Shown: positions 1 through 64,000 of the stretch, in pieces
Layout of the letters: each line of letters starts with the position of its first letter
Numbering within the stretch: position 1 is the stretch's first letter
IMG/VR virus record: IMGVR_UViG_3300002895_000002
Span: 64,001 to 128,000 of that record
Source of the DNA: a virus
Taxonomy: Duplodnaviria > Caudoviricetes
Direction: 5' to 3' (one strand)
Length of the DNA: 64,000 bases
The notes under the pieces: model-generated
What the model was told of the DNA's origin: nothing
Database searches by the model: none
The model's input: the letters and a program-made list of their open reading frames with translations, nothing else
Translations under genes and position numbers: made by a program

Positions 1-367
1 CTCCATCCGTACTGTTTGTCAATGGACCACCATTGATCGTTCTACCAATCAAAGAAATAAGAAACGGTTCGTAGCAATACAGAGCAGTAAACTCAACCAG
101 GTTGGAAGATGTTTTTATAATATAATCTCTTATATCAAAATGCTGCATTATAGCCCGAATGGTGTTGTTTTTATGTTTATTCGTACATCTCTCCATGCTT
201 TTCTTCTGCAAGTGATATCTCCATCTATCACCAGTACCCTTACCAACATAGAAAGGTTCATAGAAGAAGGTAACGAAATTTCCGTAGGTATATCTTCCGG
301 GCTTCCGAGGGTCAAGATAGATGTAGACATAATACTTGGGTTCGTGGGAGAACTTTGCTGTTTTCAC
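1..367 (-). CDS. GIY-YIG (LEM-3-like) homing endonuclease, N-terminal part (runs off window)
   Basis: Manual translation from GTG at 367 is open to position 1: VKTAKFSHEPKYYVYIYLDPRKPG...EPFYVGKGTGDR...LISLIGR...GPLTNSTDG. SD GAGGTG upstream. Not in the ORF track. Confidence 0.85.
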   Translation of the reverse strand, partial: MKTAKFSHEPKYYVYIYLDPRKPGRYTYGNFVTFFYEPFYVGKGTGDRWRYHLQKKSMERCTNKHKNNTIRAIMQHFDIRDYIIKTSSNLVEFTALYCYEPFLISLIGRTINGGPLTNSTDG

Positions 368-379
368 GATTTCACCTCT

Positions 380-469
380 ATAAATAGATGTGACGGGGAC
401 AGTGGAGTTTCACCTCCTCCATTGGTTGTCAGTGCCACCTGCAACCTTACCCGTTCCATCCTTATTTAT
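380..469 (+). ncRNA. HEG-associated structured element, copy E0
   Basis: ATAAATA..GGGA CAGTGGAG[tttcacctc]CTCCATTG GTTG t CAG[tgccac]CTG CAAC CTTACC..TATTTAT; same architecture as four other copies. Confidence 0.7.
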
Positions 470-501
470 CAAATCCTAAGAAAATCAATGGAAATAAACC
501 A

Positions 502-681
502 ATGAATAAAGAAATGAAGATCAGATGTCAGGTTTGTGGTGAATGGATTCCAGTTCGGTACATTCATAACCACGTGGATTGGCAACACCAGGCCAACACC
601 GAATACCATAGTTACATTATGGGATTAACAGTCGAAGAGATATTAGAAAATTCAAAGAATAATTTCCAGCTCAGAATTTGA
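502..681 (+). CDS. small C2H2-like zinc-finger protein (59 aa)
   Basis: Manual translation MNKEMKIRCQVCGEWIPVRYIHNHVDWQH...; CxxC..HxxxxH spacing. Confidence 0.5.
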   Translation: MNKEMKIRCQVCGEWIPVRYIHNHVDWQHQANTEYHSYIMGLTVEEILENSKNNFQLRI

Positions 682-706
682 CAGATCCCTCTCTTCATGT
701 TACCAT
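678..706 (+). promoter_or_regulatory. sigma70-type (early) promoter upstream of folE
   Basis: TTGACA(678-683)-17 nt-TACCAT(701-706) with TGn extended -10. Confidence 0.65.
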
Positions 707-745
707 ACTTTTACATTGAACATGTGAACAAGAAAGGAACCACCA

Positions 746-1423
746 ATGGCATTTGATCCATCAAAACTCGACAAAACACTCGGCAATCAAATTCACGAAC
801 ATCTGAAGACACTCGGGATTGAAACTCCCACGACAGATCTGCTTTTGCTGGATGATGAACAGAAGATCCAGACCATTATGCCACACGTCCAAGCAATTCT
901 CGAGACTCTCGGTCTTGACCTGACCGATGACAGTCTTCAGGACACTCCGAAGCGGGTTGCGAAGATGTGGGTTCGAGAAAAGTTCTGGGGTCTGTGTCCG
1001 GGCAAGTTCCCGAAGATGATGACTATCGAGAACAAGATGAAATACCAACAGATGGTCTGTGAGAAAAACATTCGGGTCCTGTCCGACTGTGAACACCACC
1101 TGGCTCAGATCGATGGTTTCGCTCACGTCGCGTATATCTCCAACGGCAAGATTCTCGGTCTGTCCAAGCTCAACCGGATCGTTCAGTATTTCTCGGCAAG
1201 ACCCCAGGTCCAAGAGAGGATTGGCGAGCAGATCGGTGAGGCTCTCAAGTTCATCCTGGGCACAGAAGACGTCGCTGTATGCATCGAAGCTTCTCATTAC
1301 TGCGTGATTGCTCGTGGTGCAAGGGACTACGAATCTTCGACCACCACATCGTTCCTTTCCGGCGTATTCAGGGATGATCCCATGGTCCGGTCGGAGTTCT
1401 ACTCCATGGTCAACGGAAAATAA
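746..1423 (+). CDS. folE: GTP cyclohydrolase I
   Basis: DDSLQDTPKRVAKM, CEHH, GLSKLNRIVQYFSARPQVQER and H.C...RG motifs. Confidence 0.97.
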   Translation: MAFDPSKLDKTLGNQIHEHLKTLGIETPTTDLLLLDDEQKIQTIMPHVQAILETLGLDLTDDSLQDTPKRVAKMWVREKFWGLCPGKFPKMMTIENKMKYQQMVCEKNIRVLSDCEHHLAQIDGFAHVAYISNGKILGLSKLNRIVQYFSARPQVQERIGEQIGEALKFILGTEDVAVCIEASHYCVIARGARDYESSTTTSFLSGVFRDDPMVRSEFYSMVNGK

Positions 1424-1433
1424 AACCGGTATA

Positions 1434-1480
1434 AATGAGAGGTGGGTGAATTTGACATCCACCTCTCATTCTGTTACTAT
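1434..1480 (+). promoter_or_regulatory. sigma70-type promoter inside a 12-bp inverted repeat
   Basis: TTGACA(1452-1457)-17 nt-TACTAT(1475-1480); IR AATGAGAGGTGG(1434-1445)/CCACCTCTCATT(1459-1470). Confidence 0.7.
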
Positions 1481-1507
1481 AAGGTATCAAACAAAGGAAG
1501 GAACCAA

Positions 1508-2767
1508 ATGGCCAATCATCTTGAGTATGTTCTGTCTGGTGTAGGGTTTACTCGCCTCGTGGCAAAACCCCTCCAGGAAAGTGCCGAAGGTGTTGCATGG
1601 GTCAACGATATGTTCACCTCCATGCAAAGTGTCGGTGCTACCCACGGATTTTCCCTTCTGTACAACGCATGGATCGAGCATAGCTTTGGTGAGATTTTCA
1701 AGCTGTTCCGACCTGGGCTTGAAAACGTGTATGCTGACTCGGGTGGTCTTCAGATCGTTACCCAGGGTAAGGCGATCACTGAGGATATGAAGGAGAAGGT
1801 CTACTTCAACCAGGCAAACGGATCTACTAAGGCCATGTGTTTTGATGAGATCCCGGTAACAATCCTGGGTGACAAATCAACCCGGCTGGATCTCGGGTCT
1901 CGTTTCTTTGATGAGACCAAATTCATGGACTGTGCGATCCTTACCGGCAAGAATATTGCCCGGCAGATTGAGATCTTCCTGGATGAGAAAACCAAGTCCC
2001 AACCGATCCTAATCACCCAAGGTAACTGTCTCGAGACCTACATGCAGTGGACTGATCTCGTTCTCCAACAGATCCCAACGAGCCACCACAAGTATATCGG
2101 TGGTATTGCTATGGGGGCGGCGGCTCTCGGCCATGGTCAGCTCGAAGATATCAAACGGGCGTTTTATTTTACCCAGCTCCCGTTTGAGGCAGCTCATAAT
2201 CACGTTCACATCCTGGCTCTCGGATCAGTAACCAGAATCCTTCCTTACCTCATCTTCATGCAAAACGGGGTGTTTCAGGATCTGCACCTGTCATACGACT
2301 CCACCACCCACAGCTCAGGGATTCACATGGGTCGGTATTACAGCCGAAAGGGTGCAAATCTTGAGTTTGGACGGAAGATGGGCCCTGAGTGGGCTGAGAT
2401 CTACGAAGATGTTTGTGCATTGGCTGATGTCGGTCTCGACTTTGAGGAGTTTGTTCGAGTTATTAATATGCCGGCAACCGCGTACGAGAAAGAAACCGGT
2501 GATAGAGTTCCTGCGGTGAAAGCTCTTGCTGCGATGTGTTGTGCATCAGTAAAAAACTTCATTCAGCACGTGGAAAGATGTGTACAATCAAGGAAAGATG
2601 TGTTAAAATTAGCAGACAGTCGGAAGAGCTACCTGGCGTTCAAGCATTTGCATGAGGTCAAGACCCTGCAGGACTTCGTACATTGGGAGACCCAGCTTGG
2701 ACGGTTCCTTCACTCTGTCCCTGTTCAAAGCTCAAGGCCGGCAACACTCGAAAATTTCTTTGAATAA
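1508..2767 (+). CDS. tRNA-guanine transglycosylase-fold protein (DpdA-like deazaguanine DNA transglycosylase candidate)
   Basis: TGT-like DSGGLQ, FDEIP, ITQGN, GGIAMG, HILALG, SYDS motifs in order; next to folE and a QueD-like gene; start at ATG 1508 after AAGGAAGG. Confidence 0.7.
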   Translation: MANHLEYVLSGVGFTRLVAKPLQESAEGVAWVNDMFTSMQSVGATHGFSLLYNAWIEHSFGEIFKLFRPGLENVYADSGGLQIVTQGKAITEDMKEKVYFNQANGSTKAMCFDEIPVTILGDKSTRLDLGSRFFDETKFMDCAILTGKNIARQIEIFLDEKTKSQPILITQGNCLETYMQWTDLVLQQIPTSHHKYIGGIAMGAAALGHGQLEDIKRAFYFTQLPFEAAHNHVHILALGSVTRILPYLIFMQNGVFQDLHLSYDSTTHSSGIHMGRYYSRKGANLEFGRKMGPEWAEIYEDVCALADVGLDFEEFVRVINMPATAYEKETGDRVPAVKALAAMCCASVKNFIQHVERCVQSRKDVLKLADSRKSYLAFKHLHEVKTLQDFVHWETQLGRFLHSVPVQSSRPATLENFFE

Positions 2768-2780
2768 GGAGAACGAACGA

Positions 2781-3143
2781 ATGATCAAAAGGTACATTGA
2801 AGTTCAGATTGTTAAGGAAGGGTGTCACCGTTATCCAGCAGCAGAAACAGATCCAAAACTGGCTGACGTTGATTATCTAGCAAACAGACATTTTCACTAT
2901 TTCTACATCACGGTCAAGATTGAAGTATTTCATAATGATCGGTGTCTTGAATTTCAACAATTTCGTCGATATCTCGAGAAACTCTATAATCAAGGAATTC
3001 TCGAGATAGATTTCAAGTCATGTGAAATGCTCGCCGAAGACCTCATCGGAACTTTGAGCCGAACATATCCAGACCGGGATATGTCAATTCGAGTGTTTGA
3101 AGATAATATCAACGGTGCTGAATTAGTGTATACTGTTGACTAG
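2781..3143 (+). CDS. QueD-like (6-pyruvoyl/6-carboxy-tetrahydropterin synthase-like) protein
   Basis: EGCHRYP, RHFHYF, EF..F, SCEMLAEDL and VFEDNING motifs; T-fold size; RBS AAGGAG. Confidence 0.7.
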   Translation: MIKRYIEVQIVKEGCHRYPAAETDPKLADVDYLANRHFHYFYITVKIEVFHNDRCLEFQQFRRYLEKLYNQGILEIDFKSCEMLAEDLIGTLSRTYPDRDMSIRVFEDNINGAELVYTVD

Positions 3144-3917
3144 GATTGAACTGACAGTTTCTGGGTTATTGTATATTTCAGATTCTTTGAATCGAATGAC
3201 ACGATAACCCAGACTGTCAGCAATCAATTCACATTCATTATCGCGTTTTATTGTTTCTGGTTTTGAATGCCAATAATCACCATCTACTTCAACTAGGATG
3301 TTTGTATTTTTGATCAAAAAATCATAACAGTGGCGCCAATTTGAATTTTTGGTCTTTTTGAATTGGATAAGAAATTGTTGCTCATATTCTATTCCAAGAG
3401 ATGACATGATCTCAATCATTTTCCTCTCTGGTTTAGTATTGGAACCCAAACGACCGGATTTGATTAGAGAAATAACATTTCTCGACGTTGCATCTTTGTG
3501 TTTTTCCGTTCTGGTATATCGCCCAATTCTAGAATTATCACGAACAGCAGCAGATCTCTTCATTTTTTCTTTTGCATCTTCAGAATGGGTCTTTCCAAAC
3601 ATGGGATTATTTTCACCAATCGTTTTGCCCTTCTTTGCATTGGAAATATTCTCATTTCTATTCTTTACCCATTCTGGATCTTTTGATTTTTCATCTATTG
3701 ATTTTCTTGCACGTTCAGCCATTCTTTTTGCATGGCTGGATCTTTCTTCCGGGGTTGTTCTCGCTTCTCTTGATTCTTTTTGTCTTCTAATTATTTCGGG
3801 GCATTTGGTTATTGATTTTTGACATCGCTTTGTTTTTGTGTTATAACTGATGTATAGAGCAGGAAGACCACAATATGCACAGACGTCTTGTTCGGTTGGG
3901 TTCTCAATCAATGGCAT
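3123..3917 (-). CDS. homing endonuclease: NUMOD3 plus C-terminal DUF559/Vsr-like PD-(D/E)XK domain
   Basis: GENNPMFGKTHSEDAKEKM, NTKPERKM, YDFLI..LVEVDGDYWH..RD; AT-rich; converges on the QueD-like gene. Confidence 0.8.
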   Translation of the reverse strand: MPLIENPTEQDVCAYCGLPALYISYNTKTKRCQKSITKCPEIIRRQKESREARTTPEERSSHAKRMAERARKSIDEKSKDPEWVKNRNENISNAKKGKTIGENNPMFGKTHSEDAKEKMKRSAAVRDNSRIGRYTRTEKHKDATSRNVISLIKSGRLGSNTKPERKMIEIMSSLGIEYEQQFLIQFKKTKNSNWRHCYDFLIKNTNILVEVDGDYWHSKPETIKRDNECELIADSLGYRVIRFKESEIYNNPETVSSILVNSIH

Positions 3918-3980
3918 GGTAAATACTCCAGACATAAATTCATTCTATCCATCATTATTTATCAAGAAAGGCAAGAAATA

Positions 3981-5036
3981 ATGAAAAAACAGCTCTTTAT
4001 CTTCTCTCTGGAGCCATTGGAGTCCCGCTACACCAAGCAATGGTTCACTCATTTGCCGAAAGTGTTTGGCGAGAAGCTTCCTGAGTTTGAAATCATTCAG
4101 CTCAACGGAACAACGACGTCAGGAAAGCCCACGGAGGGTGCTTTCCTTGACTTCGCTGCAACCAACCTGTGGAAGAACGAGCAAATGAACCTCTTCTTTC
4201 AACGGCTGGGAGCAGGTCAGATTGATGACAATGCTGTGATCCTGTTCACTGACGCATGGAACCCGACTATCCTTGAGGTCAAGTACACCAAGGATCTACT
4301 CAAGAAGAATTGGAAGTTGGTTTCGATCTGGCACGCAGGGTCCTACATAGATGAAGACCCACTCGGTCAGCTCATTCAGGACAAGAGATGGTCCTTGGCT
4401 GCCGAGCGTTCGTTCTACGAGGCATGTGATGTCAACCTGTTCGCCAGCGTTGATCACATTCGCCGGTTTGTTCATGTTATGCCGGGTATCAATGTCAAGA
4501 AGGCACACCGGACAGGATTTCCGATGGAATATATCAGTGAGATTGAACTTCCAAAGGTTCCAAAGAAGAATCAGATTCTGTTTGGTGCTCGACTCAGTCC
4601 TGAGAAGCAACCGGATATTTTCGACGCTCTGTCTGTCCTGCTCCCTGAGTACGAGTTTGTTGCTCCCTTGAGGGATCCCAACCCAACGAAAGAAAAGTAT
4701 CACCTGGCTCTGGCGGAATCAAAGGTCGCTGTTTGGTTCTCAACTCTCGAGACCCTTGGCATAGGTCAGCATGAGGCTCTCCACGCTGGGGCGATACCGC
4801 TAGTTCCTTCCCGGTTGTGTTATCCAGAGCAGTATCCGATCAACTCACCGTTCATCTACCCAGGGGAATGGGCTCAGAATCTTGCTACATCCAATTTACC
4901 TGCGTTGGCTAAGAAGATCAAAGACCTGGTTGAGAATCACGAGAGCTACCATGAAGAAATGGCAAGTGCATATCACTTCCAGCGTGAGAATTTCTTTGGC
5001 TGTGACATTATGTGTAATATCATAAGGGGACTCTAA
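3981..5036 (+). CDS. glycosyltransferase (GT-B-like)
   Basis: LEPLESRYTKQW N-terminus; C-terminal RLSPEKQP..STLETLGIGQHEALHAGAIPLVP resembles the GT-B nucleotide-sugar motif. Confidence 0.7.
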   Translation: MKKQLFIFSLEPLESRYTKQWFTHLPKVFGEKLPEFEIIQLNGTTTSGKPTEGAFLDFAATNLWKNEQMNLFFQRLGAGQIDDNAVILFTDAWNPTILEVKYTKDLLKKNWKLVSIWHAGSYIDEDPLGQLIQDKRWSLAAERSFYEACDVNLFASVDHIRRFVHVMPGINVKKAHRTGFPMEYISEIELPKVPKKNQILFGARLSPEKQPDIFDALSVLLPEYEFVAPLRDPNPTKEKYHLALAESKVAVWFSTLETLGIGQHEALHAGAIPLVPSRLCYPEQYPINSPFIYPGEWAQNLATSNLPALAKKIKDLVENHESYHEEMASAYHFQRENFFGCDIMCNIIRGL

Positions 5037-5566
5037 TGAAGAGAGACTATTCGGACGGCAACACAAACAAAGCAGTTAAATTCTTTGTAGGTAATGAGAT
5101 TGAAAAGACCTCAGCCTATGGAAAGAAGACTCTGTTTGTCGTAATCGACGAAGGCCTTACCAAAGAAGAAGTTGTTGATCAGCTTGTCAACGATGTATCC
5201 ATTGAGCATGTGTATCTCGGAGCAAACAAGTCCAACGAAAACAAATTCAGAGAGGCGTTGCTTGAAAGGATAATCAGGTCAATTCTTATCCTTGATCACC
5301 GACCCATCCACGTCACCATCGATGTCCCATACGAGAAATATGCGAATGTTACTCGGTGGGATCCGGAACTGATGCTTCATAATCGGGTTCATGTGAACTT
5401 GTCTGTTCCTGTTGATAACATCAAGAGGATTAAAAATCTCACAATTAAGATAGACGATATCGGATTCAATATCACCAACGATGGGGTCTGGTGTTTCGAG
5501 CTTGACAAACATCCCGAGTGCAAAACTACATGGGACGAATACAAAGATGACAAGATCATCGAATAG
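5036..5566 (+). CDS. hypothetical protein of the deazaguanine cluster
   Basis: TAATG translational coupling to the glycosyltransferase; 176 aa ORF. Confidence 0.75.
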   Translation: MKRDYSDGNTNKAVKFFVGNEIEKTSAYGKKTLFVVIDEGLTKEEVVDQLVNDVSIEHVYLGANKSNENKFREALLERIIRSILILDHRPIHVTIDVPYEKYANVTRWDPELMLHNRVHVNLSVPVDNIKRIKNLTIKIDDIGFNITNDGVWCFELDKHPECKTTWDEYKDDKIIE

Positions 5567-5576
5567 AGGAATCAAT

Positions 5577-6116
5577 ATGATACGATCTGGACTTATCATC
5601 TTCGCACTCATCATCATGAGCATTCTCGGTGTTCATGCCTCTGCGTATGGCGTCGAGTTACTCGTGGAGAACATCAAGGTTTCTGACGGTGACACGTTCA
5701 AAGGGATGTACTACCAACTCCCAATGACTGTCCGTCTAAAGGGCATCGACACTTTCGAGAGTCGACTCGGAGCACGCCTAAACACCCAGATGAACCGGTT
5801 TGGCTTCACTGACCAGTATGAGGCTAAGGCGGTCGGTGTGGCTGCTCGTGAACGACTGAAGCAGATCATGGCCAGCACCCGAGCATGCGTGGTGATTGAT
5901 GAGAATGACCCTACCGACAGCTACGGTCGGTTTGTCGGAAAGGCTCGTCCTGGCACGTGCGGCATTCAGTCGGTCTATGCCATGGACACACTCGTCCGGG
6001 AAGGACTGGCATACGTGGACTACCGCGGCACCACTGATGTGTACTATGCTGATTTGAAGTTGATCGAGGCTCAAGCCAAGGCAGCCAAGCTGGGCATCTG
6101 GAAATACACCAAGTAA
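5577..6116 (+). CDS. thermonuclease (SNase-like) with N-terminal signal/membrane segment
   Basis: VSDGDTF, VRLKGIDTFE, DSYGRFVG, LVREGLA and AKAAKLGIW motifs; hydrophobic N-terminus. Confidence 0.9.
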   Translation: MIRSGLIIFALIIMSILGVHASAYGVELLVENIKVSDGDTFKGMYYQLPMTVRLKGIDTFESRLGARLNTQMNRFGFTDQYEAKAVGVAARERLKQIMASTRACVVIDENDPTDSYGRFVGKARPGTCGIQSVYAMDTLVREGLAYVDYRGTTDVYYADLKLIEAQAKAAKLGIWKYTK

Positions 6117-6138
6117 TTACGATGAAAGGAAAGAACGA

Positions 6139-6840
6139 ATGAGCAATCTGAAGGTCGTACTTTTGCAGCACACCCCTGAGCCTGAGCGGACATGTGCTCT
6201 CGCGGCTCGGCTCTGCTACTCTCCGGTTGGCATCGAGCAGCTCCAGGAGAAGATGAGCGACAAGGACTGTCGTACGCTGTTGGAGAAGATCATGTCCATC
6301 GGGCACTTCTCGGTGCTGGAGCACGCCTCCTTCACCTTTGGCATCGAGGGGATCAGCCGAGCCTTGAGCCATCAGTTGGTCCGGCACCGTCTGGCATCAT
6401 ACTCCCAGCAGTCCCAGCGGTATGTGAAGTTCAGCGGTGGTATCCCGGCGGTTATCCCGGAGAGCATCAGGGCAAACGAGGATGCCATGAATCTCTTCGA
6501 GTGGGTCATGGAGACATGCGAGCAGGCTTACAACGAGCTGATAGAGCATGGGATACCGGCTGAGGATGCCCGCTTCGTGGTACCGAATGCTGCCGAGACG
6601 AAGATCATCATGACCATGAACGCCCGGGAGCTGCTCCACTTCTTCGGTCACCGCTGCTGCAACAGAGCACAGTGGGAGATCCGGAAGATGGCCGACGAGA
6701 TGCTCAGGCTCTGCTACCAGGTGGCGCCGATCATCTTCGAAAAGGGCGGACCGAGCTGCGTCTCTGAAGGTGTATGCCATGAGGGCAAGATGTGCTGCGG
6801 CACGGTCAGGACCAAAGAGGAACTGCTTTACGGAGTCTGA
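6139..6840 (+). CDS. thyX: FAD-dependent thymidylate synthase
   Basis: GHFSVLEHASFTF, RHRLASYSQQSQRY, EDARFVVP, MNAREL..FF..RCC.RAQWEIR. Confidence 0.98.
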   Translation: MSNLKVVLLQHTPEPERTCALAARLCYSPVGIEQLQEKMSDKDCRTLLEKIMSIGHFSVLEHASFTFGIEGISRALSHQLVRHRLASYSQQSQRYVKFSGGIPAVIPESIRANEDAMNLFEWVMETCEQAYNELIEHGIPAEDARFVVPNAAETKIIMTMNARELLHFFGHRCCNRAQWEIRKMADEMLRLCYQVAPIIFEKGGPSCVSEGVCHEGKMCCGTVRTKEELLYGV

Positions 6841-6860
6841 GGAATGACATTTCGTCCATG

Positions 6861-6902
6861 ATAAATAAAGGTGCTTGGGACATAAACCCAAGCACCTTTA
6901 TT
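6861..6902 (+). promoter_or_regulatory. late promoter motif overlapping a 16-bp hairpin
   Basis: ATAAATA 6861-6867; IR AATAAAGGTGCTTGGG(6864-6879)/CCCAAGCACCTTTATT(6887-6902). Confidence 0.6.
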
Positions 6903-6919
6903 CTTATTTGAGGATAATC

Positions 6920-7378
6920 ATGGACAAATTTATTGGAATACTCGAAGAACAAATTATGATCGATCTTATTAATGAAGAAAGATCACAAACTCAAAAGGAT
7001 GCGATGGAACGAGACTATAAAGCTCTCAAAAGTATTCATCGAATCACCGGAAAATTTATTCCTCTTTCAAAAATGGATGGATTGAGATACTCTGTAAATA
7101 ACAAAGGTCAGCATTTCCATCTTATACATGATAGTATTGGTGTTGATCACAAAGTCAGTTTTGATGACGTCAACCATCATGCTGGAATTGGAACACATGA
7201 ATTTGCAGATTTCCTTAATAGACACGGTGCAAGACAAGTAGATTACAATGGGAAAGATATCCCAGATCATCTCAAGTTTGCTCCATCCAGAGTTGCCTCA
7301 TCGTCAAATAATCAAAATGGATCAAAATCATGGAAACAGGTTGGTCCTAACGGATTTTGGAAACTCGTCGACGCCTAG
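6920..7378 (+). CDS. hypothetical protein, candidate head-internal protein
   Basis: MDKFIGILEE N-terminus; late promoter and RBS upstream. Confidence 0.65.
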   Translation: MDKFIGILEEQIMIDLINEERSQTQKDAMERDYKALKSIHRITGKFIPLSKMDGLRYSVNNKGQHFHLIHDSIGVDHKVSFDDVNHHAGIGTHEFADFLNRHGARQVDYNGKDIPDHLKFAPSRVASSSNNQNGSKSWKQVGPNGFWKLVDA

Positions 7379-7387
7379 GAGAATAAT

Positions 7388-9181
7388 GTGAAACGCTTTC
7401 TTCAATATCTAACAGAAGCTCCCCTCAGCCCCAAGCATAAAAAAGAATTGCACCTTATGATGGGGAAAGAATACCCAGAACCAACCAAGGATGATCGGAT
7501 CGAGATTCCTTTACACTCAGGACCTGATGTTACTCCACATCCCGATGTACAATCCCACCTGGAGAAGCACGGTTATCAGATCAAGGATTACAAGGCTGGT
7601 ATTGCCTACCACCCCGAGAAGAAGCAGGAAATCAAAATCGGTAAAGCTCTGGAGAAAACCAAAGCTGAAGGATCGGTTGTTGCTGCGTTCAGAGATGACC
7701 CAAGGCGTGCTCTGTCAAAGAAGGCTGATAGTGATCTGAAGGTTGTTATCACCAAACATCCCCACGATATCGCCAACAAGAGCACCAACCAACACTGGAC
7801 TAGCTGCATGGATATGGATGGTGGGTCAAATCGTCATTATATTCCAGCTGATATTCGTGCTGGTGCTCATGAGGCATATCTGGTTCACAAAGATGATCAC
7901 AATCTCGAGAACCCACTTGGTCGCATCTCACTCAAGCCGTTCCACTCATACGATATCGAACATGGAGACCACACCATCCTCCGCCCTGAGGGTAAAACGT
8001 ATGGTGCCGGTCATGCTGCGTTTCATAAGACAGTTCAGGATTGGGCTGAGAAGACACACCCAGCACATCCCGAACGAGTCTATACCAAAGACGAAGATCT
8101 GTACAATGATGATGACCGTCATAAGATTTACGGATCGAAAGTGATGGATCGCTTCTCTAAATCAGAAGACTTTGATCAACGCAGTTACGCAGCACAACAT
8201 GGTGAAGCTCATCATATCGACAACATAATCAAAACGATGGGAAATCATCCGTATAGCTATGGAATAACGAAAGCAATCGCCCAAAACCCACATGCGACTC
8301 CGGAACACCTTCGGACTCTCGCACACCATGAGCGGGCTTCAGCTACTTTGATGGGTCATGTTGTTAATCATCCAAACGCTCCCGATGATGTGATCGATCA
8401 TGCAATTGACCGATTTGATACTCATGCAATAGAGTTTGCTAAGAGTCCAAATCTGAAACCGGCTCACATTGATAAGCTGTTAGCGAAGGGAAGTGGAAAC
8501 GTTGCTCGGGTTCTTGGCTCTCACCACAACCCGCAACCACATCACTTCGACGCGTTGGCGAATCACGAACATTGGACCGTCCGGCAAGCTGTTGCTGAGA
8601 ACCCAAGGCTCCCCGTTCATCACCAAGAGAAACTGGCTGAGGATGAGGATAGTGACATCAGGGAGAGCCTGACAAAGAACCCGAATCTGAAACATCACGT
8701 CATAAGCAAACTGATTCAGGATCCCGTCAACTCGGTTATCCAACATGTTGCTGAACATGCTAAGGTCAATGATGATCACGTCAAGGAGCTTGCAAAGCAT
8801 CCGAATAACGGGGTCCGATTCAATCTTGTAAACAACCCACACCTCAAGTCTCATCATCTGGATCATATTATCGATCACAGTGATGATGAGACGGTTCATA
8901 ATCTGGTTCTAGAGAATCCTCTTGTCACTAAAGATCACATCCATAAGATGATCAAGAAGGGCAAGGTATTTGGCGGCAGAGTCATTGAGCATCCTTTGAC
9001 TGATGAAAGTCACATGGAAGCAATGGCAAAATCACCAATTGAGGATATGCGGTTCACTGTTGCTCGGCACAGAAACGCACCAGAGCATGTTCTCAAGCAT
9101 TTGTCTAATGATTCTGATGAAATGATCCGCAGTAGAGCACAGAGACAGCTCAGACTACGTTTCGACCACGATACTGAATAA
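7388..9181 (+). CDS. His-rich protein with C-terminal LRV/HEAT-like repeats, candidate head-internal protein
   Basis: GTG start, KRFLQYLTEA; repeats such as VRQAVAENPRLP, IRESLTKNPNL, VRFNLVNNPHL, MRFTVARHRNAP. Confidence 0.75.
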   Translation: MKRFLQYLTEAPLSPKHKKELHLMMGKEYPEPTKDDRIEIPLHSGPDVTPHPDVQSHLEKHGYQIKDYKAGIAYHPEKKQEIKIGKALEKTKAEGSVVAAFRDDPRRALSKKADSDLKVVITKHPHDIANKSTNQHWTSCMDMDGGSNRHYIPADIRAGAHEAYLVHKDDHNLENPLGRISLKPFHSYDIEHGDHTILRPEGKTYGAGHAAFHKTVQDWAEKTHPAHPERVYTKDEDLYNDDDRHKIYGSKVMDRFSKSEDFDQRSYAAQHGEAHHIDNIIKTMGNHPYSYGITKAIAQNPHATPEHLRTLAHHERASATLMGHVVNHPNAPDDVIDHAIDRFDTHAIEFAKSPNLKPAHIDKLLAKGSGNVARVLGSHHNPQPHHFDALANHEHWTVRQAVAENPRLPVHHQEKLAEDEDSDIRESLTKNPNLKHHVISKLIQDPVNSVIQHVAEHAKVNDDHVKELAKHPNNGVRFNLVNNPHLKSHHLDHIIDHSDDETVHNLVLENPLVTKDHIHKMIKKGKVFGGRVIEHPLTDESHMEAMAKSPIEDMRFTVARHRNAPEHVLKHLSNDSDEMIRSRAQRQLRLRFDHDTE

Positions 9182-9205
9182 TCTGAGAGGAATAAATAAT
9201 ACAAG

Positions 9206-9880
9206 ATGAAGATTTTTGGACCGATAGACATAAACCTGAACCAGGCCATCGAGCTTGGCCTGGAGAGACTGCCTGACTTTCCGCCGGTAGATGATGCCAA
9301 GCTCGGCCGGGTGTTCTTCCATCTCGGGAACTCCACTGCATACCTATGCATTCTTGAGTATGACCCGCTGAATCCAACTACCACACCGATCTGGAAGAAC
9401 ATTGGCGGCGGTGCAGAGATCAGCGACACTGAAGTTACTCTGTTCAAGACGTGGTCGTCCCAGAAGATTCGTGATGAGATCGACCTGGCCAAGCTCAACC
9501 GTCAGACGGTGTATGACATTGCTGGATCTATCCATGGGGTTGTGCCGGGTGGTGAAGTTGCAGTCATGCGTTTCGTTGCTGTTACACCGTTCTACTTCGA
9601 GAACAACTTCCCGAACAGCCAAGGGCGGTGTGAGAATGTGGATCACATGGGCATCGACCTGGGCATAGTCATCTCGTTCACTATGTGCAAGAACGGTGTA
9701 CCATTTGGACAGATGACATTCACCTCTGAATATGCGGTGTTCACTGGGCCGCGGACAGACTTCGAGATTCGGGATGTGCTGACTGTACTCTCACCAGCAG
9801 TCGTGCCAACGGTTGAGTTTGCTGGAAACCCATACACGCCATCCAATGCCGAATGGACATTGGTTGCTACTTTACGATAG
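9206..9880 (+). CDS. putative virion fibre/structural protein
   Basis: MKIFGPIDINLNQ N-module and TWSSQKI motif shared with other genes in the cluster; ATAAATA at 9192. Confidence 0.65.
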   Translation: MKIFGPIDINLNQAIELGLERLPDFPPVDDAKLGRVFFHLGNSTAYLCILEYDPLNPTTTPIWKNIGGGAEISDTEVTLFKTWSSQKIRDEIDLAKLNRQTVYDIAGSIHGVVPGGEVAVMRFVAVTPFYFENNFPNSQGRCENVDHMGIDLGIVISFTMCKNGVPFGQMTFTSEYAVFTGPRTDFEIRDVLTVLSPAVVPTVEFAGNPYTPSNAEWTLVATLR

Positions 9881-9886
9881 GAGAAT

Positions 9887-11101
9887 ATGATGGGTCACTT
9901 TGTTAGAAAGCATGGGTTCGTCTCATGGCCTGATCTGATAGGAGACGTGGTTACCGAGATGAGCAATAACGGCTTCAATCTCGTTTTCACGGGTGTGGAT
10001 AAGTACACGTTGGAGGCCACAGCCACGGTAGATCCGTTGGCTGCTACCCAACCTTGGCGGATTCACTTTGATGCTGCTTACTTTGAGTACAAGTATCTCC
10101 CGCCGATTTCCACGAACCATGTTGTGAATGTTGACAACGAGTTCGTAAAGATTGTGGATGTGCCTGAAGATGTTTCCGGACGGCTTCGTTGTCAAACCAA
10201 GCGTGTTACTGACTACGGAAAGATCTACGTCGGTACACCCATTCAACTCCCTGATGATGGAAGTGTAGCTTCGTATTCCCCGACCATTCGGATGTATGAC
10301 AAGTATCTCCGGAAAGTTACGAAGATCTTCCCAGGTCAGCTTTACACCCAGATCCCGACGACTGCCTATAACTTCGACCAAACCTCGGAGATCTCTCATC
10401 CGTCCGATGACTTTGTGCCGGGCAACATCGATACGATCTTCAACAGCATCGACATGAACCCGTGCAATCCATGCACTTACACGTTGGCCATCAGTGATCA
10501 CGGGTTTGTTCTCTCGGTCGTATCTGAAAGCAAGGCGTTGGGTACCGGAAATTTCTGGATGAACTGTCAGCGATTGGTTGACAGTAAGACCGGGGAGATC
10601 TTCACCACGGGTCACAGTCCGGTAGTTTGCCTGTATCACATCGATGTTCTTGATACCGAGACCACCACATTCGTTCTCGGTGACGATAACGTCTTCGTTC
10701 CTGACTGTCTATCATTCAATCTTGCTCGTTATGACAACACCAACATGATCATCATCAGGGAAGCGGATGTATATGCTCCAAACCTACCGGTGCCGGTCAA
10801 TCAGAGCAACCAGTACATCAACGGAATATGGAATGCCAATAAGCAGCTCTCCATCTCCAAGACGGATGAGTATATCGTGAACTTCCCCGACGGCATCACC
10901 ACTGACCGTCACTTTTATCCGAACATGCGGATAGACATGGTAGGCTTCATCTCGGCTCAGGTAATCGCTGAAAGCTCGGTCTTCCCCATCACCCTGCATG
11001 AGGAACCGACACAACGTACATACATTGCACAAAGATCCAATGTGGGTTACATGGAAGGCTCACGGATGGTCATGCAGAAATCCGGTCAAGGAATTGACTA
11101 A
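9887..11101 (+). CDS. putative virion structural protein (paralog of 11123-12331)
   Basis: Shared blocks VDPL..TQ.WR, QLPD.G, Y.LAISD.G, QRLVD..TGE, IRE.DV.AP, FP.G..T.RH.Y. Confidence 0.7.
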   Translation: MMGHFVRKHGFVSWPDLIGDVVTEMSNNGFNLVFTGVDKYTLEATATVDPLAATQPWRIHFDAAYFEYKYLPPISTNHVVNVDNEFVKIVDVPEDVSGRLRCQTKRVTDYGKIYVGTPIQLPDDGSVASYSPTIRMYDKYLRKVTKIFPGQLYTQIPTTAYNFDQTSEISHPSDDFVPGNIDTIFNSIDMNPCNPCTYTLAISDHGFVLSVVSESKALGTGNFWMNCQRLVDSKTGEIFTTGHSPVVCLYHIDVLDTETTTFVLGDDNVFVPDCLSFNLARYDNTNMIIIREADVYAPNLPVPVNQSNQYINGIWNANKQLSISKTDEYIVNFPDGITTDRHFYPNMRIDMVGFISAQVIAESSVFPITLHEEPTQRTYIAQRSNVGYMEGSRMVMQKSGQGID

Positions 11102-11122
11102 ACACTAAAGGAGAAATAACTC

Positions 11123-12331
11123 ATGGGATTCACTGTTGAAAGAGGCGGATTCGTAGATATCGCAACGCTGATGAACGCCATCATTAACGATCTTGCTGGA
11201 CACGGCTTCACCCCGAAGTATGTAGACCTCGGAGCAACCACTGACACTCCAGGAACTATGACTGCCACCAAGGCTACCTTTGAGGTAAGCTCGGCTGTTG
11301 ACCCACTCAATGGTACACAGACCTGGCGTCTGATGGTGGACGGTACTGTCCCGGGTGGCCATGTTGTTTTTGGTACTGCTCTTCAGCTTCCGGATACTGG
11401 CGAATGCTACAGGAGCAACGGCACGGTCGTTCCTGCTGGTAACACCACATTCATGGCTGACATCAAGGGCTCGTTCGGTGCACCGTTTGCTGACGCTGCT
11501 TACATCAACCCGGCTACTCCGTGGAGCTACCGTCTGGCTATCTCCGATCGCGGCCTGGTTCTCGAGACCTGGCAGAACGCTCCGATTGCTCAGCGTCGGT
11601 TCTCCTGGTTCTGCGCACAGCGACTGGTTGATGCGCGGACTGGTGAGGTGTATGTAGTAGGCCATGCACCGGTAGTTGCTCTCGGTTCGTTCAATGCTTC
11701 CGCTACGGTCAGCAAGATTGTCATCCGTGAGAACGACGTGTTTGCTCCGACTCCGCCGGAAGTCGTCTCGGCCAACTCTGACTACATTGGTGCTGTCATC
11801 AATGCCGTGAAGCAGATCAGTCTGGCAGAGTCCAACCAGTACTACGTCACCTTCCCGGCCGGCTTCAACACCGAACGGCATCTGTACAACGAAGAGATGG
11901 ACATGCTGGCATTCACCTCTGCTGGTGTTCTCTCCCAGTTCAACGATGCGGTCATCAACGTCTACGGTCACCGTAACATTCAGGTCGTCAACGGTACCTT
12001 CGCCAACACCGCTCTCATCAAGGGTACCGAGATTGTTGGTGTTACTTCCGGTGCACGTGCCAAGATCCTTGCTCTGAATAACGAGGCAGGTACCTGGAGC
12101 ATCGGCACTGGTACTGGTGTTCTCTTCGTCTCCATGTGCGGCGGGGAGTTCGTTGACGGTGAGCTCCTGAAGATTGGTACTCCTACCGGTGATACCCTGG
12201 CTACTACCGAGATCATCTCCCAGGAGTCCACTGTCATCACCCGTACCTACAAGGGCGGCAATGCCAACTACATCAACGACTCCGAGGGTATGCGGATTCT
12301 CATTCTGGTTGGTGGCGGCGGAGTAGTCTAA
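11123..12331 (+). CDS. putative virion structural protein (paralog of 9887-11101)
   Basis: Same shared blocks; RBS AAGGAG. Confidence 0.7.
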   Translation: MGFTVERGGFVDIATLMNAIINDLAGHGFTPKYVDLGATTDTPGTMTATKATFEVSSAVDPLNGTQTWRLMVDGTVPGGHVVFGTALQLPDTGECYRSNGTVVPAGNTTFMADIKGSFGAPFADAAYINPATPWSYRLAISDRGLVLETWQNAPIAQRRFSWFCAQRLVDARTGEVYVVGHAPVVALGSFNASATVSKIVIRENDVFAPTPPEVVSANSDYIGAVINAVKQISLAESNQYYVTFPAGFNTERHLYNEEMDMLAFTSAGVLSQFNDAVINVYGHRNIQVVNGTFANTALIKGTEIVGVTSGARAKILALNNEAGTWSIGTGTGVLFVSMCGGEFVDGELLKIGTPTGDTLATTEIISQESTVITRTYKGGNANYINDSEGMRILILVGGGGVV

Positions 12332-14062
12332 GTGTTCATTCCAAGAGGGACCATAGCGAGGCTGCCATTTGACGGCAGCCTCGCGGATGTTATCGGTACA
12401 TCCGATGCCACCCTTTTGGATGGAGTGGCTCAGTACAGCACTGAGGCCGTGGATAACCAGTGCTTCGTTGCCAACGGTGTGGAGTATGCCAGTATGCCCT
12501 TCACACCCACTACCGAGTGGACCGTACTCTTCTACTCTAGACCAACAGTCAGTGAGCAGAATGCCAGTTCGTCTTTCTTCATCCTGGACGACGGTGTTGG
12601 GAGATATGGCATAGGGGTGTACATGCCACCGGGCTACGGCGAAGATGAGTATAGCCTGGGGAACCACGGTGGATGGGGTTCGCTTGGACTCATCAACAGC
12701 AATGACGTGCCATCCTATACGGATAGTCAGATGCTGATCATGGACCCGCTCTTCCAAGCATGGGCACTGCGGCTGAGCGGTGGATCGGTGGATGTGTTCC
12801 TGAACGGTGTCAAGCTGCCGGTGTCCATCACCAATCTACCGGTACTCACTGCACCCACGGCGTATCTCTTCGGGAATGCTGATGACGGGGGTTTGGTCAC
12901 CAGGACCGACGAGCTGGTAATCAGTGAGGTTGCTCTGACCGATGAGGAGATCCTGGAATGGGTGAACCGCAGGAGACCATTGAAGCTCACGTTCTACCGT
13001 AGGCCTGTCACAGTGCAGTTCATCAAGGCAGAACGGAGTGATGCACTGTTGGTGGATGCCAAGCCTGCGGTGAAGAAGATCCGCTCCACCGAGAAGCAGG
13101 TGAGTATTCTCCCAGAGTGGTTGGCATCATCCCAGAAGTACACCATGAGCACTGAGTTCAGCAAAACTACCAGAAATCTGCTGATGAATCCGGCCATCCC
13201 GTCGTATGTGAAGAAGCTCACTAGTGTGCACCATGAGCATATGATCAAGCGGGATGTCATCAAAAGAACTAGGCAGTCAACCGCGAACATCCAGCAGATG
13301 CGGTTGATAGTTGGTGAAGGCAGAGGTCATCTGAACATTGCTCTACCGAAGTACAAGGAAGCACTGCATGTCTCAACGATCGCGGCCGGGTACAGTCTGG
13401 TCGAGGGCATGGGACGGTTCGGTTATCTGAACGGAGCGGCGTTCAAGTTCATCACTGACCAGGAGCATAACGAAGCCGTCCAGATGATCTATGAGACATC
13501 AGCAGTCATCTCTCACCTCGGGCAAGTCCAACGAGCCATGGAAGAAGCAGGTAGGTTGGCCAAGATTGTCCAGCAGCGGATGGTCAACGAAACCCAGCAG
13601 AAGTCCCATGTTACCAATCAGACGATGCAGAGTACGGCAGTCAGACCAAACATTGCCACCATCGTTACCAACAGCGATCCGCTCCTGAACAAGAAGATCA
13701 CCTCCAACGGTTTCGCTGATAGAAAGTATCAGCTGCCGAAGACGAAGGTGATTGTTCCCGGCACGATAGATCCGCAACGGCCGAAGATTCAGACGACCGT
13801 TCGTACTCCAATCAAGAAGCAACCTGTCATTCGTCGTGGGGTAAGCCACGAAGGTAAATACATAAAAAGAGAGCTGAATGTTGCGGTGAATGCTGAGGAG
13901 AAGGCGTTCATCAAGAAGATTGCTCCACAGAACCCCACTGTCCGGGCGAGCTATGCTAAGTATCTCGACAAGAAGAGAAAACTCAGCAAGTATGTCACGT
14001 CGAGTACAGGCAACATTCAGCGCATCATCATAAACTGCACCCCGTGGAAAGGTGAAGAATAA
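12332..14062 (+). CDS. hypothetical protein with N-terminal LamG/concanavalin-like domain
   Basis: LPFDGSL..., VDVFLNGV, DELVISEVALTDEEI pattern; basic C-terminal half. Confidence 0.6.
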   Translation: MFIPRGTIARLPFDGSLADVIGTSDATLLDGVAQYSTEAVDNQCFVANGVEYASMPFTPTTEWTVLFYSRPTVSEQNASSSFFILDDGVGRYGIGVYMPPGYGEDEYSLGNHGGWGSLGLINSNDVPSYTDSQMLIMDPLFQAWALRLSGGSVDVFLNGVKLPVSITNLPVLTAPTAYLFGNADDGGLVTRTDELVISEVALTDEEILEWVNRRRPLKLTFYRRPVTVQFIKAERSDALLVDAKPAVKKIRSTEKQVSILPEWLASSQKYTMSTEFSKTTRNLLMNPAIPSYVKKLTSVHHEHMIKRDVIKRTRQSTANIQQMRLIVGEGRGHLNIALPKYKEALHVSTIAAGYSLVEGMGRFGYLNGAAFKFITDQEHNEAVQMIYETSAVISHLGQVQRAMEEAGRLAKIVQQRMVNETQQKSHVTNQTMQSTAVRPNIATIVTNSDPLLNKKITSNGFADRKYQLPKTKVIVPGTIDPQRPKIQTTVRTPIKKQPVIRRGVSHEGKYIKRELNVAVNAEEKAFIKKIAPQNPTVRASYAKYLDKKRKLSKYVTSSTGNIQRIIINCTPWKGEE

Positions 14063-14970
14063 TGCCGACAGTTTACACCACAACGCCGAACCTGGGCCTG
14101 AAGAAAATCGCTGACGGTGAGCGTAACTGGGGTCCATTCACCCGGGAGAACCTGGATAAGCTTGACCTCATCTCCGCCTATCTGTTGTCAAGCGGTAAGA
14201 TCAAGATCGGTCTCACACCTCAGTCAGCTGCACTTGTTGGTAAGGCGAATGAGCCGGTTATTTACGGCATCCAGGGAGCAGTCACCTCCTGGTACGAGCT
14301 CCGTTATCCCAACTCCGACAGTGCTGCCTTTTGGGTCATTCCTGGATGCATCACTGCTGACTTCACCAATGACCTGCTGAAAGCCACAATCCGCTGGAAG
14401 ACTCCCACTGTCGGTCCGGTGGTGTGGCAAGTCCAGATGGCCGCGATCCTACCGGGTGATGCCATGGATGTGGTGATGCAACCGGCCAGACTGTTCTCGG
14501 CAGTGGCTGCTGCTGGTGCTGAGAAGATGGTGGAGTCGGAGATCACCTTCACCCCGACCATGCAGGAACTCCGAGCCGGTTACCCGTGCATCATCTCCAT
14601 ATCCAGATTGGCGACTGATCCGGGAGACACACTGGCTGATGTGGCGAATCTGGTTGACGGCAGTGTAACCCTGAGCCTGCCGTTCGTTCAGCCGACCTTC
14701 ACCATCAACACTGGAGACATCGTGGGTGAACCGGATGCTTCCCAGGCAGTGTACAGCTATGACGCTGAAGGACGTGTCATTGGAGTCAGCGAGATGGTTG
14801 ACAGCGTGCTGAAGACCACCACGATCACCTACTACCCTGATGCAGACCCGAACTATCCGGAAGGGAAGATCCACACCGTCGCTGAGCAGTACGGCGGCAC
14901 AACCCGCACCGAGACCTACACCTACAATCCGGATGGTACCATAGCTGGAATGACAGCCACGGTGGTGTAA
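14062..14970 (+). CDS. putative virion protein with C-terminal YD-like repeats
   Basis: YSYDAEGRV and YTYNPDGTI motifs; coupled to the upstream ORF. Confidence 0.6.
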   Translation: MPTVYTTTPNLGLKKIADGERNWGPFTRENLDKLDLISAYLLSSGKIKIGLTPQSAALVGKANEPVIYGIQGAVTSWYELRYPNSDSAAFWVIPGCITADFTNDLLKATIRWKTPTVGPVVWQVQMAAILPGDAMDVVMQPARLFSAVAAAGAEKMVESEITFTPTMQELRAGYPCIISISRLATDPGDTLADVANLVDGSVTLSLPFVQPTFTINTGDIVGEPDASQAVYSYDAEGRVIGVSEMVDSVLKTTTITYYPDADPNYPEGKIHTVAEQYGGTTRTETYTYNPDGTIAGMTATVV

Positions 14971-14972
14971 TC

Positions 14973-15569
14973 ATGCCAGTCCTGAAGAGAGAAGGGTATG
15001 ATGTCTATACCTCACCCCTAGACACACGGTTCGCCAACAACACTCTGTGGAGCCTTGGGAACTTCTACAACGGTCAGACCATCCACTTCTCTCGGACATC
15101 CACATCCAACATCGTCTGGGGGACTACCTACAAGGTGCACATGGTATGGCGGATGATCTCTGGTGGAGGTTATCATCAACTCGTGCATCGGTCTGCTGGT
15201 GGAGTGGACACCTACTTCCCGCTGCCGTACGAAGGGCTCGGTAACGCGGTGGCGAACGCATGGAGAACCACCAAGTATGACATCGTGATCGACCATACAT
15301 CACCGGGTGTCATCAACATCACCGGGCTTTACAAAACCGGCCCATTCAGCTTCAGCGGTGCCACCGATCCTATCCCAAGCATTCCACTGAACGTCACTGT
15401 AAACGTACCAGTAGAAGACGGTAGGCTGAACATCTACGTCGGTAACGGTGGATGGTGGGAGTTGTACATCGTGGATGACCTCGAGGACCAAGGTCCACTT
15501 ATGGGCTCCTATGTGAAAGCGGCAAGACCAGATTCAACTTACATCACAAATGCCCCGATTTCTGGATGA
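14973..15569 (+). CDS. hypothetical protein
   Basis: 198 aa ORF in operon context. Confidence 0.6.
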   Translation: MPVLKREGYDVYTSPLDTRFANNTLWSLGNFYNGQTIHFSRTSTSNIVWGTTYKVHMVWRMISGGGYHQLVHRSAGGVDTYFPLPYEGLGNAVANAWRTTKYDIVIDHTSPGVINITGLYKTGPFSFSGATDPIPSIPLNVTVNVPVEDGRLNIYVGNGGWWELYIVDDLEDQGPLMGSYVKAARPDSTYITNAPISG

Positions 15570-15584
15570 TAAATAAGGCTGACC

Positions 15585-16100
15585 ATGATAAACATAGCCA
15601 AGATCATATCCGTCGTCAAGTCTCTGCTCGTCAACTATTACACCAAGAGCCAGGTTGACAATTTGGTGGTAAGCGGTCTTTTCTGGAAATCTCCAGTAGA
15701 CACTTATGCCGACCTAGCCACTACCTACCCAACACCGGAGGAAGGGTGGACTGTTTCCGTATCGGACACCAATGAGGTCTATCGGTACAATGCGGTAGCA
15801 CCTGATGTGGGTTGGCTACGGATTGACAGCGGCGCACTTGCCACTACCGAGGTTGCTGGCAGAATTGAGCTTGCCACATCGGCAGAAGTAACAGCAGGCA
15901 CCGATAGCACACGTGCCGTTGTTCCGTCTACTCTCAAGACCGAGTTGGATAAAAAAGAGGACGATCTGGGCAACCCGTCCATAAACGGACAGATGCTGGT
16001 AAGTACCACAACTGGCGTAAGATCATGGGCCACGCCACCAACAGGCGGAAGTGGAGGAGCTGACATTGAAGGACTTTTTCACATGCAAGATCATGGATAA
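15585..16100 (+). CDS. putative tail-fibre-like protein
   Basis: WKSPVDTYADLATTYP and ATTEVAGRIELATSAEV fibre-type motifs; ATAAATA at 15569. Confidence 0.6.
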   Translation: MINIAKIISVVKSLLVNYYTKSQVDNLVVSGLFWKSPVDTYADLATTYPTPEEGWTVSVSDTNEVYRYNAVAPDVGWLRIDSGALATTEVAGRIELATSAEVTAGTDSTRAVVPSTLKTELDKKEDDLGNPSINGQMLVSTTTGVRSWATPPTGGSGGADIEGLFHMQDHG

Positions 16101-16110
16101 GGAGAAATAG

Positions 16111-16653
16111 ATGAGGATTCTCGGTAACGTCAACCTCAAACATAACCAACTTCAAGAGTCAATTATGGAGTTGGTTTCATCTTTTCCGGCCGCTTCAGTC
16201 GGAAAGTTCGTTTTCAGGTTGGATCTGGCACAGGCATATATCTGCATCAGTGATTCGCCGGTTGCCTGGTTGCCTATCGGTAATAAAGCAGCCTATGTGC
16301 ATTATCAAGCTGTTCCTGCGATGTTGTGGACCGTCACCCATAACTTCGACAGCACCGACCTCTTCTTTGAGGTGTATGACACTGCGGGGAATGTGATCAT
16401 TGCTGATGAGATCACTATCGTTGATGCCAACTCCATTACCGTGTCATTCGGCACCTCCTCAGTGTCTGGTAGAGTTGTCATTGCCGCTCTTGACGGCAAT
16501 GCTGCACAAAATCTTCAGCTCATCAACGATGCATTGGAAGGACCTAACACCACATGGTCATCCGATAAGATCGCTGCCGAGATTGCTGCTGGTGGCGGAG
16601 GAGGCGGTGGAGTAATGGATGGGCTGCATCTGATGGGTGGTATGGGTGAGTAG
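16111..16653 (+). CDS. putative virion fibre module protein
   Basis: MRILGNVNL N-module, W.VTHN beta module, TWSSDKI and Gly linker. Confidence 0.65.
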   Translation: MRILGNVNLKHNQLQESIMELVSSFPAASVGKFVFRLDLAQAYICISDSPVAWLPIGNKAAYVHYQAVPAMLWTVTHNFDSTDLFFEVYDTAGNVIIADEITIVDANSITVSFGTSSVSGRVVIAALDGNAAQNLQLINDALEGPNTTWSSDKIAAEIAAGGGGGGGVMDGLHLMGGMGE

Positions 16654-16705
16654 AACACATCCACGAGCTGATAAATAGACATAGTTCAATACGGAGGATA
16701 ATCAC

Positions 16706-17047
16706 ATGGCAGTTTACACACCTGTTTCACTTTACCAAGGCGTTCTTGTTGATAGCGATACGGAAATTATTACCGACGTCGCCAACAAGACTATCATCAA
16801 GGAAATCATTCTCTGCAACACCACCGGAAACATCGTAAACGTCGACCTGAAAAAGCTTCTTTCCGGCGAAACTGTACCTGCAGCTAAGAACATCCTGTTC
16901 AATTCAAACGGGTTGACCCTTCAAGCCTTTGAGACCAAACAACTCACTCTGAGCATTGTTCTCGAGACTGGTGATTCTCTCTGGGCCAAGAGTAATGCTG
17001 CTTCTTCGGTTGCATGCCAGGTTTCCGGCGTCAGCGTAACGGCATAA
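16706..17047 (+). CDS. hypothetical virion protein
   Basis: RBS GGAGG; ATAAATA at 16671. Confidence 0.65.
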   Translation: MAVYTPVSLYQGVLVDSDTEIITDVANKTIIKEIILCNTTGNIVNVDLKKLLSGETVPAAKNILFNSNGLTLQAFETKQLTLSIVLETGDSLWAKSNAASSVACQVSGVSVTA

Positions 17048-17059
17048 GGAGACTATGCA

Positions 17060-18112
17060 ATGATTCATAGCTCGCTCGGCACGGTTGTCCAAGAGACATC
17101 CAACTTTCTGGTGGAAGAGAAGATTATTGCTTCTCCAACTACCTCCGTCACTTTCTCAGATCTAGATGGGATAAAAGATGCTGGTTATGTCCTGGAGATC
17201 GCCGGCATTATTAACTCAGCCGCTGCCTCACGTTGGTTCTGTTATGTCAATGGCGATACTACCTTAGCAAACTATCATTCAACATGGGTCGGTCAATCCA
17301 GCAATACCGGGGGCACAGCGGCATACTCAATAGTAGCCGAGCCTTATCAAGCATTTGGTGTTGGGGTAGGCACGCGAGTCTTTTCAAAGGCAGATATTCT
17401 CTTCTGTCCCGGAAGTGGTCTCACTACCTTTTTCTCAATGACACGTTCATTCCATCCAACTTCTACAACAAACGGTGGTTGGTCTGGATATCATGAACAT
17501 CGTGTTGCACAAGTAAACATCACCTCGCTTACTATAACATCGGATGTTGCTAATGCAATAGGAGCTGGAACTGTCATTCGTTTGTATCGCAAGAAGCAGG
17601 GCGTTCCTTCGGCGTTTCCATCGGCACAAGGGATGCTGGTTGCGGACATTCTAGTTCCTACCAATGTAACACAGATTGACATCACTGGTCTGGATGCAAA
17701 TCTGCATGGTGGATATACCATTCTTGCCAATGTAAGTAATGCAACATCATCATCTTCATTGATTTCATGTTATGTGAATGACGATGTAACCGCTGCTAAC
17801 TATTATACACAACAAATAAACGCCGATTCAACATCTTTGACTGCTACCAGATATAACACCAATAGATGTATGGCAATGGAAGCTTCTCTTGGAGCTGCTG
17901 TTTTTGGAATGATTGAAGTTTCTTTAGGTGGTGGTGATAGGTGCAGGATTTCATCGACTACCTCAAGAGGCAATGGATCTGGGATTACCATTGACCAAGA
18001 GTTCTGTACAAAGGTCGCAACTGTTTCTAATATTACCAAGTTATCTTTTGTTGCTGCAGTTGCCAGTTCCATAGCTGCAGGATCAAGGATTAGTGTGTAT
18101 CGTCGCAAATAA
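17060..18112 (+). CDS. putative receptor-binding protein with two internal repeats (paralog of 18761-19765)
   Basis: LVEEKI..TSVTFS.L and LVADI..QIDITGLDANLHGGY modules; ends in RRK. Confidence 0.65.
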   Translation: MIHSSLGTVVQETSNFLVEEKIIASPTTSVTFSDLDGIKDAGYVLEIAGIINSAAASRWFCYVNGDTTLANYHSTWVGQSSNTGGTAAYSIVAEPYQAFGVGVGTRVFSKADILFCPGSGLTTFFSMTRSFHPTSTTNGGWSGYHEHRVAQVNITSLTITSDVANAIGAGTVIRLYRKKQGVPSAFPSAQGMLVADILVPTNVTQIDITGLDANLHGGYTILANVSNATSSSSLISCYVNDDVTAANYYTQQINADSTSLTATRYNTNRCMAMEASLGAAVFGMIEVSLGGGDRCRISSTTSRGNGSGITIDQEFCTKVATVSNITKLSFVAAVASSIAAGSRISVYRRK

Positions 18113-18136
18113 CACTTTACCATAGGAGAAACACTC

Positions 18137-18736
18137 ATGGCAACAAATAAGATTCTTTCGTTCGATGCATCCACTGGTGAAATGACCGAGACCACCGTGC
18201 CGTTCGTGCTCCCGGACGTTGCTGCACTCAAGGAGCAGAAGAAGGCTGAAATCGAGGCTGCTTGTGCCGCCGAGATCAACAACGGGACCGAACTTGGCCT
18301 GCTCAGCTCACTCGGCTATCGGGTCTATGACGCCAAGGAGGACCTCGGGAACTACCAGGTTGCTCTTGCCGCCATGCAAGCTCAGGGGATGACCGAGAGA
18401 ACAATCAAGGTGAAGGACCCGGTTGATCCGTTCAAGACTGTCACCGAAGCACAACTCAAGATCATCCTGGGTGAACTGACTGTTCGGGGCGACAATCTGT
18501 TCCTGAAGAAGTTCACGTTGAAGGGTCAGGCAGATGCCATTACCCAGGAAGCATATGAAGCTGCTTATGCTGCTGGTGTAGCAACTGCCCAAGCCGCCGT
18601 GGTCGCCGCTGCTGCTCTTCCGGAAACAACGGATGAGGAGAAGGCAGCAAAGGCTGATGCAGTTGCCGCTGCTGCTGCTGCTCTCGAAGTTGCTGAATTG
18701 AAGACCGACTATCTCTTCGAAACGATCGTTTGGTAA
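18137..18736 (+). CDS. putative tail-fibre assembly chaperone-like protein
   Basis: LKEQKKAEIEAACAAEI pattern and position between fibre paralogs. Confidence 0.5.
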   Translation: MATNKILSFDASTGEMTETTVPFVLPDVAALKEQKKAEIEAACAAEINNGTELGLLSSLGYRVYDAKEDLGNYQVALAAMQAQGMTERTIKVKDPVDPFKTVTEAQLKIILGELTVRGDNLFLKKFTLKGQADAITQEAYEAAYAAGVATAQAAVVAAAALPETTDEEKAAKADAVAAAAAALEVAELKTDYLFETIVW

Positions 18737-18760
18737 TCCAACAGAAAGGGAGACATCAAT

Positions 18761-19765
18761 ATGATCAGTTCATCTTTCGGTCAACAACTTGCACAGTATC
18801 AGACGAGTTTCTTGGTTGAGGAGAAGATTCTCGCTGCGGCGGCCACCTCGGTAACCTTTAGTAACCTGAATGCACTACGTGATGGTGGGTATACTATTGA
18901 TATCTTAGCCATATCCAACACAACAGGCCAACCCAATATAAATCTCATAGTTAACGGTGATACCAACACCGCTAATTATACCGGCAGAATGATGTATGCA
19001 TCCAGCAACAGTGCTCTAGGTTTAGCAACAACCAATCGCATATCTGCTCTTGCTCCAGCTGTCGGTCAACTATGTGCATCATTTACTGATGTTGCATTTG
19101 CTGGTGGAAAGATATCGGCTTATACAAGAGCTACCGATCAGTTCCCGGAAGTCTTTGTTGTTGGTACTCAATACACACCAACAGTAAGCAATATCACTTC
19201 TATTACTATCGAATGTGCAACTGCATCTGGATTGGCTGCAGGAACGATCATTCGTCTTTATCGTAAGCTTAACGGAAACACCGCGACATTTACTCCACTT
19301 CAGAACAATCTTGTTGCGGACATCATGATTACATCAGCAGCTACTCAGGTGGACATTACTGGGTTGGATGCAAATCTTCATGGTGGCTATGATGTTATTT
19401 TTTGTGGTGTGCCTGGTGTAGCAAGTGCTATTAATACCTACATAAATGGTGATACCAATAATGCAAATTACGCAGGAAGAAGAATATATACTTCCGGCAG
19501 CGGCACCCCGGGTGAATCGGTTCTGCAATCCTTTGCGACATCAGATACACAGTTGGCATTCGCAAAAATTAATATAAGTCCTGTGATTAATTCCAAAGCT
19601 TTAATGCTGAGTCATTTCAGTTATCAAGGTGCAGGAACTGAATATCTTATGTATACCTCAGTTAGATATAGAATAGCAATTTCAAACATAAACCAACTTT
19701 CATTTGTTGGCACAACAAATGCTTTCGGTGTAGGATCAAGATTCCAGGTGTACCGTAGGAAATAA
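18761..19765 (+). CDS. putative receptor-binding protein with two internal repeats (paralog of 17060-18112)
   Basis: Same two-module architecture and terminal RRK. Confidence 0.65.
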   Translation: MISSSFGQQLAQYQTSFLVEEKILAAAATSVTFSNLNALRDGGYTIDILAISNTTGQPNINLIVNGDTNTANYTGRMMYASSNSALGLATTNRISALAPAVGQLCASFTDVAFAGGKISAYTRATDQFPEVFVVGTQYTPTVSNITSITIECATASGLAAGTIIRLYRKLNGNTATFTPLQNNLVADIMITSAATQVDITGLDANLHGGYDVIFCGVPGVASAINTYINGDTNNANYAGRRIYTSGSGTPGESVLQSFATSDTQLAFAKINISPVINSKALMLSHFSYQGAGTEYLMYTSVRYRIAISNINQLSFVGTTNAFGVGSRFQVYRRK

Positions 19766-19777
19766 AAGGCCTTTAAC

Positions 19778-19828
19778 TTGACTACCGAGTCTCATCTATC
19801 TACACTGATAAATAGACTCGGTAGTCAA
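19778..19828 (+). promoter_or_regulatory. overlapping sigma70 and late promoters within a 15-bp inverted repeat
   Basis: TTGACT(19778)-17 nt-TACACT(19801); ATAAATA 19808-19814; IR TTGACTACCGAGTCT/AGACTCGGTAGTCAA. Confidence 0.7.
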
Positions 19829-19851
19829 CCATCGTATGAAAGGATGGAACA

Positions 19852-20583
19852 GTGAAGGTCTTCGGGTCCATCGATCTCAATAATAATGAAATAAAGCAAA
19901 CGGGCTTCGAAGTCCTGACCTACTTTCCAGCAGCCAAGGAAGGCAAAGTAGTTTATCGGTCAGACTACGGTGACACCTATGTTTGTGTCTCTGTTTCTCC
20001 ACCGGTTTGGATGCCAACCACCAACGCCGCTGCATACACTCATCATCAACCCGGTGGAGGGATGATATGGGATGTTATGCATATGCTTGGAACGACTGAG
20101 GTGTTCGTTCAGGTATATGACGATAACGGTCAGCAGATCATACCAGACTCCATCAACATTATCAACCAGGACAACATCGTCATCACATTTGGGTCATCCA
20201 CTGTAGCAGGAAAAGCGGTTGTCTCTGCTCTCAAGGATCACGTCGGCATTACTCTTGAGGGTGCCACCATTTCCGACATAACGACCACCACGACTGCTAC
20301 TTGGTCCTCCCAGAAGATCCAGGACACCATCAACGCAGCGGTGTCTGGCAACATCACACCAATCGTTGCTCAAATATTATACCCAAATGTCACTCAGGAC
20401 GATGTGTTGATTTTGGATTGTAAGACCGTTGTGGGTATCTATGAGTTTGATGGTTCTGGGTATGACCAATTGATACCCGGTATTGATTATAGCATTAGGC
20501 GTGAATTTGCCGATGGTTCCCAGATCCACGTCATTACCAAAATAAAGCAAACCACGGCTGATCTTGTCGTGGATTACATGTAG
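19852..20583 (+). CDS. putative virion fibre module protein
   Basis: GTG start, KVFGSIDLNNNEI N-module, H.LG..EVFVQVYD module, TWSSQKI. Confidence 0.65.
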   Translation: MKVFGSIDLNNNEIKQTGFEVLTYFPAAKEGKVVYRSDYGDTYVCVSVSPPVWMPTTNAAAYTHHQPGGGMIWDVMHMLGTTEVFVQVYDDNGQQIIPDSINIINQDNIVITFGSSTVAGKAVVSALKDHVGITLEGATISDITTTTTATWSSQKIQDTINAAVSGNITPIVAQILYPNVTQDDVLILDCKTVVGIYEFDGSGYDQLIPGIDYSIRREFADGSQIHVITKIKQTTADLVVDYM

Positions 20584-20591
20584 GAGCTGAT

Positions 20592-21044
20592 ATGGCCCGC
20601 AAACCAACTGTAATGAGTAGAACCTGGCTGCGATCCCGTTTTGAGAACGGTGACACACCAGATCAGAATGAATGGTATGTAATATTTGACAGCTTCGTCC
20701 ATAAGGTAGAAGACAGCCATCTATTCAATTTTGCGGACATCATTGATGACGATGTAACTGCTCTTGATAAGACTTGGTCATCAGAAAAAATTGCTGATGA
20801 GATTGCTGCTAATGCTTCACCTATTTTGAAGATTAAACAGACCTTCACAAATGCAAGCATTGTTGACATATATCACAATTTTAATACTGACTACATCACA
20901 TACAAAGCATTTTATCCAGGACCTGATGGTTATGAAGAATTCATTCCTTCTAGGTTTATTCTGATAAATAGTAACCACGCCAGGATGGAAATGAACCCAC
21001 CAACATCCGGATTCGTTATTCTAATGGGAACAGAAATCGCGTAA
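20592..21044 (+). CDS. putative virion fibre module protein
   Basis: FENGDTP..F..IFDSFVHK anchor-like N-terminus; TWSSEKI; I.HN module. Confidence 0.6.
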   Translation: MARKPTVMSRTWLRSRFENGDTPDQNEWYVIFDSFVHKVEDSHLFNFADIIDDDVTALDKTWSSEKIADEIAANASPILKIKQTFTNASIVDIYHNFNTDYITYKAFYPGPDGYEEFIPSRFILINSNHARMEMNPPTSGFVILMGTEIA

Positions 21045-21089
21045 CAACTGTCGGGTGGTCCGACATACAACACAAAGGAGAAAACACGC

Positions 21090-23525
21090 ATGAAACTGTA
21101 TGGTAACCTCAAGCTTCACGGAGGCGAGCTTCAGAACCTCAAGCTGGAAGTTCTGACAGATGATCCGACTGGCATAGGTCTGTTTGAAGGTCGTCTGTGG
21201 TACAACAGCACCGCTGATGCTATCAAGTATTATGACGGGGCTGATGTACAAATCGTTGGTGATACCGCCGAACTCCAAACTGTCATCAACAACCTCAACA
21301 CCGAGATCACCGCACGTCAGAACGCAGATACTACTCTTCAGGCTAACATTGACGCTGAAGAAACTGCTCGTGTTGCTGCCGATGCTACTCTGACTTCTAA
21401 CCTTGCTGCTGAGGTTACGAACCGCCAGAATGCAGATTCCACTCTGCAAAGCAACATCAACACCGTTCAGAGCAACCTGAACACCGAGGCAACGACTCGT
21501 CAGAATGCAGACACAACTCTTCAGGCCAATATCGACGCTGAAGCAACTACTCGCGCTGCTGCGGACACAACTCTGACCAACAACCTGAATGCAGAGATTA
21601 CTGCACGTCAAAATGCAGATTCAACGCTGCAAGCAAACATTGACGCTGAAGCAACTGCTCGTGCTGCGGCTGATTCCACATTGACATCGAACCTTGCTGC
21701 TGAGGTTACGAACCGTCAAAATGCCGACTCTACTCTCCAGGCTAACATTGACACTGAAGCAACTGCTCGTGCTGCTGCTGATACGACGTTAACCAACAGC
21801 CTGGATGCAGAGGCAACTGCTCGTGCTAATGCTGACACCACTCTCCAGGCTAACATCGATAATGAAGTCTCGGCCCGTACCGCTGCCGTTGCTCTGAAGG
21901 TAAGCAAGTCCGGCGATAGCATGAGCGGTAACCTGGCCATGGGCGGAGTTGCCAAAGTAACCGGCATGGTTGCCCCGACTGATCCGACTGATGCTGCTAC
22001 CAAAGCATACGTTGACAGTCTGGCTTCCGGTCTTGTCTGGCGTGATCCGATCGTTCTCATCAACTTCACGGGTTCTGCTTCTGCTCCGGTTGCTTCTCCT
22101 GTCAAGTACGATTCGTATGTCATCGATGTCGGCGGCGCTACTGGTGCATGGGCAGGCTTTGCTGAAGGTGATGTTGTTCAGTGCACCGATGAAGCTGGCC
22201 CGGTTTGGACCAAGGTAACCGATTTTACCGTTGGTCAGCACTATGTAATCTCCGGTATCACTGAGACCACCCCGATTGGTATTGCTGCTGGTCACCTCAC
22301 CGATTACATGACCGTAACCAATGCTGTTCCGGGTTCGTATGCAGCTACCTTTGACGAGCCTATCGAGGGCAACGCAGTGTTCGTTGGTGATCCGGGTGCC
22401 GCTCTGTTCGGCCGTTCATACACCTATGCCGCTTCTACCGCTGCACCGACCGGCAACCCGACCCATACCTGGATTCAGTTCGGCGGTCCGGGTGCTACTG
22501 GCGCAGGCGTTGGTCTGTACTACGAAGGCAACGTTCTTCACGTCAACCTCGGTGCTGGTATTGCTCAGCTCCCGACTGACGAAGTTGGTATCGACCTGTA
22601 TGCAACTGGCGGTCTTGAACTGGTTGATCCGGGTACCGGTCTTCCGTCGAATGCTTCGGATGCAGTTCTTGCTATCAATGCAGCTGATACATCCATCACT
22701 GTAGACGGCAATGGTATCAAACTTGCTACTACGCTTCAGACGGCAATCTCTTCCAACACTTCTGCCATTGCTGCTGAGACGACTGCTCGTCAGAATGCCG
22801 ATACCACACTGCAGGCTAACATCGACGCTGAAGCAACTGCTCGCATTGCAGCAGACAGCACTCTCCAGGCAAACATCGATGCTGAAGCTACCACAAGGGC
22901 AGCAGCTGATACGACATTGACCAACAACCTCAATGCAGAGATCACGGCACGTCAGAACGCAGACAGTACGCTCCAAGCTAACATCGATGCAGAGGTAACG
23001 GCAAGGACCGGTGCAGATACCACCCTTACTAACAACCTCAACGCTGAGATCACTGCACGTACCAACGCTGACACTACGCTCCAGGCTAACATTGATGCTG
23101 AAGCAACTGCTCGTGCCAACGCTGATACGACACTGACCAACAATCTCAACGCTGAGATCACTGCCAGGACGAATGCTGATACGACTCTCCAGGCTAACAT
23201 CGATGCAGAGGCAACCGCAAGAGCCAATGCTGATACGACGCTCCAAGCCAATATCGATGCTGAAGCAACTGCTCGTGCTAACGCCGACACAACGCTCCAG
23301 ACCAACATCGATGCATGTGCCAAGCGTTATCAGTTCACTGCCGGCGCTGCGAACACCTCGTTCACCATCAACCACAACCTCGGTTACAAGTATGTCAACG
23401 TAACTGTATACGACTCGGTTGACGACGAAGTTATCATCCCGAACAGCATCCAGGCAATCAGCACCAACAGCCTAACAATCACCTTTACCTCCGCTGTTCA
23501 ACCGATCGTCAAGATCGTTGCCTAA
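21090..23525 (+). CDS. long coiled-coil fibre protein with 18-aa repeats
   Basis: Repeats of the type EATARANADTTLQANIDA in two blocks; DAATKAYVD motif; C-terminal INHNLG module. Confidence 0.8.
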   Translation: MKLYGNLKLHGGELQNLKLEVLTDDPTGIGLFEGRLWYNSTADAIKYYDGADVQIVGDTAELQTVINNLNTEITARQNADTTLQANIDAEETARVAADATLTSNLAAEVTNRQNADSTLQSNINTVQSNLNTEATTRQNADTTLQANIDAEATTRAAADTTLTNNLNAEITARQNADSTLQANIDAEATARAAADSTLTSNLAAEVTNRQNADSTLQANIDTEATARAAADTTLTNSLDAEATARANADTTLQANIDNEVSARTAAVALKVSKSGDSMSGNLAMGGVAKVTGMVAPTDPTDAATKAYVDSLASGLVWRDPIVLINFTGSASAPVASPVKYDSYVIDVGGATGAWAGFAEGDVVQCTDEAGPVWTKVTDFTVGQHYVISGITETTPIGIAAGHLTDYMTVTNAVPGSYAATFDEPIEGNAVFVGDPGAALFGRSYTYAASTAAPTGNPTHTWIQFGGPGATGAGVGLYYEGNVLHVNLGAGIAQLPTDEVGIDLYATGGLELVDPGTGLPSNASDAVLAINAADTSITVDGNGIKLATTLQTAISSNTSAIAAETTARQNADTTLQANIDAEATARIAADSTLQANIDAEATTRAAADTTLTNNLNAEITARQNADSTLQANIDAEVTARTGADTTLTNNLNAEITARTNADTTLQANIDAEATARANADTTLTNNLNAEITARTNADTTLQANIDAEATARANADTTLQANIDAEATARANADTTLQTNIDACAKRYQFTAGAANTSFTINHNLGYKYVNVTVYDSVDDEVIIPNSIQAISTNSLTITFTSAVQPIVKIVA

Positions 23526-23549
23526 TCTGAACAACTTCGGTTGTCATCA

Positions 23550-23583
23550 GGGGAGGAGGGTTTCCTCCTCCTCCCCTTTCTTT
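23550..23583 (+). terminator. intrinsic terminator
   Basis: GGGGAGGAGG..CCTCCTCCCC stem followed by TTTCTTT. Confidence 0.7.
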
Positions 23584-23596
23584 ATAAGGAGTCTCA

Positions 23597-24433
23597 ATGA
23601 GAGTACACGGTAACGTCAATCTCAACGATAACGAACTACAGGACTTCCTGATTCATCCAACATCCGAGTTTCCCGGCACCGCTAAAGTCGGTAAAGCGGT
23701 GTTCAGGGTGGACCTGGGTCAGGTTTATGTCTGTGTTCAGGAGTCACCGGCTATCTGGTACCCGATGGCCAACCATAACACCTACGTGCACACCCAAGCC
23801 TCTCCCTCTGCACAGTGGAACATCACGCATAACCTCGGCACCACCGACGTGTTTGTCCAGACCTACGGTGACGACGGTGAGATCTTCATGGCTGACACCA
23901 AGGTCATCGATGAGAACACCGTGCGTATCACCGCGAGCACCACGATCACCGGTAAGGCAGTCATCGCTGCGCTGAACGATCTCGTCGGCATACCGGTAAC
24001 ACATAGCCACACCAACAAGGCCGTGCTTGACCAACTCTCTGATGTTGGGGGTGCTCTCTACTACAACGGGAATGCCATCGGTGGGGGTGGAGGCGGTGCT
24101 GACTCGGTCATACTCAATCAGCCAGGTGCAGTGACGGTACTGTCCGGCTCAGCACGTTGGTATGCACCGGGAAACATCACTGTGGATGACGTCATGGTAG
24201 CATGTGGGGTTGCTCCGACCGGTCAGAACCTCGTCATCGATGTGAAGAAGAACGGGGTGTCCATTTTCAACAGCACGAAACCGACTGTCACTGCTGGTCA
24301 GAATGCTGGTTCAACGGTAGCACCGTATGTAGCCACCACAATGACCGATACCGACTACCTGACCGTGGATGTCACTCAAATTGGAAGTATAAACCCGGGT
24401 GCAGACATGACGGTCCGCATCCGTTATCACTGA
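23597..24433 (+). CDS. putative virion fibre module protein
   Basis: MRVHGNVNLNDNEL N-module, ITHNLG module, C-terminal LTVDVTQIGS domain. Confidence 0.65.
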   Translation: MRVHGNVNLNDNELQDFLIHPTSEFPGTAKVGKAVFRVDLGQVYVCVQESPAIWYPMANHNTYVHTQASPSAQWNITHNLGTTDVFVQTYGDDGEIFMADTKVIDENTVRITASTTITGKAVIAALNDLVGIPVTHSHTNKAVLDQLSDVGGALYYNGNAIGGGGGGADSVILNQPGAVTVLSGSARWYAPGNITVDDVMVACGVAPTGQNLVIDVKKNGVSIFNSTKPTVTAGQNAGSTVAPYVATTMTDTDYLTVDVTQIGSINPGADMTVRIRYH

Positions 24434-24463
24434 TAAATAATCACAACAACATCATAGGAGCAG

Positions 24464-24682
24464 ATGATGACCAAGAGAGAAATAGCTACACTTTTCATTC
24501 CTGAAGCAGTCGACCCTGAGTATGTGATCGATGCTTCCCTCCGGTTCTACGAAGTACCGGGAGAAACCGTGCAGTCCGCCGGAGAGCATGCGGTGACTGA
24601 CATTTTCGCTACCCCTATCGACGGCGGCATTGCCGTTATGACTGCTGGTGAGTACTTCGCCGGTACGGAGGTTACTGCATAA
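24464..24682 (+). CDS. hypothetical protein
   Basis: RBS AGGAG; ATAAATA at 24433. Confidence 0.55.
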   Translation: MMTKREIATLFIPEAVDPEYVIDASLRFYEVPGETVQSAGEHAVTDIFATPIDGGIAVMTAGEYFAGTEVTA

Positions 24683-25629
24683 TGGCTGTAAACAATATTG
24701 TTATCGGACCTAACTCCCATCGCATCCAGTACGGCCCGGCGACAGCTCTCGCAGATCTACGGGCAGCTGTTGAAGCGGCTATTCTTGCTTCTCACGGCTG
24801 GGAAGTACACGACGCTGCTGCTGGTACAAATGCGGTCTGCTATCGTGCACTGAATGCCGATGGTATCACCTACAAGTATGTTGTCCTTGACTTCAACACT
24901 GCTGGGTATATGTTGTTGAAAGCCTTCGAGTCTTGGAACAGTACAACCCACGTCGGAACCAACCAATGTTATCTCATGGAGTCAACAAACTACAATCAGC
25001 GCGTTGATCTTACCAACGGTGGCAACATATACATCTTCGTCAGTCCGAGATGGTTGGCTGCGGTGTCATATAACAACGGCGTGATCGGATCATCCAGCGG
25101 ACAATCGTTCACTGGCTGCTTCGAGAGGACTCGGGTTGAAGATGAACTTGCTTCCGGGTCAACTGATCTGCCGCCGTTCATTGGTGCTATCCCGGGGTGG
25201 ATAAACGGTATATTGAACTTGCCTGGATTCAGTGCACCAAGAATCAAATCAAGCAACTTTGTTGGCATCAATGCTTTCTGCAGATTGAGTGATGGTATTC
25301 GTACCCTCGCCAACTGTTCATCCAACCCGTATCTGCCATATCCGAACCAACCGAGTCCTTGGACTGGGAAATACGTTGTTCGTGACATTGTTGTTGCATA
25401 TAACAATGCTCAGGCAGGCTCGAGTTCTGGCGTGGGTAACGACGAGCCTCTTGGTAAACTTTATGGTCTGAAAGTAACCGCTAGAAGTGTTGGTACCATT
25501 CTCGATGAAATGACCATCAACCTGGACGCCAACTACTTCTGCGACCCGGCCGGATCGCCTGCAGGATGTTGGTTGCTTACAGAAGCAGCCAATGCAAACG
25601 CGGGTTACCGATACGTCATTCCGAAATAA
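24682..25629 (+). CDS. putative virion structural protein
   Basis: 315 aa ORF coupled via TAATG. Confidence 0.6.
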   Translation: MAVNNIVIGPNSHRIQYGPATALADLRAAVEAAILASHGWEVHDAAAGTNAVCYRALNADGITYKYVVLDFNTAGYMLLKAFESWNSTTHVGTNQCYLMESTNYNQRVDLTNGGNIYIFVSPRWLAAVSYNNGVIGSSSGQSFTGCFERTRVEDELASGSTDLPPFIGAIPGWINGILNLPGFSAPRIKSSNFVGINAFCRLSDGIRTLANCSSNPYLPYPNQPSPWTGKYVVRDIVVAYNNAQAGSSSGVGNDEPLGKLYGLKVTARSVGTILDEMTINLDANYFCDPAGSPAGCWLLTEAANANAGYRYVIPK

Positions 25630-25639
25630 GGATCTCATC

Positions 25640-25855
25640 ATGGCAATCATTGATGCTATTGTTGGTGGAGTGGCAACGAACAGGGATGCTTCATACATCG
25701 ACAGACAACCCGGTCTTATGGGGTTATATCCAGAAGTTGTGAGCATCTTTACAGTCAAGAAGTCAGATATGACTTCTCTTGGTATTGCTGCTGGTGTTTC
25801 CACGATCAACGGGCAAGCCCAGGCTGCTCCAGTTCCATTCCAGGTTTGGGGATAA
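25640..25855 (+). CDS. small hypothetical protein
   Basis: MAIIDAIVGG start after AAGGA. Confidence 0.5.
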   Translation: MAIIDAIVGGVATNRDASYIDRQPGLMGLYPEVVSIFTVKKSDMTSLGIAAGVSTINGQAQAAPVPFQVWG

Positions 25856-25860
25856 AACAA

Positions 25861-25880
25861 GGGGGAGGGGAACCTCCCCC
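25861..25880 (+). terminator. GC-rich hairpin (possible terminator/stabiliser)
   Basis: GGGGGAGG-GGAA-CCTCCCCC; no U-tract. Confidence 0.45.
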
Positions 25881-25895
25881 ACCAAAGGACATCAC

Positions 25896-26258
25896 ATGAA
25901 GTCATTCAAGTCATTCATTGCTGAAGGAAAGATCCCTTCTGAGGTTGCTGCCAGGAACGAGCAGATCGACATTGAGGCCGTTGTGCGCGATGCCGTCAAG
26001 GAGTTTCATGGTATGGATGATGCAGCCATCAAGGCCATCACTGACTATATGCGTCCGAAGAAAGTGTTCAGCCTTGGCAAGATGATCGACGATCTTCCTT
26101 ACGGTGCAGGTGCAATGAAGGCTGCCATCGAAGCGGTCAAGAAGGCTGCTTCCACTGCCGGGTTCGGTAAGACGGGTGGTGGGTCTAAACCTCAGACCCA
26201 GGCTCAGAGAATAGACACGTACCTGAAGCAGAAGCACATCGGACCAATCAAGAGATAA
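25896..26258 (+). CDS. candidate head-internal protein with CTS-like N-terminus
   Basis: MKSFKSFIAE versus T4 IPII/IPIII capsid-targeting sequence MKTYQEFIAE. Confidence 0.7.
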   Translation: MKSFKSFIAEGKIPSEVAARNEQIDIEAVVRDAVKEFHGMDDAAIKAITDYMRPKKVFSLGKMIDDLPYGAGAMKAAIEAVKKAASTAGFGKTGGGSKPQTQAQRIDTYLKQKHIGPIKR

Positions 26259-26267
26259 GGAATAAAC

Positions 26268-26555
26268 ATGCGGTTCTATGGTGATGTAGATACACAAGGC
26301 ACAGGTAAGGTACCCTGGGAAGATGTAGCCAAGACAGGTGCAACTCCAGCTGATATCGGAGCAGCATCTTCGACTGACCTACAGAACCACATCAACGACG
26401 GCCAAGCTCATTCCGGCTCCGCCTCTGTAGCTACACTGTCTGATGCTGTTATTACTACACCGGCTGACGGGGAAGTGTTGACATATGAAGCATCTACCCA
26501 AAAGTGGAAAACGTTGCACCTACTGGTGGACCCGGTGGCGGTGCATCGGAGATAA
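26268..26555 (+). CDS. small fibre-module protein, probably frameshifted near 26508
   Basis: MRFYGDVD N-module, LSDAVITTPADGEVLTY motif; alternative-frame tail ends at 26584. Confidence 0.55.
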   Translation: MRFYGDVDTQGTGKVPWEDVAKTGATPADIGAASSTDLQNHINDGQAHSGSASVATLSDAVITTPADGEVLTYEASTQKWKTLHLLVDPVAVHRR

Positions 26556-26665
26556 ACGGTATGAATGTTATGATGGAGTGGTAAATCAAAAAAATCCATC
26601 TTTATAAATAAACGTAGAATTGTTCAAGACGCTCTCGGAAGCGATAAAACAAGGAGACATTACAC

Positions 26666-27247
26666 ATGAAGAAATTTACTGACATGATCCGGGAAGCTGC
26701 TGAGACCAAAGCGGGATCCCAGGCACTGACCGACTTTGTTGGTCTGCTCAACGATTTCATCGAGCAGGACGTTGAAGAAGGCTGCTGTGAGTCTGCTGAA
26801 GATCATCCCCTCAACGCTCTCATCTATATTGCCAACACCCTGCCGGAAGACTGCCTCGGAAACATCACCCACGGTCTGATGGACTTCTACGGATATGACA
26901 CCGACGAGACTGCTGGTGAGGACGACGAAGATGACGTGATTGAAGAGTCCATCGATCCGGAAGAGTTTTATCTCATCACGGAAGGGTCCGTTGCTTCTGA
27001 TATGATCGCTCGTGCACGCCACGCTGTTGAGAAGAGCAAGGAAGCTCACGGCAAGAAGGGCATCCAGGCTCTCATCGCTCACGGCTACAGTGCAGAAGGT
27101 GCTCGTGCACTCCTGAAGCAGGCCAAGAAGAACCTCAAGAAGGGTCGCAAGAAGGCTCTCATGACGAGGAAGAAGCACCGCAAGATCATCGCAAAGCTCC
27201 GTGATAAAATAAGCAAGATCCGGTCTAAGATGGTCGGCAAAGACTAA
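26666..27247 (+). CDS. candidate head-internal protein, acidic N-half and very basic C-half
   Basis: MKKFTDMIRE N-terminus, internal I-x-E sites; TATAAATA at 26603. Confidence 0.7.
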   Translation: MKKFTDMIREAAETKAGSQALTDFVGLLNDFIEQDVEEGCCESAEDHPLNALIYIANTLPEDCLGNITHGLMDFYGYDTDETAGEDDEDDVIEESIDPEEFYLITEGSVASDMIARARHAVEKSKEAHGKKGIQALIAHGYSAEGARALLKQAKKNLKKGRKKALMTRKKHRKIIAKLRDKISKIRSKMVGKD

Positions 27248-27272
27248 CCGAAGGTCAAGACAACGGTTGACG

Positions 27273-27301
27273 AAGGGGAGCAAGAGATTGCTCCCCTTTT
27301 T
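27273..27301 (+). terminator. intrinsic terminator
   Basis: AAGGGGAGCAA-GAGA-TTGCTCCCCTT followed by T-run. Confidence 0.8.
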
Positions 27302-27330
27302 CTATGAAAAGAACATCAATCCAAATAAAT

Positions 27331-27359
27331 TTGACAGATAGTCAGATCTGTGTTATCCT
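27331..27359 (+). promoter_or_regulatory. sigma70-type promoter
   Basis: TTGACA-17 nt-TATCCT with TGn extended -10. Confidence 0.65.
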
Positions 27360-27433
27360 TGAATCAGAGGTTGGGGCTTGGTTCTATATCCATTCCTGAT
27401 CATTGTCTATCGTTTGAGAAAAAAGGAGAACGA

Positions 27434-28090
27434 ATGATTGCTATTTCGGCAAGTATCGAAAAAATTGAAGCAAACCCAGAATTTGATTTTCAGTGGTCTC
27501 TTTTCGAGTGCACTGAACATTACATCCAACGGCTCTGGGACAATAACATCCCTGACAACGTGGCAGTTATTCACCTCCCACCAAAGAGCACTGAGGCTCA
27601 GATCGAGAGGTTGATTGGATGGGCAGCAATCAATAATGATAGGCCGGTTGTTGTCCACCCAAACCATACGGTGATGCGGGTCCTCGGTAAACATGAGAGA
27701 CAGGGTCTCACTCACATCTGTCTAGAGAATTTTCCATACTCCAGCAAGAAACCACTCCGGACACCACTGAACATTATGGACTATGCTGTCAGGAACGGCT
27801 TCGGGATCTGTTACGATTATGCTCACGTGGATCCGGATAATGAGCCAGCCTTTCGCTCACTAGAATTCCTCAGATCATATCTCCCGTTCGTTAGAGTGAT
27901 TCATTTCTCAGGGAACCGACACGATAAGCTCACTGAAGATGACTGGAGGGTGTGGAAGAACCTCATTCTCAATTACCCTGGAAGCTTGAGTGGTGTTGAA
28001 TGGTTCTGTCTTGAGCATAAACATGAAGCAGACAAAACAAATGACGGGAACAGGTTGGCAAAGGTGTTTAGTGAATTGTCTAAACAATAA
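27434..28090 (+). CDS. xylose-isomerase/AP-endonuclease-2-like TIM-barrel protein
   Basis: VVVHP, CLENFP, ICYDYAH, IHFSG and CLEH metal-ligand spacing; RBS AAGGAG. Confidence 0.6.
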   Translation: MIAISASIEKIEANPEFDFQWSLFECTEHYIQRLWDNNIPDNVAVIHLPPKSTEAQIERLIGWAAINNDRPVVVHPNHTVMRVLGKHERQGLTHICLENFPYSSKKPLRTPLNIMDYAVRNGFGICYDYAHVDPDNEPAFRSLEFLRSYLPFVRVIHFSGNRHDKLTEDDWRVWKNLILNYPGSLSGVEWFCLEHKHEADKTNDGNRLAKVFSELSKQ

Positions 28091-28098
28091 ATAATGAC

Positions 28099-29019
28099 AT
28101 GGTAAAGTCATTCAAAAAATATCTTGCGGAAGAAGAATCGGTATCTGCTACTAAAAGGCAGAATATGCAACATCTCACCCAAATGAAGCCCCGGGAATTT
28201 ATAGATCTCATGCGGCAGTTTCGGGATGAGCTCAACGGGATTATTTCTTCAGAGAAGGTTGATGTCTCAGAGAAGGTTGATGGCTTCGGTATCCGTTTTG
28301 GGGTTGATGATGGTGGTAAGTTCTTCATTGAATCATCCCGGTCCGGACCACAGTTCCACCACGGAGCATTCTCAGCCTACGCAAAAGCAAAGTTTGGCGT
28401 CGCTGATAACATCTCAGCAGGGTATGATGATATTTTCAAGAAGCTTGGAGAGTATAAGCAACTTCAGGATCTTTTGAAGAAGAATGGCCCAGTCAAGGTC
28501 ATTGGTGAGTGTCTTTACAATCCGAACGCTACTCTGACGGATCATGGGCTGAAATTCATTGCCACAACATACAACCCGAAGCTGCTCGGGAAGTGGGCGA
28601 CCTTCGTTCTCTTCCATACTGATCCGGATAAGGATCACCTCATAGATCAGATCAAGGCATTATCCACTCATGAGATCAAGTTCGCAACACCAGAAGTTGA
28701 TTATAATGATGTGGATATTACCTATCACATCAAAGACTTCTTCCAATTCGTTGATCAATATCCTAATATCAAAGAGATTCTCGCTTCCAGAAAAGCAGCG
28801 GATCGAGACCTCAAGAAAATGATCATTGACACATTCCAACGCTTCCAGAAGGATGTGACTGACAAGATAGCTTCGGGGATTGAGAAAGGGCAGTTTGGTC
28901 CGGAGGTTGAGGGAGCTGTCTTTGGGGTCAATGATACCAAGTTCAAGGTAACCACTCAGAGCTTCAAGAAGAACAAAGAACTGTTCAACACAGAATTCAA
29001 GGCCAAGAAGGGATTATAG
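28099..29019 (+). CDS. ATP-dependent ligase-like nucleotidyltransferase with CTS-like N-terminus
   Basis: SEKVDG (motif I KxDG), VIGECL (III), EGAVF (IV), KFKV (V); MVKSFKKYLAE; ATAAATA at 28087. Confidence 0.65.
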   Translation: MVKSFKKYLAEEESVSATKRQNMQHLTQMKPREFIDLMRQFRDELNGIISSEKVDVSEKVDGFGIRFGVDDGGKFFIESSRSGPQFHHGAFSAYAKAKFGVADNISAGYDDIFKKLGEYKQLQDLLKKNGPVKVIGECLYNPNATLTDHGLKFIATTYNPKLLGKWATFVLFHTDPDKDHLIDQIKALSTHEIKFATPEVDYNDVDITYHIKDFFQFVDQYPNIKEILASRKAADRDLKKMIIDTFQRFQKDVTDKIASGIEKGQFGPEVEGAVFGVNDTKFKVTTQSFKKNKELFNTEFKAKKGL

Positions 29020-30147
29020 ATGGGCGGTAATGCTTCGGTATTCAAGGATGGTCAACTCGTTGCTCAGGCTGAGAAGATAGACCTCAGCAAAGTAAGCAGA
29101 GGGTCCATAATTCCTGAGGTCAAAAAGACCCTTCATGCTATCGACTCTGCTTTCGCAAAGGAGTATGGTGTCCATCTCTGGCCCAATCATTCCATCATTG
29201 ACAACGGGTCGATCTTTGCTGGGTCGTCACAGTTCTTCATGGACCAGAGTATTAGTCACGATGAGTTTACACAACACAAACCGACCGTGGGTGACATTGA
29301 TGTCCAGATACCTCATGCGTACAAAGATCACCTGGACAAAATTCTCAAGCCAGGAAAACATTTTGGGTTGATGAAATATCACGGTCGGGCTGATACTTCT
29401 CTGTCTCAGCTCAACTGCGTGTTTGAACTCAAAGCTGGAATACACACCATCAACATCCAGATCGACTTCGAACCCGTTGATTGGCACGAGGAAGGCCCGA
29501 CTGGTTGGTCGCAGTTTGCTCATTCAGCAGATTGGGACGACATCAAGAGCGGTGTCAAGGGAGTCTTTCACAAATATCTGGTTGGTGCGGTTGACTTTGC
29601 TTACCAAAAACCAATCACTGTCCTTACAAGAAAAACCCTGAAGCCGAAGAAGGTTGATGCCCACGATTATGCCTTCAGTGTAGAGAAGGGCCTCCGTCAA
29701 AAATATGTCCTGGCCAAAGATGAGCACAGCAAGCCGATCATGGTTGATGGTGTCCAGGCCTTCTTCGAGATAGACCCCAAAGAGGCTGACTATATCACCG
29801 ACGTGGCTAGCATCTTCGTGGTTCTCTTTCGTATCGTTCCTGATCACGATGATCTGAAAAAGTTTGCGAGCTTCACTGGTGTTGTTGACCTGATTGATCG
29901 GGAGTTCAGTGGTTCCCAGCAGGCTTTGATCGTTGACGAGTTCCTGAAGCGGTGCTGGGGCAAGGGGGCTCAAGCTTTAGAAAGGGACGCACCAGAAATA
30001 GACGCTAAAGCTAAATGGGCAGCCGTCAACTATTTGGCCGATAAGTTACAAATGCCAAGCATTATAAAGAAAGCAGAATTATTAGTCGGCGAGTATTATA
30101 AGTCATATAAGATGAGTAAAGACAGGAGGGAGTATGCTAAAAGTTGA
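29020..30147 (+). CDS. Pol-beta-superfamily nucleotidyltransferase
   Basis: IFAGSS, GDIDV (DxD) and IQIDF catalytic motifs. Confidence 0.7.
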   Translation: MGGNASVFKDGQLVAQAEKIDLSKVSRGSIIPEVKKTLHAIDSAFAKEYGVHLWPNHSIIDNGSIFAGSSQFFMDQSISHDEFTQHKPTVGDIDVQIPHAYKDHLDKILKPGKHFGLMKYHGRADTSLSQLNCVFELKAGIHTINIQIDFEPVDWHEEGPTGWSQFAHSADWDDIKSGVKGVFHKYLVGAVDFAYQKPITVLTRKTLKPKKVDAHDYAFSVEKGLRQKYVLAKDEHSKPIMVDGVQAFFEIDPKEADYITDVASIFVVLFRIVPDHDDLKKFASFTGVVDLIDREFSGSQQALIVDEFLKRCWGKGAQALERDAPEIDAKAKWAAVNYLADKLQMPSIIKKAELLVGEYYKSYKMSKDRREYAKS

Positions 30148-30673
30148 CGAAGTACCAACAACTCCAGGACATGATAAAGTGACAGTGCTTATCGGTCGCT
30201 TTCAGCCTGTCACTTTCGGCGGCCATGGGAAGATGTACAATGAGGCCAAGAAGCTCGGTCATCCAGTAGTCATCTTCGTCGTCCGTGGAGAGAAGTCTGA
30301 CCCCAAAAAGAGTCCGTTCCCACTGGATCTAACGATAGAGATGGTGAGGAGTACATTTCCGGAGGCGACTGTATTACATGTTGGTTCCGCCTTTATAGGA
30401 GATTTCGTAAAGATTCTGCGGGATCAAAACATGGAACCAACCACTATCTTTTGTGGAACGGATCGGGCTAAAAGCTACAGAAAACAGATTGAATCATACA
30501 GTGATGTATGGAATCTAAAACTGGATTTACATGAAGTTGAACGAAATTCAGAAGATGTAAGTGCTACCTCAGTTCGGGATGCAATCAAAAATAACGACCG
30601 GATTCTTTTCCAAAACATGACAGCACCTCAGTGTCATCACTATTTCGACAAGCTGTTGTCCTTTCTCAAATAA
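30134..30673 (+). CDS. HxGH-type (cytidylyl/adenylyltransferase-like) nucleotidyltransferase
   Basis: GRFQPVTFGGH, PFP, GTDR and SATSVR motifs. Confidence 0.8.
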   Translation: MLKVDEVPTTPGHDKVTVLIGRFQPVTFGGHGKMYNEAKKLGHPVVIFVVRGEKSDPKKSPFPLDLTIEMVRSTFPEATVLHVGSAFIGDFVKILRDQNMEPTTIFCGTDRAKSYRKQIESYSDVWNLKLDLHEVERNSEDVSATSVRDAIKNNDRILFQNMTAPQCHHYFDKLLSFLK

Positions 30674-30684
30674 GGAGAGAACAA

Positions 30685-30834
30685 ATGAAAGAGCAGTGGA
30701 AGACTTTGGTTATTGAAATTGACTTCATGCCACCAAATGACGAAGCTGAGCAGAGTTTCGTTGATTATGCTATTAAGGCGATGAGTCCGCAACAAATAGC
30801 AGATTTCCGATACAAAGTCATTGAAAAGAAGTAA
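30685..30834 (+). CDS. small hypothetical protein
   Basis: RBS AAGGAG; MKEQWKTLVIE. Confidence 0.45.
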   Translation: MKEQWKTLVIEIDFMPPNDEAEQSFVDYAIKAMSPQQIADFRYKVIEKK

Positions 30835-30884
30835 TAATCACCTGTGATAAATAGTTCCAGTTAAATTGAAGGGAGACTATTATC

Positions 30885-31115
30885 ATGGCACATTTTGATA
30901 AGATCATCAATGCTCTGGAGAGTGGCAGGACAGCAGAACAACAGGTTGGTGACAAGTCGAACGATCCGGCTGAGAAGAGGCGGTATTACGACGCGATGCA
31001 CGATTCTTCGATTGCTATCCATACTGGGTCAAAGAGAGAACACCAAGAAGCTCTCAAGAACCACAAGGACGCTCTGTCAAAAGCAACTACTCCGGAGATA
31101 ATCGAAAAAGCATAA
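30885..31115 (+). CDS. small hypothetical protein
   Basis: ATAAATA at 30847 and GGGAG RBS. Confidence 0.55.
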   Translation: MAHFDKIINALESGRTAEQQVGDKSNDPAEKRRYYDAMHDSSIAIHTGSKREHQEALKNHKDALSKATTPEIIEKA

Positions 31116-31157
31116 AGAGTACATCGAATATCACTCCAAAGAGATAGGAGTATAACA

Positions 31158-31409
31158 ATGGCTGACGACTTGATGGCAATATACAAGGAAATTCGGGAAA
31201 AGAATCCAACCGTGATAGAGGAAGCACTGGATCCAATGAAAATGGGGAAAGTTAAGCTCATCTCTTTTCTTCTCCCCATTGTCAAGGTGTCTGAGAAATT
31301 CCTCAAGAAAATGGCTGAAGAAGATCTCCGCATTATGGCTGCACTTTTCCTCAAGTTCGGGAAATCCAGACTGGATAAAGATCTCGAAGGCATTCACGTA
31401 GAAGAGTAA
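31158..31409 (+). CDS. small hypothetical protein
   Basis: RBS AGGAG. Confidence 0.55.
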   Translation: MADDLMAIYKEIREKNPTVIEEALDPMKMGKVKLISFLLPIVKVSEKFLKKMAEEDLRIMAALFLKFGKSRLDKDLEGIHVEE

Positions 31410-31418
31410 GGTACTATC

Positions 31419-32627
31419 ATGACAACTGGTTATAAAAAGAACGGAGTTGATATAGACACGCTGTTGGAACCTCGTACCACCGGTGACCCTCAAGCAGCTG
31501 CCACCGGTTACAAGGTCAACGACGTGGATATATCCACGATGTTCTATCCATTGGCTAGTGGTGGTACTGCACCATCAGTGATTGGAATGAAGGTCAATGG
31601 TGATGATCTAAACACCATCTTTGCTGCTATCGGCACTGTTAGTACTACCGGGTCTGGTATTTTTACCGCATATTGGTTTGATTCTGCTGGAAGCATGTTT
31701 GTGGATGGTGTTGCCATTCCGTATGACACACTCATGGATGTTGTTATTGATGACCCGGCTGACATAACAGCCGGAGCTGATGGTTCTGGGTCATTTGATG
31801 TTTATGATTTTTCAACCCAGGGTTTAGTTGGAACGGTGGCTTGGCCGAATGGAGGAACCGATACATTAGGATTAACTGTTCTCGATGGACATTATTATGG
31901 AAATGTGACAGTGACAGTAATAAATGAACTCGGTCCTGGAGAAATAATAAAAGCCTACCCAACCATACCAACAATCGCGGGTGAAAGTTATGCATCGGCA
32001 TCAAATACTAATAGCTTCTTTTTCGGTGCTGGGCATTATGTGTGGGCTAATGTTCCCTTTGACATAGTAAATGACATCGGAGAAATAATGTTTGCATCAA
32101 CACAATCACCAAGTGGCAAACATTATGTGAAATCTAATGTACCAATGTCAACAACATCTAATCACGCGGTGCCAAAGACTTCATTATTCAATGATAACTA
32201 TACATTCGGTACCATTGGTGAACTTGATCCATATTACACACCAACCGGATTTACCGGCGGCAGTGCAAGTTGGTCCATAAGTAGAAATGTTGCATTGGAA
32301 GCTGTTGATCTGATAGGCAACGGCGGAGCATCCGGTGAGAACGTTTTCACTATTCTTTCTTTCGATGCACCAACAGACATTTCTGGCAAAACGGTGAAAT
32401 TCCATTATAGCCTAGATATACCGCACATTGGGCAAATGGGATTCATTTATTATTATGTAGCAGGTGGAAGTGATATTGTTGAGTTGTTTGATACCGGTGG
32501 GACAGTTCAATTTGCTGAAATAGTTCTACCGGCCGGTGTATCGGTAATAACATGGACTCTTGGCACGGCAGGAATATTAATACCAAACACTAATACATTC
32601 AGAATGTTTGACTTGATAATCGTATAA
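31419..32627 (+). CDS. putative tail-fibre-like protein
   Basis: Repeated TGYK.NGVDI N-terminal modules followed by a beta-rich region. Confidence 0.55.
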   Translation: MTTGYKKNGVDIDTLLEPRTTGDPQAAATGYKVNDVDISTMFYPLASGGTAPSVIGMKVNGDDLNTIFAAIGTVSTTGSGIFTAYWFDSAGSMFVDGVAIPYDTLMDVVIDDPADITAGADGSGSFDVYDFSTQGLVGTVAWPNGGTDTLGLTVLDGHYYGNVTVTVINELGPGEIIKAYPTIPTIAGESYASASNTNSFFFGAGHYVWANVPFDIVNDIGEIMFASTQSPSGKHYVKSNVPMSTTSNHAVPKTSLFNDNYTFGTIGELDPYYTPTGFTGGSASWSISRNVALEAVDLIGNGGASGENVFTILSFDAPTDISGKTVKFHYSLDIPHIGQMGFIYYYVAGGSDIVELFDTGGTVQFAEIVLPAGVSVITWTLGTAGILIPNTNTFRMFDLIIV

Positions 32628-32637
32628 ATAGTTTGTA

Positions 32638-32982
32638 ATGATTGATATAACGAAACAACATATTGATTTTGCTAGAGCTTACATCTGTTATCGGACTACA
32701 CCGATGATAGATATTGACGTGAAGCAGTTCAAGAAGATAAACACTCTTCTTGGAAAACTGGAACGGACTGAGAAAGACTCTTACGCACTTGAAATCATCA
32801 ACATTATCAGAACCCTCTCAAACGTGATGGATCTGAATTTGATTATCCTTGCGATGTATGAACTTATTGATTTCAAGTACCACCCAACAATGGAGTATAT
32901 CCTTTTAAGGATAGATTCAGTTGACTCAGTGGCTGTTCGTAAGGCGTTCGAAGTGGATGAAACAGATGTCATTTTTGATTAG
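32638..32982 (+). CDS. hypothetical protein (T4-like phage conserved type)
   Basis: TATAAATA at 32623; K.FK.I..LL..IINIIRTLSNV pattern. Confidence 0.55.
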   Translation: MIDITKQHIDFARAYICYRTTPMIDIDVKQFKKINTLLGKLERTEKDSYALEIINIIRTLSNVMDLNLIILAMYELIDFKYHPTMEYILLRIDSVDSVAVRKAFEVDETDVIFD

Positions 32983-33481
32983 TGAATCTTTATCAGATAC
33001 AATCATTACCTACATGGTTTTGAAGCGGCTTACCAAACCTTTTGAGGAATGGGACGCATATAAACTGGGTATTATTGATGCTGAGGGTAAAAAGATCAAG
33101 ACTCCCACATCATCGAAAGAGAAAGAAGCGTGGACTTCTCTTGATGTAATGGTGTGGAACATGAAGAAGTTGCTGGGTAAGTACATCAACAAGTCTACTC
33201 TGGCCAGATACTTCACTGCCGCAATGCTTATTTCAGAGAACATTCGGCCGTACATGAATTACAAGCTGATAACAGAGAACAAAACATATCCAGAGCTGAA
33301 TGACTTTGATTGTGACAAGCAGCTTATTCTGTTTCAAATAATCAAGAGAGTACAACTCAATCGTATAAATATGAATGAGGATGATACAGTAATCTATGAG
33401 ATTATGTTGAAGGAAAAGACAATAGATGTTTTCCTCAACGAACATGAAACAGAATTTCTCAGAAAGATAGTAGGTGAGTGA
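32966..33481 (+). CDS. hypothetical protein (T4-like phage conserved type)
   Basis: KRLTKPFEEWDAYKLGIIDAEG motif. Confidence 0.65.
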   Translation: MSFLISESLSDTIITYMVLKRLTKPFEEWDAYKLGIIDAEGKKIKTPTSSKEKEAWTSLDVMVWNMKKLLGKYINKSTLARYFTAAMLISENIRPYMNYKLITENKTYPELNDFDCDKQLILFQIIKRVQLNRINMNEDDTVIYEIMLKEKTIDVFLNEHETEFLRKIVGE

Positions 33482-33642
33482 TGGAAGTATCACCCCCACA
33501 AGGTCAAACTACCACATCTGATATAGCGCAGGGCCCCGGACAAGTGATAGGAGACCCAGCACGCAGGGGATCTCAACCCAAAGCCGGTTCAGGCAAACCC
33601 AAACGATTCCGGGAATGGAAAAAGGAGAAGTCAAGTGAGTGA
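33481..33642 (+). CDS. small hypothetical protein (53 aa)
   Basis: TGATG coupling; MEVSPPQGQTTTSDIA...KRFREWKKEKSSE; manual translation. Confidence 0.45.
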   Translation: MEVSPPQGQTTTSDIAQGPGQVIGDPARRGSQPKAGSGKPKRFREWKKEKSSE

Positions 33643-33656
33643 TAACAAATAACGTC

Positions 33657-34424
33657 TTAGGGCCTCTCTGATTTAGATTTTCTCTTTTCCCAAGAGTTCT
33701 TTATTGCCTGTTTATGAGATTCTGATTTTTTCTTTCCTGTATGAATTTCTGATAATTTTTTCTTTGTTTCTTCGGACATTGGCTTTCGATTTTTTGCTGC
33801 TTTTTTCATTTTTTGTTTCGTTTCTTCGGACACTGGCTTTCGATTTTTTGCTGCTTCTTTCATTTTTTGTTTCGTTTCTTCGGAATGTTCTTTACGGGGT
33901 TTCCCTTTGTGGCTTTCACTTAAATTGTTTTTGTGTTCTTCAGAAAAGAGTCTACCTTTTAATGACTTAGAAATTTTGGCCCGATGTTCACTTGTAAATT
34001 TTCTGTCTTTGAGCGTATTTTTTATTTTTTGTTTTCGCTCATTATCAAGTAAAGAACCCAATAATTTGCCTTTATTTGAATTTCCAATTTTTTGTTTGGT
34101 TTCTTCTGAATGATTGTAGTTTAGGTTCAACCATTTATAATCTTTAGAGGTATATTTTCCATTATTTGACATATAGGAAAATGCTCTAGTCATTTTCGGC
34201 CCCTTGATTTTATGTCCTCTCCATATACGGGCAAGAAGTAGATGAGCAATGAAGTGCTCACGAAGGGGAAGATTTACTCTGTTCCAGGATCCATCAATAT
34301 CATCTATTCCGTCGATTTTTGCAAATGAACGAGGAATGATGTGGTGATCCTCTGTTTGTTTCTTTACTTTTGGGGTGTTACGATTACGTTCGATAATGCG
34401 GTTATAGATTGTTTGATAATCCAT
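33657..34424 (-). CDS. HNH homing endonuclease with NUMOD3 repeats
   Basis: EDHHIIPRS..N.V.L..REHFIAHLLL; HSEETKQK repeats. Confidence 0.88.
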   Translation of the reverse strand: MDYQTIYNRIIERNRNTPKVKKQTEDHHIIPRSFAKIDGIDDIDGSWNRVNLPLREHFIAHLLLARIWRGHKIKGPKMTRAFSYMSNNGKYTSKDYKWLNLNYNHSEETKQKIGNSNKGKLLGSLLDNERKQKIKNTLKDRKFTSEHRAKISKSLKGRLFSEEHKNNLSESHKGKPRKEHSEETKQKMKEAAKNRKPVSEETKQKMKKAAKNRKPMSEETKKKLSEIHTGKKKSESHKQAIKNSWEKRKSKSERP

Positions 34425-34484
34425 ATAAATACCTTTAGAGAAGTTTTTAACTATCAAACTTATTTATCTACATCGGAGAAAATT

Positions 34485-34694
34485 ATGAAAATTTCGGATT
34501 TTGAAACCCATGTCGAATATGAGCTCGAAACACCCGAAGGACATGCTGCATTTGTCCAGGGTGTAAAGAGCGGAGATCGTGGACAGTGGCGTCGATCTCC
34601 AGAAACTGCTGAGCTTCTGGATCAAGTCAACGCAAACACCAGACACAACAGAATCTTCGTCAAAGTCGGGAATCTCAACACCCGAGTGAAGTAA
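34485..34694 (+). CDS. small hypothetical protein
   Basis: RBS GGAG; MKISDFETHVEYE. Confidence 0.5.
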   Translation: MKISDFETHVEYELETPEGHAAFVQGVKSGDRGQWRRSPETAELLDQVNANTRHNRIFVKVGNLNTRVK

Positions 34695-34713
34695 TCCAAC
34701 AACGGAGAATGAC

Positions 34714-35706
34714 ATGAAAGTTAATGAACGACACACCTATGTCAGCACTGCCAAGACATACTGGTGGGGTGTAACTGATACAACACATTCTCTCAAGCAA
34801 TATCCCGATACTCCTCCACTTCCCCTCCCTCCAGGCTGGGTCCAGACGTACCATACTGAACGCTTCACTAACCACGTTGATCTCTATAATGAGATTGTAA
34901 CGCTGTTGGACGGTATCAGCGACTACATTGACAATTATTTGGACGATGTGTCTGTCACTGGTTTGGATAAGATAAAGAACATCCTGATGCCGCTCTATAC
35001 CTACGTCAGTTTGAAAGAGTGTATCCTTCCTGATGTTGGTGATAGCGGCGTTCCTGATATGCCCCTGCAGCTTGGAAGCACAGTGAAGGACTGGTTTGCT
35101 TGGTGGACTAAGGACCTTCCGGCATATACGCCGTTCTTCGAGCTCAGAGAGTACTTTACCTTCACTCAGAAGTTCGCTGATGATTTAGATGGCGAATACT
35201 ATCTCCCGACACAGTTCCAGCCATGGGCTCAGTACCTTCCCATAGTCATCCCGGAGCAACCCGAGCCTACCCCAGAGAACCCCACACCGGTCTTCATTCC
35301 GATAGAGGCACAGTCGTTCGTCGGCACCGATTTACAGAGGGATGCTTTTGACTTCATCGCCTGGGCCTATGCTGAAGGTTACGCTACACCCAAAGGTAGT
35401 GCATGGGTGCAGATCAAAGATGAGTACAACGACCTGCTCGTGGAGATCACTGGGTATGCCTCGGCTGACCTGAACAACATCACCACATTTCAAGCGTTCG
35501 TTCCTGGTGCCATCCAAGACCGGATGATCTGGCAGGTGTATGCTCAGCCAAGACTTCGTGCTGTTAGCAGAACTGTCACAACCAACGATCCAATCGTTCC
35601 TGAATATGATGAGCCAATACCAGTCAGAGAGTTTGTCATTGGTGATTACGGCCTAGGTGATGTGGTGGATACGTTCGGGTGGGTCATCCGGGGGATCAAT
35701 GCGTAA
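34714..35706 (+). CDS. hypothetical (possible baseplate-associated) protein
   Basis: 330 aa ORF with GGAG RBS, upstream of a PAAR-like gene. Confidence 0.6.
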   Translation: MKVNERHTYVSTAKTYWWGVTDTTHSLKQYPDTPPLPLPPGWVQTYHTERFTNHVDLYNEIVTLLDGISDYIDNYLDDVSVTGLDKIKNILMPLYTYVSLKECILPDVGDSGVPDMPLQLGSTVKDWFAWWTKDLPAYTPFFELREYFTFTQKFADDLDGEYYLPTQFQPWAQYLPIVIPEQPEPTPENPTPVFIPIEAQSFVGTDLQRDAFDFIAWAYAEGYATPKGSAWVQIKDEYNDLLVEITGYASADLNNITTFQAFVPGAIQDRMIWQVYAQPRLRAVSRTVTTNDPIVPEYDEPIPVREFVIGDYGLGDVVDTFGWVIRGINA

Positions 35707-35848
35707 GCAGGGCGAGTCCTGCCGGTTCTTCTGCACCGACCTCTGTGGGCAGGTGTTATCGTGCACGAGAGGACCGGACAACGGCTGGATATGTCCGCTG
35801 AGACCGTACTGGGAGAGGCCGAAGAATGCAAGTCGCGAGGGTGTCTGA
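35699..35848 (+). CDS. small Cys-rich protein
   Basis: MRKQGESCRFFCTDLCGQVLSC..C; overlaps both neighbours. Confidence 0.35.
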   Translation: MRKQGESCRFFCTDLCGQVLSCTRGPDNGWICPLRPYWERPKNASREGV

Positions 35849-36128
35849 CGTAGTAGTGGGGACGTGCTGCTGCCATGCCGATCCGCCGTGCCGGGGAGTC
35901 ACCGGGATGATCGTGAGCGGCTCTGGGATGGCGATGGCATCAGGCCTGCCGGTTGGTCGTACCGGAGATGTGGTGATGTTCTCCTGCGGACACACGGCGG
36001 TCATCGTCACTGGTTCACTGATGTCATCCTCAGACGGTCTGTTGATAGCGCGAGTTGGTGATGCAACGGCTGGGTGTGTCACTGGTACTATAGTCACAGG
36101 TGATCCGCTGTCATCGGCGGATGGATAG
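35826..36128 (+). CDS. PAAR-like spike-tip protein (gp5.4 analogue)
   Basis: Three ARxSD/RTGD/ARVGD repeats with Cys/His metal ligands. Confidence 0.75.
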   Translation: MQVARVSDVVVGTCCCHADPPCRGVTGMIVSGSGMAMASGLPVGRTGDVVMFSCGHTAVIVTGSLMSSSDGLLIARVGDATAGCVTGTIVTGDPLSSADG

Positions 36129-36137
36129 GAGATAGAG

Positions 36138-36461
36138 ATGGACATAACAGCGATATTGGCAGTGATTGCTCTAATAGCAGCGACGAATGAGCGGATCACG
36201 GAAGTAGTGAAGGGCCAGGTAGCTCCGCAGCTGAAGGGACTGAAGGAGAACACCAGGAAGAGTGTGGTGATTACTCTCTCGTGCCTGATTGGTGTAGCGG
36301 TGGCGTTCTTTATGCAGGACTCAGTCTATGCGGTGCTCCCAGTTGCTCTGCAAACCTGGCAGTCTCTCGTTGGGTGCGGACTGATCTCGGCATCGGGTGC
36401 TGGATTTATCAACAGTCTCCTGGAAGTGGTGAAGATGCTTCCGAACAAGAAAAAAGACTGA
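36138..36461 (+). CDS. holin-like small membrane protein
   Basis: Two to three hydrophobic segments and basic C-terminus. Confidence 0.5.
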   Translation: MDITAILAVIALIAATNERITEVVKGQVAPQLKGLKENTRKSVVITLSCLIGVAVAFFMQDSVYAVLPVALQTWQSLVGCGLISASGAGFINSLLEVVKMLPNKKKD

Positions 36462-36463
36462 AT

Positions 36464-36492
36464 TTGACTTTTCCTTTCCTTGGTTGTATAAT
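36464..36492 (+). promoter_or_regulatory. sigma70-type promoter
   Basis: TTGACT-17 nt-TATAAT. Confidence 0.7.
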
Positions 36493-36495
36493 GAA

Positions 36496-37126
36496 CTAAA
36501 TGGATAGTTTACGTTTCAGATGTGCAAGTCTCATTTTTTCTTTGGTTTCAGGTGAATGTGTTTTTCCTTTCATGCCTTTTGGATGCCCATTTTTTAAACT
36601 ATCCTTTATTTTTTGGCAATGCTCTAATGAAAGTTTTTTACCTTTCTTTTCTGAAGGTTTTCCTTTGTTGGCTTTACTCATGATGTCTTTAATTTCATCA
36701 GCACGGTCAGGGCTCATTTCTTCTAAAGTACGTCCTTTACGCGCTGATGGTTTTCCTTTATGCCATTTTCCTCCACGTGCGCTTGATTCTCTAAGTCGCT
36801 CTTTGGTTTTTTCATCGGCAAATTGATACGTATTGCCGCCATTACCACCAGGAACTAAGTTATAGGTGTCTTTTCTGGAAATAAACCATTCATCAACTAT
36901 TTGTTTTTCTATTTCTAACGCATGTTCAGCTGATATACAGTAATGAAGAATAATTCTGACGAAGTTTTCTTTTCCATATTTCTTTACTGCTTTGACTATG
37001 TTTCTACCAGAACCAATATAACCGTCATCAATGCGATTAGTTGACCTTTTTTCCAACATAGATTTTGCTGTTTATTAAATTGGTGGTAAGATAAACAAAA
37101 TGAAATGACTTTTCTTCATGTGCCAT
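36496..37126 (-). pseudogene. GIY-YIG/NUMOD3 homing endonuclease split by a frameshift
   Basis: ATG 37126 gives MAHEEKSFHFVYLTTNLINSKIYVGK, then stops; the domain continues (RSTNRIDDGYIGSG) in another frame after an A6 run at 37047-37052. Confidence 0.8.
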
Positions 37127-37143
37127 GACGGTCTCCTATAACC

Positions 37144-37227
37144 ATAAATAGAGTTGACAGGGACAACAGTTTCCTAGCTGCTGGTTGTCGTTGGCAGACG
37201 CAACCTTACCCGTTCAATACTATTTAT
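37144..37227 (+). ncRNA. HEG-associated structured element, copy E1
   Basis: ATAAATA..GGGA CAACAGT[ttccta]GCTGCTG GTTG t CGTT[ggca]GACG CAAC CTTACC..TATTTAT. Confidence 0.7.
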
Positions 37228-37243
37228 AAACTAAGGAAAGAAA

Positions 37244-37972
37244 ATGATAAGTTTACCAAATGAATTACGATTTTCTCCCTACAGTCACAGCAAGATGTCA
37301 CTCTTCTATGAGTGTCCTCACAAGTGGTACCATACATACATCACGAAATCCATGCCGCGTGAACAGAAAGCCGCGTTTGAGAAAGGCGGCTTCATTCACT
37401 ACGCTCTGGATCATTACCCCAACCCCACCCCGAAGAAATACACGTTCAAACTCGCCAGTAATGAAATGCAAGAGGAATGGGTTGATCTTCTCAAAACCAT
37501 CCTTCAGCAGCCTCGAGTCAGAACTATCATCAAGAACAAGATTAACAGTGAATTTACCTGGATCTTGGATCACAACTTCACTCTCGGAACAAACAAGTGG
37601 AAATCGTTAATCTACGGGGTTGTTGACGGAATGACACAGACAGGAAACCGGCTCTGTCTGTACTACTGGAAGACCGGTAAGTCCGATGGCGATAGTGACC
37701 AACTCAAACTCTATGCTCTCTGGGCAATGATTGCTCGTCCCAACCTGAAAGAAGTCCTTTGCAGTTTTGAATATGTGGAGCGAAACACTTTCGATGAATT
37801 CCGGTACGACCAGAGCCAAGTCCCGGAAATGAAAGAATGGCTCTATGAGAAGATATCAAACATAGAAAACGCAACAGAATTTAGTCCAACTCCGTGCAAA
37901 GGATGTTCTTACTGTCCGAAATACACAGTATGTCCGGCACATAAGATCACAATACCTATTTCACGCGGTTGA
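37244..37972 (+). CDS. PD-(D/E)XK RecB/Cas4-like nuclease with Fe-S cysteines
   Basis: SHSKMSLFYECP, G..IH..L, GVVD, WKTG, QLKLYA, CSYC..VC; expected catalytic Asp reads Tyr. Confidence 0.8.
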   Translation: MISLPNELRFSPYSHSKMSLFYECPHKWYHTYITKSMPREQKAAFEKGGFIHYALDHYPNPTPKKYTFKLASNEMQEEWVDLLKTILQQPRVRTIIKNKINSEFTWILDHNFTLGTNKWKSLIYGVVDGMTQTGNRLCLYYWKTGKSDGDSDQLKLYALWAMIARPNLKEVLCSFEYVERNTFDEFRYDQSQVPEMKEWLYEKISNIENATEFSPTPCKGCSYCPKYTVCPAHKITIPISRG

Positions 37973-38639
37973 TATGTGATTGTCTGATTTTATTTTTGGT
38001 TTCTTCCGATCTGGCTCTACCTAATAATGAGTCCCGAATTTTTTGTTTGGTTTCTTCTGAACATTTTCTTCCAGTGTTCACTTCTAATAATTTTGCTCTA
38101 TGTGATTCTGATATAGGTTTACCTTTTCTTGATTTACTCATATTTTCTTTATGTTCATCAGAAAATATTATACCTTTTCTAGACTCACTTATTTTTCTCT
38201 TGGTTTCTTCTGATCTGGGTTTAGAATTTTTACCTTTCATTGCTTTGCTTCTTTTATCAATATGCTCTTTTGATTGTTTTCTGCCTTTTTGAGATTTGCT
38301 CATTTTTATTATTGTAGCTGACGAATGTTTGTAACCTAACTTTAGCCAAGAATAATCTTTGGATGTATATTTTCCATTATTTGACATATAGGAAAAGGCT
38401 CTAGCCATCTTCGGACCTTTCACTTTATGACCTCGCCATATACGAGCAAGAAGCAGATGGGCAATGAAGTGCTCACGTAAAGGAAGATTAACTCGATTCC
38501 ATCGTCCATCGATATCATCTATTCCATCAAGTTTAGCAAAGGACCTAGGGATGATGTGGTGATTTTCAGTTTGCTTTTTGATCTTGGGGGTGGTACAATT
38601 GCGTTCGATGATACGGTTGTAAATTGATTGATAATCCAT
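37956..38639 (-). CDS. HNH homing endonuclease with NUMOD3 repeats (paralog of 33657-34424)
   Basis: ENHHIIPRS..REHFIAHLLL; near-identical N-terminal ~95 aa to the paralog. Confidence 0.88.
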   Translation of the reverse strand: MDYQSIYNRIIERNCTTPKIKKQTENHHIIPRSFAKLDGIDDIDGRWNRVNLPLREHFIAHLLLARIWRGHKVKGPKMARAFSYMSNNGKYTSKDYSWLKLGYKHSSATIIKMSKSQKGRKQSKEHIDKRSKAMKGKNSKPRSEETKRKISESRKGIIFSDEHKENMSKSRKGKPISESHRAKLLEVNTGRKCSEETKQKIRDSLLGRARSEETKNKIRQSHINRVK

Positions 38640-38658
38640 AGACGGTTTCTCCTAACCG

Positions 38659-38745
38659 ATAAATAAGAGTAGAACAGGGACAGCGGTTTCTCCACCGTTG
38701 AGTTTCAGGGCCAACTGAACTCTTACCTGTTTCATGTTTATTTAT
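38659..38745 (+). ncRNA. HEG-associated structured element, copy E2
   Basis: ATAAATA..GGGA CAGCGGT[ttctcc]ACCGTTG AGTT t CAG[ggccaa]CTG AACT CTTACC..TATTTAT. Confidence 0.7.
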
Positions 38746-38769
38746 ATTTTAACAGAAAGGAATAAGACA

Positions 38770-39147
38770 ATGGCTGAGAAATTTGAAGTAGTAGCTCCGA
38801 ACGGGAAGGATATCACCTTCTCTGACATGAAAGGCCGTAAAACCTATGCTCATGGCGAGCAGATTGAGATGAATTCTTTCGTTGCTATGTTCCCGGGATT
38901 CTTCAAGCGAGTTGAAGATGCAGTCAAGGAAGTAGTTGCTGATGCCAAGGAAGCGGTCGAGGAGATCGTGGAGAAGGTTGAGGAGCAGATCGAGGAGATC
39001 AAGGAAGAGGTGGCTGAGGCCGTCGAGACCGCTGAGGAAGTAGTGGAAGCGGTTGTCGAAGAGGTGAAGGAAGCCGCCGCCGAGATCGAAGAGAAGGTCG
39101 AAGGGATCGTCGAAAAGAAAACGGCTGGTAAGAAGGGCAAAAAATAA
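38770..39147 (+). CDS. acidic low-complexity protein
   Basis: Glu/Ala/Val-rich helix with Lys-rich tail; RBS AAGGA. Confidence 0.6.
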   Translation: MAEKFEVVAPNGKDITFSDMKGRKTYAHGEQIEMNSFVAMFPGFFKRVEDAVKEVVADAKEAVEEIVEKVEEQIEEIKEEVAEAVETAEEVVEAVVEEVKEAAAEIEEKVEGIVEKKTAGKKGKK

Positions 39148-39157
39148 GAGGTGACTC

Positions 39158-39922
39158 ATGGCCCTTCCGGTCCGGATCAAGAAAAAGTCAGAGCTGGTTG
39201 ATTACATTCTCCGCAAGCTGGGTTCCCCTGCTGTCAACGTAGAATTAACCAACGAGCACCTCGACGACGCAATTGAGGATACGCTCGAGGAATTCCTTCC
39301 TCGAGCTTATTCCGGCACACTCGAACGGTATGTTCAACTCCAGCTCATAAAGGATCAGCAAGATTACAGACTTCCTGATTCTGTTTTTGCTGTTCTCGGT
39401 GTGTTCAACAACAACATCGGTGACTATACTGTCTCCTCCACTGATATGTTCTCTGCCAACCAGTACATCGCCGCAGACATCTTTGGCGGGAACCTAAAGA
39501 ACGTTGACCTGCTTACCTATACAATGACCCAGCAGTTTATTGAAACGATGGGTTTGATCTTTGGTAAGCGGATCACGTTTGACTTTAACTCCAACACCAG
39601 AATCCTTCACCTTCATGAGCCGCCGAAGAGCAACATATTCACAGTAATGCACTTCTACATGTTCCTTGAGCGTGACGAAGATCCATTAACTCAGGACGAA
39701 CTCACGAACATCTACGATAACAAGTGGGTCAAAAGGATGGCGGTTGAGATGGCTCGGTATCAATGGGGTGTGAACCTCATGAAGTACAATGGCACAGTCC
39801 TTCCGAACGGGATGAATCTCAATGCTGGTGGCATCCTGGATATGGCAGAGAAGAATAAAGAGAAACTGATGGAAGAACTCCATAACGAATGGTCTTTACC
39901 TACCGACTTCTACATCGGGTGA
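39158..39922 (+). CDS. gp13: neck protein gp13
   Basis: ELVDYILRKLGSPAVNVEL, WVK.MA..QWG.NL.KY....LP.G..LN and LP.DFYIG motifs. Confidence 0.9.
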   Translation: MALPVRIKKKSELVDYILRKLGSPAVNVELTNEHLDDAIEDTLEEFLPRAYSGTLERYVQLQLIKDQQDYRLPDSVFAVLGVFNNNIGDYTVSSTDMFSANQYIAADIFGGNLKNVDLLTYTMTQQFIETMGLIFGKRITFDFNSNTRILHLHEPPKSNIFTVMHFYMFLERDEDPLTQDELTNIYDNKWVKRMAVEMARYQWGVNLMKYNGTVLPNGMNLNAGGILDMAEKNKEKLMEELHNEWSLPTDFYIG

Positions 39923-39985
39923 ATGTAGGTTTCCGGTTGATTTTTTACCTTTCTTGATAAATAGTATTACAAGAAAGGAAATATC

Positions 39986-41101
39986 ATGCGAGACTTTATT
40001 CTCAGCACTTTTATCACCAAACGAGGAACTTGTGATAGTTCAAAAATAAATCTTCTCTCAAATTATCATGATGACCTAGTTGAACTTGTTCCTGGGTGTG
40101 ATGGTGATGATAAAGAACGATTGTTTTGGTTATCGAGAGGGATAACAGAAGCTCCGGTTTGCAAAACTTGTGGTGGAAAAACAAAGTGGAAAGGGCTCTT
40201 TACTGTTGGAAAGAAGAGCTCTTATCCACTTTTCTGTTCTCCTGCTTGTAGAGCAAAAGATCCAGATGTTACCGAAAAACTCAAGGACTCTCAGTCAAAT
40301 CTCTATCAAGATGAAATGTTAGCAGTTTCTAATAAAGATGAATTGATAGAAATAATCAAACGTCGTTATTATAATGGCAGCAAAACAAATGGCAACTTCC
40401 TTCGTGCTCTCACTCCAAATATAAAAAGTCTACTCAATACTCTTACTCCAAAACTCAAATCTAACGACTACAAAGAAAAGATCTATTGGGTGATGAACGG
40501 ATTTGAAGACTACCCAAATTGGTGTTCGTGTGGCAACCCAATCACTCAGTTTAGAAAAGAATATAAGTGGAAGTTCTGTTCTAACAAATGCAAAGCAAAT
40601 GATCCTGATTTCCAAAAACAAAGAATCGAAACAACAACCTCACGATATGGGACTTCAAATAACAATGCAAAAACCAAACAAACAAACATAAAGAAGTATG
40701 GTGTTGAAAACGTATCACAAATCCCAGCGGTAGCTGATAAGATACTCAAAAATGGACACAGAAAGAAAGTATACACATTTCCTTCTGGAAGAAAAGTATT
40801 CGTTCAAGGATACGAGCCCCAAGCAATCGATGAATTGTTGAAAACATATAATGAAGATGATATTGTTCTTGATCGAAAACAAATACCAACATTTTGGTGG
40901 AACGACAAAACAGGAAAGAAGCACAGATATTTCCCTGATATATTCATCCCAAAAGACAATCTGGTAGTTGAAGTAAAGAGTAAGTGGACCTATGACTCTG
41001 CAAAAGATGTAAATGAGCGAAAGTTCGAACGTGTTCGGGAATCTACCTACAACTTTCGTTTGATGATACTTGATAAATACCAATGGAGGATTCTACCATG
41101 A
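39986..41101 (+). CDS. putative homing endonuclease (Zn-ribbon repeats plus C-terminal PD-(D/E)XK domain)
   Basis: CKTCG/CSPAC/CSCG/CSNKC, KKYGVENVSQ, VQGYE, YFPDIFIP..VVEVKS; AT-rich. Confidence 0.75.
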   Translation: MRDFILSTFITKRGTCDSSKINLLSNYHDDLVELVPGCDGDDKERLFWLSRGITEAPVCKTCGGKTKWKGLFTVGKKSSYPLFCSPACRAKDPDVTEKLKDSQSNLYQDEMLAVSNKDELIEIIKRRYYNGSKTNGNFLRALTPNIKSLLNTLTPKLKSNDYKEKIYWVMNGFEDYPNWCSCGNPITQFRKEYKWKFCSNKCKANDPDFQKQRIETTTSRYGTSNNNAKTKQTNIKKYGVENVSQIPAVADKILKNGHRKKVYTFPSGRKVFVQGYEPQAIDELLKTYNEDDIVLDRKQIPTFWWNDKTGKKHRYFPDIFIPKDNLVVEVKSKWTYDSAKDVNERKFERVRESTYNFRLMILDKYQWRILP

Positions 41102-41535
41102 ACAAATTCATAGATATGCTCGAAACAGCTCCACAAGTCAATAAGAAACTTGCTGACAGTCAGGCCAAGATTGCTCAGCGAATCCGTATCCAGAAGGAAC
41201 GGGAAGCTCAGATCAAAGCAATGACCATGCAGGAATCTGAGGACTTTGATCAGTATCTTTCGTCCATTGACTCTGTGATCTATGAGAACGCTGCTGTTCA
41301 TCCTGAAGGTGGGGCAGTTCGGGATGGTGGTCGTTTTGTTCTGAGTCATCATGTCATAAAGACGGATCCCTATCTCTTCGGCATGGACACGGACGAGCAC
41401 AAGCGATTCATTTCGAAGGCAGGGACCAAAGGCGATGCAAAAGTAACAATGCATGCTCCTGGGTTCTACGATCTGTATTTTGACGATGGTGACATTGTTC
41501 CAGCAATATCCGGTCATTTCGTTAAGCCGGCATAA
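41098..41535 (+). CDS. hypothetical protein, candidate head-internal protein
   Basis: MNKFIDMLE start; RBS GGAGG. Confidence 0.6.
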   Translation: MNKFIDMLETAPQVNKKLADSQAKIAQRIRIQKEREAQIKAMTMQESEDFDQYLSSIDSVIYENAAVHPEGGAVRDGGRFVLSHHVIKTDPYLFGMDTDEHKRFISKAGTKGDAKVTMHAPGFYDLYFDDGDIVPAISGHFVKPA

Positions 41536-41556
41536 TATACCAAGGAGAAATCAAAC

Positions 41557-42123
41557 ATGAGTAAAATGGATCTGTATCTCAAAGGTCTCGATGGTCTTGC
41601 TACAGTGATCGGTGCTGCCCTGGTTGTTGAGAGCAAAGAAGAAGTAAAAGAAGAGCCGACAGTCATCGAAGAGAGTGTTGAGGAAGAATACCTCTGTGAA
41701 GGCATCAAATCTTCCTCACTCAAGAAGGGTGATCGGGTGATGATGAAGGACAAGTATGAAGAGATTCCGGTTGAAATTCTCGGGTTCTCTCATCACTCCG
41801 CTAAGTATGGTGATCATAGCAAATATGACGCCAAACACGACCCGGAAGGCAAGTTCAAAGGCAAGGACTTTGAATCCCATAAGGAAATGTTGGATCACTA
41901 CGGAGTAAAGAGCCTCAAGGACCTCGAGCAACACGAAGACATCAAGAAAGCGGAGTATGGTCATCACCCATACATGAAACTCAAAGCCCATGAGAACGGA
42001 AACTCGTACGACTTCAACGCATACCCGTATAAGGGTCGGTGGAATGTTGGTACTAGCGCTGACAGCATTTCCTTCCGTAAGATGACCCCGGAAGAGGAAG
42101 AGAAGCATTTCGGTAGTAAGTAA
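41557..42123 (+). CDS. hypothetical protein, acidic propeptide-like N-terminus
   Basis: RBS AAGGAG; E-rich leader ending in LCE. Confidence 0.65.
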   Translation: MSKMDLYLKGLDGLATVIGAALVVESKEEVKEEPTVIEESVEEEYLCEGIKSSSLKKGDRVMMKDKYEEIPVEILGFSHHSAKYGDHSKYDAKHDPEGKFKGKDFESHKEMLDHYGVKSLKDLEQHEDIKKAEYGHHPYMKLKAHENGNSYDFNAYPYKGRWNVGTSADSISFRKMTPEEEEKHFGSK

Positions 42124-42138
42124 CCTATACCGCTTAGA

Positions 42139-42852
42139 TCATTTCCAGAAAAGAAACGCGACTAGTCCAATAAGGGCGGATTCACGTTGTTCCGCCCTTC
42201 GTTGTTTTATTATTTTGGACATGTATGCTTTGTGTTCATCTGAGTGGATGTGTTTACCCTTATTTGCTTCACTTATTTTTCGACAATGCTCCTCAGACCT
42301 CTGGGGTTTTGGTACTCCCCTCAATGAATCGGAAATCTTACGTTTGGTTTCGTTGGATAATGTCTTACCAGTTTGTGCTCTGGAATTTTTTGCTCTCTCT
42401 TCCACACTCACAACTCGACCAGATAGAGATTTACTTCTTTTCTCTCGAGTTTCGTTGCTTATAGATGTTGCTGCTATCCTTTTCTTGGCTCTGGTTTCTT
42501 CTGATGGGTTACGATTAGCATCTCCTATCTTCTGACGGTGTTCTTTAGAAGGGGACCTTCCTTTTCTATTGGGTGGTCTATATCCACCAGGCGTTAGGTT
42601 ATAAACATCTGTTCTGGAAAGAAATGATCTATCCACAATCCAAGACTCAATCTCATAAGCCTCTTCCTCGTTTCTGGCTAGATGAAGGATGTGTCGTTGG
42701 AAATTATTCTTTCCATACTTTTTGATGGCTTTGAGGATGTTATCTCCCGAACCCAGATATGAATCCTTGAGTCGATTAGCGGAATGGACGCCGACGTAGA
42801 TTTTGCCGTTGATAAGATTGTGAGTGAGGTAGATAAAGTGATACAGTTTCAT
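42139..42852 (-). CDS. GIY-YIG homing endonuclease with NUMOD3 repeats
   Basis: FIYLTHNLINGKIYVGVH..YLGSG..YNL; start ATG 42852 after GGAG. Confidence 0.9.
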   Translation of the reverse strand: MKLYHFIYLTHNLINGKIYVGVHSANRLKDSYLGSGDNILKAIKKYGKNNFQRHILHLARNEEEAYEIESWIVDRSFLSRTDVYNLTPGGYRPPNRKGRSPSKEHRQKIGDANRNPSEETRAKKRIAATSISNETREKRSKSLSGRVVSVEERAKNSRAQTGKTLSNETKRKISDSLRGVPKPQRSEEHCRKISEANKGKHIHSDEHKAYMSKIIKQRRAEQRESALIGLVAFLFWK

Positions 42853-42862
42853 GGTGACTCCG

Positions 42863-42948
42863 ATAAATAGATGTGACAGGGACATCGGGAGTGACTCCCT
42901 TCCGTTGAGTCTCAGCTGCAACTGGACTCTTACCTGTCTATTATTTAT
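42863..42948 (+). ncRNA. HEG-associated structured element, copy E3
   Basis: ATAAATA..GGGA CATCGG[gagtgactccctt]CCGTTG AGTC t CAG[ctgcaa]CTG GACT CTTACC..TATTTAT. Confidence 0.7.
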
Positions 42949-42964
42949 AATACCTGGATAGAAA

Positions 42965-43639
42965 ATGCCAATACCAACATTCAACAGACAGACGACGGTT
43001 TTTAAGTTCAATGAACGTTATGCACCAGACCAAGGTGAAGCTCATTTATATCATACAATCTTGTGCGAGGCCGTTTGGAAGCACGGAACTGATGTTATTT
43101 TCATTCCCCGGGTCATCTCGGGGATTGAGAAAATCTTTGGAGAGTACCTTGCTCCTGTTCTGGAGAAAGGACATCCGTTCCGGATGTTTGTTGATGAGGT
43201 AGAGAACTGGAACGGGACTGGTGACATGTATTCCCGCTTTGGTCTCAAGGTTCAAGATTCGATGACCTGCTGGCTCCCCATCGATAGCTTCCGGGAACAG
43301 AACCCAGATGGTAGTGATGGGGAGTTGCTTTTCCCTCAGCACAATGACCTCTTATACCACGTGCCGTCCAAGAAGCTCTTTGAGATCACTCACGTGGAAA
43401 ATGAGAGTCACCCAAGTTTCTATCTGTTTGGAAACCTCCGTTGCTATAAGTTTACCACCACTCTGTACTCTTACAACCACGAAGAAGTGGTTGACGATGC
43501 ATCGCTCCCTGAAGGGCTGTTTGAGCTTAGCCAGCAAGCTGAGCCCCAAGATTTTGATCGAAACAATCAGCGGTATCAGGATAGAACAGTAACAGAGCAA
43601 ACGTTGGACAAAACTGAGAAAAATCCAATTTTTGAGTAG
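42965..43639 (+). CDS. gp14: neck protein gp14
   Basis: E....HG.DV.FIPR, FG..., GD.YSRFG..VQD, DLLY....KLFEI.HVE...FY..G motifs. Confidence 0.9.
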   Translation: MPIPTFNRQTTVFKFNERYAPDQGEAHLYHTILCEAVWKHGTDVIFIPRVISGIEKIFGEYLAPVLEKGHPFRMFVDEVENWNGTGDMYSRFGLKVQDSMTCWLPIDSFREQNPDGSDGELLFPQHNDLLYHVPSKKLFEITHVENESHPSFYLFGNLRCYKFTTTLYSYNHEEVVDDASLPEGLFELSQQAEPQDFDRNNQRYQDRTVTEQTLDKTEKNPIFE

Positions 43640-44259
43640 CTATTTCTTATATTTGCAGTTATCACCATGCCATCTCTTTATCAATGAGGGGATGGCTTCT
43701 TTTTTGCAATAAGGACATATAGCATTTGGTCTATTTCTTATAGACTCACTCATCTTCTGTTTGCTTTCTTCAGTGTGGGTCCACCCAGTATAAGGTGTTC
43801 GTTGTTTTGCTTTTTCGCTTATTATCTTTTTTGATTCATCCGAATGTTTCCACCCAGTATAAGGTGTTCGTTGTTTTGCTTTCTCACTCATTATCTTCTT
43901 TGAGTCGACTGAGTGTTTTTGCCCCTTTCTTCTCAATGCTCTTTTTTCTACATGTTCTTTTGATTGTTTTTCCCTTTTTGATTTGGTGGTCGACGACCAC
44001 CCGGGACAAGATTATAGGTGTCTTTTCTCTTTATAAAAGAATTGTCAACCATCCAAGATTCAAACTCGTAAGCTTCCTCTTCATTCCTACCGATAAAAAG
44101 AATGGTTCTTTTGAATTGATCTTTTCCATACTTTTTGATCGCAGGAAGTAATAAAAACCCAGATCCCAAGTATGAATCTTCAAACGAATCAGACGAATGA
44201 ACACCAACATAAATCATATTGTTTATAAGGTTCTGAGTAAGATAGACGAAGTGATACAC
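43640..44259 (-). pseudogene. GIY-YIG/NUMOD3 homing endonuclease split by a frameshift
   Basis: GTG 44259: VYHFVYLTQNLINNMIYVGVH..YLGSG; frame breaks at an A5 run (43967-43971); the other frame continues KQSKEHVEKRA. Confidence 0.8.
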
Positions 44260-44276
44260 GAATGTCTCCTGATGAC

Positions 44277-44358
44277 ATAAATAGGATTGTGGGGACAGCA
44301 GTTTCCTGGACTGTTGGTGTTCGTTGCCCGACGACACCTTACCCACAATCCTATTTAT
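44277..44358 (+). ncRNA. HEG-associated structured element, copy E4
   Basis: Perfect 17-bp terminal IR ATAAATAGGATTGTGGG/CCCACAATCCTATTTAT; core GGGA CAGCAGT[ttcctgg]ACTGTTG GTGT t CGTT[gccc]GACG ACAC CTTACC. Confidence 0.72.
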
Positions 44359-44362
44359 CAAA

Positions 44363-45190
44363 ATGGATGTCAACATGGTTTATTTCGCTCATAACAATCT
44401 AACTAGACGGGTTTTGGTATCTTTTCTGGATTTCTTATCAAGATTTACCATTGAAAAATATCAATATAACCAAACTACGGGAGAGTTTGAATCCAGAAAG
44501 TTCGTGAGAGTTCCTATACAATATGCGAGCAAGGAAGAATGGTTGCAGGTTCTCGATTCTACGACAGGAAGGAGACAATTCAATCCTGCTCTCATGAATC
44601 CAATAGAATCTGAATGGATTCTCCCTAGATTGTCTGCCAACATTGTGAATATGACGTATGATTCAAATAGAAAAGTTTCATCGTTGAACCGAGTTCCTGA
44701 CATTGGAAGAAATCCAGACTCAACGATGAAAAATTACTACATGCCGGTTCCTTATTCGCTGGATCTTGATGTATATGCTGTTGCCAAGAGCATGGATGAC
44801 ATCCTCCAGATAACTGAGCAGATGGTTCCATTCTTCAGTCCGTCTATGAGCATGGATGTTAAGCTGTTCCCTGATGCGCCAGCAGAGAGCATTCCCGTTG
44901 TTCTCCAAAGCACAGTTCCTGATTACCCGGACGAGATTGGTTCTGAGGATGAGATCCGACTCTATCAAATGACCTTTGGGTTCCAGATCCGCATGAACTA
45001 TTACCTGCCGAGAAGGATTGACCCAACTGTCAAGAGCGTTGTTGTTGACTACGAGCTTGAGGATGCAGAACGGTTTGCTCGGTATGTTCAGACTGCTCGA
45101 GATCTATACCCAGTAGGTGAGTATAAGGACCGTCCTAATCTTGATCTCAATCCTGTTGATGTCTCTGAGGATTTTCCTGGGATACCTTGA
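44363..45190 (+). CDS. gp15: tail sheath stabiliser/terminator gp15
   Basis: VPIQYASKE, LPRLS....YD..RK, PVPY.L, QI.EQ.VPFF.P motifs. Confidence 0.92.
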   Translation: MDVNMVYFAHNNLTRRVLVSFLDFLSRFTIEKYQYNQTTGEFESRKFVRVPIQYASKEEWLQVLDSTTGRRQFNPALMNPIESEWILPRLSANIVNMTYDSNRKVSSLNRVPDIGRNPDSTMKNYYMPVPYSLDLDVYAVAKSMDDILQITEQMVPFFSPSMSMDVKLFPDAPAESIPVVLQSTVPDYPDEIGSEDEIRLYQMTFGFQIRMNYYLPRRIDPTVKSVVVDYELEDAERFARYVQTARDLYPVGEYKDRPNLDLNPVDVSEDFPGIP

Positions 45191-45215
45191 TAAATAAAGG
45201 TGGAGGATTCCACCA

Positions 45216-45776
45216 ATGAATAAAAGCGAAAAACTACAACGACTTGAACAGAAATTTGGAGCAGCACAGACGGCAGTTGCACAGATTGATGATCTGGTTT
45301 CTGAACTAGGTATTAATAACATAGACGTAGAACCGGCGGGTGCTTTGACAGTAAAGGAAGCAAATCTTCCCTCTACTGAAACAGAGCACCTTGAGTTATT
45401 TTCTGTTCAGCGATTACTGACGGACTTTGAAATGGTCCGGAGTAACATCATTCGTCTTATCAATACCGGACAAAGGATTCTTGAAAGTACCCAGGTTCTT
45501 GATCTGGGAGATCTAAAAGCATCACAGCTTGATGCTCTCACAAATCTTCAACGAACGATTGCTGAGAACACGAAAATGCTCCTTGAGATCTACAAGGACA
45601 TGGCAGCAATCGAGAAGGCTCGGGGTGCTGGGAAAGCAAAGCCTGTTGATGTACCTGCTGGAAACGTTATGACGGGACCAGTGACACAGAACAACATTGT
45701 GTTTCAAGGAAGCACCGCAGAGCTTATGAAGTTGATACACAATGGCGGAAAAGTGATTGAGGGTGAGACTGTATGA
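45216..45776 (+). CDS. gp16: terminase small subunit
   Basis: DFEMVRSNI..LI..G helical core, NNIVFQGSTAEL.K; overlaps gp17 start. Confidence 0.8.
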   Translation: MNKSEKLQRLEQKFGAAQTAVAQIDDLVSELGINNIDVEPAGALTVKEANLPSTETEHLELFSVQRLLTDFEMVRSNIIRLINTGQRILESTQVLDLGDLKASQLDALTNLQRTIAENTKMLLEIYKDMAAIEKARGAGKAKPVDVPAGNVMTGPVTQNNIVFQGSTAELMKLIHNGGKVIEGETV

Positions 45777-47449
45777 TTCATTTCTCTCTTCCAGATTTTA
45801 CGGAAGACCTAAATGGCAATAAGCTTCAGTTCAACGGGAACGAGCAGCTTAAGGGCTTACGTCAACCGCTTGCATTTACTCCCGAACACATTCAGGAGAT
45901 AATGAAGTGTAAGGATGACATCCAGTATTTCGCTGAGAAATATTATCACATCCTAAGTCTTGATGATGGTATGATCAAGATCAAGATGAGGGACTACCAG
46001 AAAGAACTGGTCCAGAACTTCAAGAACCACAGATTCAATATCGTTATGGCCACTCGGCAGTGCGGTAAGTCAACGAGCTTTGAAGTTTTCGTTCTCCATT
46101 ACATCCTTTTCCATACAGACAAGAACGTTGCTCTTCTTGCCAACAAAGCAGCAAACAGTTTCGACTTGCTCCGGAAGATTAAGAACGCATACGAGCTTCT
46201 TCCAAAGTGGCTCCAGGTTGGTGTAAAGGTTTGGAACCAAAGTCGAATTGAACTTGAAAACGGTTGTATGGTAATTGCAGCAGCAACAAGCTCATCTGCA
46301 ATTCGTTCGAAGTCCATCAACTTACTGATCATAGACGAATGTGCATTTATTCCGCCCAACATCTGGGAGAACTTCTATTCATCATCATATCCGACGATTT
46401 CATCTTCCAAAACATCAAAGGTCATCTTCGTTTCTACTCCGAACGGTATGAACCACTTCTACAAGTTCTGGACAGATGCGCAGGCAGGAAAGAATACTTT
46501 TACACCATATCAGATCCACTGGTACCAAGTACCTGGTCGTGACGAGAAGTGGAAAGAAGAGACCATTGCTAACGTCGGTCTCCAGACATTCAACCAGGAA
46601 TACCTCTGTCACTTCCTTGGGTCGGCAGGTACTCTTATTGAGGGACATGTTCTGTCCCTCATGCGGTACAAAGACCCGCTCGAGTTTACTGAGATACATC
46701 AGGACCTTCCGAATGACCTCCATAGCATGATGAGGGTCTTTGAAGTACCACAGAAGGGACATACCTACTCCATTGGTGTTGACTCGTCCAAGATGACCAA
46801 GGAGTCCAACGGTGATGCATTCTGTGTTCAGGTCCTTGACATAACCTGTCTCCCATACCGGCAGGTTGCTACGTTCTATGCCAAGAACGGATTCAACTAC
46901 ATGCAGGGACCTGAGGTCATAGTCAAACTCGGGTGGTGGTACAACGATGCTTATATTTTCATCGAGAACAATGAGATCGGTCAAGAGGTAGCAAACATCA
47001 CCGCCTTTGACTACGAATACGAGAATGTGTTCTACGAAAAACCATCTTTGCCTGGATTCCGAACCACAAAGCTCTCAAAGCGATTGGGATGTTCAAACAC
47101 AAAGATCCTTGCTGAGAACTTCAAGGTTGAGATCAACGACTTTGAAACCATCAGTCAGTTCAGTACCTTCATCAAGAAGGGAACGTCGTATGCAGCAGAG
47201 GGTGGATATCAGGATGATGCTGTTATGTCATTCATGGCGTGTTTGTTCTTCATGCAACGACAAGAATTTCAGGAGCACGAGAACAAACAGGATCTCTTCA
47301 AAGAGATTTTTGACAAACAAGCATCACAAAGAGCAGCAGAAGTTCAGCTCAACGATGATGTCCCGAGCTTCGGGATCTGTCCGGACATTGATGTTGGTGG
47401 GGACATCTCAATGCCTTGTGCATTTCCACCAGATCCTTATGATTGGTAA
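45773..47449 (+). CDS. gp17: terminase large subunit
   Basis: RQCGKS Walker A, LLIIDECAF Walker B, STPNGMNHFY, FNQEY.C.F and QDDAVM. Confidence 0.97.
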   Translation: MIHFSLPDFTEDLNGNKLQFNGNEQLKGLRQPLAFTPEHIQEIMKCKDDIQYFAEKYYHILSLDDGMIKIKMRDYQKELVQNFKNHRFNIVMATRQCGKSTSFEVFVLHYILFHTDKNVALLANKAANSFDLLRKIKNAYELLPKWLQVGVKVWNQSRIELENGCMVIAAATSSSAIRSKSINLLIIDECAFIPPNIWENFYSSSYPTISSSKTSKVIFVSTPNGMNHFYKFWTDAQAGKNTFTPYQIHWYQVPGRDEKWKEETIANVGLQTFNQEYLCHFLGSAGTLIEGHVLSLMRYKDPLEFTEIHQDLPNDLHSMMRVFEVPQKGHTYSIGVDSSKMTKESNGDAFCVQVLDITCLPYRQVATFYAKNGFNYMQGPEVIVKLGWWYNDAYIFIENNEIGQEVANITAFDYEYENVFYEKPSLPGFRTTKLSKRLGCSNTKILAENFKVEINDFETISQFSTFIKKGTSYAAEGGYQDDAVMSFMACLFFMQRQEFQEHENKQDLFKEIFDKQASQRAAEVQLNDDVPSFGICPDIDVGGDISMPCAFPPDPYDW

Positions 47450-47555
47450 AAGTAAATCGATTTCTTTGATTGAGATAAATAAAGAAGAACTCAATGTGGT
47501 AGATTGAAATGGGATAGCCCTCAGTCGAGAACATAAAACAAAGGAGACATAAGAC

Positions 47556-49904
47556 ATGGCATTTTCGCTCAGCCCTTCAGTTGATGTGAGAGAGTTCGAT
47601 CTGTCCTTGACGATTCCGAACCTCCCTTCCGCTAAGACCGGCATGGTCCTGCCGGCCGACAAGGGTCCTTGCCTCGCCATCACTGCAATCACCAGTGAAG
47701 CCGACCTTGTCAACAAGTTCGGCAAGCCGACCAAGGACAATTACAAAGAGTGGTTCAACGCATGGAACTTCCTTCAGTATGCATCGAGCCTCTACGTTGC
47801 TCGCCCGCTGCCGCAGGTTGGTGGTGTTCCTGTTGAGAACGCAGCTCTGAAGTTCAACGCTCCAGGCGGGGTTTTTGATTCCGTCAACAATGAGAGCCTC
47901 GGCGATTTCTACAACGAGGAGCTGGCTTTTGGACAGATTGAGAACCAGCATACCATGGTCGCTCTTGACGACCTGATCTTCGTCAATCGTGCTGTTACGT
48001 CAACACAAGACGCTGCTGTTGCTACTTGTTCCGACCCAGCATACTGGAACAGCCCAATCGCTAATGATGTTGCCGCTAAAGGCAAGATTGTTTTCACTGC
48101 CGGCGTTGGTGATTGTGTTGTTGATGCAACCCTGTTGGGTGAAGGTACTCCGAGCAACACCAGCCCGATCGCCACTCGCCCTGTTTATCCGGCTGGCTCT
48201 ACCAAGATCGGAGTGGAAGACGCTTCATTCTTTGCTGTAGGTGACACCTTCATTGTTGGCAACAAGAACATCGTTGTCAAAGATGTTGATGTAGTGAACA
48301 ACATCCTGACAATCTCTCCGGGTCTGCCTGTTGCTGTCGCTCAACTCAAGAAGCTCTCTATCTTCTTTGACTTTACTGCCGGACCGATCCCGGTTGGTGC
48401 AACCACCATTCCGTGTCTTTCAACATCCGGTCTGGTAAACGGAGATAAGGTTGTTGTGTATGATGACAACACCGACCAGAAGATGGAACTGACCGTTGCT
48501 GGATTGACTCCAACTTCGTTCAGTTGTGCTGCTACTACGTTCACCATTGAAGAAGATACTGCCGGATACGTTGTTGGGTCTGACTCATACCTTCGTTCAT
48601 ACGATGCTCTGTATGATTCCGCTCTGGTCAAGACTGTTCAAGCTGGTGGTTCGACTGTCAGCACCTACATCATCGGAACTGGTTCGGTTGTAACGGAAGA
48701 ACTTGTTACCTTCAACGAACTGTTCGAGTTTGAGCCGGACTGGTCCAATGACGAGTTTGTTGTTGTTGTTCTTCAGAAGTCCAATAACAAGTTCGGTCTT
48801 GCTGAGACCTTCACTGGTTCCTACAATGAGACCGCACGTGACTTCAGTGGCCGCAACATGTTCATGGAGTCCGTGATCAACAGCCAGTCCAAGCTCGTGT
48901 ACTGTCTGGTCAAAGAGAACGGCAACAAGGTTGATACTGCTCCTCAGCCGCTGCAGAAGTTTGCTTCTTCCGCTCTTACTGTTGGCGATCCAGTCGGCAC
49001 CAACGACATCATCTTCGCAGAGGACCTCTTCAGAGATCCGGAAGGCTTCGATATCAACATCCTGATTGCCAGCAAAGGCAACCTTAACGGAATGTCCGAG
49101 ATTGCCGAAACCAGGAAAGACTGTGTTGCTATCGTATGTCCGTATCAAGAGACGGACTACATTGGCAAGTCTGCAACTGACGCCTGTGCCAAACTGATTG
49201 AAGAGTTTGGTGTCAAGTCCACAATGACTGGCTCCAGGGACTTCAGCAGATTCGGTACTTACTCCGCAGTATACGGCAACATGAAATACCAGTATGACAA
49301 GTTCAACGACGTCAACCGCTGGGTAGGTGTTGCTGGTGATATCGCTGGTCTGTATGCTGCGATGGATGCAGACAGGGATCCGTGGTGGGCTCCGGCAGGT
49401 CTCGAGCGTGGTAAGATCAAAAACGCTATCAAGCTCGTCATCAACCCGAACAAGCAAAACAGAGACGACCTGTATGTCAACAGCATCAACCCGATCCTGG
49501 GCATCCCGGGTGAAGGCAACGCTGTTGTATGGGGTCAGAAGACTGCAACTGCCAAGCCGAGTGCATTTGATCGCGTCAACGTTCGTCGACTCCTAATAAC
49601 GATCGAGAAGGCTGTTGCAACTGCATCCCGCTACGGTCTCTTCGAGTTCAACGATGCATTTACCCGGTCCAGGCTGTTTGCTCTCATCGACCCGTATCTC
49701 CGCACCGTTCAGGCTCGCCGGGGTGTTTATGACTTCCTGGTTGTCTGTGATGAAAGCAACAACCCGGCAACTGTGATTGACGCTAACGCGTTGGTTATCG
49801 ACGTTTACCTGAAGCCGACCAAGGTAGCAGAATTCATCCAGATAAATATGAAAGTAACAAGGACGGATGCTAACTTCCAAGAAATTGTCGGTCAAGCCCC
49901 ATAA
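47556..49904 (+). CDS. gp18: tail sheath protein
   Basis: SPSVDVREFDL, FGKPT, W.APAGLERG, WGQKT, FDRVNVRRL and EFND.FTR. Confidence 0.97.
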   Translation: MAFSLSPSVDVREFDLSLTIPNLPSAKTGMVLPADKGPCLAITAITSEADLVNKFGKPTKDNYKEWFNAWNFLQYASSLYVARPLPQVGGVPVENAALKFNAPGGVFDSVNNESLGDFYNEELAFGQIENQHTMVALDDLIFVNRAVTSTQDAAVATCSDPAYWNSPIANDVAAKGKIVFTAGVGDCVVDATLLGEGTPSNTSPIATRPVYPAGSTKIGVEDASFFAVGDTFIVGNKNIVVKDVDVVNNILTISPGLPVAVAQLKKLSIFFDFTAGPIPVGATTIPCLSTSGLVNGDKVVVYDDNTDQKMELTVAGLTPTSFSCAATTFTIEEDTAGYVVGSDSYLRSYDALYDSALVKTVQAGGSTVSTYIIGTGSVVTEELVTFNELFEFEPDWSNDEFVVVVLQKSNNKFGLAETFTGSYNETARDFSGRNMFMESVINSQSKLVYCLVKENGNKVDTAPQPLQKFASSALTVGDPVGTNDIIFAEDLFRDPEGFDINILIASKGNLNGMSEIAETRKDCVAIVCPYQETDYIGKSATDACAKLIEEFGVKSTMTGSRDFSRFGTYSAVYGNMKYQYDKFNDVNRWVGVAGDIAGLYAAMDADRDPWWAPAGLERGKIKNAIKLVINPNKQNRDDLYVNSINPILGIPGEGNAVVWGQKTATAKPSAFDRVNVRRLLITIEKAVATASRYGLFEFNDAFTRSRLFALIDPYLRTVQARRGVYDFLVVCDESNNPATVIDANALVIDVYLKPTKVAEFIQINMKVTRTDANFQEIVGQAP

Positions 49905-49924
49905 CATCGACAATAATTCATAAG

Positions 49925-49969
49925 TTGATAAAAATCCTCCTTGTGTTATAATAAACAAGGAGGATTTTT
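49925..49969 (+). promoter_or_regulatory. promoter in the loop of an RBS-sequestering hairpin
   Basis: TTGATA(49925)-16 nt-TGnTATAAT(49947); IR AAAAATCCTCCTTGT/ACAAGGAGGATTTTT, whose 3' arm contains the SD. Confidence 0.7.
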
Positions 49970-49970
49970 T

Positions 49971-51668
49971 ATGGCCTGGAATGCTCAAAAATATAAAGAA
50001 ATAGTAGATGAGATTTTGTCCAATGATACCATTATCCCAGCATCAGAAGAAGAATTAAAAAATCACATAATAAAAAATAATTTAGAAAAAGATCCTGCGA
50101 ATATCAAGAAAAAAATAATAAATTATCCATCAATATTCAAATCGTTTATTATACTGCAACAGAAATTTGGAAATGAAACTATCCGAAGAATTTTGGAGCA
50201 AAATTTCAATCCATTTTTTTGTTCATGTGGCTCTGAGATTGCGTTTGGAAAAACACTTTGTTCAAGATGTGCAGGTATACAAACAAAAAAAGGATGGAAA
50301 GAAAATAATAAAATCATAAACATTGATGAATTATATAATTTACTTAATAATATCAAAAATAATAATTCAATGTCTCAGGAAATCATCAAACAGGGACTCT
50401 TATCTAGTCTAATTACTCATACATCTTTTTTGCCAAATTCAGCAAAGATTACAGAACGATGTTTCTGTATATTAAACCATATATCTTCTATTCAATTGTG
50501 TAAATGTGGTGCTCCTTTATCATTTTCTACTTTTAAGAAAGGATATAGATCTACATGTTCAAAAGTATGTAATGGGAAAATATCCAAAGGAAGAAATCAA
50601 ACTAAGAAGAAAAATCAGGGTTGGGAAACACTAAACAAAAAATATAACGACAATTCAACAATGAATATCATATCACCCGCTATTGATTTTTTTGATTCTA
50701 GAAAAATTACAATCAAATGTTCAAAATGTGGGTTTGAAGAACAATGGCAATATTTAGGATCTACATATTCAAAAAATTGTCCCAAGTGCACAAAAAATGG
50801 AGTTTCTTTTCCCGAAATTCAGCTAACTGAATTTCTTACGGAACATAATATCAGAGTTGAACGGGGGTTGAAAAAGAAATTTGGTCATAACGAAATTGAT
50901 CTTTTTCTTCCAGAATACAATCTTGGGATCGAATACAATGGTTTATTCTACCATTCTGAATATAATGGAGGGAAAGACCGAAGATATCATATCAACAAAA
51001 CAATAGCAATGGAAAATTGCGGATTTCAATTGCTTCATATATTTGAGGATGAATGGATTTATCACCAAGAAATAGTTAAGTCAATGATTTTATCAAAAAT
51101 AGGGAAACTTTCAAATCGAATATATGCAAGAAATACAATACCATCCATTCTAACATCCAAAGAAAAATCATTATTTCTTAATGAAAATCATATTCAAGGA
51201 AATGACCAATCATCAATAGCAATAGGTCTAAAAGACAAGACGGGAAATATTGTTGCTGTTGGTACATTTGGAAAAAGAAAACTAGGACAAAATAAAAATC
51301 CAGATTGGGAATTGATAAGATTTTGCAATATGATAAATACTAATGTTATTGGTGGAATGAGTAAAGTTATATCTGAATTTTTCAAAATAAATCCCGAAAT
51401 TAACAAACTTATTTCATATGCTGACAGACGATGGAGCACTGGAAAATCATATCTGAAAATTGGGTTTGAGCTAGTATCAGTAACACCACCAAATTATTGG
51501 TATGTCAAAGGGCAAAAAAGAATACATAGAAGTGCTTTCATGAAGAGCACATTACATTCAAAACTAAAAGATTTTGATCCACAGAAAACCGAATGGGAAA
51601 ACATGATTATAAATAATTATGATCGAGTATGGGATTGTGGATCGATGAAATTTATTCTAACCAAATAA
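49971..51668 (+). CDS. large putative homing endonuclease (Zn ribbons plus DUF559-like PD-(D/E)XK domain)
   Basis: EIDLFLPEYNLGIEYNGLFYH, IFEDEW, ARN, RFC..V.GG.SK and R.WDCG; very AT-rich. Confidence 0.8.
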   Translation: MAWNAQKYKEIVDEILSNDTIIPASEEELKNHIIKNNLEKDPANIKKKIINYPSIFKSFIILQQKFGNETIRRILEQNFNPFFCSCGSEIAFGKTLCSRCAGIQTKKGWKENNKIINIDELYNLLNNIKNNNSMSQEIIKQGLLSSLITHTSFLPNSAKITERCFCILNHISSIQLCKCGAPLSFSTFKKGYRSTCSKVCNGKISKGRNQTKKKNQGWETLNKKYNDNSTMNIISPAIDFFDSRKITIKCSKCGFEEQWQYLGSTYSKNCPKCTKNGVSFPEIQLTEFLTEHNIRVERGLKKKFGHNEIDLFLPEYNLGIEYNGLFYHSEYNGGKDRRYHINKTIAMENCGFQLLHIFEDEWIYHQEIVKSMILSKIGKLSNRIYARNTIPSILTSKEKSLFLNENHIQGNDQSSIAIGLKDKTGNIVAVGTFGKRKLGQNKNPDWELIRFCNMINTNVIGGMSKVISEFFKINPEINKLISYADRRWSTGKSYLKIGFELVSVTPPNYWYVKGQKRIHRSAFMKSTLHSKLKDFDPQKTEWENMIINNYDRVWDCGSMKFILTK

Positions 51669-51681
51669 AGGAGATTTTACA

Positions 51682-52200
51682 ATGGCAGATATCAAACTGG
51701 ATAGCTTCAGAAACAACCTGAAGGACCTTGCCCGTCCGAACCGGTTTCTGATGATCTTTACCAGGAGCTCAGACGAGACTCTTTCCTATCTGGCGAAAGG
51801 TGCTCAGCTCCCGGGTAGGGTGATTGACGAGATTCAGGCAAACTGGCAAGGAATGCAGGCAAAGATCGCAGGCGACCCGACCTTCAACGACTTCACTGTT
51901 ACCTTCATCAACGACTATGAGCTCAAGGCTCGCAAGTTTGTCGAGAAGTGGCTCGAAGACATCGCCGCTATGTCGACCAACGTTCGTTCAGCTCCCAGCT
52001 CAGCTGTCGCTGGTCATCACCTGGATCAAGGGTGTAGGGTTCAGCAGCTTGGGCGGACTGGTGAAGTGCTTCGTGAGTACAAGCTGGTCAATGCATGGCC
52101 GGCAGACATGGCTGACATCGATCTGAACATGGACAGCACGTCGCAGATGGCGGAGTTCACGGTTACGTTCAAATATGACTACTTCGAGGTTGTCAAGTAA
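51682..52200 (+). CDS. gp19: tail tube protein
   Basis: ARPNRF, LPGR, AGD.TF..FTVTF.ND, Y.L..AWP and F.VTF.YDY. Confidence 0.92.
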   Translation: MADIKLDSFRNNLKDLARPNRFLMIFTRSSDETLSYLAKGAQLPGRVIDEIQANWQGMQAKIAGDPTFNDFTVTFINDYELKARKFVEKWLEDIAAMSTNVRSAPSSAVAGHHLDQGCRVQQLGRTGEVLREYKLVNAWPADMADIDLNMDSTSQMAEFTVTFKYDYFEVVK

Positions 52201-52228
52201 CCAGGACACGTCACAACATTCGGCAGGA

Positions 52229-52260
52229 AAGAAAGGGGTTTCTTTAGCCCCTTTTCTCTT
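52229..52260 (+). terminator. probable intrinsic terminator after gp19
   Basis: AAAGAAAGGGG..CCCCTTTTCTCTT. Confidence 0.55.
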
Positions 52261-52287
52261 GATAAATAACATAGAACTGGAGGAAAA

Positions 52288-53241
52288 ATGAGACGGTCAT
52301 TCATCTACGCATTCATCTTGATTTTGTTTCTGTGTTCGCTCCCTTCACAAGCAGGGCCCAGGAAAGATCTGATTGCAATAATATTCCCAAGCAATGTCAA
52401 AGAGCATCTAACATCAATGACTGAAAATAGTGTTCTTGGTTGTTGCTTTCTCGGCAAGTTCAACGAGTACACCATCCGAACGTTTTTTTATGATGCTCAT
52501 ATCGACAGCCTGGATATTAGTCAATATAAAGCTAAGAAAATTGTTGAACGAATTACTCAAATCAAACCGAAGATGGTTGTTGTTTACAGCGATCAAACAT
52601 TTACCGATATAGCAGTTCCTTATCTTTACGGAAAGGTTCCTGTGGTTTTCGTAGGTGTGCATAAAGATATAGTTGACAAGAGTGGTGTTGATAAAAAACT
52701 ACTCACTGGAAGTGTAATCGACCACAATAAAGTCAATATTATAGAAAACTTATTTTCCAGTAGAAATATCAACATTTCTGGATGGACTATTCTTTACTCA
52801 AATGATCGGATATCAAAAACCGAACTTTCCATGCTACAACCAACTCTCAAAAATTCAACAACCATCCTAATAAATAACGCTCAAGATCTAAAAAGAACAT
52901 TACACGATCTAAATAAGAAAAAACCAATGTTTCTGGTAAGTCTTATTCATCAGCTGGATGACGTTGATCGTATAAATAAACTTTACCGTGATGACATAAC
53001 AAAAATCATCGTTCAATATAACAACAAGCATCCAGAAATATCATTTCATCAAGATTATGTCTATAATGGGTATATGCTTTCTATTACTCACCGAAATCAT
53101 GTAGGGTGTAAAAATGAAAGTATCGACTTTGGGTCATACAAAATATTCAATGAAGAACTGTTGATAAATAGAAATAGAGCCATTGAACTTGGATTTGACG
53201 ACCTATTCGACCAGCTCGATTATATAGATGAGGTTATATAG
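52288..53241 (+). CDS. exported substrate-binding-protein-like protein
   Basis: Signal peptide; PKMVVVYSD..VPVVFVGV..TGSV resembles the ABC substrate-binding (periplasmic binding) fold. Confidence 0.5.
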   Translation: MRRSFIYAFILILFLCSLPSQAGPRKDLIAIIFPSNVKEHLTSMTENSVLGCCFLGKFNEYTIRTFFYDAHIDSLDISQYKAKKIVERITQIKPKMVVVYSDQTFTDIAVPYLYGKVPVVFVGVHKDIVDKSGVDKKLLTGSVIDHNKVNIIENLFSSRNINISGWTILYSNDRISKTELSMLQPTLKNSTTILINNAQDLKRTLHDLNKKKPMFLVSLIHQLDDVDRINKLYRDDITKIIVQYNNKHPEISFHQDYVYNGYMLSITHRNHVGCKNESIDFGSYKIFNEELLINRNRAIELGFDDLFDQLDYIDEVI

Positions 53242-53528
53242 TGATTGCCCAAGAAAGGACAAAAAAGTACGTCGAACTGATTTTGATTGTTATTTTCGTG
53301 ATATTCATTGGCGCTAGAGTAATAGGCAATTTTTTTGTTGATTCTAATAAGACAGAGGTAGTCAAAACATTTCCGATCGAGAAAATTAGCAGAGTGTGCG
53401 TAAAGACTTCTGATGTAGAGGAGTGTATTGAACTAGATGGGACTATGGTCAAAGTCTCGCTAGTTAAAGATAACATACAGAATGGCCGGCCAGGAATGGC
53501 ATTATTAATAGAAACGAGGACGAAGTAA
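53241..53528 (+). CDS. small membrane-anchored protein
   Basis: Single N-terminal TM helix. Confidence 0.55.
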   Translation: MIAQERTKKYVELILIVIFVIFIGARVIGNFFVDSNKTEVVKTFPIEKISRVCVKTSDVEECIELDGTMVKVSLVKDNIQNGRPGMALLIETRTK

Positions 53529-54193
53529 TGCTGGAATATTTGGATTTACTCAAGTACATCCTGTCCTCGGACACAATAGCATTCATAGTTGTGATTGCAT
53601 GTGCCTGGATGTATTTGATGAAGTATAAGCCCGCAATGGAGCGGAAGGAAAAACTCGAAAAAGAACTTGAAGTAAAGATTCTGGCAATACCAACGATCGA
53701 AGAAATAACCAAAGTCATAACTGACAATCGAGATGAACTTGCTGAGCTAGCTATTCTTGATTCCCACCGCAAAGAAATCATCAAACAGATCGAATTCCAT
53801 GTGGTTGAACTCAAGAAGGCATTGACCCAGCAGGTAGGGGAGCAGGATACACAACACCGAACCTTTGGTGAAGGCATCAATAAAATTCTAAACTTCATTT
53901 CTATCGCCAAAGACTACATCATCAAATCAGAAAACCGATTGGATGCAATAGAGAAACGTCTGGAGAAGGTAATGATATCCCTTCGAATGACGTATGCTCT
54001 GCTTGACTCTTTTGTTTCAAAAATGGAAGAATCTGGAAATGTAGGCAAAGTCGATAGAAAGTCAATAGATGACTTCCGTGAGAACATCCAAATTACCCAG
54101 GATGAACTCACTGATCTCATGACAGTTATTGGGAAGTTTATGAAGCAATCGAAACAGACCTCCAGGATGGATCGGTTTCTTAACGAGGAATAA
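53528..54193 (+). CDS. single-TM coiled-coil protein
   Basis: TIAFIVVIACAWMYL followed by long heptad helices. Confidence 0.6.
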   Translation: MLEYLDLLKYILSSDTIAFIVVIACAWMYLMKYKPAMERKEKLEKELEVKILAIPTIEEITKVITDNRDELAELAILDSHRKEIIKQIEFHVVELKKALTQQVGEQDTQHRTFGEGINKILNFISIAKDYIIKSENRLDAIEKRLEKVMISLRMTYALLDSFVSKMEESGNVGKVDRKSIDDFRENIQITQDELTDLMTVIGKFMKQSKQTSRMDRFLNEE

Positions 54194-54196
54194 ACC

Positions 54197-55114
54197 ATGT
54201 GTAACTTTGCAGTTGATTTAGCAACATCGATTCTGAATCTGGAGATTCGGAAGAACCGTATACTTGAGAAAGACTCAAAGACAAAAAGACTCTGTCACTG
54301 TCGTAGGGAAATTCTCAAATCGTATATCAAAGCATCAGAGATGTTGTTCGTTAGAACTACTGCGAGGATCATGAAGTTTATTGATGACCACAATCCTCAA
54401 TATGCATCCATCCATGATCCCGATGAACTGAGAGAGTGGTTTCGTTCAGCTACTTATTCATCCATGTATTCCAACCCTTGTGTTAGCAATAAGATGGTTG
54501 TTGTGTTCAAACTCCTCCAGGAAGTCCTTGATGACCATTTCTTTGATTTCTTCCAGGAAAAATATGAGAAGATGATTAATGAAATGGACCCATCCACAAT
54601 ACGAAGTGACTCGAAACTTCCTGTTGTTCGTGATTTTCTCAATGAAATGTCAGAATGGCTCGAAGCATCTGTATTCAACATCCTATCGATTCGTATCGAC
54701 TGTCGTCATATAAGCGATGAAATATACTCAGATTACTATGTTCCGAGAGATACACAATGCTGCACACTGAACAATGAATTAGGAAACTGCTCGTCATGTG
54801 TTTTTGTTGACAACAAAATGACCGACTGTTCTTCACAACATGATTTGATGGTGAATCATGGTGAAGACATTCATTTGTACATAGTAGAAGAAATGCTCGG
54901 AACTGAAGGATGGATGTCAAACTTCTTTACAACCATTAACAAATATCACACCAATATCCAGAATGTTTACTTAATACTCGACTTCAGTCTTTTGGAAACA
55001 GATCAAATTATCAATCAGAAAAACATCGATGCCATAAACAAAGCAAAAGAAATATTCTGCTCTGTCTCATTCTTAGGGTATGCACGAGTTAAAAATATCA
55101 ACGAGGTCATCTGA
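54197..55114 (+). CDS. hypothetical protein
   Basis: 305 aa with scattered Cys clusters. Confidence 0.6.
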   Translation: MCNFAVDLATSILNLEIRKNRILEKDSKTKRLCHCRREILKSYIKASEMLFVRTTARIMKFIDDHNPQYASIHDPDELREWFRSATYSSMYSNPCVSNKMVVVFKLLQEVLDDHFFDFFQEKYEKMINEMDPSTIRSDSKLPVVRDFLNEMSEWLEASVFNILSIRIDCRHISDEIYSDYYVPRDTQCCTLNNELGNCSSCVFVDNKMTDCSSQHDLMVNHGEDIHLYIVEEMLGTEGWMSNFFTTINKYHTNIQNVYLILDFSLLETDQIINQKNIDAINKAKEIFCSVSFLGYARVKNINEVI

Positions 55115-55593
55115 TGTCTTATATCGACGTAGCAAAACAGAGTAACTTCTACCTCCTGTTGAAGGACCGCAAACATGCTGAGTTCTTTGTTCAGGAGGCT
55201 TCTCTGCCTGGATTTACTCTGGCAGATGTTAACGTTCGATTCAACTGGAACCTTGTCAAACATCCAGGCGATGAAATAACCTGGGATCAACTCACACTGA
55301 CTATTCTGTGTGATGAGGATCTCAAGGCATGGACTGACATTTTTGATCTCATCTGTACCCTCAAAGACCCCGTCAAGAATACTATGGAGCTGAATGTTCC
55401 GATTTTTGATGCAGTTCTGCTCTGGACTACGAACAAGAAGAATATCGCATTTGAAATAACGTTCCACGATGCATGGTTCAGCTCATTGAGTGCTCTTCCA
55501 CTAACTCACCAAACCCTGGATGATGATCCGATTACATTCACTGCAGATTTATTCTACAACTATTATACTATAAAAAAGAAAGAGGTAGCATAA
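55114..55593 (+). CDS. gp3: tail completion protein gp3-like
   Basis: FFVQEASLPG, PGD.I.WDQL.LT.LCDEDL..W and F.A.LFY motifs. Confidence 0.8.
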   Translation: MSYIDVAKQSNFYLLLKDRKHAEFFVQEASLPGFTLADVNVRFNWNLVKHPGDEITWDQLTLTILCDEDLKAWTDIFDLICTLKDPVKNTMELNVPIFDAVLLWTTNKKNIAFEITFHDAWFSSLSALPLTHQTLDDDPITFTADLFYNYYTIKKKEVA

Positions 55594-55605
55594 AGGATCG
55601 AACGA

Positions 55606-56079
55606 ATGAATGGAAACAAGTATTATTCCATCGTGGATATGTTCCCGCATCTCAAAAATCCCGAACGATACGTTGGAACCCGCCCAATCACCCTCCGCTC
55701 TGGATGGGAAATCAAATTTGTAACATCCTTCCTCGATTCAAACCCAAGTGTGGTGCAATGGTCCTCTGAGTCTGTTGTCCTTCAGTATTTCTATCCTGTT
55801 GACAAAAAGTGGCATCGATACTTTACTGACTTCTGGGCCCGGATGCGTCAAGAAGATGGAAGCTACAAAGACTTTCTGATTGAAATCAAGCCATACTCTC
55901 AAACTCAACAACCAAAAGAACCTAAACGAAAGACTAAGGGTTACGTCAACCAAGTCCACACCTACATCAAAAATCAAGCGAAGTGGGATACCGCTCGAGC
56001 ATACTGTGCAGAACAAACCCGAGTTGGTAAGCCGACGGAATTTTTGATCCTCACAGAAAAAGACATCCCAGGTGTCTAA
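55606..56079 (+). CDS. gp4: head completion nuclease gp4
   Basis: RSGWE..F, WSSE, HRYFTDF, IEIKP, NQAKW..A and F.ILTE. Confidence 0.92.
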   Translation: MNGNKYYSIVDMFPHLKNPERYVGTRPITLRSGWEIKFVTSFLDSNPSVVQWSSESVVLQYFYPVDKKWHRYFTDFWARMRQEDGSYKDFLIEIKPYSQTQQPKEPKRKTKGYVNQVHTYIKNQAKWDTARAYCAEQTRVGKPTEFLILTEKDIPGV

Positions 56080-56127
56080 TTTCTAATTTCTAACTGATTT
56101 TGATAAATAAATCAGGAGGAAATAGTA

Positions 56128-56778
56128 ATGAGACAACCACACAGTGAAGAAACAAAAGAAAAAATAAGACAATCCCTTCTTGGTAGAAAACATTCAGAAG
56201 AAACTAAGGAGAAAATCGGAAAATCTTCTCAGGGTAGAATTCATTCAGAAGAAACTAAAGAGAAGATGAGAAGCCATAAACGATCTGAGGAAACGAAAGA
56301 GAAAATCAGACAATCTCGTTTAGGAAAACCACTACCCGAAGAAACTAAGGAAAAATTACGGGGTCAAAAAAGATCTGAGGAAACGAAAGAGAAAATCAGA
56401 CAAGCAAGACTGGGTACCAAAAGTTCTGACGAAACCAAAGCAAAAATTAGTGCAGCTACAAGTGGATCCAAAAATCCAATGTATGGAAAAGTAGGTGCAA
56501 TGAAAGGTAAGCCTAGTGCAAAAGGCTTTCTCGGAAAGAAACATACAAAAGAAACAAAACAACAAATGTCAAAGAATAATAAAGGTAAGATATTATCACC
56601 GGAAACAAGAGCAAAAATTCAATCATCTACTATTCATCATATGAGTCAACTTACTGATGATGAATTCAAGAAGTATATCCCCAAACCCAAATCAGAAAAT
56701 GATGCCATTGAATTAATCAATCAACCACAGGATATTGAATTATGGGATGACATTTGCTCCCGTATTTTCAACTTATAA
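56128..56778 (+). CDS. NUMOD3-repeat protein lacking a recognisable nuclease domain
   Basis: About 8 (H/R)SEETKEKI repeats starting right after Met; ATAAATA at 56103 and GGAGG RBS. Confidence 0.7.
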   Translation: MRQPHSEETKEKIRQSLLGRKHSEETKEKIGKSSQGRIHSEETKEKMRSHKRSEETKEKIRQSRLGKPLPEETKEKLRGQKRSEETKEKIRQARLGTKSSDETKAKISAATSGSKNPMYGKVGAMKGKPSAKGFLGKKHTKETKQQMSKNNKGKILSPETRAKIQSSTIHHMSQLTDDEFKKYIPKPKSENDAIELINQPQDIELWDDICSRIFNL

Positions 56779-56796
56779 ATAGAGTGGGAGATTACA

Positions 56797-57219
56797 ATGG
56801 CCAAACCTTCAAAAATATCTCATTCAAGCATGTACTATTTCCGGTATGTTCATCCTGCTGGAGAAGGAAAACTCAACGTCTTTGACAAGGCTCCGTTGGT
56901 TATTCCGCTCGACTGGAACCGGAAATCCATGCTCGCTGTCAACGTTCACTGGCTGCCCCGGGGAACTAGAATGAAACTCATTCAACAAGTCCTTGCTGTT
57001 GCTGAACAGAGACGAAATGGTAAAAAACTTCCGAAGTTGCTTTACAGCATGGTTAAGTATGACCCGAACTTTCGGTTTGCTATGCAAGCAATTCGTCGGT
57101 ACCATATAGGCAGGATTACAAATTGGACAGAAATTCCACCAGAGAAATGGGAACATGCTCTGGGTGTTACACGATTCAGGGCCCGGAAAGCATATAAAGC
57201 AAAAGGCTACCGTATATAA
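56797..57219 (+). CDS. gp2: DNA end protector protein gp2-like
   Basis: MYYFRY, FDKAPLVI, .AVNVHWLP...R, IRRY and P..W motifs. Confidence 0.8.
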   Translation: MAKPSKISHSSMYYFRYVHPAGEGKLNVFDKAPLVIPLDWNRKSMLAVNVHWLPRGTRMKLIQQVLAVAEQRRNGKKLPKLLYSMVKYDPNFRFAMQAIRRYHIGRITNWTEIPPEKWEHALGVTRFRARKAYKAKGYRI

Positions 57220-57229
57220 AGGACAGATC

Positions 57230-59008
57230 ATGGCAAATCTACTCGAAATAATCAAACATCCGTTTCAAACAATTGAAGAAGCTCTGAACAAACCGTTCTA
57301 CAGTCCTGTTGAAGCTGAGCTTGAGGCTCTCAAGGATTCGAGTCAGATAACCAAGGAAAAGGATACTGAACGCGGTTACGTTGCTTACGATCCATTCTCT
57401 GTCACCGCGAACATGGATCTCATCAGCTCCATTTCTGCGAATGGAAACTATGTCGATCGTCTTCGTAAGTGGCGGGATGTTGCTCAGCTTCCTGAAGTTG
57501 ATGAAGCCATTCAAGAGATTGTGAACGAAGCTATCGTTTATGATGATATTGAAGAAACGATTAAACTGAACCTGGATGGAGTTGAACTTCCCGACAAGTT
57601 TAGGAAAGCCATGAAAGACAGTTTTAATCACATTCTCTACTTACTCGACTTCAACCAACGCGGTGATGAACTGTTCCGTCAGTGGTATGTTGACGCTAAA
57701 CTGGCCCTTGAGGTTGTGTACGATAACGAGAATGTTCAAGCTGGTATCCAAAAGGTTGTTCTACTTCCTCCTCAGTACATTACCAAAGTCAAGAACGTTC
57801 AAACCGGTGAGTATCGATGGATCGTTAAGGAGAAGCCCTCATACAATCCAGTCAAAGATATTGAAGATCCAGAAAAGACTCTGTATGACGAGCAGGTCAC
57901 CTACATCGATTCCGGAGTATACTCACAGGATAAGAAATTTCCAATTTCTCATCTGAACAAGGCCCTGAAGGTTATCAACCAGCTGTATCTGATTGAGGAC
58001 TCAGTCATCATTTACCGGATCACCAGAGCCCCCGAGAAAAGGATCTTCTACGTTGATACAGGTAACCTTCCCAAGACCAAGGCTGAAGAATACATCAAGA
58101 GCTTGATTCTCAAGTATCGCCAGAAGAAGATATACAACTTCGAGACTGGTCAGGTTGAGAACAAAGCTAAGCAGATATCCATCCTGGAAGATTTCTGGTT
58201 CCCAGTCAACGCAGCAGGTAGGGGGACAAAGGTTGAGAACCTAGCTGGCACTGGTGCTGATCTTACCAACCTGGCTGACATTGATTATTTCCAGAACAAG
58301 CTCTACAAGGCACTGAATCTTCCTATCTCCCGGAGAAACCCGGAAGGTCGGATGATGATGGGGTCTAACCTGGACATTGAGAAGGACGAGCTCAAGTTCT
58401 TTAAATTCGTCCTCAAGCTACGTCGTCGCTTCAACAATATGTTCGTTGATTTGATGAAGAAGGACCTCTTGGCTAAGCAGGTCTTTACTCTGGATGACTG
58501 GAAACAGATCCAAGAGAAGATTAAGTTCATCTACGCTAATGATAATGCTTATTCTGAGATCCGTCAACTGCAAATCCTGAACATGAGAACTGAAGCTGCT
58601 CAAGGTCAATTTGGTTTGGTTGAGCAAGGCATGAATTCTAAGATCCGCATCCAGAAAGAAATCTTCAAGCGGACCGATGAAGAGATTATGGAGATTCATA
58701 ATGAATGGCTTGCAGAAAACCCACCGCCAGATGCATCTCCTGCTCAGATCCAGGAAATGATTGAAGAAGCAGTGGATGGACTCAGAGACGAAGTAAAATC
58801 CGCTCTCAGCTCAGTGATAAATACGTTGAACCTGGAGAATCTCGCAGAATTGGTTGCTGAGAAACTCAAGCCAGTTACCTCAAAAGATTCCGTCGTTATT
58901 AAGCGTTCTGTTCTCGAATCCATGAAAGAAGGCGATGTTATTGAAAGCGGAAACGAGCGATTGAAGGTCGAGAACGGCCGGGTTGTTTTTGAAAAAATAA
59001 CTAAATAG
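57230..59008 (+). CDS. gp20: portal protein
   Basis: PEVDEAI.EIVNEA, WYVD, EDSVIIYRITRAPEKRIFYVD.GNLPK.KAEEY, LEDFW and KLYKALN.P.SR. Confidence 0.97.
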   Translation: MANLLEIIKHPFQTIEEALNKPFYSPVEAELEALKDSSQITKEKDTERGYVAYDPFSVTANMDLISSISANGNYVDRLRKWRDVAQLPEVDEAIQEIVNEAIVYDDIEETIKLNLDGVELPDKFRKAMKDSFNHILYLLDFNQRGDELFRQWYVDAKLALEVVYDNENVQAGIQKVVLLPPQYITKVKNVQTGEYRWIVKEKPSYNPVKDIEDPEKTLYDEQVTYIDSGVYSQDKKFPISHLNKALKVINQLYLIEDSVIIYRITRAPEKRIFYVDTGNLPKTKAEEYIKSLILKYRQKKIYNFETGQVENKAKQISILEDFWFPVNAAGRGTKVENLAGTGADLTNLADIDYFQNKLYKALNLPISRRNPEGRMMMGSNLDIEKDELKFFKFVLKLRRRFNNMFVDLMKKDLLAKQVFTLDDWKQIQEKIKFIYANDNAYSEIRQLQILNMRTEAAQGQFGLVEQGMNSKIRIQKEIFKRTDEEIMEIHNEWLAENPPPDASPAQIQEMIEEAVDGLRDEVKSALSSVINTLNLENLAELVAEKLKPVTSKDSVVIKRSVLESMKEGDVIESGNERLKVENGRVVFEKITK

Positions 59009-59020
59009 GATATACAGTAG

Positions 59021-60298
59021 ATGAAATCCTTCAAGGATAGAACATTGGGTGAGCAGACTGGTCCTGTCGAGGTATTTGACACGATCATCCGCAAAGATCA
59101 CTTTGATGCACAGGTATTATCCGAGGCGATCGTCACTGCATTGTCCTCTATTCATCAACTGTCTGTGACCCAAGGTGAGCAAGGCCCGGCAGGGCCCTCA
59201 GGTCCTCAAGGCCCGCCTGGGGAGAAGGGTGACCAGGGTCTTACTGGACCTGAAGGACCGCAAGGTATCCCGGGACCAAAGGGAGACCAAGGCATCCAGG
59301 GCGAGCAGGGCCCACAAGGGGAACGGGGTCCTCAGGGTCCACAAGGTGAGCGTGGCGAGCAAGGGCCTGAGGGTCCTCGGGGTCCTCGGGGGGAACAGGG
59401 TCCTGAAGGTCCGATTGGCCCACAAGGGGAACAGGGTCCTCAGGGTCCACAAGGTGAGCGTGGTGAGCAAGGCCCTGTTGGCCCAAAGGGTGATAAAGGT
59501 GATAAGGGAGAACGTGGTGAGCAGGGCCCAATGGGTCTTGAAGGTCCGCGTGGCCCAGCTGGTCCAAAAGGTGATCCAGGTAAAGATGGAAAGCCAGGCA
59601 AAGACGGAGCTAAAGGACCGAAGGGTGAGAAGGGTGAGAAGGGTGAGAAGGGTGATCCTGGTCCTCAGGGTGAGAAGGGTGAAAGGGGTCCACAAGGCTT
59701 TACTGTTGTAGGTCCAGAAGGCCCTGCTGGTCCGCCAGGCCCACAAGGGGAACAGGGTCCTGAAGGTCCACAAGGACCAAAGGGCGATCCAGGCAAGACA
59801 CCCGCCCATCAGTGGAACGGTGCAGCTATCCGTTTTGAGAACCCAGATGGGACCTGGGGTACAGCTGTTGACCTGAGCAAGCTGATCGTTCGTGCACAAC
59901 CTACAGGTGGTGGGTCTGGTGCACATCCCATGTCGTTCGTTTATGATGGCCAGGTTTTACAAGAGCCACGGTACATCATCGTCGACGACCACAGCATGGA
60001 GTTGATCCCTGATGGGCTCGGTGGGGCAACACTGAAGGCCAAAGCTGGTGGTGGAGGGAATGTAGGGAACGGATGGGAGCGATCACTCTTTGTGGTAACT
60101 AATCCAGCTCAAAGAGACTACGTGGTTCCTGGAGCTATCTTTGAAAACAGCGAGACGGTAGATGTCAACGGTCTGGTTGTTGTGAATGATCCAGATTGGG
60201 ATTATGTCGTAATAAATAGTAACACCATAAGATTCAGTCCTGCAGTCATTCTGAAAGCAGGGTGGAGAATCCAAGTAAAGTACCAAACTCCGGTATAA
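59021..60298 (+). CDS. collagen-like protein
   Basis: Long G-X-Y run ([10 protein letters not shown]...) between N- and C-terminal globular parts. Confidence 0.9.
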
Positions 60299-60326
60299 CC
60301 GGACATTTCAAAAAGGAGAAAAACAG

Positions 60327-61187
60327 ATGCCTATCACACAAATCCATGGTAGCGATCAGATCCAAGATCTTACCATAAAGAACGTCGATGTGGCTACCGA
60401 TGCCGGTATCTACACAACGAAACTTCAGACCAATGCCAACTTCGACATGATGGATGTTGACACTGTCACGATGCGGAAGATCGTCAACCTGGCTGATGGT
60501 GTTGCTGACAATGACGGTGTGAACGTTGGTCAGCTGAACAATGCCATCACGACCGCTCTGACCTCGGCATTCATCTACAAGGGCACACTCGATGCCACCC
60601 TTGCAGCGAATCTGCCGACAGTCCCTGCTCCGAAAGTTGGTGACTTCTACAAGGTCACTGTTGCCGGTAACTTCGAGAACAGCGTAAGCCTGACCGATCC
60701 GACTGCCTACTTCAACATCGGTGATGCCGTTGTATGGAATGACACGACCTGGGACAAGATCGATAACGTTGACACCGTGTACAGCGAAGGCAACGGTATC
60801 AACATCACCACCAACGGTACGGGCACTGAGACTGTTTCTGTTCAGGCTAAAGCCAACGGCGGTATCGGTGTTGATGTAGACGGTGTTTACGTCGACCTCG
60901 ACGGCAACTCCCTTGTTGCTGGTCCGGGTGGTATCTCTCTGAACCAGAACGGCTTTGTTGTTGGTGAAGCTCCTGCTCAGGACGGTGGTGACGCTCGTAT
61001 CTTCACCTTGGCAAACACCCCGGTTGCTTCGTCCGAAGCCGTGTACTACAACGGTGTGAGGATGCGTCGTGGAGCCGGCAACGACTACACCATCGTCGGT
61101 GCGGTCATCACGTTCGCTGCTGGCGTAAGAGCACCGAACCTGCTCGTCGATAACGTCATCGTCGATTATCGTTTCATCCCGGCATAA
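60327..61187 (+). CDS. putative head/neck fibre protein
   Basis: QI.D.TI....I.T, IVNLADG..DND.VNV.QL, YKG, GD.YKV and SEAVYYNGVR motifs. Confidence 0.65.
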   Translation: MPITQIHGSDQIQDLTIKNVDVATDAGIYTTKLQTNANFDMMDVDTVTMRKIVNLADGVADNDGVNVGQLNNAITTALTSAFIYKGTLDATLAANLPTVPAPKVGDFYKVTVAGNFENSVSLTDPTAYFNIGDAVVWNDTTWDKIDNVDTVYSEGNGINITTNGTGTETVSVQAKANGGIGVDVDGVYVDLDGNSLVAGPGGISLNQNGFVVGEAPAQDGGDARIFTLANTPVASSEAVYYNGVRMRRGAGNDYTIVGAVITFAAGVRAPNLLVDNVIVDYRFIPA

Positions 61188-61248
61188 TCAGTAGCTGATG
61201 GTGGTGTGAAAGCCATCATCAGCACCAAGCAGCAACCAAGGAGCATCC

Positions 61249-61827
61249 ATGGCAATCACCAGAGTCACTGATGAGCAAATAAAAGACGAAGGCGTAACCA
61301 GAGCTGACCTGAACGTTTCCACTCCAGGTCAAGCGGTTATTACGAAAGTCGTTGCTGGACCTGGGGTGAGCATCAGTCAAACCGGTATCGATGACGGGAC
61401 AGGTGATGTCACTATTAACTATGCGGGAACATACTCGTTTGCTGAGTTGATAACATCAGCACCTCAAGCAATCGCTCAGAACGTAAACACGAAAGTTGTC
61501 TTCGGTACTGTCAGATCAGACCTAAATACTGAGTGGTCCACCGCCAATAACAGATTCGTTGCTAAGACAGCAGGGGTGTTCCAGGTCAACTCCATAATTA
61601 CCACCACCACGGCTTTCAATAACAGCATTTACTATATGTCCATCTACAAGAACGGTTCTGAATATGTAAGAGGCATTCAACATCAGAGATATAACGGATG
61701 GTCTGTCATGGTGAATGGACTTATTCCGCTTGATGTCAATGACTTCATCGAAATTTATGTGAGGTTCGATGCCTCAAGAACAATCGCTGCAGGACTTGGC
61801 TCACATCTGTCAATAGCAAAGGTATAA
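61249..61827 (+). CDS. fibre protein with C1q-like C-terminal domain
   Basis: KVVF....D...WS..NNRFVA..AGVFQV..IYKNG..L...D.IEIYV pattern. Confidence 0.6.
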   Translation: MAITRVTDEQIKDEGVTRADLNVSTPGQAVITKVVAGPGVSISQTGIDDGTGDVTINYAGTYSFAELITSAPQAIAQNVNTKVVFGTVRSDLNTEWSTANNRFVAKTAGVFQVNSIITTTTAFNNSIYYMSIYKNGSEYVRGIQHQRYNGWSVMVNGLIPLDVNDFIEIYVRFDASRTIAAGLGSHLSIAKV

Positions 61828-61828
61828 T

Positions 61829-62428
61829 ATGACTTCTCAAGAGTTGTTCAACTACATAGTACCCAGAAGCAACGTTATGCGTGCTGCTGAGATAATGTAC
61901 CCTGGAATCACTGCAGATGATTTCTCTGTCAGATGTGATGATGGGGTGAACTACTATGTCGACATTTGGAACACTGCTTTTGGACCGAAGCCGACAGTCG
62001 ATGAGATACTAGCGGTTGTTCCAATCGTTTATGCTCAGATAAAGCGAGAAGAAATCAACGAGGCACGTGATAAGGAAGAGAAACTTGGGTTCAACTATTT
62101 GGACAGACGGTTCGACTCCGATCACGAAGCACTCCGCCGAATAAGCGTTGCTGTAATGTCTGCACAGGCTGCTATCAGTAACGGAACACCCGAAGCATTC
62201 TCGATTATCTGGACTTGCCAGGATAACTCCACTATCACCTTGGATGCATTTCAGATGGTAAGTATGCCGGTTGCTATGGCACAACATGGTGCTGCCATAC
62301 ATTACTATGCATCAGATCTCAAGAACCAGATTGAATCAATCAAGCAACAATACATCAACCAAGAGATTGATATGCCAACCGCCGCCAACATGATGGAAGC
62401 AATAGTCTGGGCGTTCCAAGAACAATGA
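61829..62428 (+). CDS. DUF4376-like tail-fibre assembly protein
   Basis: EINEARD, FDSD.., W...DNS.ITLDA.QM and A..LK.QI pattern. Confidence 0.65.
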   Translation: MTSQELFNYIVPRSNVMRAAEIMYPGITADDFSVRCDDGVNYYVDIWNTAFGPKPTVDEILAVVPIVYAQIKREEINEARDKEEKLGFNYLDRRFDSDHEALRRISVAVMSAQAAISNGTPEAFSIIWTCQDNSTITLDAFQMVSMPVAMAQHGAAIHYYASDLKNQIESIKQQYINQEIDMPTAANMMEAIVWAFQEQ

Positions 62429-62880
62429 TACCAACAAGAAAGGAACGCTTTATGCGAGCCGCATTCTACATAGGTGATCCAAAGCTCAATCCTGATGCTC
62501 GGACATTTGACAAGCTCATCTCATGGTGGACGAAGTCTCCGTACACTCACGTCGAATGGGTGTTTGATAATGGGATGTGCTTCTCTGCATCTCCGGTGGA
62601 TGGTGGGTGCCGCTTCAAGAACATCGACATCACCACACCGAAGTGGAAAGTGGTTGATGTACACTGGGCGAACCATGACGAGATCTGGGAGTTCTGTACG
62701 GACCGCGATGGGCTGAAGTATGATTGGTTGGGGATCTTCCTGAGCCAAACTCTGCCGCTGAACGTTCATGACCCCAACCGGTGGTTCTGCTCGGAGATCG
62801 TTATGGCTTCATTGCAGTGCAAGAGACCCAATGCTTATAACCCAGCGGATGTCTATGAAGTTTTTACAAGAAATCGGTAA
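62425..62880 (+). CDS. permuted papain-like (NlpC/P60-related) peptidase/amidase
   Basis: YTHVE (His) precedes KYDWLG and WFCSE (Cys). Confidence 0.7.
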   Translation: MIPTRKERFMRAAFYIGDPKLNPDARTFDKLISWWTKSPYTHVEWVFDNGMCFSASPVDGGCRFKNIDITTPKWKVVDVHWANHDEIWEFCTDRDGLKYDWLGIFLSQTLPLNVHDPNRWFCSEIVMASLQCKRPNAYNPADVYEVFTRNR

Positions 62881-62923
62881 ATACAAAAAGGATAGATAAA
62901 TAACATCACGGAGGAACTAACAG

Positions 62924-63097
62924 ATGTCAATGAAAACTCAAACTATCGGTACCGCGGTGCTTTCCGCAGCGAAAAAAGACTATGCCGGCTTCTCGGATAG
63001 CATTGAGAAGATCTTTACTGCTAAGATGCAGGCAAAAGTTGATCAGATGGTCGCTGACAAAAAGAGCACTCTATTCCACAATGCGGAAGAGGAGTAA
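62924..63097 (+). CDS. prohead core protein gp67-like (57 aa)
   Basis: Manual translation MSMKTQTIGTAVLSAAKKDYAGFSDSIEKIFTAKM..; ATAAATA 62896, GGAGG RBS, directly before gp21. Confidence 0.6.
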   Translation: MSMKTQTIGTAVLSAAKKDYAGFSDSIEKIFTAKMQAKVDQMVADKKSTLFHNAEEE

Positions 63098-63099
63098 TC

Positions 63100-63783
63100 A
63101 TGAAGCCCAGTTTGTTGATTGAAGAGGTGGACTATCAGTCCATCGACAATCAAATCATTGTTGAGGCAGAAGAAGGATCAGCCCCGGTAAAGAAATATTA
63201 CATCAACGGGCCTTACCTTGAAGCTGAGACGAAAAACCACAATGGTCGGATCTATCCTCAGGCCGTTCTTGAGCGTGAGGTCAAGAAGCTCGTCGAAGGT
63301 AAGATCAAACAGAACCGGCTCATGGGTGAGCTGGAACATCCCACCACTACCACCATCAATCTGGATCGCGTTTCCCACCTGATCAAAGAACTGAAGATGG
63401 AGAAAAACATCGGCGTCGGGAAGAGCCTTGTTCTCGAGACCCCGATGGGTAAGATCGCACAGAGCCTGATCGACGCTGGTGTGAAGCTCGGTGTATCTAC
63501 TCGTGGTGTTGGCTCGCTGCGTGAGAGCATCGTCCAGAACGATTTCAGTCTCATTACTGTCGACATCGTTGCTGATCCTTCTGCTCCGAGTGCTTTCGTT
63601 GACGGCATCCTTGAGTCCAAGAAGGAATGGGTCATGGAGAATGGCATCCTGGTCGAGAAAGACTTGGAAACACTGGAAGAAAATCTTGATAAGTACACGG
63701 TAGAAGAGAAAGCAACCGCGGCTGTCAAGGTGTTTGAAGACTTTATGTCCATGATTCGCGGCGAGTACATCGCAAAAAAGTAA
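63100..63783 (+). CDS. gp21: prohead protease
   Basis: I.G....AE..N.NGRIYP, GELEHP, LDRVSH, GVSTRG.GSL and DIVADPSAP.AFV.GI.E. Confidence 0.96.
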   Translation: MKPSLLIEEVDYQSIDNQIIVEAEEGSAPVKKYYINGPYLEAETKNHNGRIYPQAVLEREVKKLVEGKIKQNRLMGELEHPTTTTINLDRVSHLIKELKMEKNIGVGKSLVLETPMGKIAQSLIDAGVKLGVSTRGVGSLRESIVQNDFSLITVDIVADPSAPSAFVDGILESKKEWVMENGILVEKDLETLEENLDKYTVEEKATAAVKVFEDFMSMIRGEYIAKK

Positions 63784-63860
63784 GAAATTTCGATGCTCTA
63801 TTATAAATAACCGTGTAATAGAGTTTCGGAAGTATTTCACGATAAGAGGAGACAACACAG

Positions 63861-64000
63861 ATGAAGGAACTTTTTGAGAAGATCAACTCAGAAGTTCTCA
63901 CCGACGAAGTAAAACTCCAGATCTCCGCTATCTTCGAGTCCCAGGTGAACGAGGCAATCAAAGCCAAGGAAGCCGAGCTCGAGGAAGCGAACCGTACTGA
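63861..64000 (+). CDS. gp22: prohead core scaffold protein, N-terminal part (runs off window)
   Basis: MKELFEKINSEVLTDEVKLQISAIFESQVNEA; follows gp21; TATAAATA at 63802. Confidence 0.7.
   Translation, partial: MKELFEKINSEVLTDEVKLQISAIFESQVNEAIKAKEAELEEANRT

Follow-up and report, generated by a model that had tools for sequence, protein, structure and literature searches.

Four adjacent genes, ORF0 to ORF3 at 27434-30673 of the window (the whole 64,000-nucleotide stretch that was analysed, from an uncultured T4-like phage), appear to form one functional module, a polynucleotide break-repair kit that would heal, fill in and seal, and a probability of roughly 0.55 is assigned to this reading. 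The three genes ORF1 to ORF3 were described in an earlier note, made from the sequence alone, as consecutive nucleotidyltransferases from three superfamilies. Those fold assignments proved right for all three, and the motifs on which they were based are invariant or nearly so in the homologues of each protein and map onto the claimed folds (in the predicted structures of ORF1 and ORF2, and through PF01467 for ORF3). The gene positions, the abutting and overlapping layout, the start MVKSFKKYLAE of ORF1 and the ATAAATA at 28087 were all exact; a fourth gene, ORF0, and the fused polymerase X (PolX)-ligase polyprotein that is the family's usual form had been missed. The Table lists the features discussed here.

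Table. Features of the module and related elements in the window
Feature	Position	Strand	Description
120-aa protein starting MKSFKSFIAE	25896..26258	+	Putative internal protein (head cargo); gene lies close to the module on its 5' side
Terminator-like hairpin and T-run	27269..27308	+	Closes the upstream unit (gene 26666-27247)
Sigma-70-like promoter candidate (TTGACA, 17 nt, TG-TATCCT)	27331..27359	+	About 75 nt 5' of ORF0
ORF0, 218 aa	27434..28090	+	Probable AP_endonuc_2 / xylose-isomerase-type TIM-barrel metal phosphoesterase
ATAAATA, T4-type late-promoter core	28087..28093	+	Overlaps the ORF0 stop codon
ORF1, 306 aa	28099..29019	+	Stand-alone RNA-ligase-type (covalent lysine) nucleotidyltransferase domain
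ORF1 leader MVKSFKKYLAE	28099..28131	+	Like the T4 capsid-targeting sequence; LxE protease-type end
ORF2, 375 aa	29020..30147	+	Pol-beta-superfamily nucleotidyltransferase, Pol X-like palm and thumb
ORF3, 179 aa	30134..30673	+	HxGH (HIGH) nucleotidyltransferase, most like NMNAT of the NadM/NadR type and citrate-lyase-ligase-like enzymes
gp21-type prohead protease (Peptidase_S77)	63100..63783	+	Expected cutter of (L/I)xE leaders

The ATG of ORF2 directly adjoins the TAG of ORF1, and ORF3 overlaps ORF2 by 14 nt. The hairpin that closes the preceding unit folds with -22.4 kcal/mol (27262-27312, z -4.3), its G+C-rich stem of 12 bp running into UUUUU, and in the intergenic gap past it lies the sigma-70-like candidate, a consensus match only, with 10 of 12 positions in agreement; a good Shine-Dalgarno sequence (aaaggaga) precedes the ORF0 ATG. 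The window has 42 sites of the ATAAATA core where 6.3 would be expected, a 6.6-fold excess. The copy at 28087 ends only 5 nt ahead of the ORF1 ATG, so that a transcript started there would have little or no leader, and for this reason it is retained as an operon promoter only as a possibility. Late expression of the module is plausible; a sigma-70-like sequence also precedes ORF0. Comparison of the region by blastn with 50,697 phage records returned no match.

ORF1 belongs, as judged from motifs I, III, IV and V and the modeled fold, to the ATP-dependent RNA ligase superfamily, and adenylylation and sealing activities are predicted for it. The motif I residues K59, D61 and G62 (KxDG) and the motif III residue E137 are invariant in 15 homologues, and E271, G272, V274 and K283 are at least 90% conserved among them; the motifs follow in the order III, IV (EGxx) and V (KxK), with K281xK283 in this copy. 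The predicted structure (pLDDT 91, falling below 50 in residues 1-13) contains a helical insert of some 50 residues (about 208-258) that lies between motif IIIa and motif IV; it has no OB domain and no Rnl2-type C domain. By VIA-align, the model superimposes on residues 135-339 of the Naegleria RNA ligase NgrRnl with Z 10.7 (188 residues, rmsd 3.7) and on T4 Rnl2, Rnl1 and REL1 with Z 9.1-9.3, against Z 7.8 for DNA ligases; 38 chains reach Z 8 or more, and those listed are all ligases. ORF1 itself has no Pfam match at E up to 1 and no NCBIfam match, and single-sequence and profile searches of PDB sequences gave nothing significant, the profile giving only a hit to a motif IV of "RNA ligase1" at E 0.49. 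A homologue of 34% identity that stands at the ORF1 position in locus L007 is, by contrast, recognizable as an RNA_ligase by PF09414 (36.5 bits against a cut-off of 27), and it aligns to the ORF1 family profile with an hhalign E of 4e-41. Rnl1 and a canonical PF09414 (Rnl2-type) ligase are also encoded by the phage that carries ORF1, which makes the niche of the module hard to place.

The predicted structure of ORF2 (pLDDT 95.6) indicates that it is a polymerase-beta-superfamily enzyme closest in fold to the family X polymerases. G68 and S69 of the hG[GS] motif, D92xD94 and the third aspartate, D149, are invariant in 47 homologues, and the protein also has an extra C-terminal helical domain and a conserved mature N-terminus, GGN. 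Polymerases lambda and beta are the top afdb_swissprot matches of the model. It aligns with Pol lambda by Foldseek at E 2e-4 (probability 1.0, TM 0.33-0.4), and by VIA with Pol beta at Z 7.6 (176 residues, rmsd 3.7) and with ASFV Pol X at Z 6.8 (164 of the 176 residues of Pol X); the likeness is modest, since TM values of 0.3-0.4 and Z of 6.8-7.6 fall in a middling range where common arrangements also score. The highest VIA row is a cGAS-like receptor (Z 8.0, with an rmsd of 8.1), and ANT(2'') and LnuA are also among the rows. Alignment to Pol X covers palm and thumb only, the 8-kDa/HhH subdomains being absent. No Pfam family, the Pol X models and RlaP PF10127 included, was found in ORF2 or 46 relatives, the NCBIfam search was empty, and single-sequence and profile searches against PDB sequences yielded nothing significant. 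Lacking both a Pol X Pfam match and the 8-kDa/HhH part, ORF2 is thus called PolX-like on account of its fold and is kept out of family X. It does match phrog_19290 (E 7e-41), a family with at least 222 relatives confirmed in IMG/VR.

ORF3 carries PF01467, scoring 32 bits where the cut-off is 21. Its family shares the consensus GRFQPxTxGH and ISATKVR; in ORF3 itself these read TFGGH, longer by one Gly, and SATSVR. Its best specific matches are NMNAT models (NF003786, E 3e-5; phrog_3462, 7.5e-5; PRK01153, 8.7e-5), far below the NMNAT equivalog cut-offs (22-23 bits against 127-449), so that ORF3 is assigned to the HxGH superfamily only. Literature searches for a fused RNA ligase and NMNAT in phage, and for DUF6267, found nothing.

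From sequence comparison, ORF0 is probably a phosphoesterase of the Endo IV/xylose-isomerase type and a candidate end-healing enzyme. An Atlas feature search placed it with sugar-phosphate isomerase/PF01261 clusters (0.94, 182 shared features), a weak match to the CbiR phosphodiesterase was found (E 0.03), and PF01261 is matched by one of six homologues (E 0.002). The ORF0 sequence itself has no PF01261 match in a Pfam search, and searches against PDB sequences gave nothing significant. Residues H47, H75, E98, D128, H131, H157, H163, E194 and H195 are invariant, a His/Glu/Asp pattern whose D-x-x-H spacing we take to be like that of the metal ligands of Endo IV.

Association of these genes in other phages supports a common function. 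Among 80 IMG/VR loci bearing an ORF2 relative, retrieved with a 14-sequence alignment of the ORF2 family, an ORF1-type ligase lies within 6 kb in 73, and in 49 of these 73 the PolX-like and ligase domains are fused; the linkage of the ligase and the ORF2 family is not due to chance. The HxGH enzyme is present in 21 of the 80 loci, the usual order being PolX, ligase, HxGH. A syntenic set that includes ORF0, directly 5' of the ligase gene, occurs in L001 and L002, the same genes are gp048-gp051 of Stenotrophomonas phage Moby, and the module is also found in L007, L022, L023 and L006. Fusions exist in every pairing: besides PolX-ligase, ligase-HxGH (P0133, with PF09414 at 23-231 and HxGH at 416-585, and at least 13 clusters in which KxDG/EGhh precede an HxGH domain) and HxGH-PolX (P0062 and relatives, E 1e-17 and 1e-97). 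In a 484-aa protein of Vibrio phage phiKT1024, the N-terminal half shows HKTDG, FIEF, EEGVI and LKW in ligase order, as read by eye, the local HMM alignment being non-significant. The genes of the earlier proposal are therefore syntenic or fused in both related and distant phages, and the loss of synteny that would have counted against the proposal was not seen. ORF0 is the exception; its profile found no relative in any of the 80 IMG/VR loci, so that it is regarded as an optional member, and in L022 its place is occupied by a non-homologous phosphoesterase, Metallophos.

A second line of evidence concerns delivery. In T4, the capsid-targeting sequence is an N-terminal peptide, 10-19 residues long, that includes aromatic positions and ends at an (L/I)xE cleavage site (PMC9026906). 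The first 11 residues of ORF1 resemble the T4 IPIII targeting peptide MKTYQEFIAE, the leader motif occurs at N-termini in this genome 5 times against 0.16 expected (about 30-fold enrichment), and the genome encodes a gp21-type protease (PF03420, E 6e-28, genome 127142-127621, or window 63142-63621); the capsid-targeting-like leader first noticed on ORF1 is thus real. It is found in some ORF1 homologues and missing from others. Among 89 ORF2 relatives, GGN follows a leader in 36, whereas 47 begin M-GGN; 34 of the 36 leaders finish with E, and 30 have L or I at P3. A (hydrophobic)xE directly precedes the invariant GGN in 70 of the 80 IMG/VR relatives, and [ILVMF]xE falls within the inter-domain linker of 48 of the 49 PolX-ligase fusions. 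The closest ORF2 relatives (74% and 61% identity) carry leaders, and in L023 the module is placed between gp18 and gp19. Gene 1-56 of Campylobacter phage IBB_35, an ORF2 homologue starting MKLSELMFILE-GGN, was detected in purified virions by mass spectrometry with 17% coverage (PMC3322345 Table S2); no virion proteome for phage Moby was found in the literature. Together, these observations suggest that in many relatives the module probably travels in the head, and that it often enters the host along with the phage DNA. Co-packaging and injection, also proposed in the earlier note, are accordingly well supported at the level of the family but less so in this phage, where ORF2 and ORF3 have no leader and at most ORF1 would be targeted unless the proteins travel as a complex.

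From these folds, motifs, linkages, fusions and leader statistics we infer the following steps, and any packaging in this phage. The TIM-barrel phosphoesterase ORF0 would clear a blocked 3' end, or incise at a lesion; ORF2, through D92, D94 and D149, would add the missing nucleotide(s) to the 3'-OH; and the ORF1 ligase domain would form Lys59-AMP and seal the 3'-OH/5'-phosphate nick. ORF3 would form or cleave an A(5')pp(5')N linkage, which occurs both in NAD and in the 5'-adenylylated intermediate of the ligase reaction. On chemical reasoning, ORF3 may thus adenylylate 5' ends ahead of ligation, reclaim aborted ligations through pyrophosphorolysis, or provide a dinucleotide cofactor. The T4-type propeptide, or polyprotein with (L/I)xE sites, of most relatives implies that in these the kit would enter the prohead, be cut there by the gp21-type protease and be injected together with the phage DNA. 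For the substrate, broken RNA such as tRNA is given somewhat short of even odds, incoming modified phage DNA (base excision repair (BER)-like or ribo-patch repair) is a tentative candidate, and some other substrate seems unlikely. A more sweeping version, which we consider doubtful, is that T4-like phages widely inject a protease-matured repair machine (PolX-like polymerase, RNA-ligase-type sealer and NMNAT-like enzyme) that acts in the first seconds of infection, before phage gene expression, and either mends the hypermodified incoming genome once host glycosylases or nickases have attacked it, as a virion-borne, ASFV-like BER, or reverses tRNA cleavage; the HxGH domain would then be a new polynucleotide 5'-adenylyltransferase or de-adenylase partnering the ligase.

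Of the other explanations, the best surviving, if still unlikely, is a cytoplasmic RNA-repair operon of the RlaP type, made after infection to mend tRNA cut by anticodon nucleases, with nothing packaged and the ORF1 leader a relic or coincidence. Before sealing takes place, RlaP extends the 3' ends of damaged RNA by one or two NMPs (PMC7824862; bioRxiv 10.64898/2025.12.29.696909), and this precedent, the nearness of the ORF1 model to RNA rather than DNA ligases, the PF09414 match of the L007 homologue, the bare N-termini of ORF2 and ORF3 and the sigma-70-like promoter are all in keeping with such an operon, as are CCA-adding enzymes close to the module in L006 and phiKT1024 and an AAA_33/Zeta-type kinase near a distant ORF2 relative. 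It accounts poorly, however, for the N-terminal leader enrichment in the genome and the closeness of the ORF1 leader to that of IPIII, for the leaders on the nearest ORF2 relatives and for the family member in IBB_35 virions, and Rnl1 and an Rnl2-type ligase are already at hand.

Improbable, too, is that the enzymes act on small nucleotides, either salvaging an NAD-like cofactor against NAD-depleting defences or manipulating an immune signalling nucleotide. All three would use NTPs, the NMNAT models are the best specific matches of ORF3, and the cGAS-like receptor heads the ORF2 VIA rows; but ORF3 falls far short of every NMNAT equivalog cut-off, the Pol X alignments of ORF2 have a much better rmsd than that to the cGAS-like receptor, ORF1 retains all ligase motifs and has polynucleotide ligases as relatives, and the phosphoesterase partners (TIM barrel here, Metallophos in L022) suit end healing. 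The complete genome has no NAMPT or NAPRTase, and salvage of NAD by NAMPT with NMNAT is therefore disfavoured. Injected enzymes that nucleotidylate host proteins (AMPylation-like), much as T4 Alt ADP-ribosylates RNA polymerase, are very improbable: the head-cargo signature is like that of Alt and the internal proteins, and some Pol-beta-fold enzymes (the ANT(2'') and LnuA rows) nucleotidylate proteins or small molecules, but the folds that match best are those of polymerases and ligases rather than of protein-modifying enzymes, three fused nucleotidyltransferases paired with a phosphoesterase have no known parallel among protein AMPylators, and direct support was not found. Among the functions first suggested, then, polynucleotide repair agrees with the phosphoesterase, the PolX-like fold and the RlaP precedent, the cofactor idea is disfavoured in its NAMPT-dependent NAD-salvage form, and nothing was found in favour of protein nucleotidylation.

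Under the break-repair reading, two sizeable families that have no place in Pfam, phrog_19290 and that of the ORF1 ligase, would gain a testable function and a delivery route, and the partnership of a ligase with a Pol-beta-type enzyme, known from cytoplasmic RNA repair, would be extended to cargo that the virion delivers. Repeated fusion of an NMNAT-like domain to a ligase points to undescribed enzymology of 5'-adenylylated ends. Compact, leader-tagged enzymes are also candidate tools, as small ligases and polymerases and for protein delivery by T4-like heads.

Each component has known counterparts. The nucleotidyltransferase fold of ORF1, with motifs I, III, IV and V, is that of Rnl5 (Naegleria NgrRnl, Deinococcus DraRnl), T4 Rnl2 and trypanosome REL1; unlike Rnl5 it is without an N-terminal OB-like module, unlike Rnl2 without a C domain, and relative to all of these it adds the helical insert and the N-terminal leader. 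ORF3 shares GRFQP..(T/H)xGH, ISxTxxR and PF01467 with NadM/NadR-type NMNATs, but members of its family repeatedly occur as fusions with ligase or PolX-like domains, as known NMNATs do not; unlike the phage NadV and NatV pair for NAD salvage, it has no NAMPT partner here. T4 IPI-III and Alt have the same type of N-terminal propeptide, removed by gp21, a protease whose type is also encoded here, and the internal-protein-like gene at 25896, 2 kb upstream of the module, has nearly the same leader as ORF1. The T4 cargo consists of small basic proteins or an ADP-ribosyltransferase, whereas here it would be nucleic-acid enzymes, in relatives a multi-enzyme polyprotein.

RlaP (PF10127, of which T4 NrdC.11 is a member) is, like ORF2, a Pol-beta-superfamily enzyme genetically coupled to an ATP-dependent RNA-ligase-type enzyme, and this neighbourhood feature recurs in the ORF2 family, with the RNA-ligase-type gene in 73 of 80 loci. 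Membership was rejected, none of 47 family members and nothing in the whole genome matching PF10127, and the fold of ORF2 is nearest to Pol X palm and thumb; judged by sequence and setting, ORF2 would play a RlaP-type part among its neighbours without belonging to that family. The systems also differ in the ligase partner, which here is a separate family outside Pfam recognition and often fused to ORF2, in the third member, the HxGH enzyme, and in the capsid-targeting leaders on most members. Were tRNA the substrate, the module would be an injected answer to anticodon nucleases.

ASFV carries Pol X, a minimal family X polymerase, an AP endonuclease and a ligase in its virion. ORF2 aligns to the palm and C-terminal subdomain of ASFV Pol X with no 8-kDa or fingers part, at only Z 6.8 and with no sequence-level match, and the ligase of the module, in contrast to that of ASFV, is RNA-ligase-type without an OB domain, DNA being only a candidate substrate. 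As in the ASFV set, however, the polymerase-like enzyme is paired with a ligase and with a phosphoesterase that resembles the Endo IV superfamily, and if incoming DNA is the substrate, the module would be a phage counterpart of ASFV virion-borne repair and likely a counter to glycosylase or nicking defences.

The genes examined here belong to a T4-like phage whose 213,116-bp record was judged complete, the window being its positions 64001-128000. The three plus-strand ORFs located in the earlier note coincide exactly with ORF1 (ligase-type), ORF2 (PolX-like) and ORF3 (HxGH, NMNAT-like), and ORF0, a TIM-barrel phosphoesterase candidate, precedes them (table).

Positions of the enzyme genes and of other features discussed, in window coordinates
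Feature	Position	Strand	Length	Remarks
120-aa protein	25896-26258		120 aa	2 kb upstream of ORF1
193-aa protein	26666-27247		193 aa	acidic middle, very basic C-terminus
ORF0	27434-28090	+	218 aa	3' of terminator-like hairpin, then sigma-70-like promoter candidate
ORF1	28099-29019	+	306 aa	
ORF2	29020-30147	+	375 aa	ATG abuts TAG of ORF1
ORF3	30134-30673	+	179 aa	14-nt overlap with ORF2; strong AGGAGG ahead of start
782-aa ORF	47556-49904	+	782 aa	
tRNA-Asn (GTT), ARAGORN	47803-47872			falls within the 782-aa ORF; one call doubtful
gp21-type protease	63142-63621			

The earlier note had taken a lack of synteny as the sign that its grouping was mistaken; the opposite was found, the genes being syntenic or fused across phages. 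Among phage loci with related genes, the order is ORF0, ORF1, two small genes, ORF2, ORF3 in L001; ORF0, ORF1, ORF2, three genes, ORF3 in L002; RNA_ligase, ORF2, ORF3 in L007 (T4-like, with UvsW and UvsY); gp048 (ORF2), gp049, gp050 (ORF1), gp051 (ORF3) in Stenotrophomonas phage Moby; ORF2, ORF1, Metallophos in L022; and gp18, ORF2, ORF1, HNH, gp19 in L023, while in L006 HxGH and ORF2 are fused and ORF1 lies 1.2 kb downstream. ORF2 relatives are encoded on 222 IMG/VR stretches, and partners were counted at the best 80 of these 222 loci: an ORF1-family ligase lies within 6 kb of the ORF2 relative in 73 of the 80, at 49 of those 73 PolX and ligase share one reading frame (677-2135 aa), the HxGH family is present in 21 of the 80, and the commonest order is PolX, ligase, HxGH. 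Ligase-HxGH fusions are common (for example protein P0133, PF09414 plus HxGH); at least 13 cluster representatives have KxDG and EGhh N-terminal to an HxGH domain, an ORF1-like fold is joined with PF01467 in Atlas clusters of 51-71 members, and HxGH-PolX fusions were also found. Given this synteny and these fusions, the ligase, PolX-like and HxGH families are parts of one system, of which the window holds a split, order-permuted version.

Two further observations concern fused forms. The profile phrog_12709 (552 positions) covers both Moby gp049 (positions 8-295) and gp050 (290-552), so the gp049 domain (314 aa, no Pfam match) is apparently fused to a ligase-like domain in related phages. Pfam DUF6267 (PF19782), of which a literature search found no mention, has Atlas clusters that resemble both models: a 586-aa cluster matches ORF1 (TM 0.69 by query), and 328-aa fragments match ORF2 (TM 0.49/0.55). 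By these comparisons, a part of the fused PolX-ligase protein may be what Pfam lists as DUF6267.

The enzyme classes proposed in the earlier note (ligase-like, Pol-beta-like, HxGH-type) were upheld by conserved motifs in each family, together with an RNA-ligase fold match for ORF1, a PolX-like fold for ORF2 and a PF01467 match above cut-off for ORF3. ORF1 has no convincing match among Pfam, NCBIfam and PHROG profiles, and K59-x-D61-G62, E137, E271-G272-x-V274 and K283 are kept in its homologues (n=15), one of which, in L007 (34% identity), scores above the Pfam RNA_ligase cut-off and E 4e-41 against the ORF1 family profile. The AlphaFold model of ORF1 (pLDDT 91.2) scores highest against Naegleria RNA ligase (Rnl5), whose nucleotidyltransferase domain gives Z 10.7 at rmsd 3.7 over 188 residues; T4 Rnl1, T4 Rnl2 and REL1 reach Z 9.1-9.3, and DNA ligases about 7.8. 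ORF1 is a bare nucleotidyltransferase domain that lacks the additional domains seen in Rnl2 and Rnl5 and has a helical insert at about residues 208-258. On the motifs of its homologues and its predicted fold, ORF1 is classed as a ligase-type nucleotidyltransferase. Two further ligase genes, one canonical PF09414 and one of the T4 Rnl1 type, are present in the phage (genome C1:68-517 and C1:204823-205416), which brings its ligase-type genes to three; a search of the whole genome found neither NAMPT nor RlaP, the RNA-ligase-associated Pol-beta nucleotidyltransferase.

ORF2 falls in the unannotated phrog_19290 (E 7e-41), with G68-S69, D92-x-D94 and D149 kept in its homologues (n=47). Family X polymerases are the nearest folds to its model (pLDDT 95.6), and Pol lambda and Pol beta came at the top of a Swiss-Prot model search. 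The structural scores against these polymerases are modest, being E 2e-4 and probability 1.0 for Pol lambda (Foldseek), Z 7.6 over 176 residues at rmsd 3.7 for Pol beta residues 136-335 (VIA), and Z 6.8 for ASFV Pol X, with 164 of 176 Pol X residues covered. Since no ORF2-family member (47 checked) matches Pfam, RlaP PF10127 included, and the scores are of this order, ORF2 is termed PolX-like in fold and not a family X member. ORF3 is the sole Pfam-recognised member of the three (PF01467 at 32 bits, cut-off 21), and the family consensus, GRFQPxTxGH ... GxDR ... ISATKVR, marks it as an HxGH enzyme; NMNAT models are its best specific matches, yet far under their cut-offs. In L001 and L002, the gene immediately 5' of the ligase is an ORF0 homologue. 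The language-model features of ORF0 point to sugar-phosphate isomerase/AP_endonuc_2 clusters (0.94), PF01261 is touched by one of six homologues (E 0.002), and H47, H75, E98, D128-x-x-H131, H157, H163 and E194-H195 are invariant in the family; ORF0 is thus probably an AP_endonuc_2/Endo IV-type metal phosphoesterase and a fourth member of the module.

The first 10 residues of T4 IPIII (MKTYQEFIAE) are enough for capsid targeting; targeting involves residues 4 and 7, and gp21 cleavage residues 8 and 10 (PMC9026906). The N-terminus of ORF1, MVKSFKKYLAE, shows the same spacing of aromatic pair and LxE end, and this likeness, together with enrichment of the motif at N-termini, bears out the capsid-targeting-like leader described earlier. 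The core motif occurs seven times in the 66,011 residues of plus-strand ORFs of the genome, five times at an N-terminus (0.16 expected), one of the five being that of the 120-aa protein, and a gp21-type protease is encoded in the window. The leader is disordered in the predicted ORF1 model; it is found in some ORF1 homologues and missing from others. Among ORF1-ORF3 of the present phage only ORF1 carries it: ORF3 is without one and ORF2 starts MGGN, unlike its nearest relatives (74% and 61% identity), which bear leaders. The strongest evidence for a leader comes from the ORF2 family. Of its 89 representatives, 47 start M-GGN and 36 have a leader, with E directly before the invariant GGN in 34 of the 36 and L/I at P3 in 30; among the best 80 of the 222 IMG/VR loci, (hydrophobic)xE-GGN is seen in 70 of 80 ORF2 relatives and [ILVMF]xE in the linker of 48 of 49 PolX-ligase fusions. 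Either start would yield one mature N-terminus, via initiator Met removal or a propeptide cut, and such a common GGN terminus is what a cleavable targeting peptide would predict. Experiment lends support as well: Campylobacter phage vB_CcoM-IBB_35 has an ORF2 homologue (gene 1-56, 39251-40417) that starts MKLSELMFILE-GGN, and ESI-MS/MS of purified virions detected its product (17% coverage; PMC3322345, Table S2). Cultured carriers also include Campylobacter phage CP220, likewise with a leader-bearing ORF2 homologue, Stenotrophomonas phage Moby, and the Vibrio phages phiKT1024 and Va1.

Leaders are also seen on other genes. The 120-aa protein begins MKSFKSFIAE, a near-copy of the IPIII peptide, has no match to Pfam or PHROG, and is likely an internal head protein; the 193-aa protein, starting MKKFTDMIREAAE, fits the loose leader pattern only and is possibly further cargo. 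Outside the window, the same motif stands at the N-termini of ORFs at genome C1:7823 (MLRFGQFITE, 123 aa), C1:19402 (MAKPKGFKKYVTE) and C1:36265 (MIRFREYLNE, 174 aa), which are head cargo candidates. In L001, the closest long relative, the 183- and 101-aa genes between the ligase and PolX-like genes (L001:5151-6004) start MKTFKQFLAE and MIKSFKRFLAE, and so the module there sits among leader-tagged genes.

The heptamer ATAAATA occurs 42 times in the window against 6.3 expected, mainly in intergenic regions on the plus strand, consistent with T4-type late promoters. At 28087 it overlaps the ORF0 stop, with 5 nt between its end and the ORF1 ATG; this copy could be incidental, or a leaderless late mRNA could arise from it. 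The sigma-70-like candidate site may serve ORF0. Copies at 6861, 9192, 15569, 28087, 32624 and 41073 end 3-9 nt before a start codon, many over the preceding stop; should these be late promoters, transcription from them would yield mRNAs with little or no leader.

On the best-supported reading, the module would serve as a heal, fill-in and seal kit, in which an end would be cleared by the phosphoesterase (TIM barrel in the present phage, Metallophos in L022), the missing nucleotide(s) would be added by the PolX-like enzyme, and the nick would be sealed by the ligase domain. The bonds formed and cleaved by enzymes of the NMNAT class are of the A(5')pp(5')N type, which is also the linkage of the ligase's adenylylated 5'-end intermediate. 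From chemistry alone, ORF3 would act at this shared linkage, which would explain the repeated fusion of HxGH to ligase domains. RNA is the leading candidate for the substrate, at a probability somewhat under one half: the closest relatives of ORF1 are RNA ligases, it is without an OB domain, and CCA-adding enzymes and kinases lie near certain relatives. DNA is a tentative alternative, suggested by the PolX palm and thumb of the ORF2 model, the Endo IV-like sequence features of ORF0, Rnl1 and Rnl2-type ligases already separate in the genome, the company of DNA that the enzymes would keep as putative head cargo, and an HhH-GPD glycosylase-type gene (E 2e-12) beside a distant relative. That gene (L020:2603-3061, 152 aa, DNA glycosylase superfamily) overlaps the start of a gene for a 1288-aa protein containing an ORF3-type HxGH domain, with a weak ORF1-like protein two genes upstream, and is the only direct hint of DNA base-excision repair. 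Some other substrate is unlikely.

In the searchable literature, ligase/Pol-beta-type repair combined with capsid-targeted cargo was not found, nor were the two Pfam-less families (ORF1 ligase and phrog_19290), the PolX-ligase polyprotein form, or an HxGH enzyme as third member. Ligase plus Pol-beta-type repair and T4 capsid-targeted cargo are each of a known kind. The nearest described concept to the heal, fill-in and seal kit is the RlaP/RNA-ligase pairing, where a Pol-beta-type enzyme is likewise coupled with a ligase and extends damaged RNA by 1-2 nucleotides ahead of ligation (PMC7824862; bioRxiv 10.64898/2025.12.29.696909).
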